Below are positions 1 to 64,000 of a stretch of DNA of 64,000 bases, piece after piece (positions within the stretch are counted from its first letter, which is position 1; each line of letters begins with the position of its first letter). The notes beneath the pieces are model-generated. The model saw nothing but the letters and a program-made list of their open reading frames with translations. It had not been told where the DNA came from and made no database searches. Position numbers and translations under genes: made by a program. The stretch comes from Selaginella moellendorffii. Lineage: Eukaryota > Plantae > Lycopodiophyta. Location of the stretch: positions 4,146,880 to 4,210,879 of the forward strand of contig NW_003314261.1 in NCBI RefSeq assembly GCF_000143415.4, in the 5' to 3' direction.

Positions 1-2575
1 CTTAGACGTCAGTGTGTCGAAGTCTGAGCTCTTTGGAGCTTTTCCATCAGTAATTGGCATACGGGAATACTCGATAGAGTAGCCTTCGGAGACCAGCCGA
101 GAGTAAACTTCGAATGGAGTCTGAACTCCTTCTGGAGTAACACTTTCCCAGCTGTCGAATATGAAACCGTCTTTCGATTCGTGGTTCACCATAATTGCAC
201 CATCATAACGTTCTGCTTCCTTGAGCACGTCTTCTTTGAGTCGAGCCTCCATCTGTTCTACTCGGTCGCGATCAATTCCCTGAGACAGAGCCAAATTAAA
301 CATATGAACACAAATACCATCGGTTAGGACTTACTGTATACTCGAGCATGTTTTTGTAAGGCCTCTCGACTTCTCGCAGAACGAATGGCTGTCCATTGAT
401 ATATACGACTGGCTCCTCTCTCATGTTATGCCACAAGACGGGACGTCCTCCTTTTCCACCACCAACTCTTTCCAAGACCGCTTTGATGCCGCTAACAGTG
501 GGATTGGCAACTCCGTAGACAGGAAAACCAGGAATTTCCCTGAAGTTTGGAGCTCCCTCCACACTTTCGGGCAGATGAGGATTATGACAGCCCGGATAGT
601 GGTCACCCTTCAAAACTGTTTGTTTCCCAAGAACGTCTCCAGTTCTGCATGCCGCCACAGCTTCCATCCTGGATGGTCGGCCATTTTCAGCTGCCACAGG
701 GGGTTTGTTTCTGTAGCCAAGTGCTCCCATGGGATCCCGCCGCAAGAGCCTGAAAGAAATGCTCATGAGCGAGAATGTGACTACTAAAGATACAGCAAAC
801 CTTCTCAAGATACTGTACAATTCCGGCCTAGCCTTCATCCACTGCTGAAAGCCACCAGGCTGCGTTAAGGCAGACTGATCTGTATGTATATATACAGCAA
901 AACAGATCAGAAAGTAGTACCGCTCCAGATACTCGACAAAGTACGAGAGAGAAGACTCCCTCTTCTTTTCATCTGCTTGCCGCAAAATGCTGTTACGATA
1001 TGTGTTGATGGCTTCACGCAAGTTCTGCCATGGTCTATTGTGAATAACAGCAACCTCGAAAGGAAAAATACATCTACCTGCATAGCCGAACACCTATCTA
1101 TAACAGTATCAACTTGTCGTTTGCCTTCGACGCCACCCTGAAAAACAGAAAGTCTTCAGAGTCAGAATAAAAACAAAGCAAAAAAACAGTATTTCTTACC
1201 TCCAAAACCCGACAAAGGCTCCTTACAACAGTGTATTCACCTTGTCTAAACCCTTCCTCGGAATCAGGAAATTCGTCAGTTGACTCCTCTGCAGAGCCAA
1301 GTACTTCCCCGAAGGACCTCGATCTACGAATTCCTGCAAAATACTGCTGCCTCGGAATTAGTAATCTCTAGAATCTTTCTAAAATTTTTGTTTCCTCACA
1401 TGATATAATCTTCCATTGTTAATGTGGACGACAAGTCAAATAGTTAACCGGATCAAAAAGACAAAAAAACGTAAAATGACACCTGCAGATCCGCTTCGCT
1501 TCAAATATACAAGAGTTGCAATGACCATTCCAGTAGTTGTACGCCCTCGACCCATTTGACAATTAAACACCAAGGCGGTGTTAATGTCCGCTTCTGCAAC
1601 ACGCTGCACCTGCTCGATCCAGAACAAAGAAGAATTTCAGCTTGTTCAAGGATAAAGCAACAAACCAGTAGATCGAAGTCCCGTTCTTTGGGAGATTTCT
1701 CATCAGTGATTGGCAACCGTTCATAATCCACGAAGTACGACTCATTGCACAAGCTGTCGTACACCTATTCCGAAAAAGAAAACAACTAAGTTGAAAGCAA
1801 ATGCAGATGAAGACCTTCAACCTCTAGAGGTGTTAGCACCGATGCGTCAGTTATTGGTTCCCACTGGTCGATCATTTGGCCGTCAGGCATTTCATCACAA
1901 ACCAGGATTTTGCAGCCAAACCTAAGGACAAAATAGCACTCACAATTTACTAAAACGAGTGAGCTAAGAAACATACCGACCAGCCTCTCGAAGAACATCC
2001 TCTTTCAGCCTGGCTTCCATTTCCTCAACACGAACTCTGTTAATTCCCTATTCAATGACAAAATCAGCTTTTAGTTCGTCAAGCAACACTACACTCACAG
2101 TATACTCGAGGTTCGTGAATGGCCTCTCGATCTCTCTCAACACAAATGGCCGACCATTTATGTAAATAACCTGAAAGTAGAGAACTTCCGTGAAGATGAC
2201 GAACAGAATAAAAATCTTCTTACTGGCTCTTCACGGAGATTGTGCCAGAGCACGCGCTTGTGACCTCCATTCCGATTTGCGCCGATCAAATCGAGCACCT
2301 TGCGTATGCCATCGATCGTTGGAATAGCTACGCCAAACACGGGGAGCGAGCCAACCTGTTTGATATGTTTTGTCAGACGAAAGCTTGGGTAACTTCGTCC
2401 CGCTACAAACCTGGCGATAATTTGGAGCGCCTTGGACGTGCGGCTGTAAACGCTTGTTCTGGCAGCCTGGAAAGTGATCGCTCTTGAGAATCGTCTTCCG
2501 CCCAAGCACGGAGCCTCCTCGCGACATAATCACATGCTCCGGCTCCCGCGACGCGGCGAGCTCGCTGCTCGCCAT
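1..2575 (-). CDS. Paladin-like protein (PTP-like/inositol phosphatase repeats), multi-exon, 3' part runs off the left edge
   Basis: ATG at 2575 (MASSELAASREPEHVIMSRGGSVLGRKTILKSDHFPGCQ). Two repeats of GAPN(Y/F)R...GVA.PT...VLWHN(L/M)REEPVVY.NG.PFVLRE.ERP, plus a CX5R P-loop NCQMGRGRT near 1540-1565. Many short GT-AG introns. Confidence 0.9.
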
Positions 2576-3259
2576 CTCAAACCCTAAGAGTGAATCCAGT
2601 GTCGATGGAGCTTCTCCCCCTCGCGCAGCGCAAATCCTTCCCCCTTGCTCTACTGCCCCGCGCTTCCCAATGCTGATACTCTGCGAGCTCCGGGGCCCCG
2701 GCGCGGCTGGATCTCCACAGAACCCTCCCGGGGCCACTGCTTTACCAGCGAGGAGATTCATCCAGGAGCTGGAAAATCGCCGGGAAGAGCTGCGCCAATG
2801 CCTCGCGATTCACCATAGCTGCGCCATTGCTGCACCAGTCTAGAAAAATAACAATCCGCCCTAAAATACGTCTGAAATTTCTCGTGTTCCACGAGCTTGT
2901 ACGAAAAATTGCGGCTGTTGGAGCTGTCCCATCTCTCTTGCTGACGTGTCGGATTTACTAGAGCACCTGGTGCGAATCGAACGTGGCATATACATCCAAC
3001 TGCCGACGAAATCTCAACCGTTCGTTCAAACACACAATCCAAGTTGCCGTTGGATAAAAGAATTATTTGTAAACTTTAATTTCCACGTAGAAAGAACAAA
3101 CCATCAAGTAAGCTTGATTGAGATACAAAGAACACAGCAGTAGCTATAGATCATCTAATCTAAACCACTATAGAAGAAACCAGGAAAAAAACGATGGTCA
3201 GGAAAAGGAGAAGCTCGGTCACTGGAGAAATCACTACTCCCCCTTTTGGACGAGACATA

Positions 3260-4792
<1,533 letters not shown>

Positions 4793-5182
4793 TCAAGATC
4801 AAGATCTAGCCCGCATTTGGCAAGAATCGCAAGAAAACACCAGGGAAAAGCACGAAACAAGAATGCGCCCAGAGAAAAAGGCGGCAATCGACAGAGAACC
4901 CCAAGGTCACGGCGCATACCTTGTCGAGCGGCGAGGCGGAGGCGCTGAATCCGACGAACCTCTCTCGCGGAGAGGAAGAAGAGCTAGGGCGCGCCGCAGC
5001 CGCTTTCTCGAGCTCACACACACAGGACCCCCCAAAAACCACTATATAGAAAGAGCAAGAGGGATTGTCTAAAAGAGAGGGAAGCCCAGTTAGCCGGATT
5101 TGGAAGAGAATTTGAAATCCGCCGGCCGGCCGGCCGGCCATATAGTTTTTCCCGCCGACGCAATTCACGGGTAGCGGCCGAT

Positions 5183-5330
5183 CAACGGGCAAAAAGATCT
5201 CAAAAAAGTGACGGCATATGCTCTATAACGGCCATGTCCGGGGCATATTCCGGTCATGCACGATCGTGAGCTGATTCGATCATGCCAGAGCTCCCCGAGC
5301 GTATGCCCAATATGGGCATAATAACGGCCC
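5183..5330. promoter_or_regulatory. Beta-tubulin upstream motif cluster: three AACGG (MSA-like) cores, two GNATATNC (P1BS-like) motifs, one 8-bp inverted repeat
   Basis: AACGG at 5184, 5227 and 5323. GCATATGC at 5214 and GCATATTC at 5243. TATGCCCA-ata-TGGGCATA at 5302-5320. Function is inferred from motif match only. Confidence 0.4.
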
Positions 5331-5685
5331 GAAACTGGCACTTTGGCGCCCTTGGAGGGCATCTAAATTTCATAACCTCGCCATCGAGCGCTTTCACGCT
5401 TGCCCAAATATGAAGTAATCGTTCGATGAATAGTCATCGTGCTGAGCATTCGATACCTCTGGAGCTCAGATTAAGAAACGTGAAGTGAGCCCTACTCATA
5501 GTGAATAGTAATTACCTCCTCCCTGACCACTGTCCACTAAAAGCATGCAGGGAAGGAGTTGCTTCAAAGAAAGCCAAGAGATGCCCTAAAAATCTTGCAA
5601 GAGCAATAGATCTCCATGGTTTAACAAGAATTTACTGGAATTCACCAAATATGAAGACACCACATTTGCTGATCATACAAAAGAA

Positions 5686-6085
5686 GACTTTACATGGTTT
5701 AACCAGCTTTCACATTTTTTGCGATCAGTCGTCACACTTTATTTATCATGATAAAAGGGAAGTCCAAGTGATCCCATCTTTTTTTTCCTTAAATTTACAT
5801 GTGTTATTCTTATTTAATACTGATCAATCGAATTCGTTGACCTTTACATCTAGACCACTCAAAACAGACCGTGATCAAGCTATAACCCGACCCAAACTGG
5901 TTTCTCTTTCGACCCATCGACTTTACATGGTTTAACCAGCTTTCACATTTTTTACCATTGGTCGTCACACTTTATTTATCATGATAAAAGGAAAAACTTC
6001 GATTCGAGGACCTTTACATCAAAGCTAGACCACTCAAAACAGACCACAATCATGTTATAACCCGACTCTCTCGTTCGACCCATGG
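5686..6085. repeat. Imperfect tandem duplication (about 233 bp + 167 bp units) directly 3' of the sHSP stop
   Basis: gactttacatggtttaaccagctttcacatttttt...gtcgtcacactttatttatcatgataaaagg at 5686 and 5919. gacctttacatc...tagaccactcaaaacagacc...tataacccgac...ttcgacccat at 5839 and 6009. Confidence 0.9.
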
Positions 6086-6087
6086 AT

Positions 6088-6795
6088 CTAAGCCACATTG
6101 ATAGAGCGGGTCTCGGGCTTGGTTTCCTTCGATTTGGGGACGTTGATGGTGAGGACGCCGTTGTCCACCTTCGCGTTGATCTCTTCCACCTTGGAGTCCT
6201 CGGGCAGTCGGAACTTCCTCAAGAAGCAGCCATACGAGCGCTCCACGCGGTGCCACTTGTCCGTCTCCTGTGTGCTTTCCTTCTTGCGCTCGCCGCTGAG
6301 AACCAGCGTGTTGCCATCCTGGATCTCGATCTTGATCTCCTCCTTGCTCAGTCCTGGACAAGATCATCAACGAGAACACGATCAGGACAGATAAAGGGGA
6401 GAGGTAGAGAGAGAGAGAGAGAAGAGCAATCAAGATCGAAAGATCAATCGATGGATCAAGCGAGAACGCCAGCAAACCTAAGACATTTCCTCTCGATCTC
6501 TCGAAATATCGACTCGTTGCAAAGAAGATCAAGCGAGGAAGGGCGAAAAGAGAGGAAGAACGGGGATTGTCAAGATTTCGGAGAGAAGAATATTACCTGG
6601 AAGATCGGCCTTGATGACATGCGCATCCGGGGTCTCAACCCAATCCACGCGGGTGTTGGCGACGGCGCTGGCATCCTTGGCGAACTGGCGAGATGGACCG
6701 CTCTCGAAGATCGCCGATGGATCGAAGAAGCGATCGAGGGGGCTGTCGAAAATGCTGGTGAGATCGCCGCGCTTGAAAAAGGGAGTGAGAGCCAT
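6088..6795 (-). CDS. Cytosolic class I-like small heat shock protein (Hsp17/18), exons 6795-6597 and 6353-6088
   Basis: DASAVANTRVDWVETPDAHVIKADLPG|LSKEEIKIEIQDGNTLVLSGERKKE...WHRVERSYGCFLRKFRLP...DNGVLTINVPK...SINVA*. GT-AG intron 6596-6354. Confidence 0.93.
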
Positions 6796-6881
6796 CGCTT
6801 TTCTTTCTTCTCTCTGTCGCAGACCCTTGCTAGAGAAACTTGCTATCACTGTGAATGCTCCACTGCGAGAAACGGGAAGAG

Positions 6882-6933
6882 ATTTTTATACTGCCACTTG
6901 GACGCTCCTAGAAGAGCGAGGATGGTTCTGGAG
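6882..6933 (-). promoter_or_regulatory. TATA box and imperfect heat-shock element in the divergent sHSP/PPR promoter
   Basis: Minus-strand TATAAAAA at about 6882-6890. Pentamer-register array TCCtaGAAgaGCGagGATggTTCtgGAG at 6906-6933. Confidence 0.6.
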
Positions 6934-7034
6934 AGTGCCATGGATATTCGGTATCCACTTGGCTTACCAGCCACGTGGACGGCTGGATGGAGCCAGGGCT
7001 TATGAGAAATGTTTTAGGGTTTATAGAGCTTCCG

Positions 7035-8840
7035 ATGTGGAGGCGCTCGGATCGCGGCGCGCGGACGCTCGCATTGAGGTACTTCTGCTCGGATTCCGGC
7101 CGCCAGGTGCTGCCCGGGCAGCGTTCGCAGGAAGTTCTTGCGGTTCTCTCGCGCCCGGATTGGATCCAGGGCCTGGAATCCCTGAGGAAATCGTCGCTGC
7201 CCGAGAATGTGGTCTATGAGGTGCTGCAATCTGTCCAGGAATGGCGCAAGGCATTTGATTTCTACCGGTGGGCGGGCTCGCGGCCACACTACACGCACAG
7301 TTTCAGAAATCTTCGAACCACAGTCTCGTTTCTCTGCCGCGCGATGAGGTATCAAGAAGCGTACGAGCTTCTGATGGATGCTGCACGATTGGGGCCCGAA
7401 CCAGACCAGTTTCTCTGTAGCCTGGTGATGCTGAGGCTCTCGGACAGCGGGCAAACAATCCAGGCCTTTGAGCTTCTCAAGAAAATGCGGAGCTTGGGAG
7501 TGGTTCCAGACACGAGAATGCTCAACATCATGCTCAAGGGGCTCAAGGTTGACGATGGTTTGTGGGTGCTGCGAGAGTTTTCTCACGCTGCGAGCTCCGT
7601 TTCGTGCAACATCGTCATGGACAAGCTCTCCAAGCAGACCCGGATCGACGAGGCTCGCCAGCTCCTGCTAGAGATGGAGGCCAAGGGGATCAAAGGCGAT
7701 GGCTTCACTTACACTACTTTGGTCCATGGATACTGCCGGCTGGGACGACTCGACGACGCTTGCCAGGTTCTAGAGGGCATGAGCTGCACTCCCTGCGCGT
7801 CTATGTACAACGCGATCATCAAGACCCTTTGCGGAGTTCAGAGCTTCTCGCAAGCGTTTCTTTTGGTGGACGACATGGCGGAGAAAGGCTGCATTCCTAC
7901 GGTGGTGACTTTCGGGATCCTGGTGGACGGGCTGTGCAAGGCCAACAGGTTGACAGATGCGTTCGAGCTCGTGGAAGTCATGGCGGAGCGGGGGTGCTTT
8001 CCAAATGCGCTGGTTTTCAATGGGATCATGGACGCGCTTTGCAAGGAGGGACGGTCAGCAGAGGCGTATGGTTACATCGAGACCATGAGATCAATGGGAG
8101 TTTCTCCGACCATCGTCACGTACAACATTTTGATCGATGGCTTCTGCAAGGAGGAGAAGCTTCACAGGGCCCTTGAGATACTCCAGGAGATGACCGGCAG
8201 AGGTCATGAGCCCAACCACGTAACTTACAATACGTTTTTGCACGGGCTGTGCAAGTATGGAAAAGTTGACGATGCTCTGGCGCTCTTTCGTGCCATGACC
8301 GAGAAGAAGATACGTCTGGACGTGTATGGATACACTACGCTGATAGACGGGCTCTGCCAGGCAGGAAAGCTGGCCGAGGCTTACAGCCTCCTGGACGAGA
8401 TGGAAAACTCTGGCTGCGTTCCAAAGCCTGGCTGTTACAACGCGATACTCTCCTGGCTCTGCAAGGGCAGCAGGATAAACGAGGCTCACAAGCTCTTTAA
8501 GCGGATGACAGGCTCGGGCATCCTTCCCGACTGGTTAACGTTTGGAATGATGGTCTTCGGCTACTGTAGAGGCCACCGCATTGACGACGCTCTCCTGCTG
8601 CTCCAGCAAATGAAGAGTGCTGGGTTGGCACCACGCGAAGTCATCTACAACACTTTGATTGACGCACTCAACCGGGCAGGGAGAGTTTCCGAGGCGTACA
8701 GGCTTCTCCAGGAGATGATTTCCAGAGGATTATCACCCAACAGCAGGACTTACGCACTGATGAGGAAACAGCAGACTGACGACAGCAACTTAGTCGTGGA
8801 GCTGGATTACAGGAAAGAGTGCGAGTTCTTAAGAGCCTAA
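7035..8840 (+). CDS. P-class pentatricopeptide repeat protein (intronless), probably organelle-targeted
   Basis: Tandem 35-aa repeats (e.g. PTIVTYNILIDGFCKEEKLHRALEILQEMTGRGHE). Likely ATG at 7035 (MWRRSDRGARTLALRYFCS, presequence-like), with alternative ATGs at 6987 and 7002. No E/DYW domain. Confidence 0.92.
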   Translation: MWRRSDRGARTLALRYFCSDSGRQVLPGQRSQEVLAVLSRPDWIQGLESLRKSSLPENVVYEVLQSVQEWRKAFDFYRWAGSRPHYTHSFRNLRTTVSFLCRAMRYQEAYELLMDAARLGPEPDQFLCSLVMLRLSDSGQTIQAFELLKKMRSLGVVPDTRMLNIMLKGLKVDDGLWVLREFSHAASSVSCNIVMDKLSKQTRIDEARQLLLEMEAKGIKGDGFTYTTLVHGYCRLGRLDDACQVLEGMSCTPCASMYNAIIKTLCGVQSFSQAFLLVDDMAEKGCIPTVVTFGILVDGLCKANRLTDAFELVEVMAERGCFPNALVFNGIMDALCKEGRSAEAYGYIETMRSMGVSPTIVTYNILIDGFCKEEKLHRALEILQEMTGRGHEPNHVTYNTFLHGLCKYGKVDDALALFRAMTEKKIRLDVYGYTTLIDGLCQAGKLAEAYSLLDEMENSGCVPKPGCYNAILSWLCKGSRINEAHKLFKRMTGSGILPDWLTFGMMVFGYCRGHRIDDALLLLQQMKSAGLAPREVIYNTLIDALNRAGRVSEAYRLLQEMISRGLSPNSRTYALMRKQQTDDSNLVVELDYRKECEFLRA

Positions 8841-11002
8841 GAAGCGTCGTTACTCTCCTTGTTCAGGGCTTCCAGGTTGCTAGCATCGACAAGGTGGCCT
8901 TTCTCGTTCATCTCCTGGACCATGCTACGCGCAGAGTTTACATCTCCTGTCCTGAGAAAGAGCCTGACCAGCGAGTTGAAAATGGAGGCACTGGGAACAC
9001 AGTCCTGGTCAAGCATCTGCTGGTAGACTGCAAGAGCTTTGGAAGGGACTTCCTCGGTTTCCGCAAGCTTGGCAATGAGGACATTATACGTGTAGGAGTC
9101 GCAGCTCCAACCTCTAGCTGTCATCTCCTGGAGCAACGTCAAGCCTTGCTCAGTGTCCTCGGCTCTGCAATATCCATCGATCAGGATCCTGTACGTGATT
9201 GCATCTGGAGAGCAGTAGCTGGTTTTGTTCTTGAGCTGCTGGTACACTCCCTCGGCCTTGGACATCATCCCGGCTTTGCTGAAGGCACTGAGGACCGTGT
9301 TGTACGTGATGATATCTGGGAAGCAGCCTTTGGCAGACATCTCGTCAAAGAGGCTCTCGGCTTCCTCATACATGCCATGCTTGGCATAGCCGTTGATCAA
9401 CGCCGCATAAGTCACAACATTTGGCTTGCAGCCCACGGCTTGCATCTCCTGGAGTAGCAACTTGGCTTGTTTGAGGCTGCCGAATTTGGACTGGCCGTCG
9501 ATCAGTGTGTTATAAGTCACCACATCGGGTACGCAGATGTTTTTTGCTTTCATCTCTATCAGCAACTGATGGGCTTGTGATAGCCTCCCTGCCTTGCAGA
9601 AGCCGCTTATCAACGTGTTGAAGAAGATGACGTCGGGCTTGCAGCAACCGCTGTCAAGCATCTTGCGGGACAGCTTCCACGCGTCGTCGACGTTTCCAGA
9701 TTTGCAGAGACCATCGATCACAAAGTTGTAAGACAGTAAGTTCGGTAAGCTTCCGCTCTCGATCATTCCCAGTAAGATGTTTTTGGCTAATGGAAACTTT
9801 CCGGACCTGCAGAGAGCTCCGATGAAAGCATTGTGGGTGTACACCTCCATAACGCAACCAGCTTTCATGGCTTGCTCGTAGGCCCAGGAAGCGCTTTCGA
9901 TATCTCCTGCTCGGATGAGTGCATGAATAAGAGGAGCGTAAGTTGCCGACAGCGCATAGTGCCCCGACTTCACCATGTGTTCAAGCACCTCGTCGACGGT
10001 GTCCAGGCGGTTTGCTCGCGAGAGATTGTCGAGCATGATGCTGTACGTGAGAGAGTCCGGTACGCATCCTCTTTCCAGCATTCCTTTAAACACCTGAAAC
10101 GCATCGTCGATCCTGTTCGCCTTGCAGAGCCCACTTATGATGCTGCAAAAGGTGACAACGTCGGGAGGAATCCCACCGCGGTCCATTTCTTCCAGCATTT
10201 CGAGGCCCTTGTCGAGCTTTCCGGCCTTGCACAGCCCGGATATGAAGGTGTTGTAGGTGACAACGTCAGGTATGCGTCCACTCTCGATCATCTCGCTCAT
10301 CAAAACCTGGGCTTCGTCCACTCTTTTGAGCCGGCACAGGCAGCTAACAACAATGTTGTATGTGTAGAGGTTGGCGACGCTCGAGTTTATCATCTCCTGG
10401 AGGAGCTCCAGTGCTTGCTCGATCTTGTCCCCGCTGCACAAGTCATGTAAGATCCCATTCACCCTCTTCGTTTCGACACTGACTTTGGCCCGCTCCATCT
10501 GCTTGAAGAGCTCCCGGACTTTGTCCCGGTCCCCGGCCGCGACGCAAGCACTGAGCAGCGCGGCGAAAACTCCAGCGTTTGGACGGAGCCCTCGATCCAG
10601 CGCCTGTGCAAGCCTCGAGAACGCCTCGCCGTGCCGCTTGTTCTTGGCGAGCATCCGGACCAGCGTACCTGTGGTGGCGGCGTCGTGCTGGAACCCCCCG
10701 CGCGTGGCTGCCCAGTCGTAGAAGGTGAGAGCTCTCTCGCAGTCCCTGGCATTTCTTAGAACGCTGCTCACGGTGGCTCTGCTCAGCGACGATCGGGAGC
10801 ACTGCTCCAATGCCTCTTGGAGCCTGGTGGCGTCGGAGTTGAGAACCCAGATCAAGGCATCGGCATTGTGCGTTGATCGATTCGAGGAAAACGAGGAAGA
10901 GCAAGCTGCTACATAGCTACTGGAAGAAGAAGACGCACACGCTGCGACGGTGGGCTCTGTGTGTAGCGACGCGGCCGCCGCTGCCATCATCGCCATAGCC
11001 AT
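8837..11002 (-). CDS. P-class pentatricopeptide repeat protein (intronless)
   Basis: Long run of PDVVTYNT.I.G.CK.G repeats. First ATG at 11002 with an Ala/Ser-rich transit-peptide-like N-terminus. No E/DYW domain. Confidence 0.93.
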   Translation of the reverse strand: MAMAMMAAAAASLHTEPTVAACASSSSSSYVAACSSSFSSNRSTHNADALIWVLNSDATRLQEALEQCSRSSLSRATVSSVLRNARDCERALTFYDWAATRGGFQHDAATTGTLVRMLAKNKRHGEAFSRLAQALDRGLRPNAGVFAALLSACVAAGDRDKVRELFKQMERAKVSVETKRVNGILHDLCSGDKIEQALELLQEMINSSVANLYTYNIVVSCLCRLKRVDEAQVLMSEMIESGRIPDVVTYNTFISGLCKAGKLDKGLEMLEEMDRGGIPPDVVTFCSIISGLCKANRIDDAFQVFKGMLERGCVPDSLTYSIMLDNLSRANRLDTVDEVLEHMVKSGHYALSATYAPLIHALIRAGDIESASWAYEQAMKAGCVMEVYTHNAFIGALCRSGKFPLAKNILLGMIESGSLPNLLSYNFVIDGLCKSGNVDDAWKLSRKMLDSGCCKPDVIFFNTLISGFCKAGRLSQAHQLLIEMKAKNICVPDVVTYNTLIDGQSKFGSLKQAKLLLQEMQAVGCKPNVVTYAALINGYAKHGMYEEAESLFDEMSAKGCFPDIITYNTVLSAFSKAGMMSKAEGVYQQLKNKTSYCSPDAITYRILIDGYCRAEDTEQGLTLLQEMTARGWSCDSYTYNVLIAKLAETEEVPSKALAVYQQMLDQDCVPSASIFNSLVRLFLRTGDVNSARSMVQEMNEKGHLVDASNLEALNKESNDAS

Positions 11003-11077
11003 AAACCCTGAACCCAAGCAAAAGAAATATCTTCCCAAACCTCCAGGTGGGCATATTCTGGTATATTACTAACCAAG

Positions 11078-11190
11078 AACCCTAAACCCTAAACAAGACT
11101 GTTCAAGTATATTCTTCAAATTGTAAGCATATTCTTCTTTTAAATATAAACCCTAAAGCGCGAATTTATGAATCTAAAACCCTAAACCCT
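11078..11190. promoter_or_regulatory. Cluster of telo-box / interstitial telomeric motifs (AAACCCTA)
   Basis: aaccctaaaccctaaac at 11078-11094, aaaccctaaa at 11148, aaaccctaaaccct at 11177-11190. Similar motifs occur at 13572 and 13589 in the PPR/NOP2 divergent promoter. Confidence 0.7.
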
Positions 11191-13476
11191 TTAAGTTTCA
11201 CCTCTTTCTGGGTCTGGGAGATTACTGTGAGAACGCGCGCACTCTTCTTGGCTGGGAGTTTTGAGCCTCTTTATGCAAGTGAGCGCCCCCTGTATGGTGG
11301 CATACCTCTCATCACTCCCAAAACACCCCTTGTGGAACATAAACTCGGCGATTTGCTCCACTCTCTCCAGCCGGCTAATGGGGTCGTACAAGCTCTCCCC
11401 CTCGAAAACAATGCTCCCTCCCCGGCACCCCTCCACCACCATCTCCTCCAAAACCCCAAACAGCCCCCACACCTCGTCGCCGTCCCGGCACTCGTACCGC
11501 GACGACTGGCACCGCGCCTCGCAAAACCCAAATATGCAGTCGATGTAAACCACCAGGTTACAGACCGAGCCGCGCAGGATCATCTCGCGGATCAAGCCCC
11601 GGGCCTGGTCCAGCCGCCGCCGCCGGCAGTTCCAAATGACCAGCGTCGAGTAAGTGATGTGGTTTGGCGCGAATCCATTCCGTACAAGCTCCTGGAGGAC
11701 GAGCCCGGCATCGTCCATCCGGTTGGCCATGCAGAGCCCGTGGATGAGCGAGTTGTACGTCACCAGGTCGGGCTCGCAGCCGCTACGTAGCATGCGCTTG
11801 ACGGTCTGGATGGCGTCGTGGGGGCGGCGCGCCTTACACAGGCCGTCGATCAGCGCGGTGTAGGTGACCACGTTTGGCGCGCAGCCGGCGTCCGCCATCT
11901 TTTGGAGGAGCGCCTGGGCGGCGTCCAGGTCGCCCGACTTACACAGGCCGTCGATGAGGGTGGTGTAAGTCACCACCGAGGCATCGTAGCCGTTGGCGGC
12001 CATGACGTGGACGAGCTCGAGCGCGTGGCGGGGCTTGCGCGCCTTGCACAGGCCGGCGATGAGGGTGTTGTAGATGGCAGCGTCGAGGCGGAAGTCGCGC
12101 GAGGCCATGTCGTCGAGGAGGGCGCGCGCGGCTTGGAGGTCCCCAGCGTTGCACAGGCCGTAGAGGAGCGACGCGTAGACTTGGGCGTCGAGAGAGCCGC
12201 CCTTGTCTTGCAGCTGCAAAAGAGAGAAACCATCAGAACGAGGAATTCGATCGAGGAACACTCCAAGCAAACAAAACCATCCAGAAACTATGATCTTCTC
12301 TGATCTATCTATCTCCATCTTTAAACTATGATCTATCTCTGATCTATCGAGAAACTATGTCTATCGAGAAACTATGTCTATCTCTATCTATCTCATCGAG
12401 AAACTATGATCTATCTCTGAGAAACTATGATCTATCTATCTATCTGATCGAGAAACTATAACTATCAATCTCTACCAAGAAGCAAAAGAGAAGCAAACAC
12501 TCACCTCGTAGAAGAGCGACCACGCAGCGCTAATCTCCCCGAGCTTGCACAACGTGTGGATCAAAATGCCGTACGTAAACGCGAAGTCGGCCGGATCCAC
12601 CGTCAGCTCCCGCCCGATCCTGACCGCGCGATCCACGTCCCCGGCGGCGCACAGCGCTTGGATCAGGACGCTGAGAACCTTGCCGTACGGCAGTAACCCC
12701 GCGCGCTTGATCTCGCCGCAAAACTCGCAAGCGCACTGGAGCCGCCCCGAGTCGACCAGGCCGTACAGCACGGTCGACACGGTCGTGCGGTCGGGCCGGC
12801 ACCCCGCCGGGAGACCCGCCGTGAAGATCTCGTGCGCCTTGGTCGCCTGGCCGAGCTTGATGAGAGTGAGGAGTAGCGAGTTGGCGGTGTGTGGGGTGTG
12901 CTTGAATCCCAGCCCGGTTTTGCTCGAGGCCACCCAGCGGAAGAACTTGATGGCGGCGTCGGCGTCGTCTAGATTCTGGAGGACCTGGGCGATGATCCGG
13001 GACCTCGAGCGGCGCTTCTCCCAGAGGATCCTCTTGATCTTGGCGCTTCCCGGGCCGCCCGAGAGCTCCACGAGCTTGGTCACTCGCGAGGCGGTGGCAA
13101 TGGTATCATTACTGCCATCGTGTTGTGTACTTCTCTCGATTGATCCTGGAAGTGATAGCTCCGCTGAACTCTCCGGGGATTCGCAATGCTCCTCCAGTTC
13201 CATGGCGCGCTCCTCCACAAAATGTGGAGCCTCGGGGTGAATCGCGATGCATGGCGGCCTCAAACTTGGAGATGGATCGCGGAGCCCTTGCTCCTGCGCC
13301 ATGGGAGCTGGCTCTGGTGTTACCTCTTTCGTGCCGCATTCTTCTTCCTGGTGTGCTGTGAGCGAGGAGCTAGGGCTCACGGCGGCGGTCGAGGGAGGAA
13401 GCCAGCGCGCTGCGCTCGATCGCAGCCACTGCCGTGCCATAGCTGCCGCCGCCACCAGCGTCTTGAGTGGCTGCAT
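11191..13476 (-). CDS. P-class PPR protein, two exons (13476-12505, 12213-11191), C-terminal repeats degenerate
   Basis: AAIKFFRWV...FKHTPHTANSLL in exon 1. Phase-0 GT-AG intron 12504-12214 joins YE|LQDKG. VVTYTTLIDGLCK repeats in exon 2. Confidence 0.85.
12284..12472. repeat. Intronic minisatellite, about 7 degenerate copies of (GA)GAAACTATG(A)TCTATC with TCTA microsatellite
   Basis: aaactat core at about 12286, 12322, 12352, 12369, 12400, 12422 and 12453. Confidence 0.85.
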
Positions 13477-13629
13477 TCCGCTGGAAAACCCACTGCCCGC
13501 AATCGCGAGATCCGGCCCATTTCTCTCGCCCAATGGACCAGCGCTGACCCATGACTGGCATTGACCCTCAAGAACCCTAAAAGAGAGATTTAGGGTTTAA
13601 GAGGGTCTAGGGTTGTGGAGGCGCGAGGA

Positions 13630-16254
<2,625 letters not shown>

Positions 16255-16459
16255 GATCGAATTTTTCTTTTTGTATTCTATACTTTCGAGCTTACAAAAT
16301 AATCTTGTTAACAAAGTATCAAAATTTTAAATGGAGCTCTCACTTGTTCTCTGTACAGACCGTGTCAAAGAAAAAACTCCTCTTCTAAACCACCACTCCC
16401 TGGATCCAAAACAAGTGTTCCATCAGCCAAGAAGAGAAAAAAAAACTTTGAGACACCAC

Positions 16460-18944
16460 TCAGCCAGGCTTTGGATCCTTGACCATCCACATCAACGAGG
16501 AAGGAGGAGGAGTGATGCTATCGCAGAAGCTCCTGTTGCTCGCCTTGTCTAGCAACTTTCGCTTGATCTGCCGGAGCGAGCTTGGCATCACTACTCCTCC
16601 ATTCCCGGATGGACAATCTCTCCACGGCGTGGTGCTGCTAGCGGGATTCATCACAGCTATGGACATGGAGCTCCTCACACCCTCTACTACTACCTCTTCG
16701 CGAGCTTCCTCGTGTTCTTCCCTACGTTGTTCTTGGTAGTGCTCTTGGAGCTCCAACGTTTTCGGCGGAGACTCGGGCTTCTTCACAGATTTTGGCGTCG
16801 CCACCGTCGCCTTCTTGCGTTTCCTCTCTTCCAACTTTGCCTGGAACGAACGAGATGTTAGAAAAGGAAAGAGATCATATGTGTGGACCTGTTTCATGGC
16901 TCCTTTCTTTCGCTCCTTGGCGCGAAGCACTGCGTTTTTAATGCCATTGCTGTCCATCCAACCTTCCGGCCATAGCTCCGCGAGCTGGTCGAGTGATGCG
17001 TATTGAAAAACGTTTCTTCTTTAGAAAGGAAACAGTACCTCGGCGTAGAATTTCTTGGTTGCTGCGGATTTGTGCTCGTCAATCCCCTCGACGTAGAGCT
17101 CGTAGAAATCGCTGATCCTGTCCTCGGTTGGCGCATCCCATCTGTAGCGTCCGTCGCAGGTTGCCTCTTCGCATTGGCTGTTGTCCTGAAAAAACGAAAA
17201 CAATTCGCTCAAAAAGAGAGTGAGAAAAGAGTTACCTGTGCTGATTGTTGTGGAGTGATTCGAGACTTCAGCATGTCCACGATTTCCTTCTTCATTGTCT
17301 CCAGCTTAGATTGCTTCTCCTTTTGTGCCGATATTCCAAGTTCAGCCATTTCCTTTAAGTTTCTCTAGAACCACAAGGAAGGCAGCGATTTAGCTATGAA
17401 AAAAAAAATGCAGCGATCTTACCTTGAGAGATCTAATCTGCATCAAGTGTCCCATGATCTTCATCAGGACGTTGAGGAGCTCTTCCGGGCCGATCTTGCT
17501 TTGTTTTTGCTGCACAAAACCTTCAGTTCACAGCAAGCGTCGCTAAAAACTAATAAACTCTACCGCTAGCCTTGCAACTTTGGCGAGCCGTGCCTTAACC
17601 TCCTTTGGTATCCGCTTCTTGTACTCGGTTTCGTGATTCTTCTCCGTCGAGGGTGGACATCCTGTCATAGATCATCTAAGCCTCAAGCAATTCTTTCTTA
17701 AAGCTACTTACGGTCCGCCACTTCTTTCTCCAGCTCCTGAATAGCCCTGTCCAGCATCGTGAGCTTCGGCCCAGTCTTCCTTCCCGGACTCGATTCCTTC
17801 GGAGGAGTCTTCTTCACAAAACAATAGATTAGTTAAAGTCACTCATCAACCATTTTCAAAGGAAGCTCGAAAAAATCTTACGATCTCGTCGCTGGCAATG
17901 GTGGTGTTGCTGGGATCGATACACAAGCCATTGTTTCGCTCTGCTAGAGGGCCCTTGGTTGCGCAAGCCTTGATCGTTTTAGTGAAGCTCGTCTTTTTGT
18001 TGTTCGCTTGTGGAGCTTTCACTGCGTCCTCGTCGTCGCTCTTGGCCTTCTTCGACGCTGGCGGCCTCTCCTGCGCCGGCCTCTTCCTCTTCTTGTAGAC
18101 TTTGAGACCAGAAGCTTCATCCAAACTCCTAGAGCAAGCACATAAACCATTTTCTATCCGCAAGGACGAACTAGCTAAGAGAGAACTTACTTCCCCTCGA
18201 CAGCCCTCTTCTCCAGCGATCCCTTGTTGACGTAGAAGCCCGTGTGCTTCGTCTTGGTCCTATTCACCTCGAAGTACTCGTCCTAGACGGAGTTCCAAGC
18301 ATTAGAGAAAGAACAAAGAAGTAATCTACAAGTAATACTTACCAGATCTTCGTCGTCGATGAAAGTATCCTCTGTGTCGTAATCTTCCTCCGCGGGCACG
18401 CAAGTCGTCCTATCGTCCTCGTCGCCACCTTCGTCATCCTCGGAATGCCCCTGAGACAAATCCCAAGTTCCATCTAAGTCACGAGCACTGAAAAAGAAAA
18501 AACTAACTCGACTTTTTTACTAACACATTACCTGGTAGAGCCTCTCGATCTTCTCGATCACCGCGTTCATCCGGCCATCCTTGTGCGCAGCAGCCACCTA
18601 CAAATCCACGAAACTCACATAAGCTTCGCTCGAGATCATCTGAGCAGCGACCAAAACTTTGGAATCTTACAAGAACAAAGAACAAACACAAAGAAAGACG
18701 AAACAAGAAGAAAAAGCAAAGGAAAAAAAGAGGAGAAAACGCTAGGTACTACCTCTGGAGCGATTCGAGAGTCCAATCCAGGCCTGGTGGTGGCGAGGAG
18801 ATTAGCACTCGTCGCAACAGCATTGGTGGGCAGGAGCTTCTGGAGCTTGCTCCAAGACACCTCCACACTCCCTCGCTCGGATTCTACGTGAAACCGTTGC
18901 CTCGCAGGGAAGCTCTCCATTTCCAGCCAGCACCGCTCGCCCAT
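16460..18944 (-). CDS. Ubinuclein (HIRA histone chaperone complex subunit; HPC2/HUN and UBN_AB domains), multi-exon
   Basis: NAVIEKIERLY, DYDTEDTFIDDEDL|DEYFEVNRTKTKHTGFYVNKG, and later KKRIPKEVKARLAKVARLA and WDAPTEDRISDFYELY. Start codon is uncertain. Confidence 0.85.
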
Positions 18945-20065
18945 ATCGTCGCAATTCGGATTGATGGGCTCCCACCTACATTGCCAGCAATCCAAAAACT
19001 CCCCAAAGATTCTCCCCCGCCCTGGAGGAGCTCTCGCCTTTAGGTCTTCCCAACTGGGCTATCCAATCAATCCTTACACTCTCTCTTCTTCCTCTCCCTT
19101 TTCCTCTCTTCCCAAGCTTTTGTGTGCTAAGATCTTCCTCTTCTCCTTCTTCCTCCTTTTCCTACAACGTATACAAAGCTTGCTTCCTCCCAATCATCTC
19201 ATCACATCATCAAAATCAAAAACTAAATTTCTCTCCCCAAAACCAAGCCAAAGAGGAAGAGAAAAAAAGGAACCAACCCCACATATACCAGAAAAATCCC
19301 TTTGGTCTTCTTGGCAACCACCTGCTTGTAAAAGAGAACCACCACTCTGGCCTAAATACCACCCCACCCCATTTAATACACAGCCTTTTGCTGCTCCCTC
19401 TCCCCTCAAACCATTAGGTCACACAAACAACACCCACAAGAAATCCCTTTTTACTAAAATCTCTTTGATAGGCCAAATTAACATGCAGGCAGCAAGATAC
19501 CATTGTCTGGTACTTTTGTGAGATTTCACTGGTTTTCTTTGTTTATTTTTCTATTGTTCTCTCTGTGTGTGTGGGAAAGTGGCTTACTTTGGAGCACTCA
19601 AACCTCGCATTTCCAAATGCCTTTTCAAGGCATTTGGGACGAATCTCAGGGTTATCGGCATTGTGTCTCTTCCAAGATTCTTAAAAAGGAAATTTTGCTA
19701 GCATTGACAGCGTATACTCGGACGCAAGCGATTATGGTGAAGATTACACCACGAGCTTTGGTTACTATGGCCAAACTAAACATAATACAAAGGTACCTCC
19801 GGGTGCCCTATCTGGCCAAGTTGGCAACTTTGAATATCAAAACATAACACTCACTTGGAACGAAGAGCTGCATGTAGTCCACTTTGGAAAACTTTTAACA
19901 CGCCTAGTCTGCCTCGAGCAGTCCTTGCAATTACTATTTCTTGGTCTCACCTTTAGTTACCTCGACAGATAAGAATTCGGCGTGATTAACGGAAATGGTA
20001 CATGGAACTACTCCTGTTCATATGGTTCTTATTATTTCCCTTTTGATTCTTCACGGCGCTCACTT

Positions 20066-21180
20066 TCACGAACTCTTGGGCTTCGAGGCCGGTGGAGGCG
20101 GAAGCAACTGCAAACAAATCAACTCAAAGTAAGAAAATCAGCCAAAGTGAAAAACGTTTCGACGTGAATCGGACCTGGTAGCAGGAAATCAATGAGGTGA
20201 TAAAACCCAGAGCTCCAGTCACACGAGGCGTCACGGTTTTTGGAGCAAGCTGAAGAAGTCCAACCGCGACAACTATATCCAGAGAAGCCTTGACAAGGCT
20301 CAAGGTTCTCTCGTGAGATTGTTTCACAGAGACGAGTTTTTGTTCTTTCTGTCACCAGCAAATGGAGCGTTAGAATGGCATCCTACGAGTGTAAGTGATG
20401 CAAACCAGGTGCGCGTTCTCCGGGTTGCCTTGCTGTTTTAATCGCCGAATCTCCCTCTCAAGCTTTCTCCTGGAAGCCGCAAGGCGGCCGAGCTCAGACA
20501 CCTGGGTTAAGGATGCGAGTAAGCACGATATCTTCCTTCACGAATTTCCAAGCTTACCTCAGCCAATGAGGTGCAAAACGATCCAGTCATCCAGCAGTAC
20601 AACGATATCCTTGAGATGAGCTCCAGGCGCTCCTTGTTCTATAAGGCAGCTTACGTTAGTCCACTCAAACGAAAAAAAAGACCAACCTGATAGATGCCGG
20701 TTCGTCCAGCCCAGACGAGTTGATCCAAGAACAAAAACGTTCCAACCAAAGCGTTTTTAGCCTGCATTCTAAATCGGTGAGCACACAAAATTCTACGGCA
20801 GGAACTTTTCTTGAGAGAAAAAACCAAACCTTTCCAAGGAGAACAATTGGGAGAGGCGTCGATTTGGGAGCTGGAACAATGAGACCATGCAGCTCGTTCA
20901 AGTACTGCGGAAACAAAAATCCATCACTACCTTTGCCAAGCCATCGTAGAAGAGAATAGTTCTTCTAAGAAAGAAAAAAGAAGCTTACCTTGAGGAGGCG
21001 AAACACTTTCCTTGCCAAGCTAGTTGACTTGTCGACTTGAGACGCCGGACCTGGCTCACCATTGCTGAGAAATTTTGCTCCATACTGGATCGCTCGGCAA
21101 ATTTTATCCCTGCTCTCAGCCTTGTTGAGGTACATGACCAAGAAGGCCACCTCCGCCCTCGCAACATCTAGAGACCCCAT
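20066..21180 (-). CDS. PEX11: Peroxisomal membrane protein PEX11 (PEX11c/d/e type), multi-exon
   Basis: YLNKAESRDKICRAIQYGAKF, TSLARKVFRL, LDIVVAVGLLQLAPKTVTPRVTGALGFITSLISCYQ. Last exon LLPPPPASKPKSS*. Confidence 0.95.
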
Positions 21181-22173
21181 CTAATCTACAAGACACGCAG
21201 AGCGCCAGAGTAAGATCAAGAAATTTCCAAAAGATGGGGGCATTTCTCGGTGCCGAGCAGCAACCTCTCGCGAAAAATATCACCTGATGCTCCGCGCCGA
21301 TCGATCGAGCCCTGGCCGCGACGCAGCGCCCTCCCTCCGCCCGCGCTCTTGCTCGCCACCGAAAAAATGCAGGGCCGAGACTAAAGTAAAAACCTATGAT
21401 ATATACTTATCCTTCCAAGCACGGCTTTGCTGATAGCCACGTCGAGTAAATCTTTGCCACGTGTCATACTAATCAGTGCTGCCACGCGGCCGCGCCTCAT
21501 TGAGCCCTGGTTGTCGCCCAGCCAGCTAGGATTCCTCCACGTCGGCATACCCGAAATAGAGAAAACAGCTGGCATGCTCTTGGTTTATACTTCGGGATAT
21601 TCGAGGTTTCAAATCAAAAAGGTGTAAAGGGTATCGAACCATGAGCGCCCACGTTTGATTGCGAAAAGCTGTAAAGCTTCCCCCCACTAGTTTTTTGTCG
21701 CGCTTTAATTTACGACTAATCGCTGTTCGTTTAGCACAAATATCACTGTCAAATCTTTGGCGAGGTCTTCGAATCCGGCACTACTCCACAATGTCGGTCT
21801 CTGGGAATAACTCATTGCTTCGCCACCATTGCTTTAGAATTATATTTCCTCCGATGGCTTGCTTGCTTGGGTAGACTCGTGGTGGGGGATATTCTTTTTT
21901 CTGTGGCGTGGTATTTTTAAGGGGCCATGGCCGCCACATAGAGAAATCATTGCGCCTCTAGGAGAAGAGACCACACACAACAACACTAAAGAAAAAAAAC
22001 TTCTTGTCTTGCAGATCTAGATCTTCTAGCAGTTTCTATGCGAGAATTCTGTGCGCTTGTATTGCGATTCTAGCCAGCATTGATGTAGCATTGCTCCCAA
22101 TTCGCGCGATCGCGAGCGGTTTTCTCGAGGGTGGTGATTGATCGATCGGGTGATCGAGGAGGAGAGAGGGATA

Positions 22174-24398
22174 ATGGGATGCCCCTGTTCTAAGGCGGAA
22201 GATCCTGGAGAAGAGCCGCAGGACGAGGAGGATCTCTGCAATTACTCCGCGGCAGTGTCGCAATGCAAGCAGAGGAAGGAGCTTCTTCGCCAGGCATCAC
22301 AGGCGGGGCGAGCATTCGCCAAATCTCACGCCGAGTTCCTCCAATCTCTCGCGCGAACCGGCTGCGCTCTCCAAGATTTCCTCACGGGAGAGCTCGGGAT
22401 CACCGATGGGTTTCGCGTAGCGCCAGCTCCAGCTAGATCTAGCTTTGCGATCGAGTACACACCCACAGCATCCCAGAGGGTAGTTCTCGAGGACGAGTTC
22501 CTCAGTGGAATCAAGCCGCCTCCACCGCCTCCGGGCTTGCCATCTCGCTACTGGGACTTCGATTTCTTCCAGCAGGTGGAGCAATCGATCGCGGCCTGCT
22601 CGTCGAGCAAGGAGATCCACGGCGGCGACGAGGAGGAGGACACCGTGATCGAGATGGAGGGTGACGACGTGAAGATCCGGGAGATCGAGCACCATTGCAG
22701 CAATCCATCGCCGGCCACGCGAGAGAGAAGAGATTCAAACGCTTCAGTGGCGTCTCTATCGTCCGATGGACCCGGCGATCAACGGCTGGCGATCGTCCCC
22801 GCGGAGCTTCCTCTCCACGAAATAGAGAAGATCTTCCGGTATGTTTACCAAGAATTTCTTAGGGCTTCGCAGAGCGGAGCCGCTGTGGCAGGGATCCTCC
22901 AGTCCGGCAGAGGTATGGCGCCTGCATTTCTTTTCGATCCCAGCTGTGGAAGTGATCTAAGAGCTCGAAATCTCTTTGTTTCTTTGCTCATCGCAGAGCT
23001 AGGTCTAGCATTGACATGGAAGAATGGAGACCATCAAGTCACCGATTGCAACTATGGATGGAGTCAGGCGCTCACTCTCGAGCGATTGTCGGCCTGGGAG
23101 CTCAAACTTTACGAGGAAGTCAAGGTATGGATCTTTCGCAAGTTTTCTTTAGAGTTGGCTTCATAGATCTCGAGGCATAGTTTATGTCTTTCGTTAAAGA
23201 ACGCACTAGTTAGTGAATTGTTTTTTTTTTTTTTTCATTTCTACTTTTTTGCTGTCGGTTTTCACCTGTAGCCACGATCAACAGTTCTTAGTTTGTCGTC
23301 TCCTGGTTTGATGAGAGAATTCTACTAACTTGTGATCACGGTAACGCAGGCGCTCAACTCAATCGATGCCGATTTCAACAAGAAGCGCAAGCTGCTGTGC
23401 AAATACGATGTCAACAGAGTTCACGATGAAACTGTTGATAGAACCAGAGCCGACGTCAAAGCCATCGAAAACCAGATGTCCGTGGCAGTCCAAGCTATGG
23501 AAGCAACCGCCGCAGCCGTCCAGAAGATCACCAATGAAGAACTTCATTACCAGCTTCTCGAGCTCGTCCAAGGGTAAGCTTTCAGCTAACCTGGTATCGA
23601 GTTTAAACTTCTTCCTCTTGCGCGTACAGGCTTGCCGATATGTGGAAAAGCATCCAAGGCTGCCATGAACGCCAGAGAGCCGCCGTTCTTGATTTGAGGC
23701 TGCCTCGAGGAGCAGCAGCAATGGAGATCAATCCCGGCCAGAGGAAGACGGCACAAAAGCTTCAGCTGGCGCTTCTGTCTTGGAGTTTCTCGCTCAACGA
23801 GTTGATCATCAAGGAGAAGGAGTACATAAGCAGCATAATGCAGTGGCTCAAGGCAAGCATCTCCAAACTCAACAAGCTCCACAGTCTGTCACGCAAGAAA
23901 TCACGGGTAATGCACTTGGCCATCCCAGAGATCTACTTCTTGTGCCAGGAATGGGAGAAGTCCTTGAACGACCTGTCTAAGGAGAGCTCCGGACAAGCGA
24001 TACGAAAGTTAACAATGGCAGCAAGCAAGATAGAGTGGTATCAGATGGAACAAATCAAGGCCCAGAAGCGAGTATATGGTCTAGTGAAGGATCTGGACAA
24101 GAAGGTGGCAGGCGTAAGAAACATGGAGAAGAAAGCTCTTGGTGGTAGAAAGGATGCGCCAGGCAATCTTGCTGAGAAACGAGCTTCCTTGGAGCTTTTC
24201 CGGCAGCAAGTGGATCAAGAGAAGAAGAAACTCGCAGAGCTCAACTCATCGAGAGCTTCGTTCACGCTGGGCAGTATCGAGAGTTGCTTGCCGGAGCTGT
24301 TTGGAAGTGCGAGCTCCTCGGCAAAAGTTTTGGTGAAGACACACCAGGAGCTTCATGGCCGAGCCAAGAATGGCTTAAAGCAGAGCATTGTCAAGTAA
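22174..24398 (+). CDS. DUF630/DUF632 family protein (NRG2/APSR1-like), multi-exon
   Basis: MGCPCSK...AVSQCKQRKELL...FAKSHAEFLQSL; PPPPPP...YWDF; TLERLSAWELKLYEEVK; EELHYQLLELVQGL..MW. Confidence 0.88.
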
Positions 24399-24767
24399 CA
24401 GGTCTTGCAACATCGCCAAGAGATGAAGATGCATCACTGGGATCTAGCAAAGTATATGATCTAAAAATCTAGAGGGAGAGCATATACAGTGGAGCTGGCA
24501 AAGCACTAGTGGCTTTTCTAGAGCGGCTTTTTTAGATTTTTGTTTGACTGCTATTGATCTAATGACTTGTAATATATGGGCTTGAAAATGAAAACCATGG
24601 TGGAGGCTTTTTCAGGTTCACTGAGTTTCTCAGATGACAAAACAGTGGCCTTGTTCCAGATCGCTTGGAAGGAAAAACCACAGGCTTACGGAATTGTAAC
24701 CCACGTCAAGATTAAAGGTGACGAGATTTGCATGAATTTAAAAGTAGAAACAAAATATTAGATTATA

Positions 24768-26061
24768 TCAGAGCCACATCTGGCCATCTATAAAGCTTAG
24801 AGAACTGAATGCTTTAGCGTCCTCCTCCGTAATGGTTGTAGTCCAATTTACACGTTTCGAAGTAGAAGAACCTGGACCATAGTTTTGATACTCGGCAAAG
24901 AAAGCAGTGCTGGAACAAAGCAAAAGTAAATAAACATGATTGCTTTGTGACATTTTACCTATTAGATGAGCCATGGACATCGTTCCAGTGAGCCCAACCA
25001 ATGGGATCCACCACACTCTCCATATAACAATTGATAAAAACCACGAATGCTTCATTTCCCCAAGGTCGGCCTAGTATGATCTTTCCTGTCCCTCCAATAT
25101 AGCAATTGTGGAAGGAGTATCCAGAAGGGAAATCAGTGGTAGAGGATCTTCCTTGTGCTGTCAAAGAGCCACTCGTTGTAGCGTTGGAATTTGAGATGAG
25201 ATTACATTTCTATAGTGCAAAGAAACAGAATGAGAAATTTAAAGAAAAAATATTGTTTACCTCGTAAAGTGACCTTCCAGAACCAAAGATGTAGTCTATG
25301 TTTCCCTCTATATATGTGTTCTGAAAAAAATGCCTACCCTCGTCATCGAAAAGAGTATCCTGACTAGAGAGAATAAAGCAGTTAGAAATCCTTGCAAAAT
25401 CACCAGATAATTTCAAAGCAACTGCTTGCTTATTTATATCTCCTGGATTTGCGAATGGTGCATCATTCTAAGAAAAAATTAAAAAATTGTTATATTTGTA
25501 ATAGTTATAAAACTATAATAATAAAAATTTACCTGAAAAGTGATATATTCAGCAATAAAATAGTTTGAAAGAACATCAAAAGTTGCACTTTTACCAGTAC
25601 CATTAACCGAACCATGGTTTGCATTATAAACTATCACCGTATCAAATATATTTTGTGTTACACCCGCCAAATGGATAAAATCTTTAAATTTTGGTATAGT
25701 AATTTTCTCTCTGCATTTTTATTTTCATATATAGAATTATAAGAAATCAACTGTATAAATAATAAAATTACCTATAAATTCCTGGTCCAATCAAAATCAA
25801 ATATCGTTGTGACGAATTATATGTAATCCAATCAATTGCAGCACTAACAGTATTAAAATTAATATCACCAGCTCTTGGATGAGCATTTGGATCATCCACT
25901 GAATAAACATGAAGCACAACTGAATTTGCATCAGCATTTAACAATGATTGATGTCTTCCTTCATATTGTTTGCTTTTGAATGCCTGATGGTTTCCCTCAA
26001 CAACATATGAAACAAAACCTAAACAAAAAGCAGCAAAAGCGATTGCAACAAGCTTCACCAT
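24768..26061 (-). CDS. Pectin methylesterase (group 1, no PMEI pro-domain), copy 1
   Basis: Signal peptide MVKLVAIAFAAFCLGF; GIYRE; QAVALKLSGD; QDTL; IEGNIDYIFG; LGRPW; FAEYQNYGPG; FIDGQMWL*. Confidence 0.92.
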
Positions 26062-26325
26062 TCTACTAATCTGAATGCATTTTACAAAATTGGTTTCCTG
26101 TTTATATAACAATACTATTTGATATTTTTAATGTTAAGAGTAACAAGATGGTTTTATTTCTATATTTATGTTTATATTTATAACTCTTTTCTGGATGAAA
26201 ACATCAATTAACACCAGAATTAACTCTTGCACAACCATTTCTGACCATTTCTTGCATCACAATTAAAATACAGAGCTTCAGAGATTATAGTTTTATAACT
26301 GCAAGCTTATCTACAGTTTTAATTT

Positions 26326-27945
26326 CTATTTGCCCAAGAAATCCCTCATGGGATCATCAAAGTGGACCTTCTTCATCTTGTACGCCTCCATATCCTCGGC
26401 CGTCACCTCGTCGCTGTAAGTCACATTATACTTCCTCTTGCGCTCGTCCTTCTCCTCGCGCAGCCGCTCGTCCTCCCTCTTGAGCGCCTCCTTGAGCTTC
26501 TTCCTGTCAAGCACAACGTCCTCCGCGACCTCTCCCCCCCAGCTCGCCAAGTTCTTCTCCTCAATCACCGGAGCTTTCTCCTGGACGGCCTCCTTCATCT
26601 CCATATTCGCTCGCATCAGCTCCGCCGACGCCTCCGCCGCGTCGATCCCCGCCTGGCCGGTGCAGTAGCTGTTCCTGATGAACTGCCGGCAGCACTTGTA
26701 TCCCCACTGGTGATCCCTCCAGAAGGACCCCCACACCGTGGTGTGGTTGTTTATGAACACGTCCTCCTCGTACTTGCTCTTCGGGACAGCCTTCTCCTGC
26801 CCCTTGATCATCCGCCCCGCTCGATCGTACTCCACCTGTCTCTCCGTCTGTCCGAGCAGGAGCTCCGCCGGGAGCTTGTCCGTGGCCGCGGCATTCCCAT
26901 ACTTCTCCATTATGTCCTCCTTGAGCTGCCCCTTGAGCTTCTCCTTCTTGACTTTGAAGTCCCGGTGGAGCAGCTCCGCCTGCGATGGAGCCGCCTGGAG
27001 ATGGATGTCCTGCCCCTTCTCGTAAGCCTCCCACGCGTGGATGTTGAGCTGCTTGAAGTCCTGCGCCTGGCCGCTGGCCCGGTTCTGGTTGTCGCCCATG
27101 TAGAACTTCTCGTTTGGATCGCTGTCCGGAAGGGGATCCTCTCGCATCGACCGCGTCTTGGGATCGTAGTAGGCCGAGTTCACGTCCAAGTTGAGGAGAT
27201 ACTTGGCAACGTCCTCCCTGATACGCAGGTTTCTCACAGTTCCAGTGCTGCCTCCTCCGGTGGTGCGCACTCGCTTCTCCACCTTTGCGAAGTCCATCTG
27301 CTTGCTCTCGTCCACCTTGGCCTCGTCCACCTCCGCCTCCTCGTCGCTGTCCGACTCGTCGCTGTCGCCAACTTTCTCTTTCTCATCCGGATTGTTTTGC
27401 TTCTGCTCCAGCTTCTTGAGCTGCTGCTCCTTCTGGTACTTGTTGCGCGCCTCGTCCTTCTGCTCCCAGTAGTTTATCACCATCGAGAACGTCTGCGGGT
27501 CGTAGCCGTTCCAGCGATCCCTCTTCCCATCGTAGTCCAGCTCGAAAGACTCCACTTTCTCGTCCGGGGCGATGTGTAAGTTGGACCACTTCGCCTGGAT
27601 CTTCCGGGGCCTGTCCATGCAGCTCTTGACATCGTGCGTTATCGCACCGCAGTTCTGGCAAGCCCCCTTTCGGAATTTGGTGGCCTGGAAGACCTTTGCT
27701 CCGCGCTCGTACCAGGCCTTGGTGTAGTTAGGGTCGGATTTCCACTTACGCTGATGCTTGAGACTGGGGCGCTCCGCGTTGAGGTACCACGGCGCCGAGG
27801 ACATGTACTGCGGGATGTGGGGATTGATCTCCTTCCCATCTTCGTCTACCTCTGCCGGAGCTAGCCCTGCCTTGCGCGCCTCCTCCAGCTCCATCTGCTT
27901 GCGGTGATCCTCGCGGGATTTGAAGGCCACGGACGCGGTCGCCAT
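26326..27945 (-). CDS. SLU7: Pre-mRNA splicing factor SLU7 (SMP1/SMP2-like), single exon
   Basis: MATASVAFKSREDHRKQMELEEARKAG; INPHIPQY; zinc knuckle CQNCGAITHDVKSC; RNLRIRED; DPKTRSMRE. Uninterrupted 539-aa ORF. Confidence 0.97.
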   Translation of the reverse strand: MATASVAFKSREDHRKQMELEEARKAGLAPAEVDEDGKEINPHIPQYMSSAPWYLNAERPSLKHQRKWKSDPNYTKAWYERGAKVFQATKFRKGACQNCGAITHDVKSCMDRPRKIQAKWSNLHIAPDEKVESFELDYDGKRDRWNGYDPQTFSMVINYWEQKDEARNKYQKEQQLKKLEQKQNNPDEKEKVGDSDESDSDEEAEVDEAKVDESKQMDFAKVEKRVRTTGGGSTGTVRNLRIREDVAKYLLNLDVNSAYYDPKTRSMREDPLPDSDPNEKFYMGDNQNRASGQAQDFKQLNIHAWEAYEKGQDIHLQAAPSQAELLHRDFKVKKEKLKGQLKEDIMEKYGNAAATDKLPAELLLGQTERQVEYDRAGRMIKGQEKAVPKSKYEEDVFINNHTTVWGSFWRDHQWGYKCCRQFIRNSYCTGQAGIDAAEASAELMRANMEMKEAVQEKAPVIEEKNLASWGGEVAEDVVLDRKKLKEALKREDERLREEKDERKRKYNVTYSDEVTAEDMEAYKMKKVHFDDPMRDFLGK

Positions 27946-28049
27946 GGTGCAAGATCGCGCTCTCGCCGAGGAGCCCTAGAATTGAGAAACCCTAGAAATG
28001 GGGGGACAAATGTTTTGCCCTTTCGCTAAAGCATAAGCCCTAAAGGAAT

Positions 28050-30276
28050 ATGCTTGCGCTGGCGAGGCGATGGCGCTCGGCGAAGGCGCCGATCTGGCCA
28101 GCTCCTTGCACGCGCTGTAAGTGCATTTCTCTTGAGCTGGAATCGCAAATTTTTCTTTTTCTCATCATGGCTTCTCTCTTTGGCAGGGAATTTCTCATCG
28201 GCTGCGTCACAGGTCGCCGAAGATGTGCCAGTGCCACAAACATTCGAGGAAGCTATTGGAGACAAACCTCTCCTCGTAAGATCTTCCTCTCCTTTCTTGT
28301 TTCATGAGGAGCATTTCTTCTTTCGTTTTGCTTCTAGACGATCGATTTTAAAAATGCTGTCTCGTCTTCCAGGTTCGCGATTACATCAGGCAGGCCTTGT
28401 ATCATCCCAAGTTTGGATACTTCTCGTCCAGGCCGGATGTTGTTGGATCTATGCGTGAGCCTCTTGACTTCAGTGGGATAAGCGGTGGTGTTTTTTTTTT
28501 CTCGAGTTCTTCTTTCTCTAGGAAAACCTTTCGTGACTAATTTCCGTCCTTTTCTCCAGGACGTTTCGCGTACAGGAAGCATATAGCCGAGCTCTACAAG
28601 CAGAATGATATGTCGTGGTTTACTCCAGTGGAACTCTTCCAGGTAAAACAATCGAAGTATCTGCATGACCTTTCTCATCGTTTCCTGTGTTTCTTTTAGC
28701 CGTGGTATGGATTTGCTGTCGCGGAGTACATTCTCCAAACCATGAATCCGCAATTTCCCCTGAAAGTAGGAAAGCTTGAAAAGAGAAAAAGCGCGAGATA
28801 TCTGACAAGCTTGTTTTGTAGATTTACGAGATTGGAGGTGGAACAGGCACTTGCGCGAGCAACGTCCTGGGCTACATCAGGGAGAGGCAAGGCGACGTCT
28901 ACAACACGATGCATTACACGTAAGTGTTGTGGCAGTGACCTTTGCAAGTTACTGTGCTGATTTCCATGGATTTAGATAGTTCCGTAGATGTCAGCGAGGG
29001 CCTGGCGAACAAACAGCGTCACCGTTTATGCGAAGAGGAGGAGCACGGTGACAAGTTCTCGGTGGAATGCCGCAATGCACGCGATAAATCTGGATGGGGT
29101 CTGGAAAGCTTTTGTTTTTACTTGCTTTTTAATATCTTCTTTACAGGTGAGCAGGACGAGTCGCCTTGTTACGTCGTCATGCTTGAGGTGGAGCATCTTT
29201 GCCAGTATGACCCTCTCTTTCTTGCTTACAAATCTTATTCTCGAAATCCCGGTTATGTCTGCTTCAGTTTGCTACTCGTGTTTTCATGGTTAACCCAGAG
29301 TTCTCCTGTACAGGTTTTAGACAACATGCCTCATGATCTCCTGTTCAGGGAGAGCTCCAAATCACCTTGGATGGAAACTTACGTCCAGTATGATTCTAGC
29401 GAGTAAGTTATTATCCTTTCTTCCTTTCTTCGCTGATCAGCATTTCCTCTAGATCGAGATTTGTCGAGCATCACAGACCCGTAGAAGACTCGCTGGTTTC
29501 TCGCTGCCTTGAGATTCTTGGCAAGGAACGGGATGGCGATAGTGTCGACGTCGTTCGCAAGCTAACTAAGTCAGTGAAGTCGATTTTCTCCAGGGTTCTT
29601 CCATCGCCTGAAAAGTGGTGGATACCGACTGGATGCATGGTAATGAGCTCCTTTTCTTGATGGTTTCTCCTTATCAGCTTCTCGTCTCTGGCAGGAACTC
29701 CTAGAGTCTCTTCATTACGCACGCCCCAATATGGTGATGGTGGTGTCGGACTTTAGCTTCCTTCCTGAAGTAAAAATTCCTGGACGTGGAGCTCCATTGG
29801 TTTCAAGCAAAGTAGGAGTCATTGGTTTTCAATTTTCGATTTTTGACCTTCGTTTTGTAGAAAGATGGTGTAACCACGGACTACTCGTCTTATCTCGATG
29901 CAAAGGTTTGGAAAGAATAAAATGTTTTTTTTCTTAAGGAGAGCTTGAATTCAACCACAGGGAGAAGCGGACATATTTTTCCCTACGGACTTTGATCAGC
30001 TTCTCATTCTCGACAACGAGTGCGCTATATCGCAATCGGAAGGAAAGATTGTTCCCAACAAATTTGGAGTCTACCGCGGGAGCGCAATCGTAAGTGACAA
30101 CGTTGCGTCAATGCGATTTCTAACTGTTCTTGCATTTCCATCAGATGAGTTCCAGCAACTTCATGAGCCGCTTTGCGTACGTGAACCAAGTCAAGACCAA
30201 GAGTGGCTTTAATCCGTTGCTGGACGAATACAGCAACACAAAAGTCTACCTGAGTGCTCCGGTTCTTAAAGGATAG
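28050..30276 (+). CDS. Mitochondrial NDUFAF7/MidA-like SAM-dependent arginine methyltransferase, multi-exon
   Basis: Presequence-like MLALARRWRSAK; VRDYIRQALYHPKFGYF; WFTPVELFQPWYG; IYEIGGGTGTCA; EVLDNMPHD; GEADIFFPTDF. Confidence 0.85.
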
Positions 30277-30325
30277 AGTGTGTCGATTTGCCAAACAGTT
30301 TTTCTCTTTTTCCATTGACAATCGC

Positions 30326-30995
30326 TCACGCTGAGGCTTTAGCTTTACTCGATTGCAAGCGTTGCTGCAACTTTAGAACCTGGAAGACGAGAGAAAAAAA
30401 AAGGAGTTTGATTGGAAAAGAAAACGAGAAGAACAAAGATTTTGCAATGCTCTACCTCTTCTCTTTTGGAGCCTTGTTGATCCTCTAGGCTTTTCAATGA
30501 TCCGTCAAGTCTCCTCCTATGAGGAAAAGAAAAGAGAAAAGAAAAAGTGAGAAGAAAGCTCCGAGCTATGGAGGATGTGCTTGGACTGACAGTTCTCCTG
30601 TGATATACTCGATGCGCTTGTTCACGTTGGCCTTGGCTTCCACCAGGTCTTGCTTCACGAGCACTGGTCCAATGAGCTTAAACACATTGGCGTCCTCTTT
30701 GAGAAGCTCTAGTTCCTGGGAAGCATGATTCACGAGAAGAAACTTTCAAGTTCTAGAAGAGAAATGCGATTCCTAGGCACGGACCTTGATCACCATCTCA
30801 TTCTCCCCTTGCTGGATCGTGTACTGCCGCCTCACTTGGTGATTCTTGCTAATGTCTGTATCGCCCGATCGGTCTTGTTAGAGCTGGAATCCCTGCAACA
30901 ATCGCGATCGCGATCGCCATACCTTTCTGGATCTTGTTGAGCTCCGACGCTCGCAATTCCAGCTGCCGCTGGAGCTCCTTCACCGCGGCCGCCAT
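30326..30995 (-). CDS. PFD6: Prefoldin subunit 6, multi-exon
   Basis: MAAAVKELQRQLE...DISKNHQVRRQYTIQQGENEMVIK|ELELLKEDANVFKLIGPVLVKQDLVEAKANVNKRIEYI. Confidence 0.93.
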
Positions 30996-31355
30996 GCGAT
31001 TCTCTTCTCCAAGAACTCTGGAGCCCTAAAATATGTTCCCAGGATTTTAGGGTTCTTGGATCTCTTCTCTGGGCTGGAGTGCAGCGCTTCAATCCGGCTC
31101 GACGCGGATTCCATGACCGCATTATAGGTAAGCGCGCTCCAGATCTTCTCTCCCGGCGCCAAGAAGAATGGCATTGCCGCCTTCCGGGAGCCTCTGGACT
31201 GCGACGAGCAGCGTCTTCGCGTGGCAAATCCAGCAACAAACGGAATTCTGCGCGGAATTTCACGACTGGTAGCAGCAGCAAAGATCCCTCTTCTTCTCCG
31301 ATCGATCGATCAGGGAAGAAGAATCAAGAACAAGAAAATATTTTCTCTCGGCCCA

Positions 31356-34066
31356 ATGGAGGAGGTGCTGCGCGCGCCGTCCTTCCTCATTGACGACGGG
31401 CTGTGGAACAAGCTCAACACGGAGCTCCGCGCGGCGTGTCACTGGTGCACGCACCACCACACCACCACTCCAGCCGAGGCGGCCAAGCAGCTGGAGCGTG
31501 GTGAGGGCTGGCCTCGCGACTGGATCTCCAGGAAGGTGAAGAACTCCACCCGGCAATTCGGCGGCCTCTTCATCTGCCCGGCGCCCGACTGCTCGGGCCA
31601 CTCCAACACCAAGGGGGAGCGCCGGAGGCGGTGGTTTTGCCGGTTTTGCATCAATCGCCACCTCAACGTGGATCTCAAGAGCTTCTTCCAGCTTGACGAG
31701 ATCCAGGGGAAGTGGATCCAGATACCAAATCTCTACTGCTGGCACTGCCGAGCCAAGACCGGGGAGGCGATGTGCGTGAATTGTCCACAGAAGAACGCCA
31801 AGAGGCCCAAGCGCGCGAGGGACTCGTCCGCCACCACTGCTCTTGGGCTGCCCCGGACCTTGCTCGCGTCTCCACAGCTCGGGAATGGGATGGCCATGCT
31901 CGGAGGATCCGGGGACGTGCACTACGATGGAGTGAATGGTGATGCCAAGCAGCCGGAAGGTGTCGATGTGGATGAAAGTAGCTTCCAGGCCGAGGTTCAC
32001 CCAAACTTGGCGCTCTCGCAGCCGACTCCCACCATGGCCGATCTTCGCTTCTTGGCTGGCGCTGGGCCGAGCCATCAGAGAGGTTTTTTTCCGGAAAAGG
32101 CAGGTATTGTTTCGCGACTGGATCTTGTTTCTTACTCACCTTGTTTTTTTTTTCTCCAGGCTCTCCTTGGTCGCGACGCGTTATCAGTTGTTCCAAATCT
32201 CATAGAGTTCTTGAACAACTCTACGACACCTTTTCATGCCACTTGTGAGAGCACCATCTGGTGACTTCGTGTAAGTTCTCTCCCGGTACTGATGCGGGGT
32301 TTTACTTATATCAGTGGAGGCAAGGAGGCATTTGCTGGAATCAGGCTTCCAGCAGCTGAACGAGTGTGAAGAGTGGGAGTTACAGCCAGGTGGTCGCTAT
32401 TTCTTCACGCGAAATATGTCCTCGATATTTGCTTTCGCCATTGGTCGGAAGTACGCATCTTCTTCTCATCTTTGTTCCTTTTCCATTTACTAATGCATGG
32501 CTTGATGTCAATGTGCAGGTATAAACCCGGTGGTGGCTTTCATGTATTGGCTGCTCATACAGATAGTCCCTGTCCAAAGCTTAAACCAGTATCTGCGGCT
32601 ACTAAAGGTGGTTTTCTACGTGTTAGAGTCCAAGCTTATGGGACTGGACTATGGAATACCTGGTTTGACAGGGATTTAAGTGTCGCCGGGCGGGTTTTAC
32701 GTAGAACAAAAAATGGAGAGCTTATTCATGATCTTGTTCGTGTTCGAAGGCCAATATTGCGGATCCCGAGTTTGGCGTTTCATATGGACAGGTCTGTCTC
32801 GCCTTTCTTGACACTCTTGCTCAAACTATTTTCTCTACAGGTCAGACAGTATGAAGCAAGATTTGGAGTCCCAACTAGCTCCAGTCCTTGCTACTCAAAT
32901 TGAAGCAGAACTGGCTGTTTCTTGTGACTCGGAGTCGCCGGGTGAACATGAAGGAAACCAAAGCAACGACGTCCACCACCCTCTTCTTTTGCAGGTAACT
33001 CTTTGCCCTGGCATTCAGCCAGTCACACTTTTTCAGGTGCTCGCAGACGAGCTTCACTGCGATGTCAGTGAAATCGCGGATTTTGAGCTGAGCATTTACG
33101 ACACTCAGCCTGCATGCATCGGAGGTGCTCGTCAAGAGTTTGTGTTTTCGGGAAGGCTGGACAACCTGGCGTCGGCGTTCTGCGCTCTCTGGGCTCTGCT
33201 GGATACGTCTTCTGAACCGCTGTCGATGCTGGATGAGGATTACATCCGCATGGTTGCACTTTTCGACAATGGAGAGGTATTGTTTTTGTAATTTGTTTTT
33301 TCGAACTTTGACTTTACATGGGAGATTTCAGGTTGGATCAGAAGCCGTTCAAGGAGCTGGTCCACAGACCATGTTCCAGGCCATGATGAGGATATCACGA
33401 TGGCTGGCTCGCGGTTCTACAAGCGAAGGCGTTGTAGAGCGAGCAATCCGACGCTCGTTTGTTGGTACGCATCATACAGAGTCTGAGGAAGGATTGTGTT
33501 TAACTTTTTGTTCTTTTCTTTTCCTTGTGTTGTGTGGCAGTATCTGCAGACATGGCTCATGCTTTGCATCCCAACAATGCCGAGAATGATGTGGAGCACA
33601 ACCAGCCAAAACTCCACGACGGTCTCGTAATCAAACACAATGTAACACAGAACAATGCGACAGACGCGATCTCTGCGTTTCTGTTCAAGGAGGTCGCCAA
33701 GCGGAATTGTATTCCGACACAGGTCAGCCTCGACTCGTCCACGCTCTGTGTCTCTCATTTTTAACGCTTTCTCTTGCGCGCAGAACTATTCCGTGGTCAG
33801 TGACGTTGGATGCTGCTCGACCATCGATTCAGTGCTGGCGGCAGGATATGGCATCCGTTTGGTGGATTGCGGTCTTCCACAGCTCGCGATGCACAGGTTT
33901 GCTCCATGATTGGGAATTATATCTTTCGCGCTGGCTGACTCTCTGGGGGCTTTGCAGCGTGCGAGAGATGTGCGGCACGGAAGATATTGACGCCGCCTTC
34001 CGCCACTTCCGAGCTTTCTTCCAAGAGATCGCTTCTCTCGACGATCAGCTCCGAGTGGACGCCTGA
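31356..34066 (+). CDS. M18 aspartyl aminopeptidase-like protein (probably catalytically impaired) with an N-terminal Cys-rich zf-4CXXC_R1-like domain and NLS
   Basis: Open frame from ATG 31356 through CHWC/CPAPDC/FCRFC/YCWHC/CVNC and KRPKRAR into LIEFLNNSTTPFHAT. Then YFFTRN, AHTDSP, LWNTWFDRDLSVAGRV, SGRLDNL, FDNGE|VGS, SADMAH, QLAMH|SVREMCG. The peptidase call is firm. The fusion is inferred, and there is an alternative in-frame ATG at 32034. Confidence 0.8.
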
Positions 34067-34510
34067 GAAATAGCCGGCGAGACGTACCAACGTGGGACGC
34101 CATCATCATTCTCAGCTTCTTGAGAGGTAAAAAAAAACTCTTCCTCTCTCCGAAACTCCGAGCGTTTCTCTTTTTTTTTCTTTCTCGTCTTTCGTCTTTC
34201 GTCTCTCTTTTTCTCACCATAGTCGTCTTTCTCTCCACATAAGCTGTGTACTACTGATAAGCGTCACAGGTATGACATAAGCATGGCCGTTAGCTATGCG
34301 CTTGTCATGTCCTTACACGATTCTTTTCCTCTCTTTTTGCTCTCACTCCGGCCTGGCGTCCTTGTGATTCTTCCGTATGTCTACTCCTGACGCAAGACTG
34401 GACGACAAAGTGTAACGCGCAGAGACGCGACGCGAGCATTCGTCCAGCCTCTGTCGCAAGGACTCGTCCAAGCTAAGCATCTCGAGCTTGCTACAGGGAT
34501 AACCGCGCAA

Positions 34511-34536
34511 GAGAGAGAGAGAGAGAGAGAGAGAGA
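34511..34536. repeat. (GA)n microsatellite
   Basis: About 12-13 GA units. A (TTC)n run also occurs at about 35279-35300. Confidence 0.9.
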
Positions 34537-35935
34537 CCCCGTTCAAAGCTAGATCGAGAGAGTGACTTCCAAGAGAGAAACGAAACAACCAACTATGGGG
34601 AATTGTTGTCGATCATGGAATCTTGAGCTCCATGTCTCTAGACTATTGCATCACAAGCCAAGTTTAATCGAATTTATTTTGCTAGTAGACCCCTCTCTGG
34701 CTGGATGGAGGATGGAAGATGGAAACGATGGAAGTTGGAGCTTCAACATCAAACACACTGGACAGTTCCTCCTTGTACAAACAAACAACAAACCCCTTCA
34801 AAGTTGCGTATGTGAAATGATGCGTGCACGCCATGCATGGCATCATCAGCAGCCCATGATGCCATCTCAAAGGCGTGGGGTCTCTTCACTCTCTTTTCTC
34901 CTCCATTTTAGCACCACACCACACAATCTAAAAGCTATGCTGCCATTCATTCTTTCGCCCATGCCCATGCCCACCACCTTTTCTCTCTCTCGTACGGTAC
35001 TGGGGGCATCTTGTCGCATATACCCCCACGCGGACGGTGCACGCTTTTATAATTTCACCATGGCCCACGTTGGCTCCAGTTATTATATGCGCGAATGCAA
35101 ACAAACAATTAAGCTTCTCCAGCTTTGATCAATCTATGTGTATTCTAGAACATCCTATTCTTCTTGTAGCATCTTCGCGACGAATCTCCTGCTCGCCCCC
35201 GCAATTGCCTTGCTTGTAATCAAAGGGGCCGGTGTTTACATCAATCGCTTGGATCTGTCATGCTCAGCCGACACATTTTTCTTCTTCTTCTTCTTCTTCT
35301 TTTTCGCGAGCTTGTCATCGAGAACTCCAGAGAGGAATAAGCCCACACTACTTATAGATGGAATAATCCACCTTCGAGTAGTGTGTGCCAATCCTTCCTT
35401 TCGTCTCGTCTCTGTCAACGTCGCGCTGGAGCGGAAAAACTATATGCACAAGAGAGAATGATCGTCGAGAGTGATTATCTACGCAACGAAAGAGAGAGAG
35501 AGAGGAAAAGAAAATGCTGCTTACCCGGTTAAATAGCTCGCGGATCAATCAATCAGCAAAGAGATGATCGCCTTTAATGGAGTATGTATATAAATCCGGT
35601 GGTCTCGTGTTCTTCCTTTAGGCATTTTTCCTGGCACTCGGGTAATATCCCCCTCCTCCCCCAGCTCTCCACGAATCAACCCATTCCTCCTCCATGCTCT
35701 TTCTCTCTGACTCGAGCCTTGCTAGATTCAATGCCGCTGCTGCTGCTGCTGTCCGTTTGCGTCATTTAATCTTCTGCGAGAAGACAGAAGACGAATATTA
35801 AAAAAGTATCGTCGATCGCGAGCAAGCAATTCTTTCTCTCCCAGTCTCCCAAAGTACGAAAGACTCGAACAATTCATAGTAGAATTCATCACTCCACCTC
35901 TTCCCTCTCTTCTAGTTCTTCCCCTCTATCTAGCC

Positions 35936-37187
35936 ATGGGAAGGCAGCCATGCTGTGAGAAAGTAGGACTTAAAAAGGGGCCATGGACTGCAGAGGAGGA
36001 CAGGAAGCTCATACACTACATCACCAGCCATGGGCACGGATGCTGGCGTGCAGTTCCTAAGCTAGCTGGTAAGCAAAGAAGGCATTGCCAAGAGAAAAAG
36101 GAACAAAACCTTACCTCTTTGTAGTTGAATTGATCGATCTCTCATCTCTCACTCGACGAAATTCGCAGGACTCCTACGCTGCGGAAAGAGCTGCCGCTTG
36201 CGGTGGACGAATTATCTCCGCCCCGATCTCAAACGCGGTGTTCTCACGGAGCAAGAGGAGCAGATGATCATCGATCTGCACGCTGTCATGGGAAACAGGT
36301 ACCATCTATCAGGAGAAATCCAAAAACGAGCTTTGGAAAGCATAGTCACCGGTTGGCATGAAATTTTGTGTCTCAGGTGGTCTCGCATTGCGGCACAGCT
36401 CCCCGGCCGGACGGACAACGAGATCAAAAACTACTGGAACACCAGGATCAAGAAGAAGCTCCGGCAGATGGGGATCGATCCAATGACTCATCAGGCCATC
36501 AGCAGCAGCACCGCCAGCGGCCTGAGCTGCGTCACCGAGGAGGCGTCGCAGGCGGCGTCGCCATCCTCGTCCACACCTGCGACCATCCAATTCACCAGCA
36601 GTCAGCAAGCGCAGGAGAACTTAGCGGAGACCATGATGAACCTGCTCGTCCAGGAGATGCCAGGCGCTGACACCTCCGCTCACGAGTATCTGGTCGTGCC
36701 ACCCTCCTCGTCCGCTTCCTCTTCTTCTTCCTCCGGGAGTTCCTGGCAGCAACTGGCAATGCTCATGCCTCCCCCTCGCTTCCCGCAGCCAGAGGCCGCA
36801 GCACAGCTCCCGTGCTGTCTCCAAAAGCAGGAGACGGACTCCAGCGAGCAGCAGCAGCAGCAGCAGCAGCAATCCACGAGTACGACTGTTGCATGCGTGA
36901 AGCGGGAAGTGTCATCGTCGCCGTCCCTGTGGGAGATCATCAACGGCCCCAGCAGCTTCCTCGACGACGAGTCGGCCTGCTCGCCGAGTTACTTCCAGCA
37001 ATGGAGCCACCCTGGTGCTGCTCAGCACCCCGTGACCGTTGCCAATGCCTCCAGTTCACATGATCCCTGGCGTTCGCACCCAGCTTTTGTTGAAAGCCAG
37101 CACCAGCCTCAAGAGGAAGGCGTCCGCTACCCACACTCTTGCCAAGAGGAGCTCCAGAGGCTGGCTGCCATCCTCGATGACATGTAA
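35936..37187 (+). CDS. R2R3-MYB transcription factor (exons 35936-36068, 36169-36298, 36377-37187)
   Basis: [22 protein letters not shown]; [24 protein letters not shown]; [28 protein letters not shown]; GIDPMTH motif; poly-Q encoded by (CAG)n at about 36849-36872. Confidence 0.97.
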
Positions 37188-37598
37188 AACCGCTTCTAAT
37201 TCCACCACCACTTGATTTATTTTTTTTCTGTCTTTCTTTTCTCGTCCCCGCTGCACGGCTCAGTTCGATGCTGTTTCTGTCCACAGTCGGTCGTCGATTC
37301 TGTCACCAGGCGTCGTCTTACGCACACGCCCCTGACTTGAAAGTTTGAATCTTCGACAGTGTACCCGTTGTACAATAGTCCGTGACAGGATCATCTTGAA
37401 TAACGAAGCAGTAAAGCTCTCCCACCTGCGGTACAAAAAGTTCTGTTATTTACTCGCCTGGAGAATGGAGTTAACGAAAAACTTTGCTGCCAGCCTTGAA
37501 AAGAAAAGCGGTGATAAATACAAATTCACAAGTACCCAGCTCGACAGCATAAAAACCGGTACCTGATAACGTGAGTAAAATGCATGCGCTGCGCCGTG

Positions 37599-38655
37599 TT
37601 ATGTGGACATCATGAGCTAAAAAGCTTCTTTCTTGCACTCGACTTGGAACCAGTTCAACAGCGCAGCGCTTAAAAACTCCTGCTCGTTTCCTGAACATCA
37701 CGTTGGCAGAGTCAAGCCAAAAAAAGTAGGAAAAAAATTCACAGGAGCAAGTCTACTTGCGGGCTGCAATGAAAAAAGAAAAAAAAAATTTGCCGAAGTT
37801 ACAATCCAACCTGGTGTGTGTAAACATGGTTAACGACTTCTTTTGGTATAATAGCTCATCAGGCAGAGGCAAAGAAACATTAAACTTGACGTAGGATGCT
37901 TACCAAATGGCGAGAATCATCTTTGACACAGAGTCATGTCCCGCGGCCTGAAGCTCTTGCTTTTTATGTTCACGCTGAGGCAATGGCAACAGAAAACCAA
38001 GAGACAAACACCTGGAACAACAAAATAGAAAATTCAGTTCTGCAAAACATTAGCTTTAATCACTTCTGTTTTTCTTGTTCCAGGACGGGATCAGCAAAAT
38101 TCCTGCTTAGCCTGTGAGAAATGAATTTTTGATTTGACGAGCAATCCACTGGCGAATCCTCCTTTACAGTGGGGTCGCAGTGCGGAAGAATCGAACTGTG
38201 AAAAGAAATAAAACTCGTGCATAGCATGAAAAAAAAGGGGGAAGAATTCTCATTCTCACTTACATGCAGGTAGAATAATAATCATAAGATTTTTCCAGTT
38301 TCCTTACGAGCATCAACTCGGCAACTATTCACTTGAACGTGGTGATAGCCTAAAGAAAATACTTACAACAATACTTACTTCGTCCTACTTCATGTACCAG
38401 CAACCTCCAACTGGGTTCAAACGAATCTCCATTGCGACTGTTCCCCTGAATCAAAACGAGATCAAGAAAGAAAATTTGCGACTAGAGCTTACATGATTCA
38501 GTCAAGATCCTCTCTCGCTCCCATCCCGATCATCCTCAAAGCCAGACACCATGCATTTCCGAAGAGACTGGAAACTTCTCCACTTCGTTCTGAGCTTGCG
38601 CCACAGCGAATTGTCCTGCTCGATCTGCTACACTCTCGACCGCCAAACCCTAGAC
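37599..38655 (-). pseudogene. Chimeric pseudogene: decayed duplicate of the threonine deaminase 3' exons (about 37599-38070) preceded by unrelated exon-like segments
   Basis: 37599-37706 matches 38852-38984 (tgtggacatcatgagct.aaaagcttc.tt.ttgcactcg.cttggaac) with indels and an in-frame stop. 37895-38013 matches 39237-39414 (gatgcttaccaaatg...gcctgaagctcttgct...cacgctgag...gagacaaa.acctg). Confidence 0.8.
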
Positions 38656-38851
38656 AAGCCCTAAGCCACACATTGGCGGGAAAGAGTTTAAATGGGGATT
38701 TTCGATTCAAACAAAAGCGAAGATCATTTGAGAGGAGAAACGAAGTTTTTCTTTAGTTCGATCAAGCAAGACGCTGGAAACACACACACAACACCCAACA
38801 ATCGCCTGAAGTTCACGAAAACATTTACTGTGAACACAAGAACCTGGAATC

Positions 38852-41066
38852 TCATGTGGACATCATGAGCTGAAAAGCTTCGTTTTTGCACTCGTCTTGG
38901 AACTCGTAGCCCAATTCTACGGCACAACGCTTGAACTCTTGCTCGTCTTCCGGAGGGACCTGGATGCCGATCAAAACGTTGGCCCCAACTTGGCCCTGCA
39001 AGGCGGCGCAGCGTCAAACCCACAAAAGCACGAGCAAAGCAAAGATCAAGCTCACCTGCGCCCTGTAATGGAAGAGACTGATGTTCCAGCGTGGTGTAAA
39101 CGTGTCCAGAAACTTTCTCAGCGCCCCGGGCCTCTCTGGAAATATAAATCGGTACAAGAGCTCGTCCTTGAGAATGGCACGGCCACCGATCTACAAAACA
39201 AGAGGAGCTGTATAGAAAGATCACACCTGTGAAGAAGATGCTTACCAAATGCCGGAGATGATCCTTGACAAGGTCATTCGAAGTCATGTCAATTACCATA
39301 AGACCGGCCTCTTTCAATCGCCGTTTCAAAGCCTGAAGCTCTTGCTCCTTGTGAACACCCACGCTGAGACAATGCTTGTTAGTGGCAGCCGCGAGATTGA
39401 GAGACAAATACCTGCAGAGGACAAGGGCAGTTCGCGAATCAGAATAGCGATATCGAAACTCAGTGATGTTCACAGGCCCGACCTGCAAAACGATATTAGC
39501 ATCAATCAAACATAGAAAATTGAAAGACTCACTTCTTCAACGAGTCTCTTGAACGATCCAGGTATTTCCGCCATGATAATCGCAAGAACAGCCTCCTTAG
39601 AAGCACCGACGTCGGCAAGCTCCGTTACAATCCTTAGCCTGTCAAAGTTCATGTTTGCACCACTAGTAACAGCAACCACTGCTTCCTTTTTCAAACCATA
39701 GTAGTTACAGTACGCCTTGGCACCAGCAATTGCCAAAGCTCCCGCAGGTTCTAGAATGCTTCTCTTCTCTTCAAACATGTCCTAAAAACCAAAGATCCAT
39801 ATGTTTTCTTAGTTAGAGTTGGACTCGCAAGCATGCGATACAGCTTACCTTGATAGCAGCACAAATGGCATCACGGCTCACAAGGACAATGCCATCCACG
39901 TATTCCCTGCAAAGCCTGAATGTCTCTTCTCCAACGAGCTTTACGGCGACACCATCTGCAAAAATCCCACAGTGATCTAGCTGCACCCGAGTTCCGTGGT
40001 GGAGGGACAATGCCATGGCGTTGGCATCCGTGGGCTCAACTCCAATTATTTGGACCTGGACAGAAAGCAAAAGTTAGAACACGAACAAATAGTAGCTAAG
40101 ACTGCAAATCGACTTACTTCAGGTCTTATGCGTTTCATATAGGCTGCTATACCAGCTATAAGTCCCCCTCCTCCAACTGGAACGAAAACTGCATGGAGCG
40201 GCCCTTGGTGTTGCCTAACGATCTCCATGCCGACAGTTCCCTGTCCAGCAATTATCTCTGGATTATCGAAGGGTGGAATAAAAATCCGTCCTTCCTCCAG
40301 GCTCCGTTGCTTTGCATACGCTTGAGCTTCATCGTATGAATCACCGACGAGTACAACGGTGGCACCGAGACGCTTGACTGATTGCCACTGCAACTCACAA
40401 TAACGCTGTTCGATTATCTCTGAAAACGAAAGGACCTTACCTTGATTTCTGGTGTGGTGACAGGCATCGCTATGACTGCATCGCAACCAAGCCTTTGAGC
40501 GGACAATGCAACTCCTTGCGCGTGGTTTCCCGCGGAAGAGCAGATCACTCCCTGGTCACGTTGCTCTTTTGTGAGCTGGACCATCATATTGTACGCCCCC
40601 CGCAGCTTGAAAGAAAAAACCTGACGATCCAAAGTGAGTCTACCATGGAAAAGTTTTGCAAGAACTCTACCGGCTGGAGATCCTCTCGCTTGAGCAAAAC
40701 CTGGACACCCAGCTTTTCGCTCAGCTTCACCGCCGGCTCCAGTGGCGACTCGATCGCCACATCATACACATTGGCCGTCAAGATCTTCGTCAAGTAGGCC
40801 ATGGAATCCCTCTCGCTAGATCCACCAAGCCTCGTCTTCTCCGAAATCCCACCTACAAATCCAGCTTCGTACTGCAGCGACTCCGCCGACGCCCTGATCA
40901 CCGCATTGGAATGCTCCTGCTCGATCCGCGGCCATGTAGCTACACTCCCATTGCTGCTACGATCCGCACAGCAATTGATCAGAATCGCGCGCCCCCGCGC
41001 TGATCGCGAAATCCGACCGGACGGGCAGCGCGGCGCGAGCTGGAACGCCGGCGCCGTGGCCGCCAT
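38852..41066 (-). CDS. OMR1: Biosynthetic threonine deaminase (plastid; OMR1/IlvA type), multi-exon
   Basis: KREDLQP|[11 protein letters not shown]; SAGNHAQGV; PVGGGGL; [10 protein letters not shown]; two ACT-like domains ([14 protein letters not shown]); ends EAFQLMMST*. Confidence 0.96.
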
Positions 41067-41147
41067 AGCTACCTGCGAACCAAACCCTCGCTAGAAGAAC
41101 CCTAGCCCAACCAATGGCGCGAAAGAAGCTTTCATTTAGAAAAGTAT

Positions 41148-43102
41148 TTACAAAGCTCTACCATTTAAACAAAGGTCGATGTGAGTGTTAAACTTCGCAT
41201 TGTCCTCCGGCTTGGTGGTGTCAAACGAAAACACTTGCGAGCAAATTGGACAGAAAGTCGATAGTGCCACTGTGACAAAACACAAGAACAAAGGAAGACC
41301 ACGAAGAACAAGATGATCAATCCAAGAAGAAAGAATAGAACCAATCGAGAACTTCATACCTGGTGCTTTGCTCTCCACGGTCCTCCTCTCCCTCTCCAGC
41401 TGAGCCTTCTTCTTCCTCTCGCGATCCCTCCTCCTCTCGTAGACTTTGAGCGGCGCCACTACCAGAGCTCGCGAGTGATCTCCTGGCTCGGGATCCAAGT
41501 CGATCAAACTCGTCCCTGGATCATCTCTATAGCCGTGTGACGGTTCCCCTCTCTCCATGCGTCCCTGGAAAACCACTAGACTCCCTGGCGAGACGATCTC
41601 CCGGCTAGCTTCTAGTTTTAGATCCACCATCTCCATGTCACCTTGGTAAACTTCCAGTTCTAGACCCCCTGAAGAGACCCTGTCCCTGCTGCCTTGATAA
41701 GCTTCCAGTTCTAGACCCCCGGAAGAGATCCTGTCTTGATACACCGTCTCGTCGGCTAGATTCGAATTGCTTCGAGCATGCATTCCCGGATCGACCATCT
41801 CGTGTGTAGATTGTTTACTCGATCCGGTCTGGTGTAACTTCTCGGATATCCTTGCGTTTTCTAGCAGCCTCCTTTCTCGCCTCCTGTCGATAAGACGCTC
41901 CTCCTCTTCTTCTGGTTCCGAGGCACACCAGTTTTTCCAGCCGATTATCACGTCAGGCATCGGTTTTCCCGCGGTCTCAACATTCTGAAGTATTCTAGTG
42001 TCTTTAGGAACCAAGCTTGCTTTCCGGAGTTTTCCTTTCTTCTCCAGGCCCCGGCTTTTCCCGAAAAACGAATCCAGTCGGGGAATTTTGAAGCTTACGT
42101 GTTTATCAACGCTGTTATTCGTGCGTTTGAATGACTCCGTTGGTGGTTCCTTGACATCTACACGAGAAAAAACAGGAAATTAAACATTCATTCACAAGTT
42201 TATAGATACCTTTCGTGAGAAGATCACTGCTTTCACCGCTTTTCTTCGTCTTGCTACAATCAACGAAAGAAGTTTTAGATTCTTACTTCACAGAAAAAAG
42301 AAGAGAGAAAAAGGAAAGAAAAAAAAAATGCCTGACATGACACGAGCGCTGACAGTAGCATCCGGAAGAAATTCTTGAACGTCCTCGCACTCTCGAGACT
42401 GCAAATCGCAACAATAGAATTAGAAAACTTTCTGTGAAAGATAATGGTGTTCACTTCCGAGCAGCTCCCCTCCAAGAAAGAATGTTGGAGACGAATACCA
42501 TAGCCATCCTCGGGCCTCTAAAAAACACATTTTTTTAGCAGAGTCAAGCAAGAGAAAGAGACAAAGTATCACCACCTCTTCATCTTGAAGCTCAGATTCT
42601 TTGATCTGGTCCACTTTCATCCTAAACAAATCCCCGTGATCACTGTATCAAAGAAAAGAAAAAAGCGAGGAATCACAAAGAGAAGCTAGAAGGCAGTGGC
42701 AACATACTTGTGATTCGCGTTCTCTTTAGTGACGAACAAATGCGCGTGGATCATTTCGTGGAGCAGCGTCGATTTCACCTCGCCCAAGCTTCGCGATTTT
42801 AGAATCGGCTCCGACAGCCGAATCTGGCACCTTCCTGGACCGTAGAAGCACTCTCCAGCTTCGCTGGAACGAACCGAGACTTAGGGCTTATGCTCGAGAA
42901 GAAGAAGGAAGGAAGACAAACCATCGCACCTTGTTCTCCGGGAGCTCCATTCGACGCTACACCCTGCAAGCTCGCTCGCGAAGTAGAGATCATTGTAGTA
43001 ACCGAAGAGCCTGTGTACATCCGGCCGCGAATACGCAATCCTCCCCGCTCCCAGCGCTTTGGCGCCCGATCGCGGTGGCAATCGCTGTGATTTCTTCGTC
43101 AT
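41148..43102 (-). CDS. SprT/Spartan-like metalloprotease with C-terminal UBZ4-type zinc finger, multi-exon
   Basis: PDVHRLFGYYNDLYF...VEWS; IRLSEPILK...TLLHEMIHAHLF (HEXXH); DHGDLF; C-terminal CPICSQ...FNTHIDLCL. Internal exon boundaries are partly uncertain. Confidence 0.85.
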
Positions 43103-43291
43103 CGCGTGGAATCCAGCCCTGCGCGCAGACGCCCTACGCTACATTCTTTCCCCGCAAGAGGAAAACCGAGCGCCAAAACCCACACACACAAAACACTCAC
43201 ATCAATGGCGTGTCCAGCCACAGCCGCCGGATATCTCAAACCACAGCCGTCAGATCACCAAACGAATACCACGAACGGGAATGAGCCTTCA

Positions 43292-46200
43292 TTAAAAACT
43301 ATCCTTAGTATCACCCGATTTTTCGTTCTTCACGGATTTCCTCGAGCTTAGCATCGTTCTCTCGGCCTCTTTTTTTCGCTGGATCTCGAGCTTTCTCTGC
43401 CTGGTGAGCTCGGCAGTGGCTTCCAGCGCTTGCTTCCTTCGTCTCTGCCGCCTTCGATCGATATATCTCTCCATCGCGTTTGAAGGCTCCAGTTCCTCGA
43501 TATCAGTCTCGTTCTCGTTCTCGCCATCTCTGCTCGTCACTGTCCATTCCACGGCCTCGATCACGTCCGAGGAAACCACCTCGATCGCGTTGTTGGTCCC
43601 GTTCTCCTCCGATTCCGAGTCCTCGGTGCTGCAAAGCTCGTTGTCTCCCTTGGCGCAAGGAACCGTCTTGCCGTCCCAGATTATGGCAACCTTGTCCGAG
43701 TCATTCGCCTCGCACTGCTCCTCCCAGGCACGCCTCACGAAACGAGGCAGCGGACGAGCTACGTCTTCGTTGGACTTTGATGAATCCAGCACCTCAAAGC
43801 GCGTCGCACCAACTTTCCTAGCGTTGCCAGCTAAAATCTGGTGCAAAAAACAGTCCTCAATGAATTTTCTCCAGCAATGCCCATAGAAAACCATACCTCG
43901 AGTTTGTAAGTTTGAAACTTTTCTTTTTTTTCTTCTTGGTTTTCTGTTTCCCCCTCTTGGTTTTCTTCCGGGTCTTGCTTTCCTAGAACCACTTTAATGC
44001 TCTCTCCTGTTCGTGGAATGTAGCCGAATGCTTCACAGACGAATCCAGAGACGGTTTCATAGTGGTGCTCCTGGAGAAAACCACGTAAAATTCTGTCACG
44101 CTGAACAAAAGAGTACTGACCTCCGGGAATTTCACTTGCAAAGCCTCGGACAGATCCTCGATTGATGTATTAGCATCAACATCAAATACACCTTCAGCTC
44201 TTTGGACTACATAGCCCGTCTTTCGTCGTATCTCTTCCTATCGTCATAAAAAGACCATTTATAAGCTTCAGAAAACATCAGCAACAAGAACAAAGCAAAA
44301 CCTTGGAATCGTTTTCGTCAAAAATTTCTCCAACAATCTCCTCAACAACATCTTCCAGTGTTACAATCTGCAATAGAAGTGTATTATACTCCCGAAAAGA
44401 ACTACGAAGATATGAAACGTACCCCAACGGTGCCACCATACTCGTTCAGCACAATAGCCATATGTACTTTTCTAATACGAAATTCTCTCAGCAAATTCCA
44501 TACGGACATCGAATCTGTAATAATCGTTTGCTCACAAATACGCATCGAAGCAAGAGCTTACCGGGAACAAAATAAGCTGGCCTATGAGCAACCCTTGCCA
44601 CCGTGATTTTCTGCAACAGCTCCGACTGCATATCGCTCGTATTAGCAATCGTAAGATAAGTGTTGAAAGTACAAACCTGCTCTACATAGTCAAGCATATC
44701 CATAGCATAAGCTATTCCTACAATGTTATCAACACGACGTTCAAACACGGGAACCCTGTAAGCAATCAGTTTCAGAACATTATCTCTGTTTCAAGGTGGA
44801 AGTACCTTGAGTACTGGTGCTTCACCCAGAAATTTCGGAATTCCATCAAAGTCGCACCCCCGTCAATGGCCACAACGTCGACTAAGGGAGTCATTACCTC
44901 CCGAACGTATGTATCTTTAATGTCCAAGACATTTTCTATCATATCCTGCATAGTAATTTTCAGTACTGTGTCCAAAGGCCATGATCTAAATTAGACCTGT
45001 TCTTCCTCTTCAATAGCACCGCTCAACTCTGCCCCTCGCAGCATAAGTTTAAGCTCTTCCTCTGTAACAAACGGCTCGCTGCGAAAAGAAAAGAAATTTT
45101 CAGTACAAAAACAGCACCTCGCACAGATTATCAAACTTACCCACTGCTTTTGAGGCCAAAAAATTTCAGCATCGCTGTGGAAAGAATGGTGACTATCCGT
45201 CCCACTGGATACAGAACCACTGACAACCATGCCACAGGACGGACCTACAAATAAAACGATGAAAGTCGATTATGTTTTTCTTCCACCAAAACTTACAATC
45301 ACTTACTACAAAACGGGCGACTTCAGTGGCATTATGCACCGCTATACTCTTTGGAGCAATCTCCGTAAGTAGTAGCACAACCACCTGCAAAGTTTTGAGT
45401 GTATATCAAAACCACGAACGAGTAATGCTACCACACACCGTCATAACTCCAGTGGCTGCAGTGACTCCGGCTTCACCGAAAAGAGCCGTGGCAGCATCAG
45501 TCACGAGGGCCGTCGCAGCGATGTTTGCGATTCTAAAACGCACATAACAAATTTCAGTCGAGAGCAAAGAGAGAAGAATTGAGAAAACTCACGTAGTGCC
45601 AATCAAAATGGTCGTGAGGAACCGCGTCACGTCCTGGCGCAGCAGCTGGAACACGCCTCCCTCACTCTCCTTCTCAGCCAATTCCCTGACCTATAGACAT
45701 CTTAACGAGGCCTCACCTATTCAGTTTGAGAGTTATACTGTGAGAGAGTAAAGAAAAGGATGGCATTACCTTCCAGGGCCACAGCGTCGTGATCGCCGTC
45801 TCGGACATGGAGAAGAACGCCGACAGTCCGAGGAGAACCGATAGCAAAAGTCCTTGTTCCTTGAGCACGCCCAAAACTTGCAAGATCTTGGGCCAGGCAC
45901 CCTGTAGAAGAGCTCTCGATTTTCCTGCCAGATCCACCGCCGCGACTGCTCCATAAGCTGGACTCGCCTTGCCGTTCCATACCATCCACAAGATCCCGCT
46001 GCATAGCAGGAAAGTTCTACCGTGACAAAACCACGCCTGGAGCTGGTCAATCTGGACGTCCCTCTCTAGAGGCAGCGGCTGAGAACGATTGGGAATCCCT
46101 GTCCCTGGATCGGCAGACGAAGAACAAGCTGTTGCCTGTAACCCTCCGCGCCCACGATGGCTATGGCAGCACTCACGGCTTCGCAGCTCCGCGACGAGCA

Positions 46201-46309
46201 GCTTCGCATGGCGCAGACCCGGCCGGGCAGTTCTCCTCGCCGGCAAGAGCGCGTAAGTCCTGCTGCAAGAGAGCGTCGCTGTGGGAAGAACACCACCAGA
46301 TGCACACAT
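43292..46309 (-). CDS. Plastid CNNM(DUF21)-CBS-CorC protein (Mg transporter family, MGR8/MGR9-like), multi-exon
   Basis: Transit-peptide-like N-terminus; LSAFFSMSETAITTLWPWK; TEIAPKSIAVHNA; VTEEELKLMLRGAELSGAIEEEEQ; VREVMTPLVDVVAID; VLNEYGGTVG; TLEDVVEEIVGEIFDE. Confidence 0.93.
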
Positions 46310-46501
46310 CCCGTCCCTGGCGCTGGCAAAATATGCGGCAAAATCTCACCACGAGCGATCCAGAGAGCTCATCCTCGACGAATCGAAGCTCCCATCGCCC
46401 GCGAGCACAAGCGCATTTCCCAGGAACCCTAAAAAGCCCTTGAGCATATTCGCACTATCTTCTAGAGCATATTCTTTGATCCTCGTGACCGTAAAGTTCA
46501 C

Positions 46502-48093
46502 TTATATCTGTACGGACGAAGCTATCAACTGGAGGAGATGGTTGCCCGACTCGTTTATCGTTTCCAAGCACGCCTCCCAGAACCAAAGATCCACAGCCAA
46601 CACTGACGAGAAGAGGATGAGCGCTAGCGTTTCGTATCGATTGAGCGGCCAGTTTGTGATCTTCGTAAGAGTTGCTAGAGAGAACACGTTGTCATTCTTC
46701 TCGGAGCTTGATCTTCTCGTCGTAGATTGGATCGACCAGGCAGTCTGCCACTTTAATCTTTGTGGAAAGAAACCCAAGCTTCGCAGGCGAGAATCCATGT
46801 CGGGGAGATGTCCACTGCCGTAGAAGATGGCTATCTTCTCGCAGCCTTCGGCTATGGCAGCTTCCAGCTCCCTCATCGCAACGCTGTTCCTTTCACCGAT
46901 TATCACCGAGTCCTTGAGCAACGAGAACGCTCCTTCTGTTAAGCTGTTCCAGGAAATCCTCTTTGTCAAGCGAAAAAACGAAAACGAGAACTTGTTCTCA
47001 AGCTTACTCGGTGGATAGCTGCTTTGCGAGGAAGAGTTTTGTTGCCGCTGCAAGCTCCAAGTTGAACAAGGCCTTCATTTCTGGAGAGCTTGACAGAGGT
47101 GCATCTGGTGGAGCACAGACTCCCTCGATCACGAATAGTCCCAGCAGCGGCATTGGAAAGACTCGAGAAGCCCACAAAAGCTTCCCTCGCCATTGATCCA
47201 AGTCGGTTCGCGCGAGAGCAGCTGCCGAGAGAGCAGCCGTCGAGATCTTTGTCATTTCAGTTGCAAATCCAAAGAGGCTCTCTCCTTTCCTACGCTGGAA
47301 AAGAAAAAGGAAGGCCAAACTAGAGTTTAGTTCTCCAGGAAATAAAATTTTTAAGCACCTGGAGATCTTGGAAAGTTTCAAAGTCGAGGTCTGCATGGTA
47401 CCAGTTATCCTTTTGGTAGTCCATGCATTCCAGCTGAAAATCCAAGCTGAGAACTTGAGCCATGAGACGCTGGATCGCGCCAACGAAACTAAAACTCCGA
47501 TTTTTCCTACTATTCTTGCCTTGTGACTTGCGATTTGGAGGCTTCCATCTTCCACGGCCTTTCCAGTTCTTTCCTTTCTCCGCTACCATCTCATATAGAA
47601 CCGCGTCGTAAGCATCCAATTCATTCTGGAGAGCACGAAAATACCTGGAACGAAAAAAATTGAGACCAATGTCACTAGCGCTGCTAGAGTTCCAGCGCTT
47701 ACTCTTTATCAGCAATGTGTACTGCTGCCACGAGATCAATCTGAAAAGTGAATCAAATTCACGAGAAAAAACTCAAGCAATCGCTCTTACCTGGACTTGA
47801 GGCTGGAACAATGACCACATATTCTTCTTGGGCGCAGCATAGCTCACAATCGCTGTCTGCAGCTCCGCGCCTTGATCCCCCTTGTCCAAGAAGCGAGTGA
47901 AATCGCTGATGGAATTCAGCCTCGCGGACGAAGAGCCGGGCAATTCACCTGGCAACGCACCGCTCCAATCGCCATAGGCAAGCGCGGCGGCCACATTGAT
48001 CCTCGCAATCCTCCTCTTCCCTCCTCCAGCTCGGCGGCATCGATTCGTCGATGAAGAGAAGACGGCGCACGGAGGATATTGCGTTACCGCCAT
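46502..48093 (-). CDS. Conserved uncharacterised protein with transit-peptide-like N-terminus, multi-exon
   Basis: GAELQTAIVSY; DLVAAVHIADK.YF; VLYEMV; LDFQLECMDY...WYHADLD; VIIGERN; IAIFYGSGHLPDM; C-terminal hydrophobic helix. Confidence 0.8.
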
Positions 48094-48733
48094 GCCTGGC
48101 AAAATGCCAGGAGCCCTAGAAAAATCTTGGCTCCGTACCATATTTGTACGAAAAGAATCTAGAAATGCGTCCTACTAAGATTCCTGGAGATATTCTATCC
48201 AAAGTTTGAAGGAAGTCAGTCACGCAATTTAATAGCACGAGAGATAGTCAAGAAGTGTCCGTGATTGTGATCAATAGATGTGCTTTGGTCGATTATACTA
48301 TGGAGTTGGGGGTGGTAAATATTTGGAGCTTGACGTGAAAACGTCAGAGGGGAAAGTTTCACCTCGCCCGTCACGCCCGTCACGCGGAGTGTCGATGAGT
48401 TATCTCTTTTACCTTGTTCTTCTCCTCATACACTGGAGCGTTTTCTTCGGTTTCACTCGCTCCAGCCAGCGCCTTATAGCGCTTCGCTTCTCCAGGTCAG
48501 CTCTTTCGATCCGGGCAATCGAAATTCGATCACCGCGCGTCTCGATCGGTGTTCTTGCCGTCGCTAGGGTCGGGCCGCGAAGAATTCGGAGGATTTCACT
48601 CGGAATTCCAGCGCATTGCGTAGGATCTCGGAGTCGCCAGCAATATTTCGGCCAATGCTTCCGCGAGAAATCCCCTCACCGGCGTTGTAGCCGGCTCCTG
48701 TCCATGACGCGGCGATGCTAGATTGCTGCTAGG

Positions 48734-51045
48734 ATGGGGATCTGTTTCTCTGCTGATAAATCCGAGAAGGCGGAGAAGGAGAAGAACAAGAAGCACGGGG
48801 ATCACGCTGCTAAAGACCAAGTCAAGAACAAGGAGCAGCGCTCAAAGAACCAGTCGGCTCATGTGGTTCCTCTTGGAAAGAGGACCAATTTCGGGTATGG
48901 GAGGGATTTCCAGGCCAAGTACAAGCTCGGCAAGCTCCTGGGCCACGGGCAATTCGGCTACACTTATGCCGCTACAAAGATTGGATCAGGGGAGAATGTC
49001 GCTGTGAAACGCATCGAGAAGAAGAAGGTTTGATCTATCGATTGGAAGTTTTTCTATGCTCGTCTAGACCAATGTTTCGTGTGGTTTTTCCAGATGCTAC
49101 TCCCAATTTCTGTGGAGGATGTTAGGCGGGAAGTGAGGATCTTACAGCTTCTAAGTGGCCACGAGAACGTTGTACAGTTCTATGCGTCATTTGAGGATGA
49201 CGACTACGTCTACATCGTTATGGAGTGAGTTTAGATCCGTCCTGGAAACAGGCTCTTGTGTGTCGAGGCTAAGATTTGCTGAACAGGTTGTGCGAGGGTG
49301 GCGAGCTTTTGGATCGGATCTTGTCCAAGTATGATCGATCTCTTAGAAACTTTGTGTTGTTCTAAGACACTGTGTGTATTGTCATCAGGAAAAATGGCTG
49401 CTACTCGGAGAAAGATGCCGCGGAGCTTGTGAGGCAAATGCTCAAAGTCGTTGCTCGTTGCCACCTTCACGGCGTTGTTCACCGGGACTTGAAGCCAGAG
49501 GTACTGCATCTCACGAAAGGTTTGTAGTGCTAATGCTGTACCAGTTTGCAGAATTTCTTGTTCAAATCGCAGAGGGACAACACACCGCTCAAGGCAACAG
49601 ATTTTGGCTTGTCAGACTTTATCAGACCCGGTAATGTTGCTTGTACAGAGCCTTCGTTTGTGGTTGACAGCTCCGAACATACAGGGAGGAGATTCCATGA
49701 TATTGTTGGAAGCGCGTATTACGTTGCCCCCGAAGTTCTCAAGAGGAAGTCTGGGCCGGAGTCCGACGTCTGGAGCATCGGGGTTATTACCTACATTCTG
49801 TTATGCGGCAAACGGCCGTTCTGGGATAAGACAGAGGCTGGAATATTTAACGAGGTTCGTTTCGTGGGTAAACGTGTCGTCTGTATAATTCTTCTTACGT
49901 CGTCTTGTAAGTACAGGTGCTGAAGAAGAAACCGGAGTTTCGAATTAAGCCTTGGCCGTCTATAAGTGCCAATGCCAAGGATTTTGTGAAACGCTTGCTC
50001 GTGAAGGATCCACGGGCGAGGCCGACTGCCGCTCAAGCACTATGTAAGCAAGTGAAGTTTAGTTATAGTTCACTCGTACCTTCTTTTTTTGTTCTCTTTT
50101 GCAGCTCATCCATGGGTCAGAGAGGGCGGGTGTGCACCTGATTTCCCACTGGACATCATTGTTCTCTCTAACATGAGAGAGTTTGTCAAGTTCAGTCGAT
50201 TAAAGCAATTTGCTTTTCGGGTAAGTGTATCATGCTGTTTTGCAATTTTCATTCTGATTTTTATTGCCTAGGCTCTGGCTACAACCTTAGAACCGGAAGA
50301 AATTCACAATCTTCGTGACCAATTCAACATCATTGACGTTGATGGGAGTGGCACAATCACTCTAGAAGAAATACGACAGGTTATATCCGGCATTTTCTAA
50401 TGTTGAGCTTGAGTTGTGTGCTGGTTAGCTAGGCACTCTTGAAGGACCGTCCATGGACGCTGAAAGAATCAAAAGTATTAGAAATCGTCCAAGCTGTAAG
50501 TTTACTACTTACGTTCAGGCGCAGCTAGATTGACGATGCATGCCGGCAGATGGACGCCAATATGGACGGATTCATAGACTTCGACGAGTTTGTTGCTGCC
50601 ACGCTCCATGTTCGTCAACTCGAGGAGCTGGATTCTGAAAAGTGGCAGCTGCGGACAAAGTGCGCGTTTGACAAGTTCGACAAAGACGGTGACGGATTCA
50701 TATCTCCAGACGAGATCAAAGAGGTAAGCGACAAGTAAAACCATATTATTTCGAGTTTAGAAACTTTTCTCGCTGTGCAGTACACAGGGCTCAAAGGATC
50801 GCTAGATACACTGCTGGACGAAGCTGATGCTGATGGCGATGGCCGGATCAGCTTGCGTGAGTTCCAGAAGCTCTTGAGGCAAGCAAGCCTTGGCTCCCGC
50901 ACCAATCACCACCACATCCAACCTCATCTCAAGCATCCCAAGCTTCTGGAGGTACTCTTGTTTTTTCACCCCTCAGTTTTTCCATATTTGTTGTCTCCAG
51001 ATGCACGCTCCGAGTCCTAAGATAAGCGAAGAGTCATCACAGTAA
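48734..51045 (+). CDS. Calcium-dependent protein kinase, group IV (CPK16/18/28-like), multi-exon
   Basis: MGICFS acylation motif; GKRTNFGY; LGHGQFG; HRDLKPE; [14 protein letters not shown]; GSAYYVAPE; four EF hands. Confidence 0.96.
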
Positions 51046-51199
51046 GATATTTGATGGAAAACAAAGACTCTGACGAGGTAACGAGACAAACTAAACTAGA
51101 CTAGGAGCTGAAAAGTTCAGATTTGCGAAAATAAAGAAAAGAAAATCCCTATTAAACTTGATAAAAAGCTTTTGGATTAAAACGTAGGAACAAGAACCA

Positions 51200-52461
51200 T
51201 CACAGCCACTCCAATCCGTCTATAAAATCCGTGCTTGCGTAAAATTCAGCAGCGTCTGGCTTTATCGTTCTGGTCCAGTTTGCGCGTTTCAACGAATGAG
51301 CACCGGGACCGTAATTTTGATACTCCGCATAAAAGGCAGTGCTGTAAGAGAGCGATAAAAAAAGTTAGCAAAGAGGTGTGAAGTTACTATGATTTACCTG
51401 TTGGATGGGCCGTAAGTATCAGTCCAGTGAGTCCAGCCAACAGGATCTACCACATCCTCCATGTAACAATTGCTAAAAACCACAAATGCGTTGCTCCCCC
51501 AAGGTCGGCCCAGCGTCATCTTTCCAGTCCCACCAAGATAGCAATTGTGGAAGGAGTACCCAGAAGTGAAATTAGTGAGCGCGGCTTTTCCTTGTGCCGT
51601 CAAGGATCCACTGGTTGTGGCATTGACATTCGAGATGAGATTACATCTCTGTGCGAGGGGAGAAGAGAGTTGTGGTGTAGGAACTGAAAGACAAAAGTTT
51701 TCCTTACCTCGTAGAGTGACCTTCCAAGGCCAAATATGAAATCGATGTTCCCCTCGATGTATGTGTTCTTGAAGTAGTGCCTCCCACGATCGTCGTAGAG
51801 GGTGTCCTGGCTTGACAGGATGAAGCAATCAGAAATCTTTGCAAAATCGCCACTTAATTTCAAGGCCACGGCTTGCATGTCATGGGCTCCTGGATTTGCG
51901 AATGGTGCATCGTTCTACCAAACACATCAAATCAAAAGTTATAAAAGAGAAAACTATAGGAATGACTTACTTGGAAGGTGATGTATTGAGCAATAAAATA
52001 TCTAGAAAATACTTCAAAAGTTGCACTTTTACCAGTTCCATTAGCTGATCCATGATTTGCATTATAAACAATCACAGTATCAAATATATACTTGGTTTGG
52101 CCTTGCAATGTGATATAATCTTTAAATTTTGGTATTGTGATCTTTTCACTGCATTCCAGAAACAAAAAAAATTCAGAAAACAGAATATAATGAAAAATAT
52201 TACGTACCGGTAGACACCTGGCTCAACCAAAATCACAAATCGATTTGATGCATTATAAGGAATCCAATCGATTGCAGAGCTAATATTTTGGAAGGTATAA
52301 GCACGCAATGGATTGGTAGCATCATAAGTATAATTTGGATCAACAAAAATATAGAGTGGATGATTGTCAGCATTTATCACGGATTGATGCCTCTCGTCGC
52401 AGACAATGCATGGAACAAAGATCAAATTCAACACAAGAACAGTTGCAGCTAACTTAAACAT
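51200..52461 (-). CDS. Pectin methylesterase (group 1), copy 2, paralog of 24768-26061
   Basis: Signal peptide MFKLAATVLVLNLIFVPC; shared IFDTVIVYNANHGS.NGTGKSATF; QAVALKLSGD; QDTL; EGNIDFIFG; LGRPW; FIDGLEWL*. Same intron positions as copy 1. Confidence 0.92.
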
Positions 52462-52654
52462 TTTGACTTTTGACAAATATTGAACTATATTTTCTGATTT
52501 ATATAATACGACAATAAGCCATATATAATTTGTAATTTTTTACGGTTCACAATATTTTTAATGCTACAGCAGCTAGAAATAGTGTTTAATGCTAGATATA
52601 TTATTAATGCGAACTAAAATATTAGTTCAATTGAAAAAATGAAATATATAAAAT

Positions 52655-54814
52655 CTATGGAGTCCATGGAGGGGAGGGTGGTGGTGGAGCTGGAAACATA
52701 GGAGGTATCGCAGAAAATATCGTCATTGCATCAATACCAGCGTCGTCTTTGCCAGAGAGTGCGATCAAAGCTGCGACTAAACCCGCATTTCCAGCGATGG
52801 TCGGCTCCGTGAAGTTGTAATTCCCTCTCTTGTCTTGGAACCTGTCCTTGGGATCGGGGCCCCCGACTAGAGCGCCTTCGATAACATTGGGATTGGGCTG
52901 CTTGCTATCCCTCCACTTGAATCCAGACACATCGCAAGCAGTCTTGCGATTCTTGGGAACCGATGCTGCTCGGTGGTGGACGTACTTGGGATACTTGTTG
53001 CCGAATCCCACAACGTAGCTCATATGCCGTGGGTTCTTCCCGAGAATGTAGTCCATCTGGATAGGAAACTAGTTATAACTCGAAGGAAAACTGGGAAACT
53101 ATCGATGCTTGCCTGAGACTTTGCAAATTCGCGTAGCTTGTCAGCCTTGTAGAGCTGCGGACCGCATGACCAGCCAGGAATGTCCGCCGCCAGTAAGTAG
53201 TCACTGTAAAGCGTCGCTAGGAATGCAGCATTGACGGAGTATTGCAATGGTGCCGGGCCGCCTCTGTTGAAGAGCACGAGTCCTCCTGGAAAATGCGAGT
53301 TATGGAACTGATTATATAGATTCTTGTCTGTTTGCTGGGATGTACCTGGCGTCTTTGGAAATATTTTATACACTGGCAAGTACGAGCACATAACGATGTC
53401 TGTCTGATTGTGAAAGCTCTTAAGGACGGTTTCATATGGATATCCAGGACCTTGGAGCATCCTTAGTCTGGTTAGCAACACCTGTACATTCCGGAGTTTT
53501 GTATTTCAAGTCGACTTGCTCAAAAGGAACAAAAACAGAACCAAAACGAAAAAAACTAGAGTGTACATACCTGAGCACCGATAAGTTTGTTGTCCCAATT
53601 GAAAACTCCATAAAACTGGCTGTTTCTGTATGCCCCGGCATGCCGTCCTATTCCATAAGTTGTCACAAGTTGGAGGTAGCTGATATTTCCCGTTGCGTAG
53701 TACAGCCAAGCTCCACCCCACAAATACTCGTCGTAGTATCCACTCGAGTTGTAAAATCCCGCTGCATCAGGCACGCTTGCACTGTAGCGACCGCGTCGAT
53801 CCCTGGACATCTTGAACAAGATGTCCGCACCGTGAACCAGCTTCTGGGAGTAAGCACTGTTTCCTTTAAAAACTATAGATGCCGCGGCCAAGGCGGCTGC
53901 CATTTCCGCAGCCAAGTCTGATGCCGTGCCAGTCTGCATCGATGGCCGCGGGTAGTCCATGTCTTCTGGCCTCTCCCAGCAGAAATGATCATCAGGAGAA
54001 TCCCCACGTCCCTTGCCTACCTGGTCAGAAAAAGAAAAGAAAAACACTTTTCTCTTGACAGCTCTTTCAACTTAACAACCATACCTGAGCATAGATCGAA
54101 TTCACGCTTGGCGCAGAGGCATTAAACGTCTTGAGCAGATAGTCAGTCCCCCATTTAATCAAGTCTTTAACGTGACCGAGCTCGCCCACCGCCTCATACT
54201 TGCTACTGTACTCAATCACGCTCCAACTTAGCAGCGTCATAGCGAACGCCTGTGGAAAGTGGAACTTGATATTGTCGCCGGCATCGTAGTATCCTCCAAC
54301 CAAATCGGCCTGGTTGTCCGATCCATCCTTAAGACCCGAGTCACCTCGGTACGAGATGTTGTTCCCATGCGGGAGTTTCCCAGCTGGAAGAGAAAACAAC
54401 TTCAAACTTCCTCCTCCTCCTAGAAAGCCAAAAGAAGAAAAGAGTATACTCACATTTTTGGGCGTTGAAAAACTTGAGAGCTTTGTGTAGAGCGAGCGTG
54501 TAGTTGTCCGGAGGGGACGGATGGCGGTGGTGCCTGGGAGCTGTCTTGACGATGAGAACCGTGAATCCGGCGATGAATCCCACCGCGAGGATGGCGTAGA
54601 CGATCCCGAGGAAGAGCTTCTGGCTACAAACGATGCATCCCAGATCGATCGTTTTCTTCCTTTTCTTCTCCCCGGCACCGAGAAGCCAGCTCTGCTGCGT
54701 CTCCTCCAGCTTCTGCAAGGCCGCCCTGTCCAAATCCATGCTCCTGTTGCTCTGATCTTCCTCGTTCACGGAAGGATCCAGCTCCAGGGGGCCGCCCCAT
54801 GAATTATGGTACAT
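52655..54814 (-). CDS. KOR1: Membrane-anchored endo-1,4-beta-glucanase, GH9 class A (KORRIGAN-like)
   Basis: WGGPLE...[11 protein letters not shown]...IDLGC, transmembrane helix, [29 protein letters not shown], Pro-rich end [10 protein letters not shown]. Confidence 0.95.
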
Positions 54815-55824
54815 GGCGATCGATCGATCGCGGCGCTGACCAGAAATTGGCGTGCCCGGCCGGCAATCGACGCAATGCGGCTAGAATCTTGTCAAGGAAG
54901 TGTGGCGGCGGCGATTCTTGCGACCTGTAACGCACGCTTTGCCCGATCCAAATATCTCCAGCAAGACGCTGGACGATCTTGGAAAGAAGTCAAGGAATGC
55001 CGCTCAGCTTACCGAAATTTCTTGCGATCGCAGAGCGTCGACGCCAGCCCAGCCCAGCTCGGCGCCTCCGCCATAGCTGGCTGTGACGAGCACCGGTTAG
55101 AACCTGGCTTGGGAACACGCGGAAAGAAGAAGCTTCTTCTCTCCGGCGAAAAAACAAATAAACCCCTCGCTCATTCTTGACGTGCTGCCCGCCAGCTCAG
55201 GGCGCCTCCACCCAACCACGATGTGCCACGTGTTTCTACCTTGACTTTGCTGTGAGCGCAACGTGGGATCGTGGTTAGGTTTGAGTATTATATTTGATCG
55301 AGGTTTATTGTTGTAGAGACGTGCTTTGGTTTGGTCATTCTTACACTCAGCTTGGAGTTTTTAGTTTTTTATTCTCAAAGTTTGATGGTAGGTTTTAGAT
55401 GAACTGGCTGGCTTTTCAAGCAATCCTTGCTCGCACCTGGAGAGATTGTGGAGGGAATTATTCCATTGTGGTAGCTGTCTATGTAGAGTGCGTTTAGTGA
55501 TGACGAGCTACCTAACAAAACAGCCCCTCGGTTTCTAACTCCAGCAGCAACAGTCGCTTTGTTTGTTACGCCAACTTACTTGGTTTCGCAATCAAAGCAA
55601 TAATGTTTAGTGGGCTTTAAGAACATTCTCTGTTTTGTGCTCTTTTAACGGTCAAGATGTATATGATGTTTCTAACCGTTGGTTTTTAATTTAAATTAAA
55701 CGTTTTTTTCAATAATTATAGACAATGGCGTGAAAAATGGACTCATATATCTACGTCTGGGGGGTTTTCTCTATACACGAGAGAGCTACAAAACCAAGTG
55801 AGCGAAACCAAGACAATAGCTATT

Positions 55825-58800
55825 TTACGTATCATTGTAACGCGACGATGAGGAGCCATCTCCCAGCCTTCTCCGAGGATGCATGCTGGCTCGCCTGGCC
55901 ACGTCCCACGACCTGTGAGGGGTGCTCACGCCCTCTTGCAGCGCAAAGAAGGAGTCGAAACCCGGAGAGTCGAAGGAGAAGCCCGTGTGCCGGGACCTCT
56001 CGCGGGGGAGCTGAGCCATGGCCAGAGTCCGCCGCTCCTCCTCGGTCAGTGACTGCTCCCCGTCTAGCAGGTGCATCTCGTACGCGTCCTCGGACGAGAA
56101 GGTCGGGGAGGATCGCAGGTGATACTTCTCGTCCTCTTCTATGATCTCGTAGTCGTAAGGAGCGAACCAGCGCCTGAGTCTGCAAAGCCAAAACAGTCGA
56201 GAGAAATGCTAAGACAGATGGTGGAACAAGTAGGCTTACCCGCTGTAGAGGAAATCGCCAAGTAAAGCTACCACTGGAACTAAGACTAACGTGAACCAAA
56301 AGTAGAAAGTCCCCATGAGAACGAATATCACGAAACGGATGTTTAGCTGGAAAGGCACGCAACAAAGCAAGCGTAAGACGAGAGCTAGCAGCGAAATCGG
56401 TTTGCGAGGACGTACCTGACTAGTCCAGTTTGTTCTAAGAGCCGAGTATATGAAAACAAAGACGAACCACGCCAGGATGCTGCATCCAACGCTTATATGG
56501 TGCCAGATGGTCAAGTACGTCGATGCCATTAGGAGCCGCAAGTTAACCGTGATGACGATACATGTGAAAGCCATCGTGCCTAGATCCCACAGGCCAAGTA
56601 GCATACCAGAGCTGTTTTGACCAATCCTTCCGGCGTGAACGGGGAAAGCGAAGAGAATGATGGACTGGTAAATTCCCGAGATGAACCAAACCGCTAAGAC
56701 ACGCCATCTGAAATACGCATTTCTTATTCCAGCCATATAAAGTTGAGGATTTAGCTTGGACTTGGTCGCACTGACATCCTGCCTCAAACAAACACCGTGA
56801 AAATGAAACGGAGCGAAGTAGTGTATCGGTTACCTGGTCGAAAATTCCAACAACGATGACTGGCAGTGCTGTGAACAACACATTGTATAAAGACTGAAAC
56901 CAGTCGTCGTAGAACCGTTGGCCAGAAAAACCAGTGTAGCAATTGAACCAGAACTGCGTCAAGGTGAACGTAAGATTCTTGTAAAAGAAATAGCTCACGA
57001 CCTGAAAGCGGCAGCATTAGAGGACTGATAGAACGAGACATTTGAACCATACGAACCTTTGTTATCCGAATATATGACCACCGTCCATGCACCAGGAGCA
57101 GATCAGTAAGAAATCGAAACTGTGCTATAGCAAAATCGCTTGCCATCACTGCTTGCATTCCTTCCTGCCCACTGATTCCAACCCCGATATGAGCAGCTTG
57201 AATCATGCTCACGTCGTTAGCACCATCACCAATGCTTAAAGTTATTTTCTTGGCTCCGTCTTTCACTAGTTTCGTTACCTGCCAATAGAATTACAAGATC
57301 AAAACACACAAATGGAAAGGAAACACTTACTTGAGCTTTCTGCAATGGAGAAACTCGACAGCACACAACAGCCTTGCACTTAATTCCCAGTTTCAAGAGA
57401 GTGGCGCGTAACGGAGAATCCAGCGCAAACATTAAGCATTTACCGTCGATTACTAGCGCCATATCAAGCCCTGTCCTTGCACGTTCATTGTCTTCCGCCT
57501 CTGTTAAAGAGGAAAACAATTGGTCTCTCACCCAAGACTCGATTGTGCGAGCAGTGGCAGCAGGATCTCCCTGGAAAGAAGGTCAATACCATACTTTAAC
57601 GAACTGTAGAGCAGCTCTCACTCACCCTCTCTTCGACCTCTCGGATTGCCTTTGTTTCAGAACCAATAACAAACTGCTTCATTTCGTTGTTGACGAGGTT
57701 GCAAGCTGATCAAAAAGCAAATCTTGCGAGCTGTTTAACAACGAAAAACAATACCATACCGTAGGCAATATTGATAGCTGTCTCCATTTTGTCCCCGGTT
57801 AACACCCAGATTTTAATTCCAGCCCTCGCAAGAGTTTCTATGCACGTTGGGACTCCTTCCTGCAACTTATCTTCAATGGCTGTTGCTCCAATCAACATTA
57901 GCTCTTTCTCAATATGTTCCGCAACCTATATTCGAAAACAGCATCAGAAGACCGTCATTTTGGGGACTGCAATGAAAACCTCGTCGAGCTTCTTTTCTCG
58001 ATCTCGTAAAGCTGATTTTGCTTGCACGAATTTCTCGTTCCACGCATCATAGAGCTGCGGATCCAGATCACGATACGCCAAGCACAAGGTTCGAAGTCCA
58101 TCTGCTCCAAACTTCTCGAGGTGTTCTCTCGTCACTTCTTTGATCTCAGTATTCTTGTCGGACAACCTCTCATAAATAACATTATCGGCTCCCTAGCAGA
58201 TGCAAAAACGTTAGAAAAAAAGAAGAAGCATCTTCATGGTCTACAAACCTTGCAGTACAAGACGAGCCTCCCGTTTGGATAGCGGCAAATGACAGACTGA
58301 CGTTTCCTTGTGCTATAGCACTAACAAAGACTGTTAAGAAACTGGCGCCTAGAATTAACTTTCTTCACCTGTTGAACTCCAAAACATTTAAAATTTCGTA
58401 TTCAGCGTCTTGGACACGACCAGCCTTCTCGAGGTATGATTCTCGAACTTTGATCGTTGTGGGTGACCTCCTGCAAGCACCAACCAGATATATTTATACA
58501 AAATTAAATTGCTGTTTCAACTTACCGGTAAAAGAAAAAGCCAAAATTTTTAGCAGCTTGCACAAGAGCAGCCTCGTCCGGAGAGGCGGCTTGATAAACT
58601 ATTTTGTCCGGCGTCTCATCCCCTTCAGGCAACACCGTATGGCAAATTGCAAGACACCTAAAAAACTCCTGCACCACAAGTGATATAAGCTAGAACTTGG
58701 TACCAAACTAAGCCCACCATGCACATTTCAGGTTGAGTTTCGTTTTTCCATGCTCCCTTCATCAGCCTTCTATCGTCAAAGTTGAACCCCTTCTCTCGGA

Positions 58801-60922
58801 TGGCATATTCGGAAGGTTTTACCTATTGCCATCGTTAAGCCTTCCAGATCATGAAAAAACTATCAGATAAAATACCTCTTCAATAGTAGTCCCAGTGCGT
58901 CGAGCAGCTGCTCTTTGAATTTCCGTTATTCCTGTTCCGTACATTACTCCGGCGATCGAGCATTTGAAAAATTCCATCAAGTTTCTTGTTAGTGTACCAG
59001 TCTTATCTGAGAAGATGTACTCGATCTGCAAATAGTGAGCAGAAATGTTCTTGTGTGAATTTGACTTAAGACAAAATAGTTTACCTGGCCAAGCTCCTCG
59101 TTAAGGTTTGATGTACGAGCCATCGCGTATGTTTTACTGGGAGCATGGTACATATTACGATCATTATTGATAAACTGTGTTGACTGGATAAACTTGATCA
59201 TCTGCCAGAAGAATCGATTCAGGCAGAGATTGAATAGAACGAAGGTAATCACCTCAATGGACACATATAAAGAAATTGGAATAATGGGCGAATAGAGGGT
59301 GACAAAAGTGAACAGATTAAGAATCGCAACCTGTAGAGTCGGGTTTTAAAACCAGCAAAAATAGCCAAAAGATAATACCACAAATTTGTTGCTGGGGTTG
59401 TATTGCTGTTCCACGTCATTACTGAGATTGAGATACCAGTACTTGCGATCGATAAAAGCTGCACTGTCATCCATCCAGAAAGTGTTAGCAACAATATAGC
59501 ATTTCTCTCAACTTACCTTCCAATGGCGCCAATCACACATAGGACAAACAATATACAGAATAAAAGGAGAATCAGCTTGTCAAGCCTTCGTTCTAGAGTA
59601 CTGCGTTTAGAAGGTACGGCCATTGCATTCATCATCACCTGGATTAAAGTTTGAAAATTGTGAAGTAAAATGCACTTGTGTACCTTTGTCTCATGACCAG
59701 TAAAAAGAACGACGCCAACAACCCACTCCGTGTTCCGCAGGCTACAACCCTGCGTATCACATCGATATCAGCGGACGCAAACTCCAACTACACCAGTGTT
59801 ACCCTCAGCAAAATCTGGTTCGGTGACAACGGCAGTGTTTGCTTTCCCATGACTAGATTCCCAGTGAACGTGTACAAAGAGTTATTAGGCTGCTCGCATT
59901 CTATTACGCCTGCGCATCGCAAACGCTCAGAATAGCTTTTCTAGAGTTCGAGATTACCTCTAAAGTCTGGCGCCTTATCGGGATACATGTAATCCCAGGT
60001 TTTTTCTAGTGCTTTGCGAATCTTCAAATTAGTTTCTCCATCAAGGTTAGATGTCTGGACCAGATGAAAGAAACTTCAGTGAATGAACGAACTCTAGACG
60101 TCAAGATGTAAACAGTACCTCGATGTAACAGATCCCATCAGCATTGGTACTTGCTAGGAAAAGCAAGTCTGCTGGAAAGTACTGGTCTTGGTTAACCTGT
60201 TAAGAACGCTCCGTGAAATGCCTAAAACACGAGAATTACGTACCCTGATAACATCTCCTACATTCAAATCTTTCCACGCAACATTCCTCCACTCGTTTCC
60301 TCTACAGACTTCGACGGGGCTCGCGTTGACTATTTTATCGCTTTGATAGCGTCTCTATACGACTGTAGAATTAAAACGCGTGTGTCTAGAAGCTTTCATA
60401 ATGCCCACCTGATCCTCGAAAGCCTCCTTGATCAAAGATACTGCAAGCACTAGCGACAGTGGTACGATGTTCGTGATGGGCTGAACAGGGCTGCAAATTT
60501 CACCACAACGTTGGAAAAATGATACCAGCAAACAAAGAACTAAGGTCAGACCTTACAGGTGTTGCTGAAAGGATGGCGATCATAAGAAAATAGAGGTTTG
60601 CAACACGTCGGAACTGCATAGGAGAATGAAGAAGAAAAGTTTAAGAAAAAGGATGAGTAGAGCGCTATGAACCTGTTCAAACAAGCCCTTGGGCAGAAAA
60701 GTGACCAAATTATACTTCGTCGTTGATATCACGTTACCCTGGATCGTAAAACCCCCAAGCAAGGAATCAGACAAGAGAACCAAATTCCAGTAACTCCACC
60801 TTGAACTTGAAGGGCGCATTTTGCTCCGGATCATTGCAGTACACTGTTCGATGCGCGATATGCGCATCCCCCATCGCATTATGCTGCTGGAATCGCGTCC
60901 CACCCCTAAATCCGGGAGCCAT
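55825..60922 (-). CDS. ALA3: Phospholipid-transporting P4-ATPase (ALA3-like), many exons
   Basis: ATG at 60922 (MAPGF...HRTVYCND); ISTTKYN; NLDGETNLK; FSDKTGTLT; AASPDE; TGDK; GDGANDV; YKN; C-terminal [17 protein letters not shown]...[10 protein letters not shown] typical of ALA3. Confidence 0.95.
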
Positions 60923-61338
60923 CGCTTCGAAATCTCACACGCAGCGGGCCAATTCTTGCAGCTACCAATCTCCAGATCTCGCAAATGCCGCGCGGAGCTA
61001 CTAACCTCGGGCGCGGATCCGGGCGCCTCAGTGGAGCTCCCCCATCCCAGAGCTGGACGAAATGAAAAACCCTAAAGTAAGACGCTTGGTGCTGGGACCA
61101 AAGAAAGGAGGGAAAAGAAGAAGGAAAAAAATACACCCAAGGTACTTTCCAAAGATCCGCCGAATATCCTGCCTTTCACTTATTTTGGGTCGACGTTTTG
61201 GCCACCCCATCGTACAGCCATTCGCGTACGAAAGGTCACGCCCTTTGGGCCCTGTCATCAAGCCCAGCTCGCGAGCAAAAGCTTTCTTCTTCCTCTCTTT
61301 GGAAGCGATAGAGAGAGAGGGAGAAAGAACCAAAAGAA

Positions 61339-61817
61339 ATGGCGACCGCGTCAGTGGATGTCAAGGAGCTCCCAGCATCATACGTGTTTGTGGCCGATGT
61401 CCCGGGGCTCAAGAACACGGACATCAAGGTAAAATCACCTAAACAAACGCGATCGAAGGAATTTCACACCAAATGCAGCCCCGGGGCGAATCCTCTCTCG
61501 ATCAACTCCCTCTGTGTGTGTGATCCAATCCAATCCAGGTCCAAATCGAGAACGATAGCATCCTCAAGATCAGCGGCGAACGCAAGCGCGAGGACAATCC
61601 AAGCTATGACATCAAATACGTGAGGGTGGAGCGCGCCGTGGGCAAATTCATGAGGAAGTTTAATCTTCCCGCCAATGCCAACCTAGAGGCGGTGGCGGCG
61701 TCTTGCCAGGATGGAATCCTCACCGTCACTGTGCCCAAGATCCCACCTCCAGAGCCCCACCAGCCCAAGACCTTCGATATCGCGGTCGCTAGCACCGCTG
61801 CTGATAGTAAAAAGTAA
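61339..61817 (+). CDS. Class II-like small heat shock protein, 122 aa, exons 61339-61428 and 61539-61817
   Basis: [30 protein letters not shown]|[18 protein letters not shown]...[19 protein letters not shown]...[18 protein letters not shown]. Confidence 0.9.
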
Positions 61818-61942
61818 AACCAGAGATTATACCTTTACCACTTATCCATGCGTTTTACCCATACGTATGAGTTGAGGGGGATCATTCCCGGAATGTATTC
61901 CCTCCATCCAGAAGAATATATAGTGCTCTAGGGTCACCATTT

Positions 61943-64000
61943 ATGCATCTCTATTCGTGCCGTGCGCAAGTGCTCGTCCTCTCGCGCTGTTCGTCGCCAT
62001 CGCCGCCGGCGGACCAGCAGCGCCATCGCGGGCGCCAGCATTGGATCTCGTCGATTCACCTCGAAATCCGGCGTCACAGCAGGCTCTTCCGGCGATCGTC
62101 GTCGTCGTCTAGGGTAAGGCTCCGGGCGAGGAGCGCGTCGGCAATGCCCGCCTTCCACAGCGCTGGGTCGAAATTCCAGGATCTGGCGTCCTACGAGACG
62201 ATTGATGCGTCCACGTTCCTGGCCGGATTGATGCCCAAGAAGGAGATTGGCGCCGATCGGTTCCTGGAAGAGCATCCCGAGTATGATGGGAGAGGAGTCG
62301 TGATTGCGATATTTGGTTCGTTTGATTGGTAGTTTTTGCATTTCTTATGCTCTCTGTTTGCAGATTCTGGTGTAGATCCTGCCGCAGCTGGGCTACAAAT
62401 CACATCGGATGGCAAGCCAAAAATCATAGACATCGTTGATTGGTGAGTCTAGTTTCAGTACTTCCTAGTGTGTGTTTACGTGCACCAACCAAATTCTTGT
62501 AGCACTGGAAGTGGAGACGTTGATACATCCAAAGTTGTACGTCAAGATGACAAGGGATGCATTATTGGAGCCTCTGGTATGAAAATTGATCACGACTATG
62601 CTCGGTTCGATATTTGTCTTTCCAACCAGGTGCCACATTGCGGCTCAATGGATCCTGGGTAAATCCATCAGGAGATTGGCGAGTCGGCTGCAAATTTGTG
62701 TATGAGCTCTTTCCAGAGAGACTGTCTACTCGTCTGAAGGTAATAGTCCGTGTCTCCGGCATGAGTTCGAAATATGTTTTCAGAGGGAGCGAAGGAAACA
62801 CTGGGACAAAAATCACAGGGAGGCCATTACCGATGCTATCCGGCAACTCCAAGCATTTGACCTTGTAAGAGCTCATCTCTTTTTTTGTTTTTCATCTTTT
62901 TTCCTTGTGCTTCCTTTCCCGTTTCCTTTTTTTCGGCTTTACTCCTAAACACTGATGCATTCTACAGAAATATCCAAAGCCTTCGGATTCCAACTTGAAG
63001 AAGCAAAGAGAGGACCTTCAGAATAAAGTGGATATCCTTCAGAAGCTAACGGATGTGAGCAAAAGTTTTTCTTTTTTGTGAATCGTTCCTTCTGATTCGC
63101 TGCTTTGTTCTAGAGCTACGAGGACAAAGGTCCTATTATAGACGCCGTGGTATGGCACGATGGAGAGGTTTGGCGCGTTGCACTTGATACATCAGAGATG
63201 GAAGATGATGATGGGATTGGAAAGCTTGAGGATTTTACTCCAATGACCAACTACAAGTAACACAGGCGTATAATTGTTTGTGACTGACCACTTTTTTTGT
63301 AGGATTGAGAAGAAATACGGCATTTTTTCTCGAACGGATGCGTGCAGCTTCGTGACTAATGTCTACGACAATGGAGATATCCTTAGCATCGTGACTGATT
63401 GCTCCCCTCATGGTACTCATGTGGCTGGGATCACGGCAGCTCACGATCCGAAGGTTGTTTATCTTACTTCTATGATACGTACTAAAGCTGTGACGTACTT
63501 ATAGGAGCCATTGTTGAATGGGATTGCTCCTGGAGCGCAGCTAGTTTCCTGTAAAATCGGAGATACGAGACTTGGCTCCATGGAAACAGGCACCGGCCTC
63601 ACTCGTGCACTCATTGCTGTAATTGAGGTACTTATGAAATGGTACTGTTCAACGGAGCTCATATGTAACAGCTTTCTCATGCCAATGCAAGCCTTGTATC
63701 CTTTTCTCCTGATAGACTGTATTACTGCACCCGTGTTGCTTGTGCGAAACTCCTGGCGTCGTTCAGTTTTTCGTTCTATATAGTGACTTACTTTCGCCTG
63801 ACAGAACAAATGTGACTTGATCAATATGAGCTACGGGGAGCCAACGAGATTTCCTGATTATGGTCGCTTCACCAGACTGGCGAATGAGGTATCATGCAAA
63901 CACTTGTAGCTTGTTCTGTTGTTTCTGAACAAGTTTTATGTTTTATAGGTGGTACATAAGCACGGTGTGATTTTTGTGAGTAGTGCTGGGAACAATGGAC
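61943..64000 (+). CDS. TPP2: Tripeptidyl peptidase II (subtilisin family), 5' part, runs off the right edge
   Basis: [29 protein letters not shown]|[12 protein letters not shown]; HGTHVAGI; [15 protein letters not shown]; INMSYGE; SSAGNNG. Confidence 0.96.

What the first reader, a model, noticed from the sequence alone, without database searches (positions are those of the whole stretch)
31356..34066. Chromatin-type zinc finger and NLS fused to an M18 aminopeptidase: candidate undescribed nuclear scaffold
Seen: one stop-free frame runs from ATG 31356 through C-H-W-C, C-PAPD-C, F-C-RF-C-INRH, W..Y-C-WH-C-R, C-VN-C, a basic KNAKRPKRAR and a low-complexity linker, straight into the M18 N-terminus (LIEFLNNSTTPFHA). 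In-frame splicing options exist in the linker (GC-AG 32100-32159, GT-AG 32104-32187). Known: this Cys order resembles zf-4CXXC_R1 of CDCA7 and plant KDM3/JMJ proteins (CHQC...C..C...FCxxCLxNRY...WxCPxCR..CxCxxC), and M18 aspartyl aminopeptidases form dodecameric cages. The finger is divergent: it lacks the RQK after the first CxxC and one terminal Cys. The peptidase half looks closest to the plastid-type plant paralog. Inference: a transit peptide was replaced by a nuclear reader module, which a cage could display multivalently. I know of no description of this architecture.
Basis: partly seen in the sequence, partly recalled or inferred. Interest (0 to 1): 0.85.

Follow-up and report, generated by a model that had tools for sequence, protein, structure and literature searches.

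The report
Zinc module fused to dead aminopeptidase
This is a real, expressed spikemoss gene, found otherwise only in clubmosses and mosses, that joins an almost invariant cysteine-rich (probably zinc-binding) module to a cage-forming M18 aminopeptidase lacking its catalytic glutamate; databases list it but nobody has studied it, and its proposed link to chromatin is unproven.

Summary
Spliced transcript contigs from four studies join ATG 31356 to stop 34066. The linker intron is the 60-nt, in-frame GC-AG intron 32100-32159. The product is 722 aa and matches the RefSeq Selaginella moellendorffii "probable aspartyl aminopeptidase" except at two allelic residues.

Orthologous fusions are annotated in Physcomitrium (750 aa) and Diphasiastrum (682 aa). 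Sphagnum-type loci have the same layout, and one moss mRNA contig uses the same GC-AG junction. Nothing comparable turned up in seed plants.

The Cys-rich module is the most constrained part: 86-88% identity between spikemoss and moss, no indels, dN/dS about 0.05. Ten Cys and two His are conserved, enough for three zinc sites.

The M18 half belongs to the DAP2-type lineage. It keeps the metal ligands, but every clade member has the catalytic Glu replaced by Gly or Ser, plus changes at positions invariant in canonical enzymes. It is therefore probably a pseudo-peptidase scaffold.

The chromatin (zf-4CXXC_R1) reading is not established. There is no Pfam, PDB-profile or fold match. Only the order of the Cys motifs resembles CDCA7. 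Nuclear location rests on a conserved KRxKR patch alone.

This scan found the same gene before on another piece of this genome (s1-358620). My independent tests agree with that note.

The parts
31093..31355 (+). 5' leader of the mRNA, with two short upstream ORFs (ATG 31113, 4 aa; ATG 31168, 34 aa)
   Evidence: Contigs of three runs begin at 31093-31114 (table 8). uATGs listed.
31356..31790 (+). Cys/His-rich module, aa 1-145. Ten conserved Cys (28, 31, 74, 79, 95, 98, 128, 131, 140, 143) plus invariant His29 and His130. Probably binds three zinc ions.
   Evidence: 86-88% identity to Physcomitrium and Diphasiastrum with no indels. dN/dS about 0.05. No Pfam, PDB or fold match.
31791..31820 (+). 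Basic patch KNAKRPKRAR (aa 146-155), similar to a monopartite NLS
   Evidence: The KR.KR core is kept in all orthologues. Its function was not tested.
31821..32099 (+). Low-complexity linker (aa 156-248) with conserved islands (YDG, DES.F, DLRF, FF.EK)
   Evidence: 32-40% identity, with indels in whole codons only and the frame kept open in all species. Met 32034 is not conserved in orthologues.
32100..32159 (+). Intron 1: GC-AG, 60 nt, phase 0, in frame. It joins the linker to the M18 domain.
   Evidence: A 60-nt skip appears in all four runs. GC..AG is the only canonical placement. The same GC-AG phase-0 position is shown by mRNA versus gene in a moss (L006 vs L013) and fits L001 and L003.
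32160..34066 (+). M18 aminopeptidase domain (aa 249-722) in nine exons: 32160-32244, 32315-32450, 32519-32791, 32841-32994, 33037-33276, 33332-33464, 33541-33722, 33784-33896, 33958-34066 (stop TGA 34064-34066)
   Evidence: Splice joints. Model. Pfam Peptidase_M18 1.4e-132 over 1-432/432 on the allelic RefSeq protein. Matches human DNPEP 4dyo at 3.8e-122.
33271..33273 (+). GGA, Gly543, in the place of the catalytic general-base Glu (DNEE becomes DNGE)
   Evidence: Alignments to 4dyo, 3var and 7u5h. No RNA contig differs here. Every clade member has G or S at this position, against E in about 109 of 110 other M18 sequences (the odd one is a gapped row).
34067..34215 (+). 3' untranslated region
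   Evidence: Contigs extend to 34128-34215 (table 8).

Best explanation
One gene, one mRNA and one 722-aa protein. It has four parts: an N-terminal 145-aa Cys/His module under extreme constraint, a conserved basic patch, a flexible linker, and a complete M18 (DAP2-type) aminopeptidase fold. Shown: the in-frame splicing, the conservation of the fusion in mosses and lycophytes, the loss of the catalytic Glu, and the change of several residues that are invariant in canonical enzymes, while the five metal ligands are kept. Inferred: the M18 half no longer cleaves peptides and instead serves as an oligomerisation scaffold. Solved M18 enzymes are tetrahedral dodecamers with surface-exposed N-terminal tails, so such a scaffold would display up to twelve copies of the module. 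The module would be the working part and would bind some very conserved partner. The lack of a presequence and the KRxKR patch suggest a cytosolic or nuclear location. My confidences: real fusion 0.95; module binds zinc 0.8; no canonical peptidase activity 0.75; scaffold or display role 0.55.
For: Each of four transcript assemblies carries finger, linker and M18 exons joined by the in-frame GC-AG intron. The model equals the RefSeq 722-aa protein apart from two allelic residues, and both alleles appear in RNA. Annotated fusions exist in Physcomitrium (750 aa) and Diphasiastrum (682 aa). All 11 related loci with enough downstream DNA carry M18 exons on the same strand. A moss mRNA contig (L006) matches its gene (L013) and uses the same GC-AG junction. 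The finger is 86-88% identical with no indels, against 65-74% for M18 and 32-40% for the linker. Finger dN/dS is about 0.05. Ten Cys and two His are conserved across about 18 distinct sequences. Catalytic EE reads GE or SE in every clade member, and R626, Y627, N655, G660 and G664 are also replaced, yet 194 of 235 canonical-invariant columns are kept. The clade has full support and a long stem (0.57) inside the land-plant DAP2-type group. M18 enzymes are tetrahedral dodecamers, and in Ape4 twelve ZZ modules bind its N-terminal tail from outside (bioRxiv 10.1101/2021.02.07.430097).
Against: No activity, assembly or localisation data exist. All metal ligands remain, so residual or altered catalysis, or binding of peptide N-termini without cleavage, is possible. 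Mosses have also lost the His of the AIHLDR loop, which reaches into the neighbouring subunit's active site in canonical enzymes, so the oligomer contacts may have drifted. RNA evidence comes from assembled contigs, which cannot exclude minor isoforms such as transcripts without the finger. RefSeq predicts a Physcomitrium isoform of a paralogue that starts inside the linker. The fold of the module is unknown.
Confidence: 0.6

Rival explanations
1. One reading: the module is a divergent CDCA7/KDM3-type zf-4CXXC_R1 chromatin or DNA reader, and the protein is a nuclear scaffold that displays it multivalently.
For: The order of the Cys motifs (CXXC, CX4C, CXXC, CXXC, CXXC) follows the published CDCA7 signature CXXC-X10-C-X4-C-X7-CXXC-X19-CXXC-X3-C-X-CXXC. 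A conserved basic KRxKR patch follows the module. A language-model search gave weak leads (score 0.83) to a red-algal cluster in which half the members carry zf-4CXXC_R1, and to PHD fingers. The extreme conservation would suit a nucleic-acid or histone partner.
Against: No member hits PF10497 at E<=10. The family profile hits no PDB sequence. There are 10 Cys rather than 11, and the spacers are 42/15/29/8 against 10/7/19/3. The atlas score of 0.83 is within the range that shuffled proteins reach a third of the time. Searches from two other family members gave no usable hit. There are no localisation data.
Confidence: 0.2
2. The protein is still a working, or hetero-oligomeric, aminopeptidase. 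The module would be a regulatory or targeting appendage, or the dead subunits would co-assemble with active DAP2 subunits and carry them to a new place.
For: All five metal ligands and 194 of 235 invariant columns are kept. Selaginella, Diphasiastrum, Physcomitrium and Sphagnum each also have a canonical DAP2-type gene.
Against: The general-base Glu is missing in every member, as are other invariant residues (R, Y, N and two G). The long stem branch points to a change of function. The canonical paralogues carry presequence-like N-termini, which suggests a different compartment.
Confidence: 0.15
3. The module is a protein-protein adaptor unrelated to chromatin. For example, it could tie an M18 cage to a selective-autophagy or vacuolar-targeting route, or to another conserved complex. 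M18 cages are classic cargos of such routes in yeasts.
For: Ape1 and Ape4 are receptor-bound cargos, and a zinc (ZZ) domain binds the Ape4 N-terminus. The linker carries an acidic YDGV motif in Selaginella and in mosses that resembles an Atg8-interacting motif.
Against: The motif reads YDGA in Diphasiastrum and FQSA in L003, so it is not conserved. The module does not hit the ZZ family in Pfam. There is no experimental hint.
Confidence: 0.1
4. The fusion is only apparent: there are two products, or the finger ORF is an untranslated leader and the peptidase starts at ATG 32034.
For: ATG 32034 sits in a good context (caccATGg). Two uORFs show a complex leader. Early Selaginella models of M18 genes had 477 and 519 aa and no finger (PMC5638241).
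Against: Strong purifying selection on the finger at the protein level. The frame is kept open through the linker in all species, with whole-codon indels. Orthologues have no Met at the 32034 position. The phase-0 junction is conserved.
Confidence: 0.03

Closest known systems
Plant DAP2-type M18 aspartyl aminopeptidases (AtDAP2 At5g04710 and relatives; Park et al. 2017, PMC5638241)
   Same: Full-length Peptidase_M18 fold, 55-63% identity, the same metal ligands, and placement inside the land-plant DAP2-type group. The extra moss and clubmoss 'DAP2' paralogues in that paper probably include this clade, though I could not match the accessions.
   Different: The catalytic Glu is replaced by Gly or Ser. 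NQRY reads TQNN or is deleted. GCGSTIG reads GCCSTxx. RND reads VSD or xxR. The stem branch is long. The N-terminal presequence is replaced by the 145-aa Cys module, a basic patch and a linker. The paper mentions neither the module nor the lost Glu.
zf-4CXXC_R1 of CDCA7 and plant IBM1/JMJ proteins (PF10497)
   Same: About three predicted zinc sites built from CXXC pairs, in the same order of motif types, with a CX4C in second place.
   Different: No profile hit. Ten Cys rather than eleven. All four spacers are much longer, including a 42-residue invariant insert. The ICF-associated residues cannot be aligned. No structural support.
Yeast M18 cages with N-terminal interaction elements (S. cerevisiae Ape1 propeptide; S. 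pombe Ape4 bound by Nbr1 ZZ1, PDB 7dde)
   Same: An M18 dodecamer whose exposed N-terminus carries or receives an interaction module. 7dde is an engineered M18-zinc-finger fusion.
   Different: Those enzymes are active. The zinc domain there belongs to a separate receptor protein and is of the ZZ type, which is unrelated by sequence to this module.

Membership tests
Peptidase M18 (PF02127) | Full-length match to the family profile | tested here: met
   P0016 (the allele of the window's protein) scores 1.4e-132 over profile positions 1-432 of 432. It matches human DNPEP 4dyo at 3.8e-122.
Peptidase M18 (PF02127) | Five co-catalytic metal ligands (His in HTDSP, Asp in RLDN, second Glu of EE, Asp in SADM, His in MHS) | tested here: met
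   The motifs read AHTDSP, GRLDNL, (G)E, SADMAH and LAMHSV.
Peptidase M18 (PF02127) | Catalytic general-base Glu (first Glu of the EE pair) | tested here: not met
   Gly543 (GGA, 33271-33273). G or S in all clade members, E in about 109 of 110 other sequences; the exception is a gapped row.
Peptidase M18 (PF02127) | Tetrahedral homo-dodecamer | not testable with these tools
   Inferred only from retention of 194 of 235 invariant columns and from solved relatives.
Land-plant DAP2-type lineage | Groups with DAP2-type sequences in a tree | tested here: met
   The clade lies inside the land-plant group that holds the canonical 520-590-aa proteins, including Brassica (527 aa) and the Selaginella 556-aa protein with a presequence. 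No DAP1 sequences were in the tree, so the DAP1/DAP2 split itself was not tested.
zf-4CXXC_R1 (PF10497, CDCA7 type) | Match to the family profile | tested here: not met
   No hit at E<=10 for the window's module or for any of 9 family members or the full proteins. HMMER's filters may hide very weak hits.
zf-4CXXC_R1 (PF10497, CDCA7 type) | Eleven signature Cys arranged as CXXC-X10-C-X4-C-X7-CXXC-X19-CXXC-X3-C-X-CXXC (bioRxiv 10.1101/2023.01.30.526367) | tested here: not met
   Here the arrangement is CXXC-X42-C-X4-C-X15-CXXC-X29-CXXC-X8-CXXC. The order of motif types is the same, but there are ten Cys and all spacers are longer.
zf-4CXXC_R1 (PF10497, CDCA7 type) | ICF-associated residues (R274, G294, R304 of human CDCA7) for class I | tested here: inconclusive
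   No alignment to a CDCA7 sequence could be obtained with these tools.
zf-4CXXC_R1 (PF10497, CDCA7 type) | Fold shared with solved CDCA7 zinc-finger structures | tested here: inconclusive
   The models have pLDDT 41 and 55. No match came from Foldseek PDB, VIA-align wide or the atlas.
Classical monopartite NLS | K-(K/R)-X-(K/R) core in an exposed region | tested here: met
   KRPKRAR, with the KR.KR core kept in orthologues. Whether it drives import cannot be tested here.

The most novel reading that the evidence does not exclude
The module is a new, deeply diverged relative of the CDCA7 hemimethylated-DNA-sensing zinc finger. A catalytically dead M18 dodecamer displays twelve copies of it as a multivalent nuclear chromatin-binding particle. 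This would be a type of chromatin scaffold that existed in the first land plants and was lost in the seed-plant line.
Probability: 0.12. Interest if true: 0.8.

Novelty: new variant of a known kind. Interest (0 to 1): 0.55.

Why it matters
This is a clear natural case of a metallopeptidase cage turned into a probable non-enzymatic scaffold by losing its catalytic base and gaining a new domain. The added 145-aa module has no family assignment, yet 53 consecutive residues are identical between spikemoss, clubmoss and moss sequences. That level of constraint is typical of core chromatin or translation proteins and implies an important, unknown partner. The gene is present in the model moss Physcomitrium, so knock-out, tagging and structural work are directly feasible. 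It also shows that the 'extra DAP2 paralogues' of non-seed plants are probably not ordinary aminopeptidases.

Tried and rejected
- **Pfam on the module.** I scanned the 302-aa ORF, nine family members and the full proteins. There were no meaningful hits. The best were Ephrin_rec_like (0.026) and PSI (0.08), which I take as Cys-composition noise.
- **Family profile against PDB sequences.** No hit at E<=10.
- **AlphaFold.** Single sequence gave pLDDT 41. A 9-row alignment gave pLDDT 55. Both are too poor to interpret.
- **Fold searches.** Foldseek PDB, VIA-align wide and the atlas gave nothing.
- **Protein-atlas feature search.** Leads reached only 0.83 for the window's module, and there was no usable hit for P0005 or P0013.
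- **Distant homologues P0012 and P0013** (33-36% identity, Logan run SRR17405563). Their contigs are under 1.8 kb and show no M18 downstream. The organism is unknown, so it stays open whether the module exists apart from M18.
- **Chlorokybus 997-aa protein.** It is a tandem M18 model without the module.
- **First attempt at an M18 query from L001** failed because the called gene does not translate stop-free. The L006 ORF solved this.
- **Alternative start in another frame.** I considered an M18 start at ATG 31936 in frame +1 joined by the 56-nt GT-AG splice, which would give a transit-peptide-like leader. I rejected it because all four RNA assemblies show the 60-nt splice, and because the frame-0 linker is conserved in other species.
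- **Atg8-interacting motif in the linker.** Not conserved in lycophytes.
Full report
**1. Observation**

The window holds a stop-free frame from ATG 31356 to 32264.

I laid contigs from four public runs, belonging to four studies, on 30700-34500. The contigs lack nine short stretches, eight of which have GT..AG ends, so they derive from spliced RNA. In each run one contig, or two overlapping contigs, covers 31093/31114 through the finger, the linker and the M18 exons to beyond the stop.

The joint in the linker skips 60 nt in all four runs. The only canonical placement is GC..AG at 32100-32159, which is in frame. The spliced CDS 31356-34066 gives 722 aa. Contigs cannot exclude minor isoforms.

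**2. The gene is annotated and is Selaginella**

A search with a full-length moss ORF (see section 3) returned RefSeq [quoted passage not shown], 722 aa. It is identical to my model except for D156E and V623L. Both differences appear as alternative letters in the RNA contigs, at 31823 C/G and 33642 G/C. The window is therefore the other allele or haplotype, and both are expressed.

I re-tested its claims independently and they hold.

**3. The fusion is conserved**

- *Exhaustive search.* A phmmer search of the module against 1.84 billion cluster representatives found only eight proteins. Five are 76-85% identical, one is a fragment, and two are distant (33-36% identity) and come from one unidentified Logan run.
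- *Named full-length fusions.* They exist for Physcomitrium patens (750 aa), Diphasiastrum complanatum (682 aa) and Selaginella.
- *Truncated clade members.* These come from Sphagnum and Physcomitrium and begin inside the linker or the module.
- *Sphagnum host DNA.* The module-encoding ORFs P0001 and P0005 lie on contigs L003 and L001/L002, with Peptidase_M18 ORFs just downstream on the same strand. ERZ12295333, the source of L001, is a Sphagnum microbiome assembly (PMC9584203).
- *Metagenome loci.* A metagenome scan gave 16 more loci. Every locus with enough downstream DNA (11 in all) has collinear M18 exons.
- *A moss mRNA.* L006 is an intronless contig with a single ORF running from the module through the linker into M18. 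It matches the intron-bearing locus L013 at 99.6-100% in exon blocks. It is therefore the mRNA of that moss gene.
- *The junction.* The L006/L013 junction is again a GC-AG, phase-0 intron directly after "..FFSEK". The same GC donor and phase fit L001 and L003.
- *The internal Met.* The Met at 32034 that could start a peptidase-only product is A or S in the orthologues.

No seed-plant, fern or liverwort protein carried the module in the searches made.

**4. Which part is constrained**

| Region (Selaginella vs Physcomitrium, Diphasiastrum, L006) | Identity | Indels |
|---|---|---|
| Module core, aa 10-145 | 86-88% | none |
| M18 half | 65-74% | some rows gapped |
| Linker | 32-40% | whole codons only |

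A 53-residue stretch, ELRAACHWC...GGLFICP (aa 23-75), is identical in all four sequences.

Synonymous sites of the module are saturated (pS 0.68-0.90) while pN is 0.07-0.10. Where it can be measured, dN/dS is 0.04-0.06. The module is thus translated and is the most constrained part of the protein.

Across about 18 distinct sequences, ten Cys and His29 and His130 are kept. There are two exceptions. One species has C79Y. The two distant homologues place the last Cys pair differently, as C-X4-C. Twelve ligands fit three tetrahedral zinc sites; this is an inference.

**5. The peptidase half**

Pfam matches Peptidase_M18 end to end, and the closest solved structures are human and bovine DNPEP.

I aligned 121 sequences. 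The canonical DNEEV motif is present in 105 of them, and three variants that also keep both Glu (DHEEV, DTEEV and one more) bring the total with an intact EE pair to about 109 of the 110 sequences outside the clade. Every member of the module-bearing clade reads GE instead. The metagenome loci add IGE and SSE. In the window, Gly543 is the GGA codon at 33271-33273, and no RNA contig differs there.

Further positions that are at least 95% invariant in canonical enzymes are changed throughout the clade:

- R626 and Y627 of NQRY
- N655 of RND
- G660 and G664 of GCGSTIG
- W270

The five metal-ligand motifs are kept, and so are 194 of 235 invariant columns. Loss of the general-base Glu abolishes or cripples catalysis in co-catalytic metallopeptidases of this clan; that is established knowledge, not tested here.

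A maximum-likelihood tree places the 11 clade rows together with 100% SH-aLRT support on a long stem (0.57). Lycophytes and mosses form its two halves. The clade sits inside the land-plant DAP2-type group, next to the canonical moss, liverwort, lycophyte, fern and seed-plant proteins. The canonical Selaginella and Physcomitrium paralogues carry presequence-like N-termini.

The simplest history is a duplication in early land plants, followed by replacement of the presequence with the module, loss of catalysis, and later loss of the gene in other lineages. Park et al. 2017 (PMC5638241) noted extra DAP2 paralogues in moss and clubmoss. They used 477-519-aa models and mention neither the module nor the lost Glu.

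**6. What the module is**

- Pfam gives nothing for the window's module, the nine family members or the full proteins, even at E<=10.
- A profile of the family hits no PDB sequence.
- The AlphaFold models are poor (pLDDT 41 and 55) and no fold search gave a match.
- A language-model feature search gave only sub-threshold leads (0.83), to a cluster partly annotated zf-4CXXC_R1 and to PHD fingers.

The published CDCA7 signature is CXXC-X10-C-X4-C-X7-CXXC-X19-CXXC-X3-C-X-CXXC (bioRxiv 10.1101/2023.01.30.526367). The module reads CXXC-X42-C-X4-C-X15-CXXC-X29-CXXC-X8-CXXC. The number of Cys and every spacer differ. I treat a distant relationship as possible (about 0.2), not as shown. The module is best described as an unclassified, probably three-zinc domain.

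**7. Mechanism**

*Shown:* one mRNA, one conserved reading frame, a strongly selected module, and an M18 fold without its catalytic base.

*Inferred:* M18 enzymes with solved structures are tetrahedral dodecamers. In S. pombe Ape4 the N-terminal tail lies on the surface, where twelve Nbr1 ZZ domains bind it. An N-terminal module on a flexible linker of about 90 residues would therefore be displayed outside the particle in many copies. The protein would then work through what the module binds, not through peptide cleavage. The acidic N-terminus is unlike a presequence, and the conserved KR.KR patch suggests cytosolic or nuclear residence.

Rivals are listed with odds in the Rival explanations section: a CDCA7-like nuclear chromatin reader; a still-active or hetero-oligomeric peptidase with a targeting domain; an adaptor for autophagy-type trafficking; and two separate products (largely refuted).

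**8. Novelty and score**

The fusion is present in RefSeq models but is named only as an aspartyl aminopeptidase. I found no paper on the module, the fusion or the dead active site. The searched library covers open-access papers only.

I class it as a new variant of a known kind: an M18 pseudoenzyme with an unclassified, ultra-conserved domain, restricted to mosses and lycophytes. It is interesting and testable in Physcomitrium, but its function is unknown and the chromatin reading is unproven. Interest 0.55.

Read laying was given 3,801 letters.

Noticed in passing
window 30566-31100 (- strand): A prefoldin beta-type gene (PF01920 hit on the exon ORF 30566-30733) lies head to head with the finger-M18 gene. 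Its transcript has a minus-strand intron at 30856-30922. In one run its contig merges with the finger-M18 contig, so the two 5' ends overlap or abut, which suggests a shared bidirectional promoter.
   Followed up: partly
window 31113-31272: There are two upstream ORFs in the 5' leader of the finger-M18 mRNA: ATG 31113 (4 aa, in the main frame) and ATG 31168 (34 aa). They may affect translation.
   Followed up: no
window 31823 and 33642: Two non-synonymous allelic differences from the RefSeq copy (D156E, V623L) are both present in RNA contigs of different runs, so both haplotype alleles are expressed.
   Followed up: yes
window 26326-27945 (- strand): An intronless 539-aa ORF with a full Slu7 pre-mRNA splicing-factor domain (PF11708, 3.6e-94).
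   Followed up: partly
window 35936-36124 (+ strand): First exon of a Myb DNA-binding-domain gene (PF00249, 6.7e-11), downstream of the finger-M18 gene.
   Followed up: partly
L006 2853-3487 versus L013 8463-10141: The moss mRNA contig skips the two exons that encode the SADMAH and GCCST regions. This shifts the frame and ends the ORF at 646 aa. It is either an exon-skipped isoform or an assembly artefact.
   Followed up: partly
L004 269-1567 and L021 274-1239 (Logan run SRR17405563): Two distant homologues of the module (33-36% identity, same Cys order, extra inserts) lie on short contigs of an unidentified organism. They are followed by Pro/Arg-rich sequence and show no M18. The module may exist outside the fusion.
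   Followed up: partly
P0002 / P0009 (Logan contigs): One lineage has Tyr in place of Cys79 (the second Cys of CX4C) and His35Tyr, so that zinc site may be dispensable or rebuilt there.
   Followed up: no
moss clade members (P0014, P0018-P0021, P0038): Mosses, but not lycophytes, have also lost the His of the AIHLDR loop. In canonical M18 enzymes this His inserts into the neighbouring subunit's active site. The His of SADMAH is lost as well, so decay of the catalytic apparatus has gone further in mosses.
   Followed up: partly

Follow-up and report, generated by a model that had tools for sequence, protein, structure and literature searches.

Canonical plant DAP2 enzymes, among them AtDAP2, an active dodecamer (PMC5638241), and SmDAP2a (SELMODRAFT_442726), carry the motifs FDNEE, QRYAT, VRND and CGSTIGP behind a transit-peptide-like N-terminus. 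In human DNPEP, Glu301 activates the attacking water and Lys374 has been named as a marker of acidic specificity (PMC3472314), and the equivalent Glu in TET is the rate-governing general base (PMC4745047). The metal held by the second Glu has a stabilising effect on the quaternary structure of TET dodecamers, which dissociate on chelation (PMC4745047). Many peptidase families have known pseudoenzymes; Tma108 (M1) and Ebp1/PA2G4 (M24) have aminopeptidase folds that were retained to bind, not to cleave, and a review of inactive metallopeptidase homologues published in 2024 includes no M18 pseudopeptidase (PMC11266112). Within M18, the S. pombe Ape4–Nbr1 complex (7DDE) brings together a dodecamer and a zinc-finger module, the enzyme there being active and the ZZ finger being supplied in trans by an autophagy receptor. 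Here we describe a Selaginella moellendorffii gene in which an M18 body, predicted to be dead, is instead joined in cis to a Cys/His-rich module.

The gene occupies 31356-34066 (+ strand) of the window, the whole 64,000-nt stretch of DNA analysed, and has 10 exons, all nine introns being spliced in RNA contigs. Its joined exons form a 722-aa open reading frame without stops, in line with the first-pass annotation, which had seen neither stops nor frameshifts. The spliced model is an exact match to RefSeq XP_024524713.1 (P0281), a Selaginella moellendorffii entry named 'probable aspartyl aminopeptidase', and the same gene's other haplotype is SmDAP2b (SELMODRAFT_86972). Although the gene is annotated, we found no account of it as a dead enzyme. 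Its parts are as follows.

31356-32099, + strand: exon 1, 248 codons, with the Cys/His-rich head (aa 1 to ∼146), a basic cluster and a low-complexity linker; open reading frame and RNA contig
32100-32159, + strand: intron 1, 60 nt, GC..AG (ends GCAGGT..CTCCAG), in frame, linking the head and linker exon to the first M18 exon
32160-32244, + strand: exon 2 (M18), GT..AG joints in RNA contigs
32315-32450, + strand: exon 3 (M18), GT..AG joints in RNA contigs
32519-32791, + strand: exon 4 (M18), GT..AG joints in RNA contigs, Pfam PF02127 match, PDB alignment
32841-32994, + strand: exon 5 (M18), GT..AG joints in RNA contigs
33037-33276, + strand: exon 6 (M18), GT..AG joints in RNA contigs, Pfam PF02127 match
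33332-33464, + strand: exon 7 (M18), joints in RNA contigs
33541-33722, + strand: exon 8 (M18), joints in RNA contigs, Pfam match
33784-33896, + strand: exon 9 (M18), joints in RNA contigs, Pfam match
33958-34066, + strand: exon 10 (M18), joints in RNA contigs, TGA at 34064-34066

Exons 2-6 bear His335 and Asp506 (both ligands), His410 (the His170 equivalent), Gly543 and Glu544, and exons 7-10 bear Asp592, His595, Lys620, QNNAT, VVSD, CCSTIDS and His686. Spliced transcripts of the gene were found in three studies. A single RNA contig spans 31101-32097 and continues into the M18 exons, and the 60-nt skip of intron 1 is present in RNA contigs of X4, X6 and X20. The possibility that head and M18 body are two separate genes was ruled out by the spliced joint between 32099 and 32160 (three runs), by the RefSeq identity and by moss transcripts, which carry full-length fusion reading frames of 743 aa. 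Coding variants across Selaginella runs amounted to 8 synonymous and 2 conservative changes. A separate observation concerns position 31613 in exon 1, where the G5 run (DNA contigs of run X1) has a 1-nt deletion that, if real, would break the frame in that sample; the deletion is missing from both RefSeq haplotype models.

Searches for M18 similarity were run per exon, and once with the stop-free stretch 32842-33276, which includes one 42-nt intron; exons were joined for local alignment, trees and dN/dS. Pfam PF02127 was matched by exons 4, 6, 8 and 9 with 108.8, 67.8, 47.5 and 31.3 bits, respectively (cut-off 24). The AF2 model (pLDDT 83.5, pTM 0.87) had as its top Foldseek matches DNPEP (4DYO/3VAT) and Ape4, with E values of 1e-49 to 1e-52 and TM scores of 0.87-0.90; Ape4 also aligns with exon 4. 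The best structural match was human DNPEP 4DYO (TM 0.87/0.90 at 43% identity). The gene product is thus an M18 family homologue, for which the two-domain M18 fold is predicted. To canonical plant DAP2 its M18 part is 55-65% identical, with the Pfam family, fold and five metal ligands shared; what sets it apart is the Gly, the remodelled loops and the Cys/His head with its basic cluster, in place of the canonical motifs and transit-peptide-like N-terminus. The codons at and around the catalytic site are these.

32556-32558, + strand: His335 in AAHTDS, ligand retained
33160-33162, + strand: Asp506 in RLDNL, ligand retained
33271-33273, + strand: codon 543, GGA, encoding Gly where human DNPEP has its general base, Glu301
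33274-33276, + strand: GAG, Glu544, second Glu of the pair, metal ligand
33549-33560, + strand: SADMAH, with the ligand Asp592 and with His595, the His349 equivalent
33892-33894, + strand: His686 in MHS, ligand retained

Single-exon phmmer alignments with human, bovine and S. pombe DNPEP pair Gly543 with the first residue of the EE motif. The GGA codon is covered by a DNA contig of run X1 (31287-33291) and by RNA contigs of X4 and X6, with no alternative letter and hence no sign of the GAA or GAG that the annotation had named as a refutation; the end of a contig of X20 reads TTCGACAATGGAG. Contigs of both DNA and RNA, drawn from several studies, rule out an assembly or sequencing error at this codon, as do the orthologues. 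All five ligands of the binuclear site are matched, His94, Asp264, Glu302, Asp346 and His440 of DNPEP corresponding to His335, Asp506, Glu544, Asp592 and His686, so that each of the metal-ligand motifs listed in that annotation (AHTD, RLDNL, the second Glu, SADMAH and MHS) is present. His410 in LAFHMDR, the equivalent of the loop-swapped His170 contributed by the neighbouring subunit, is likewise retained in Selaginella. In the Aeromonas M28 enzyme, Ala or Gln in place of the equivalent Glu151 abolishes activity. From the role of the general-base Glu in DNPEP and TET we infer, by analogy, that the Selaginella protein lacks catalysis.

It could nevertheless be a hydrolase still, slow or of new specificity, in which metal-bound hydroxide alone, Glu544 or the clade-invariant Cys660 would take the part of the base. 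The metal site and the His170 and Lys374 equivalents are intact in Selaginella, and the uniform Gly-to-Cys change beside the pocket appears selected rather than random, but the missing Glu has been described as the water-activating residue (PMC3472314, PMC4745047), does not vary among the 35 canonical rows of alignment A4 or in any of the other plant DAPs and cluster representatives checked in which the motif was found, and its loss is accompanied by remodelled pocket loops. We therefore regard continued hydrolysis as improbable. The alterations around the P1 pocket are as follows.

33567-33593, + strand: HPNNAENDV, altered motif
33648-33662, + strand: QNNAT, replacing QRYAT
33793-33804, + strand: VVSD, replacing VRND
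33811-33831, + strand: CCSTIDS loop, with Cys660 in place of the Gly of CG(S/T)TIGP; second clade-wide signature change

These motifs, together with FDNGE, had all been read correctly in the first-pass annotation, which concluded that the substrate pocket was lost. Relative to DNPEP, Tyr381 is replaced by Asn in QNNAT, Arg408/Asn409 by Val/Ser and Gly414/Gly418/Pro419 by Cys/Asp/Ser (DNPEP numbers by offset from the chain index), and the QRY and CGSTIGP loops, which are parts of the P1 pocket, are altered, like Tyr381, in every member of the clade described below. Loss of the pocket is nonetheless too strong a description, because Lys374 (Lys620) and His349 (His595) are retained in Selaginella; what stands is the change of Tyr381 and of two pocket loops. 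The five ligands, Lys374 and His349 kept in Selaginella fit ligand binding or residual or altered chemistry as well as they fit a structural role.

A reading that builds on this retention is that the dead site binds Asp/Glu N-termini through its two metals, Lys620 and His595 without cutting them, the head serving as output. There is a precedent in Tma108, an M1 protein whose pocket binds nascent N-termini (PMC11266112), and the five ligands have been kept for more than 400 million years, while the position of the acidic-specificity Lys374 is Lys or Arg throughout the clade and His349 and His170 persist in Selaginella. Such a reader must be set against the alteration of Tyr381 and of the QRY and CGSTIGP loops of the P1 pocket in every member, the absence of His349 and His170 from most mosses and the pLDDT of the AF2 model, which is lowest in the P1 pocket loops; we hold it to be possible, though unlikely. 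The His170 equivalent is retained in Selaginella and Diphasiastrum and absent from all moss members and from L001 (SRR33208241), and the His349 equivalent is retained in clubmosses and absent from most mosses. Because mosses have lost the first and mostly the second of these residues, whereas clubmosses kept both, moss and clubmoss functions may differ.

The exchanges of Glu for Gly and of Gly for Cys (CGST to CCST) occur together in every member of one clade, which comprises Selaginella, Diphasiastrum, Physcomitrium, Sphagnum, other mosses and one unplaced lineage. Alignment A2 shows the Gly, Cys660 and the ligands to be common to Selaginella, Diphasiastrum, Physcomitrium (two genes), Sphagnum (three) and two moss transcripts; the exception to ligand retention in the clade is one Sphagnum sequence with Lys instead of the second Glu (GK). 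When 120 close plant relatives and 150 cluster representatives were compared, GE (GK in that one member) was confined to this single clade, the others having EE where the motif was found, and more than 100 other plant DAPs have FDNEE and CGSTIGP. In alignment A4 the general-base position is Gly in 8/8 clade rows versus Glu in 100% of 35 canonical rows, and the Cys660 position is Cys in 8/8 clade rows versus Gly in 94% of canonical rows. Of the 133 columns conserved in canonical DAPs, 94 are retained in the clade as well.

The clade is monophyletic (SH-aLRT 100), its internal branching agrees with the species tree and it sits inside the land-plant DAP2-type group, on a long stem branch (0.40-0.49 changes per site). 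After the clubmoss split its branches (0.21 + 0.26) are no longer than those of the active paralogue (0.27 + 0.30). As judged from these sequences, the clade goes back to a single old duplication, which mosses and clubmosses share, with later loss, and its age exceeds 400 million years. Park et al. (2017), the one study of how plant DAPs evolved, worked from short old models (519 aa, headless), placed SmDAP2b in the DAP2 lineage as an ordinary paralogue, treated the moss and clubmoss copies as recent independent duplications and made no mention of a loss of catalytic residues (PMC5638241). In the revised history of the gene family a single old duplication followed by loss takes the place of independent recent ones, and the annotation 'probable aspartyl aminopeptidase' is corrected.

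In comparisons of Selaginella with L001 and Sphagnum all ten exons were intact and dN was 0.19; dN/dS gave no usable value for either, synonymous sites being saturated (pS > 0.75), and a closer moss pair was therefore used. For the moss transcripts L006 and L007, dN/dS was 0.044 in the head, 0.034 in the linker and 0.087 in the M18 part, which indicates strong purifying selection on both halves; one canonical pair gave 0.043. The first-pass annotation had proposed a loss of activity with selection still maintaining the fold, and had named a dN/dS near 1 with no expression as the mark of simple decay. The first proposal is borne out, for loss of the base, by the monophyly of the clade, the low M18 dN/dS, spliced expression and the predicted fold; the dN/dS values lie well under 1, and transcripts of the gene were found. 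We give almost no credence to a decaying duplicate or to an artefactual Gly: the possible 1-nt deletion at 31613, seen in one DNA sample, would suit it, but that deletion is missing from both RefSeq haplotype models, reading frames are intact in at least five genera, dN/dS is 0.03-0.09, spliced transcripts come from three studies and GGA is read in independent DNA and RNA contigs. Decay is excluded because the substitutions are clade-wide, dN/dS is low, orthologues are intact and the gene is expressed. With a catalytic residue missing, purifying selection conserving the protein and expression in evidence, the gene would be classed from its sequence as a pseudoenzyme.

The N-terminal head is the part that canonical enzymes do not share, and its motifs lie in exon 1.

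31437-31460, + strand: CHWCTHHH, head motif
31638-31661, + strand: CRFCINRH, head motif
31737-31784, + strand: CWHC..CVNC, head motif
31800-31820, + strand: KRPKRAR, basic NLS-like cluster

Every full-length model or transcript from the clade has the head (150 aa) and the basic NLS-like cluster. Residues 1-150 of the Selaginella protein are 83-87% identical to Physcomitrium and Diphasiastrum, and in alignment A3 the head has 78 invariant columns and a mean column identity of 83%; by the dN/dS of the moss pair it is under tighter constraint than the M18 half. Among the matches found, the head was seen only in company of M18. A Pfam scan of the head returned nothing at E ≤ 0.1 and noise only up to E 10, and Pfam profiles gave no match to named zinc-finger families (PHD, zf-4CXXC_R1, ZZ, others). 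Language-model searches yielded zf-4CXXC_R1 and PHD as weak leads, with Atlas feature scores for the head of at most 0.85, and neither they nor the profile searches found similarity to ZZ, the module of the Ape4–Nbr1 complex. The AF2 model of the head (pLDDT 45) is unusable. Because these searches gave the head no class, its partner and a nuclear location are guesses, prompted by one basic cluster in the sequence.

These features bear on the proposal, also made in the first-pass annotation, of a dominant modulator, whose subunits would mix with canonical DAP2 (or DAP1) in hetero-dodecamers and so tune or poison activity. One report describes hetero-dodecamers for TET peptidases (PMC4220976), 94 of the 133 conserved canonical columns are kept and a canonical DAP paralogue is present in the Selaginella genome (P0174 cluster). 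Mixing would have to accommodate a stem branch as long as that of the clade, and the greater constraint on the head than on the M18 half would be unneeded by a mere poison subunit. Moreover, the conserved NLS-like cluster and head suggest a compartment other than that of canonical DAP2 with its plastid-type N-terminus (PMC5638241; in Selaginella as predicted), which makes the modulator option less likely, and we consider it highly improbable.

The explanation that we favour, and think fairly probable, is that the gene descends from a DAP2-type M18 enzyme of land plants but is non-catalytic, serving as a metal-stabilised oligomeric scaffold that displays the head. An old duplicate that predates the moss/clubmoss split lost its general-base Glu to Gly and had its P1 pocket loops remodelled, with loss of Tyr381 and change of CGST to CCST, while the two-metal site kept its five ligands, the entire fold was retained and the M18 body was fused in frame to a very conserved N-terminal Cys/His module and a basic NLS-like cluster. 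Of this, the data show directly the missing base, the ligands still in place, head and body in one spliced transcript, and conservation throughout the clade with strong purifying selection on both halves; what follows is proposed. The body would no longer cleave peptides and would form an oligomeric scaffold, presumably the tetrahedral dodecamer of its relatives; the metal site may have been retained since metal stabilises the assembly, as in TET peptidases, and the oligomer would show many copies of the head to a partner, probably in the nucleus. Because the base is lost and the ligands are kept, the Cys/His head is conserved and selection operates in clubmosses and mosses alike, the protein probably has a non-enzymatic job. 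A bolder proposal, which we offer as speculative, is a new nuclear class in plants, a silent metal-loaded M18 dodecamer, acting as sensor or holder of acidic N-termini or as a 12-valent hub, coupled to a new, extremely conserved Cys/His module for nucleic acid or chromatin; the earliest land plants would already have had it, and ferns and seed plants would have lost it afterwards.

The clade is distinct in four ways: it has no catalytic base, it retains the metal site, strong purifying selection acts on the body and all full-length members share a conserved head. Tma108 and Ebp1 belong to other families and folds, and Ebp1 has lost most of its metal ligands whereas the Selaginella protein has kept all of them. 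DNPEP itself has Selaginella equivalents for His94, Asp264, Glu302, Asp346, His440, His170, His349 and Lys374, in contrast to Glu301 and Tyr381, which are Gly and Asn in the Selaginella protein. The two Physcomitrium genes of the clade are presumably PpDAP2b1/b2 of Park et al., and a gene-targetable model moss thus offers a readily testable case of metal retention by a dead two-metal peptidase.

Introns in the plant DNA of the window are very short, and three-frame translation together with spliced RNA contigs over 30500-34700 gave a ten-exon gene on the + strand. All nine of its introns are joints in RNA contigs from three runs of three studies (X4, X6 and X20), and the Cys/His-rich head half and the M18 aminopeptidase half form one transcript. 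Intron ends are GT..AG in eight of nine.

Exons (translation and RNA contigs) and first intron of the gene
31356-32099, + strand, exon 1
32100-32159, + strand, intron 1, non-canonical GC..AG, exactly 60 nt, between the head/linker exon and the M18 exons
32160-32244, + strand, exon 2
32315-32450, + strand, exon 3
32519-32791, + strand, exon 4
32841-32994, + strand, exon 5
33037-33276, + strand, exon 6
33332-33464, + strand, exon 7
33541-33722, + strand, exon 8
33784-33896, + strand, exon 9
33958-34066, + strand, exon 10

If retained, intron 1 would be read in frame and without a stop (frame open 31302-32258). The spliced model, 722 residues, is identical at every letter to protein P0281 (XP_024524713.1). 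The second haplotype, P0165 (XP_024527699.1), differs from it by D156E and V623L, and its old model, SELMODRAFT_86972, is the 'SmDAP2b' of Table S3 in Park et al. 2017 (PMC5638241). The gene already has an annotation, and the 2017 study included it in a tree without mentioning, anywhere in its text, a zinc finger or the loss of catalytic residues. DNA contigs of run X1, from another accession or haplotype (∼0.5% divergent), lack a G in exon 1 where the window has five in a row (G5, 31613-31617), and the frame would shift after codon 86. Since other homopolymer length differences occur in this sample (non-coding 31280, 32143 and 34129) and both RefSeq haplotype proteins are intact, the deletion is likely an error.

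The first-pass annotation had proposed that the M18 half lost its catalytic Glu and kept its metal ligands, and every motif it quoted was found in place. Single exons were aligned to solved structures, 4DYO chain positions being converted to the published numbering with an offset of 10 that was derived from Asp346, His349 and His94. This alignment bore the proposal out, placing Gly543 opposite Glu301 of human DNPEP, which activates the attacking water (PMC3472314), and matching all five metal ligands.

Active-site residues of human DNPEP and their Selaginella equivalents
His94, metal ligand: His335
Asp264, metal ligand: Asp506
Glu302, metal ligand: Glu544
Asp346, metal ligand: Asp592
His440, metal ligand: His686
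His170, loop-swapped from the neighbouring subunit: His410
His349, P1 pocket: His595
Lys374, P1 pocket: Lys620
Glu301, general base: Gly543 (GGA, 33271-33273)
Tyr381, P1 pocket: Asn

The Gly codon shows no alternative letter in the DNA contig of another accession or in the RNA contigs, which rules out an artefact; a contig end in X20 reads TTCGACAATGGAG. The further claim that the substrate pocket was lost held only in part. The P1 pocket of DNPEP comprises strand beta15 and two loops, and its acidic-P1 preference comes from Lys374 and His349 (PMC3472314). Both loops are those altered in the Selaginella protein, where VRND..CG(S/T)TIGP has become VVSD..CCSTIDS, and Tyr381 is replaced, whereas the equivalents of Lys374 and His349 are kept.

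AlphaFold2 modelling of residues 250-722 with a 43-row alignment (pLDDT 83.5, pTM 0.87) predicts that the M18 fold is kept, with lower confidence in stretches that include the part after GE, the HPNN..., QNNAT and CCSTIDS loops and the 160-205 loop/insert. The top Foldseek match was human DNPEP 4DYO (E 3.6e-52, TM 0.87/0.90, 43% identity); bovine DNPEP and S. pombe Ape4 came next. Because the protein has both the M18 Pfam match and the fold but lacks the general base, one of the features that define the active enzyme, we file it as a putative M18-derived pseudoenzyme and not as an aspartyl aminopeptidase. Our full-text literature searches, confined to open-access papers so that absence is not proof, found no M18 pseudoenzymes, and a 2024 pseudopeptidase review (PMC11266112) has no M18 entry.

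Exon 1 as query turned up relatives with M18 exons downstream on the same contigs (L001 and the Sphagnum-type L004/L005); in these, Gly takes the place of the first Glu and Cys that of the Gly in CG(S/T)T. When all cluster representatives were scanned with the stop-free stretch over exons 5-6, GE occurred in the closest matches only and PE in one; every other representative where the motif could be located had EE. A word search with a Sphagnum protein named the members of this GE clade: S. fallax (two genes), S. troendelagicum, Physcomitrium patens (two genes, several isoforms, 705-755 residues), Selaginella, Diphasiastrum complanatum and two moss transcripts. The same list holds over 100 streptophyte DAPs outside the clade, and these have FDNEE, SADMAH.HPN[YF], QRYAT and CGSTIGP. 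In alignment A2 every clade member has Gly for the base and Cys for the loop Gly and lacks Tyr381; the five metal ligands are retained throughout, except for Lys at the second Glu in one Sphagnum sequence, and the Lys374 position is always Lys or Arg. The His170 equivalent is retained in the two clubmosses only and that of His349 in Selaginella and some Sphagnum only. In 35 canonical sequences, 133 columns are conserved at 90% or more; the clade keeps 94 of these, and in 11 of them 85% or more of its members have a replacement. Glu543Gly and Gly660Cys are the only uniform replacements.

L001:590-3739 (Logan SRR33208241) is a full orthologue with the head, ten M18 exons, FDNGE and CCSTVDS; it has Cys at the His170 equivalent and AAHMDS in place of AAHTDS, branches beside mosses, not with clubmosses, and could come from a liverwort, hornwort or early moss. 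The most degenerate member, P0166 from S. troendelagicum, has FNSGK (the ligand Glu becoming Lys), MHCVQE in place of MHSVRE, and its terminal branch is the longest (0.47-0.53); even its metal site may be being lost, or the gene model may be poor.

The clade is monophyletic (SH-aLRT 100; long stem, 0.40-0.49 changes per site) and nested in the land-plant DAP2-type group, the tree not settling its exact sister lineage. Because its inner branching matches the organisms (clubmosses versus L001 plus mosses), one old duplication, older than the moss-clubmoss split, is supported, in contrast to the recent independent duplications of Park et al. 2017 (PMC5638241). Branches after the clubmoss split are 0.21 and 0.26 in the clade; for the same two genera, the canonical paralogue has 0.27 and 0.30. 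Among mosses, the rate of the clade is about double that of the canonical gene. For the full-length moss transcripts L006 and L007, one 743-residue ORF each, Nei-Gojobori dN/dS is 0.044 in the head, 0.034 in the linker and 0.087 in the M18 half (dS 0.70), and 0.043 for a canonical moss pair. Between Selaginella and L001 or Sphagnum, dN is 0.19, synonymous sites are saturated and every exon is intact, and coding variants across Selaginella runs, 8 synonymous and 2 conservative, fit selection. Head and M18 half are both under purifying selection, as the first-pass annotation had supposed for the fold. Decay is excluded by the fusion and Gly in other species, the confinement of GE to one group, the clade-wide features, the tree, the rates and the Selaginella variants.

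The head lies upstream of a GE-type M18 half wherever enough DNA or protein is present. Over residues 1-150, identity is 87% with Diphasiastrum and 83% with Physcomitrium, and an 11-row alignment has 78 invariant columns (mean column identity 83%). After its Cys/His pattern, CHWCTHHH ... CPAPDCxGH ... CRFCINRH ... CWHCx7CxNC, come a conserved basic cluster (KRPKRAR, in mosses KRAKRAK) and a linker that varies. The head matched no Pfam family, its AF2 model was unusable (pLDDT 45), and language-model neighbours (zf-4CXXC_R1, PHD-like; scores at most 0.85) are leads only. A more divergent head copy, 56% identical, occurs in L002/L003 (Logan ERR6564749/48) and protein P0002, the contigs stopping before any M18 exon. 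Since this copy has Tyr for Cys79 of CPAPDC (PDYAGH), Cys79 may not be a metal ligand.

With the general base missing, any peptide hydrolysis by the protein would be too slow to be of use. In TET dodecamers, metal on the second Glu of the pair stabilizes quaternary structure, and the particle falls apart on chelation (PMC4745047); by this precedent, the ligands are most likely retained because the two-metal site keeps the oligomer together, and the M18 body would be a multivalent scaffold carrying the head. Conservation of the basic cluster suggests a nuclear location. Less probable readings are a non-cutting reader of acidic N-termini, given the retained Lys374 equivalent and the precedent of Tma108 (PMC11266112); residual or altered hydrolysis, for which the uniform Cys660 is suggestive; and the mixing of subunits with active DAP subunits.

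Head-to-head with this gene lies a − strand neighbour at 30566-30995 (introns ∼30715-30783 and ∼30856-30922, CT..AC joints), whose peptides MAAAVKELQRQLE... and ...VFKLIGPVLVKQDLVEAKANVNKRIEYI... resemble a prefoldin beta-type subunit. One X6 RNA contig spans both genes, so either the genes overlap at their 5′ ends or they were merged in assembly. On the + strand, 35936-37187 resembles an R2R3-MYB gene by eye (start 35936, second exon ORF from ∼36198).
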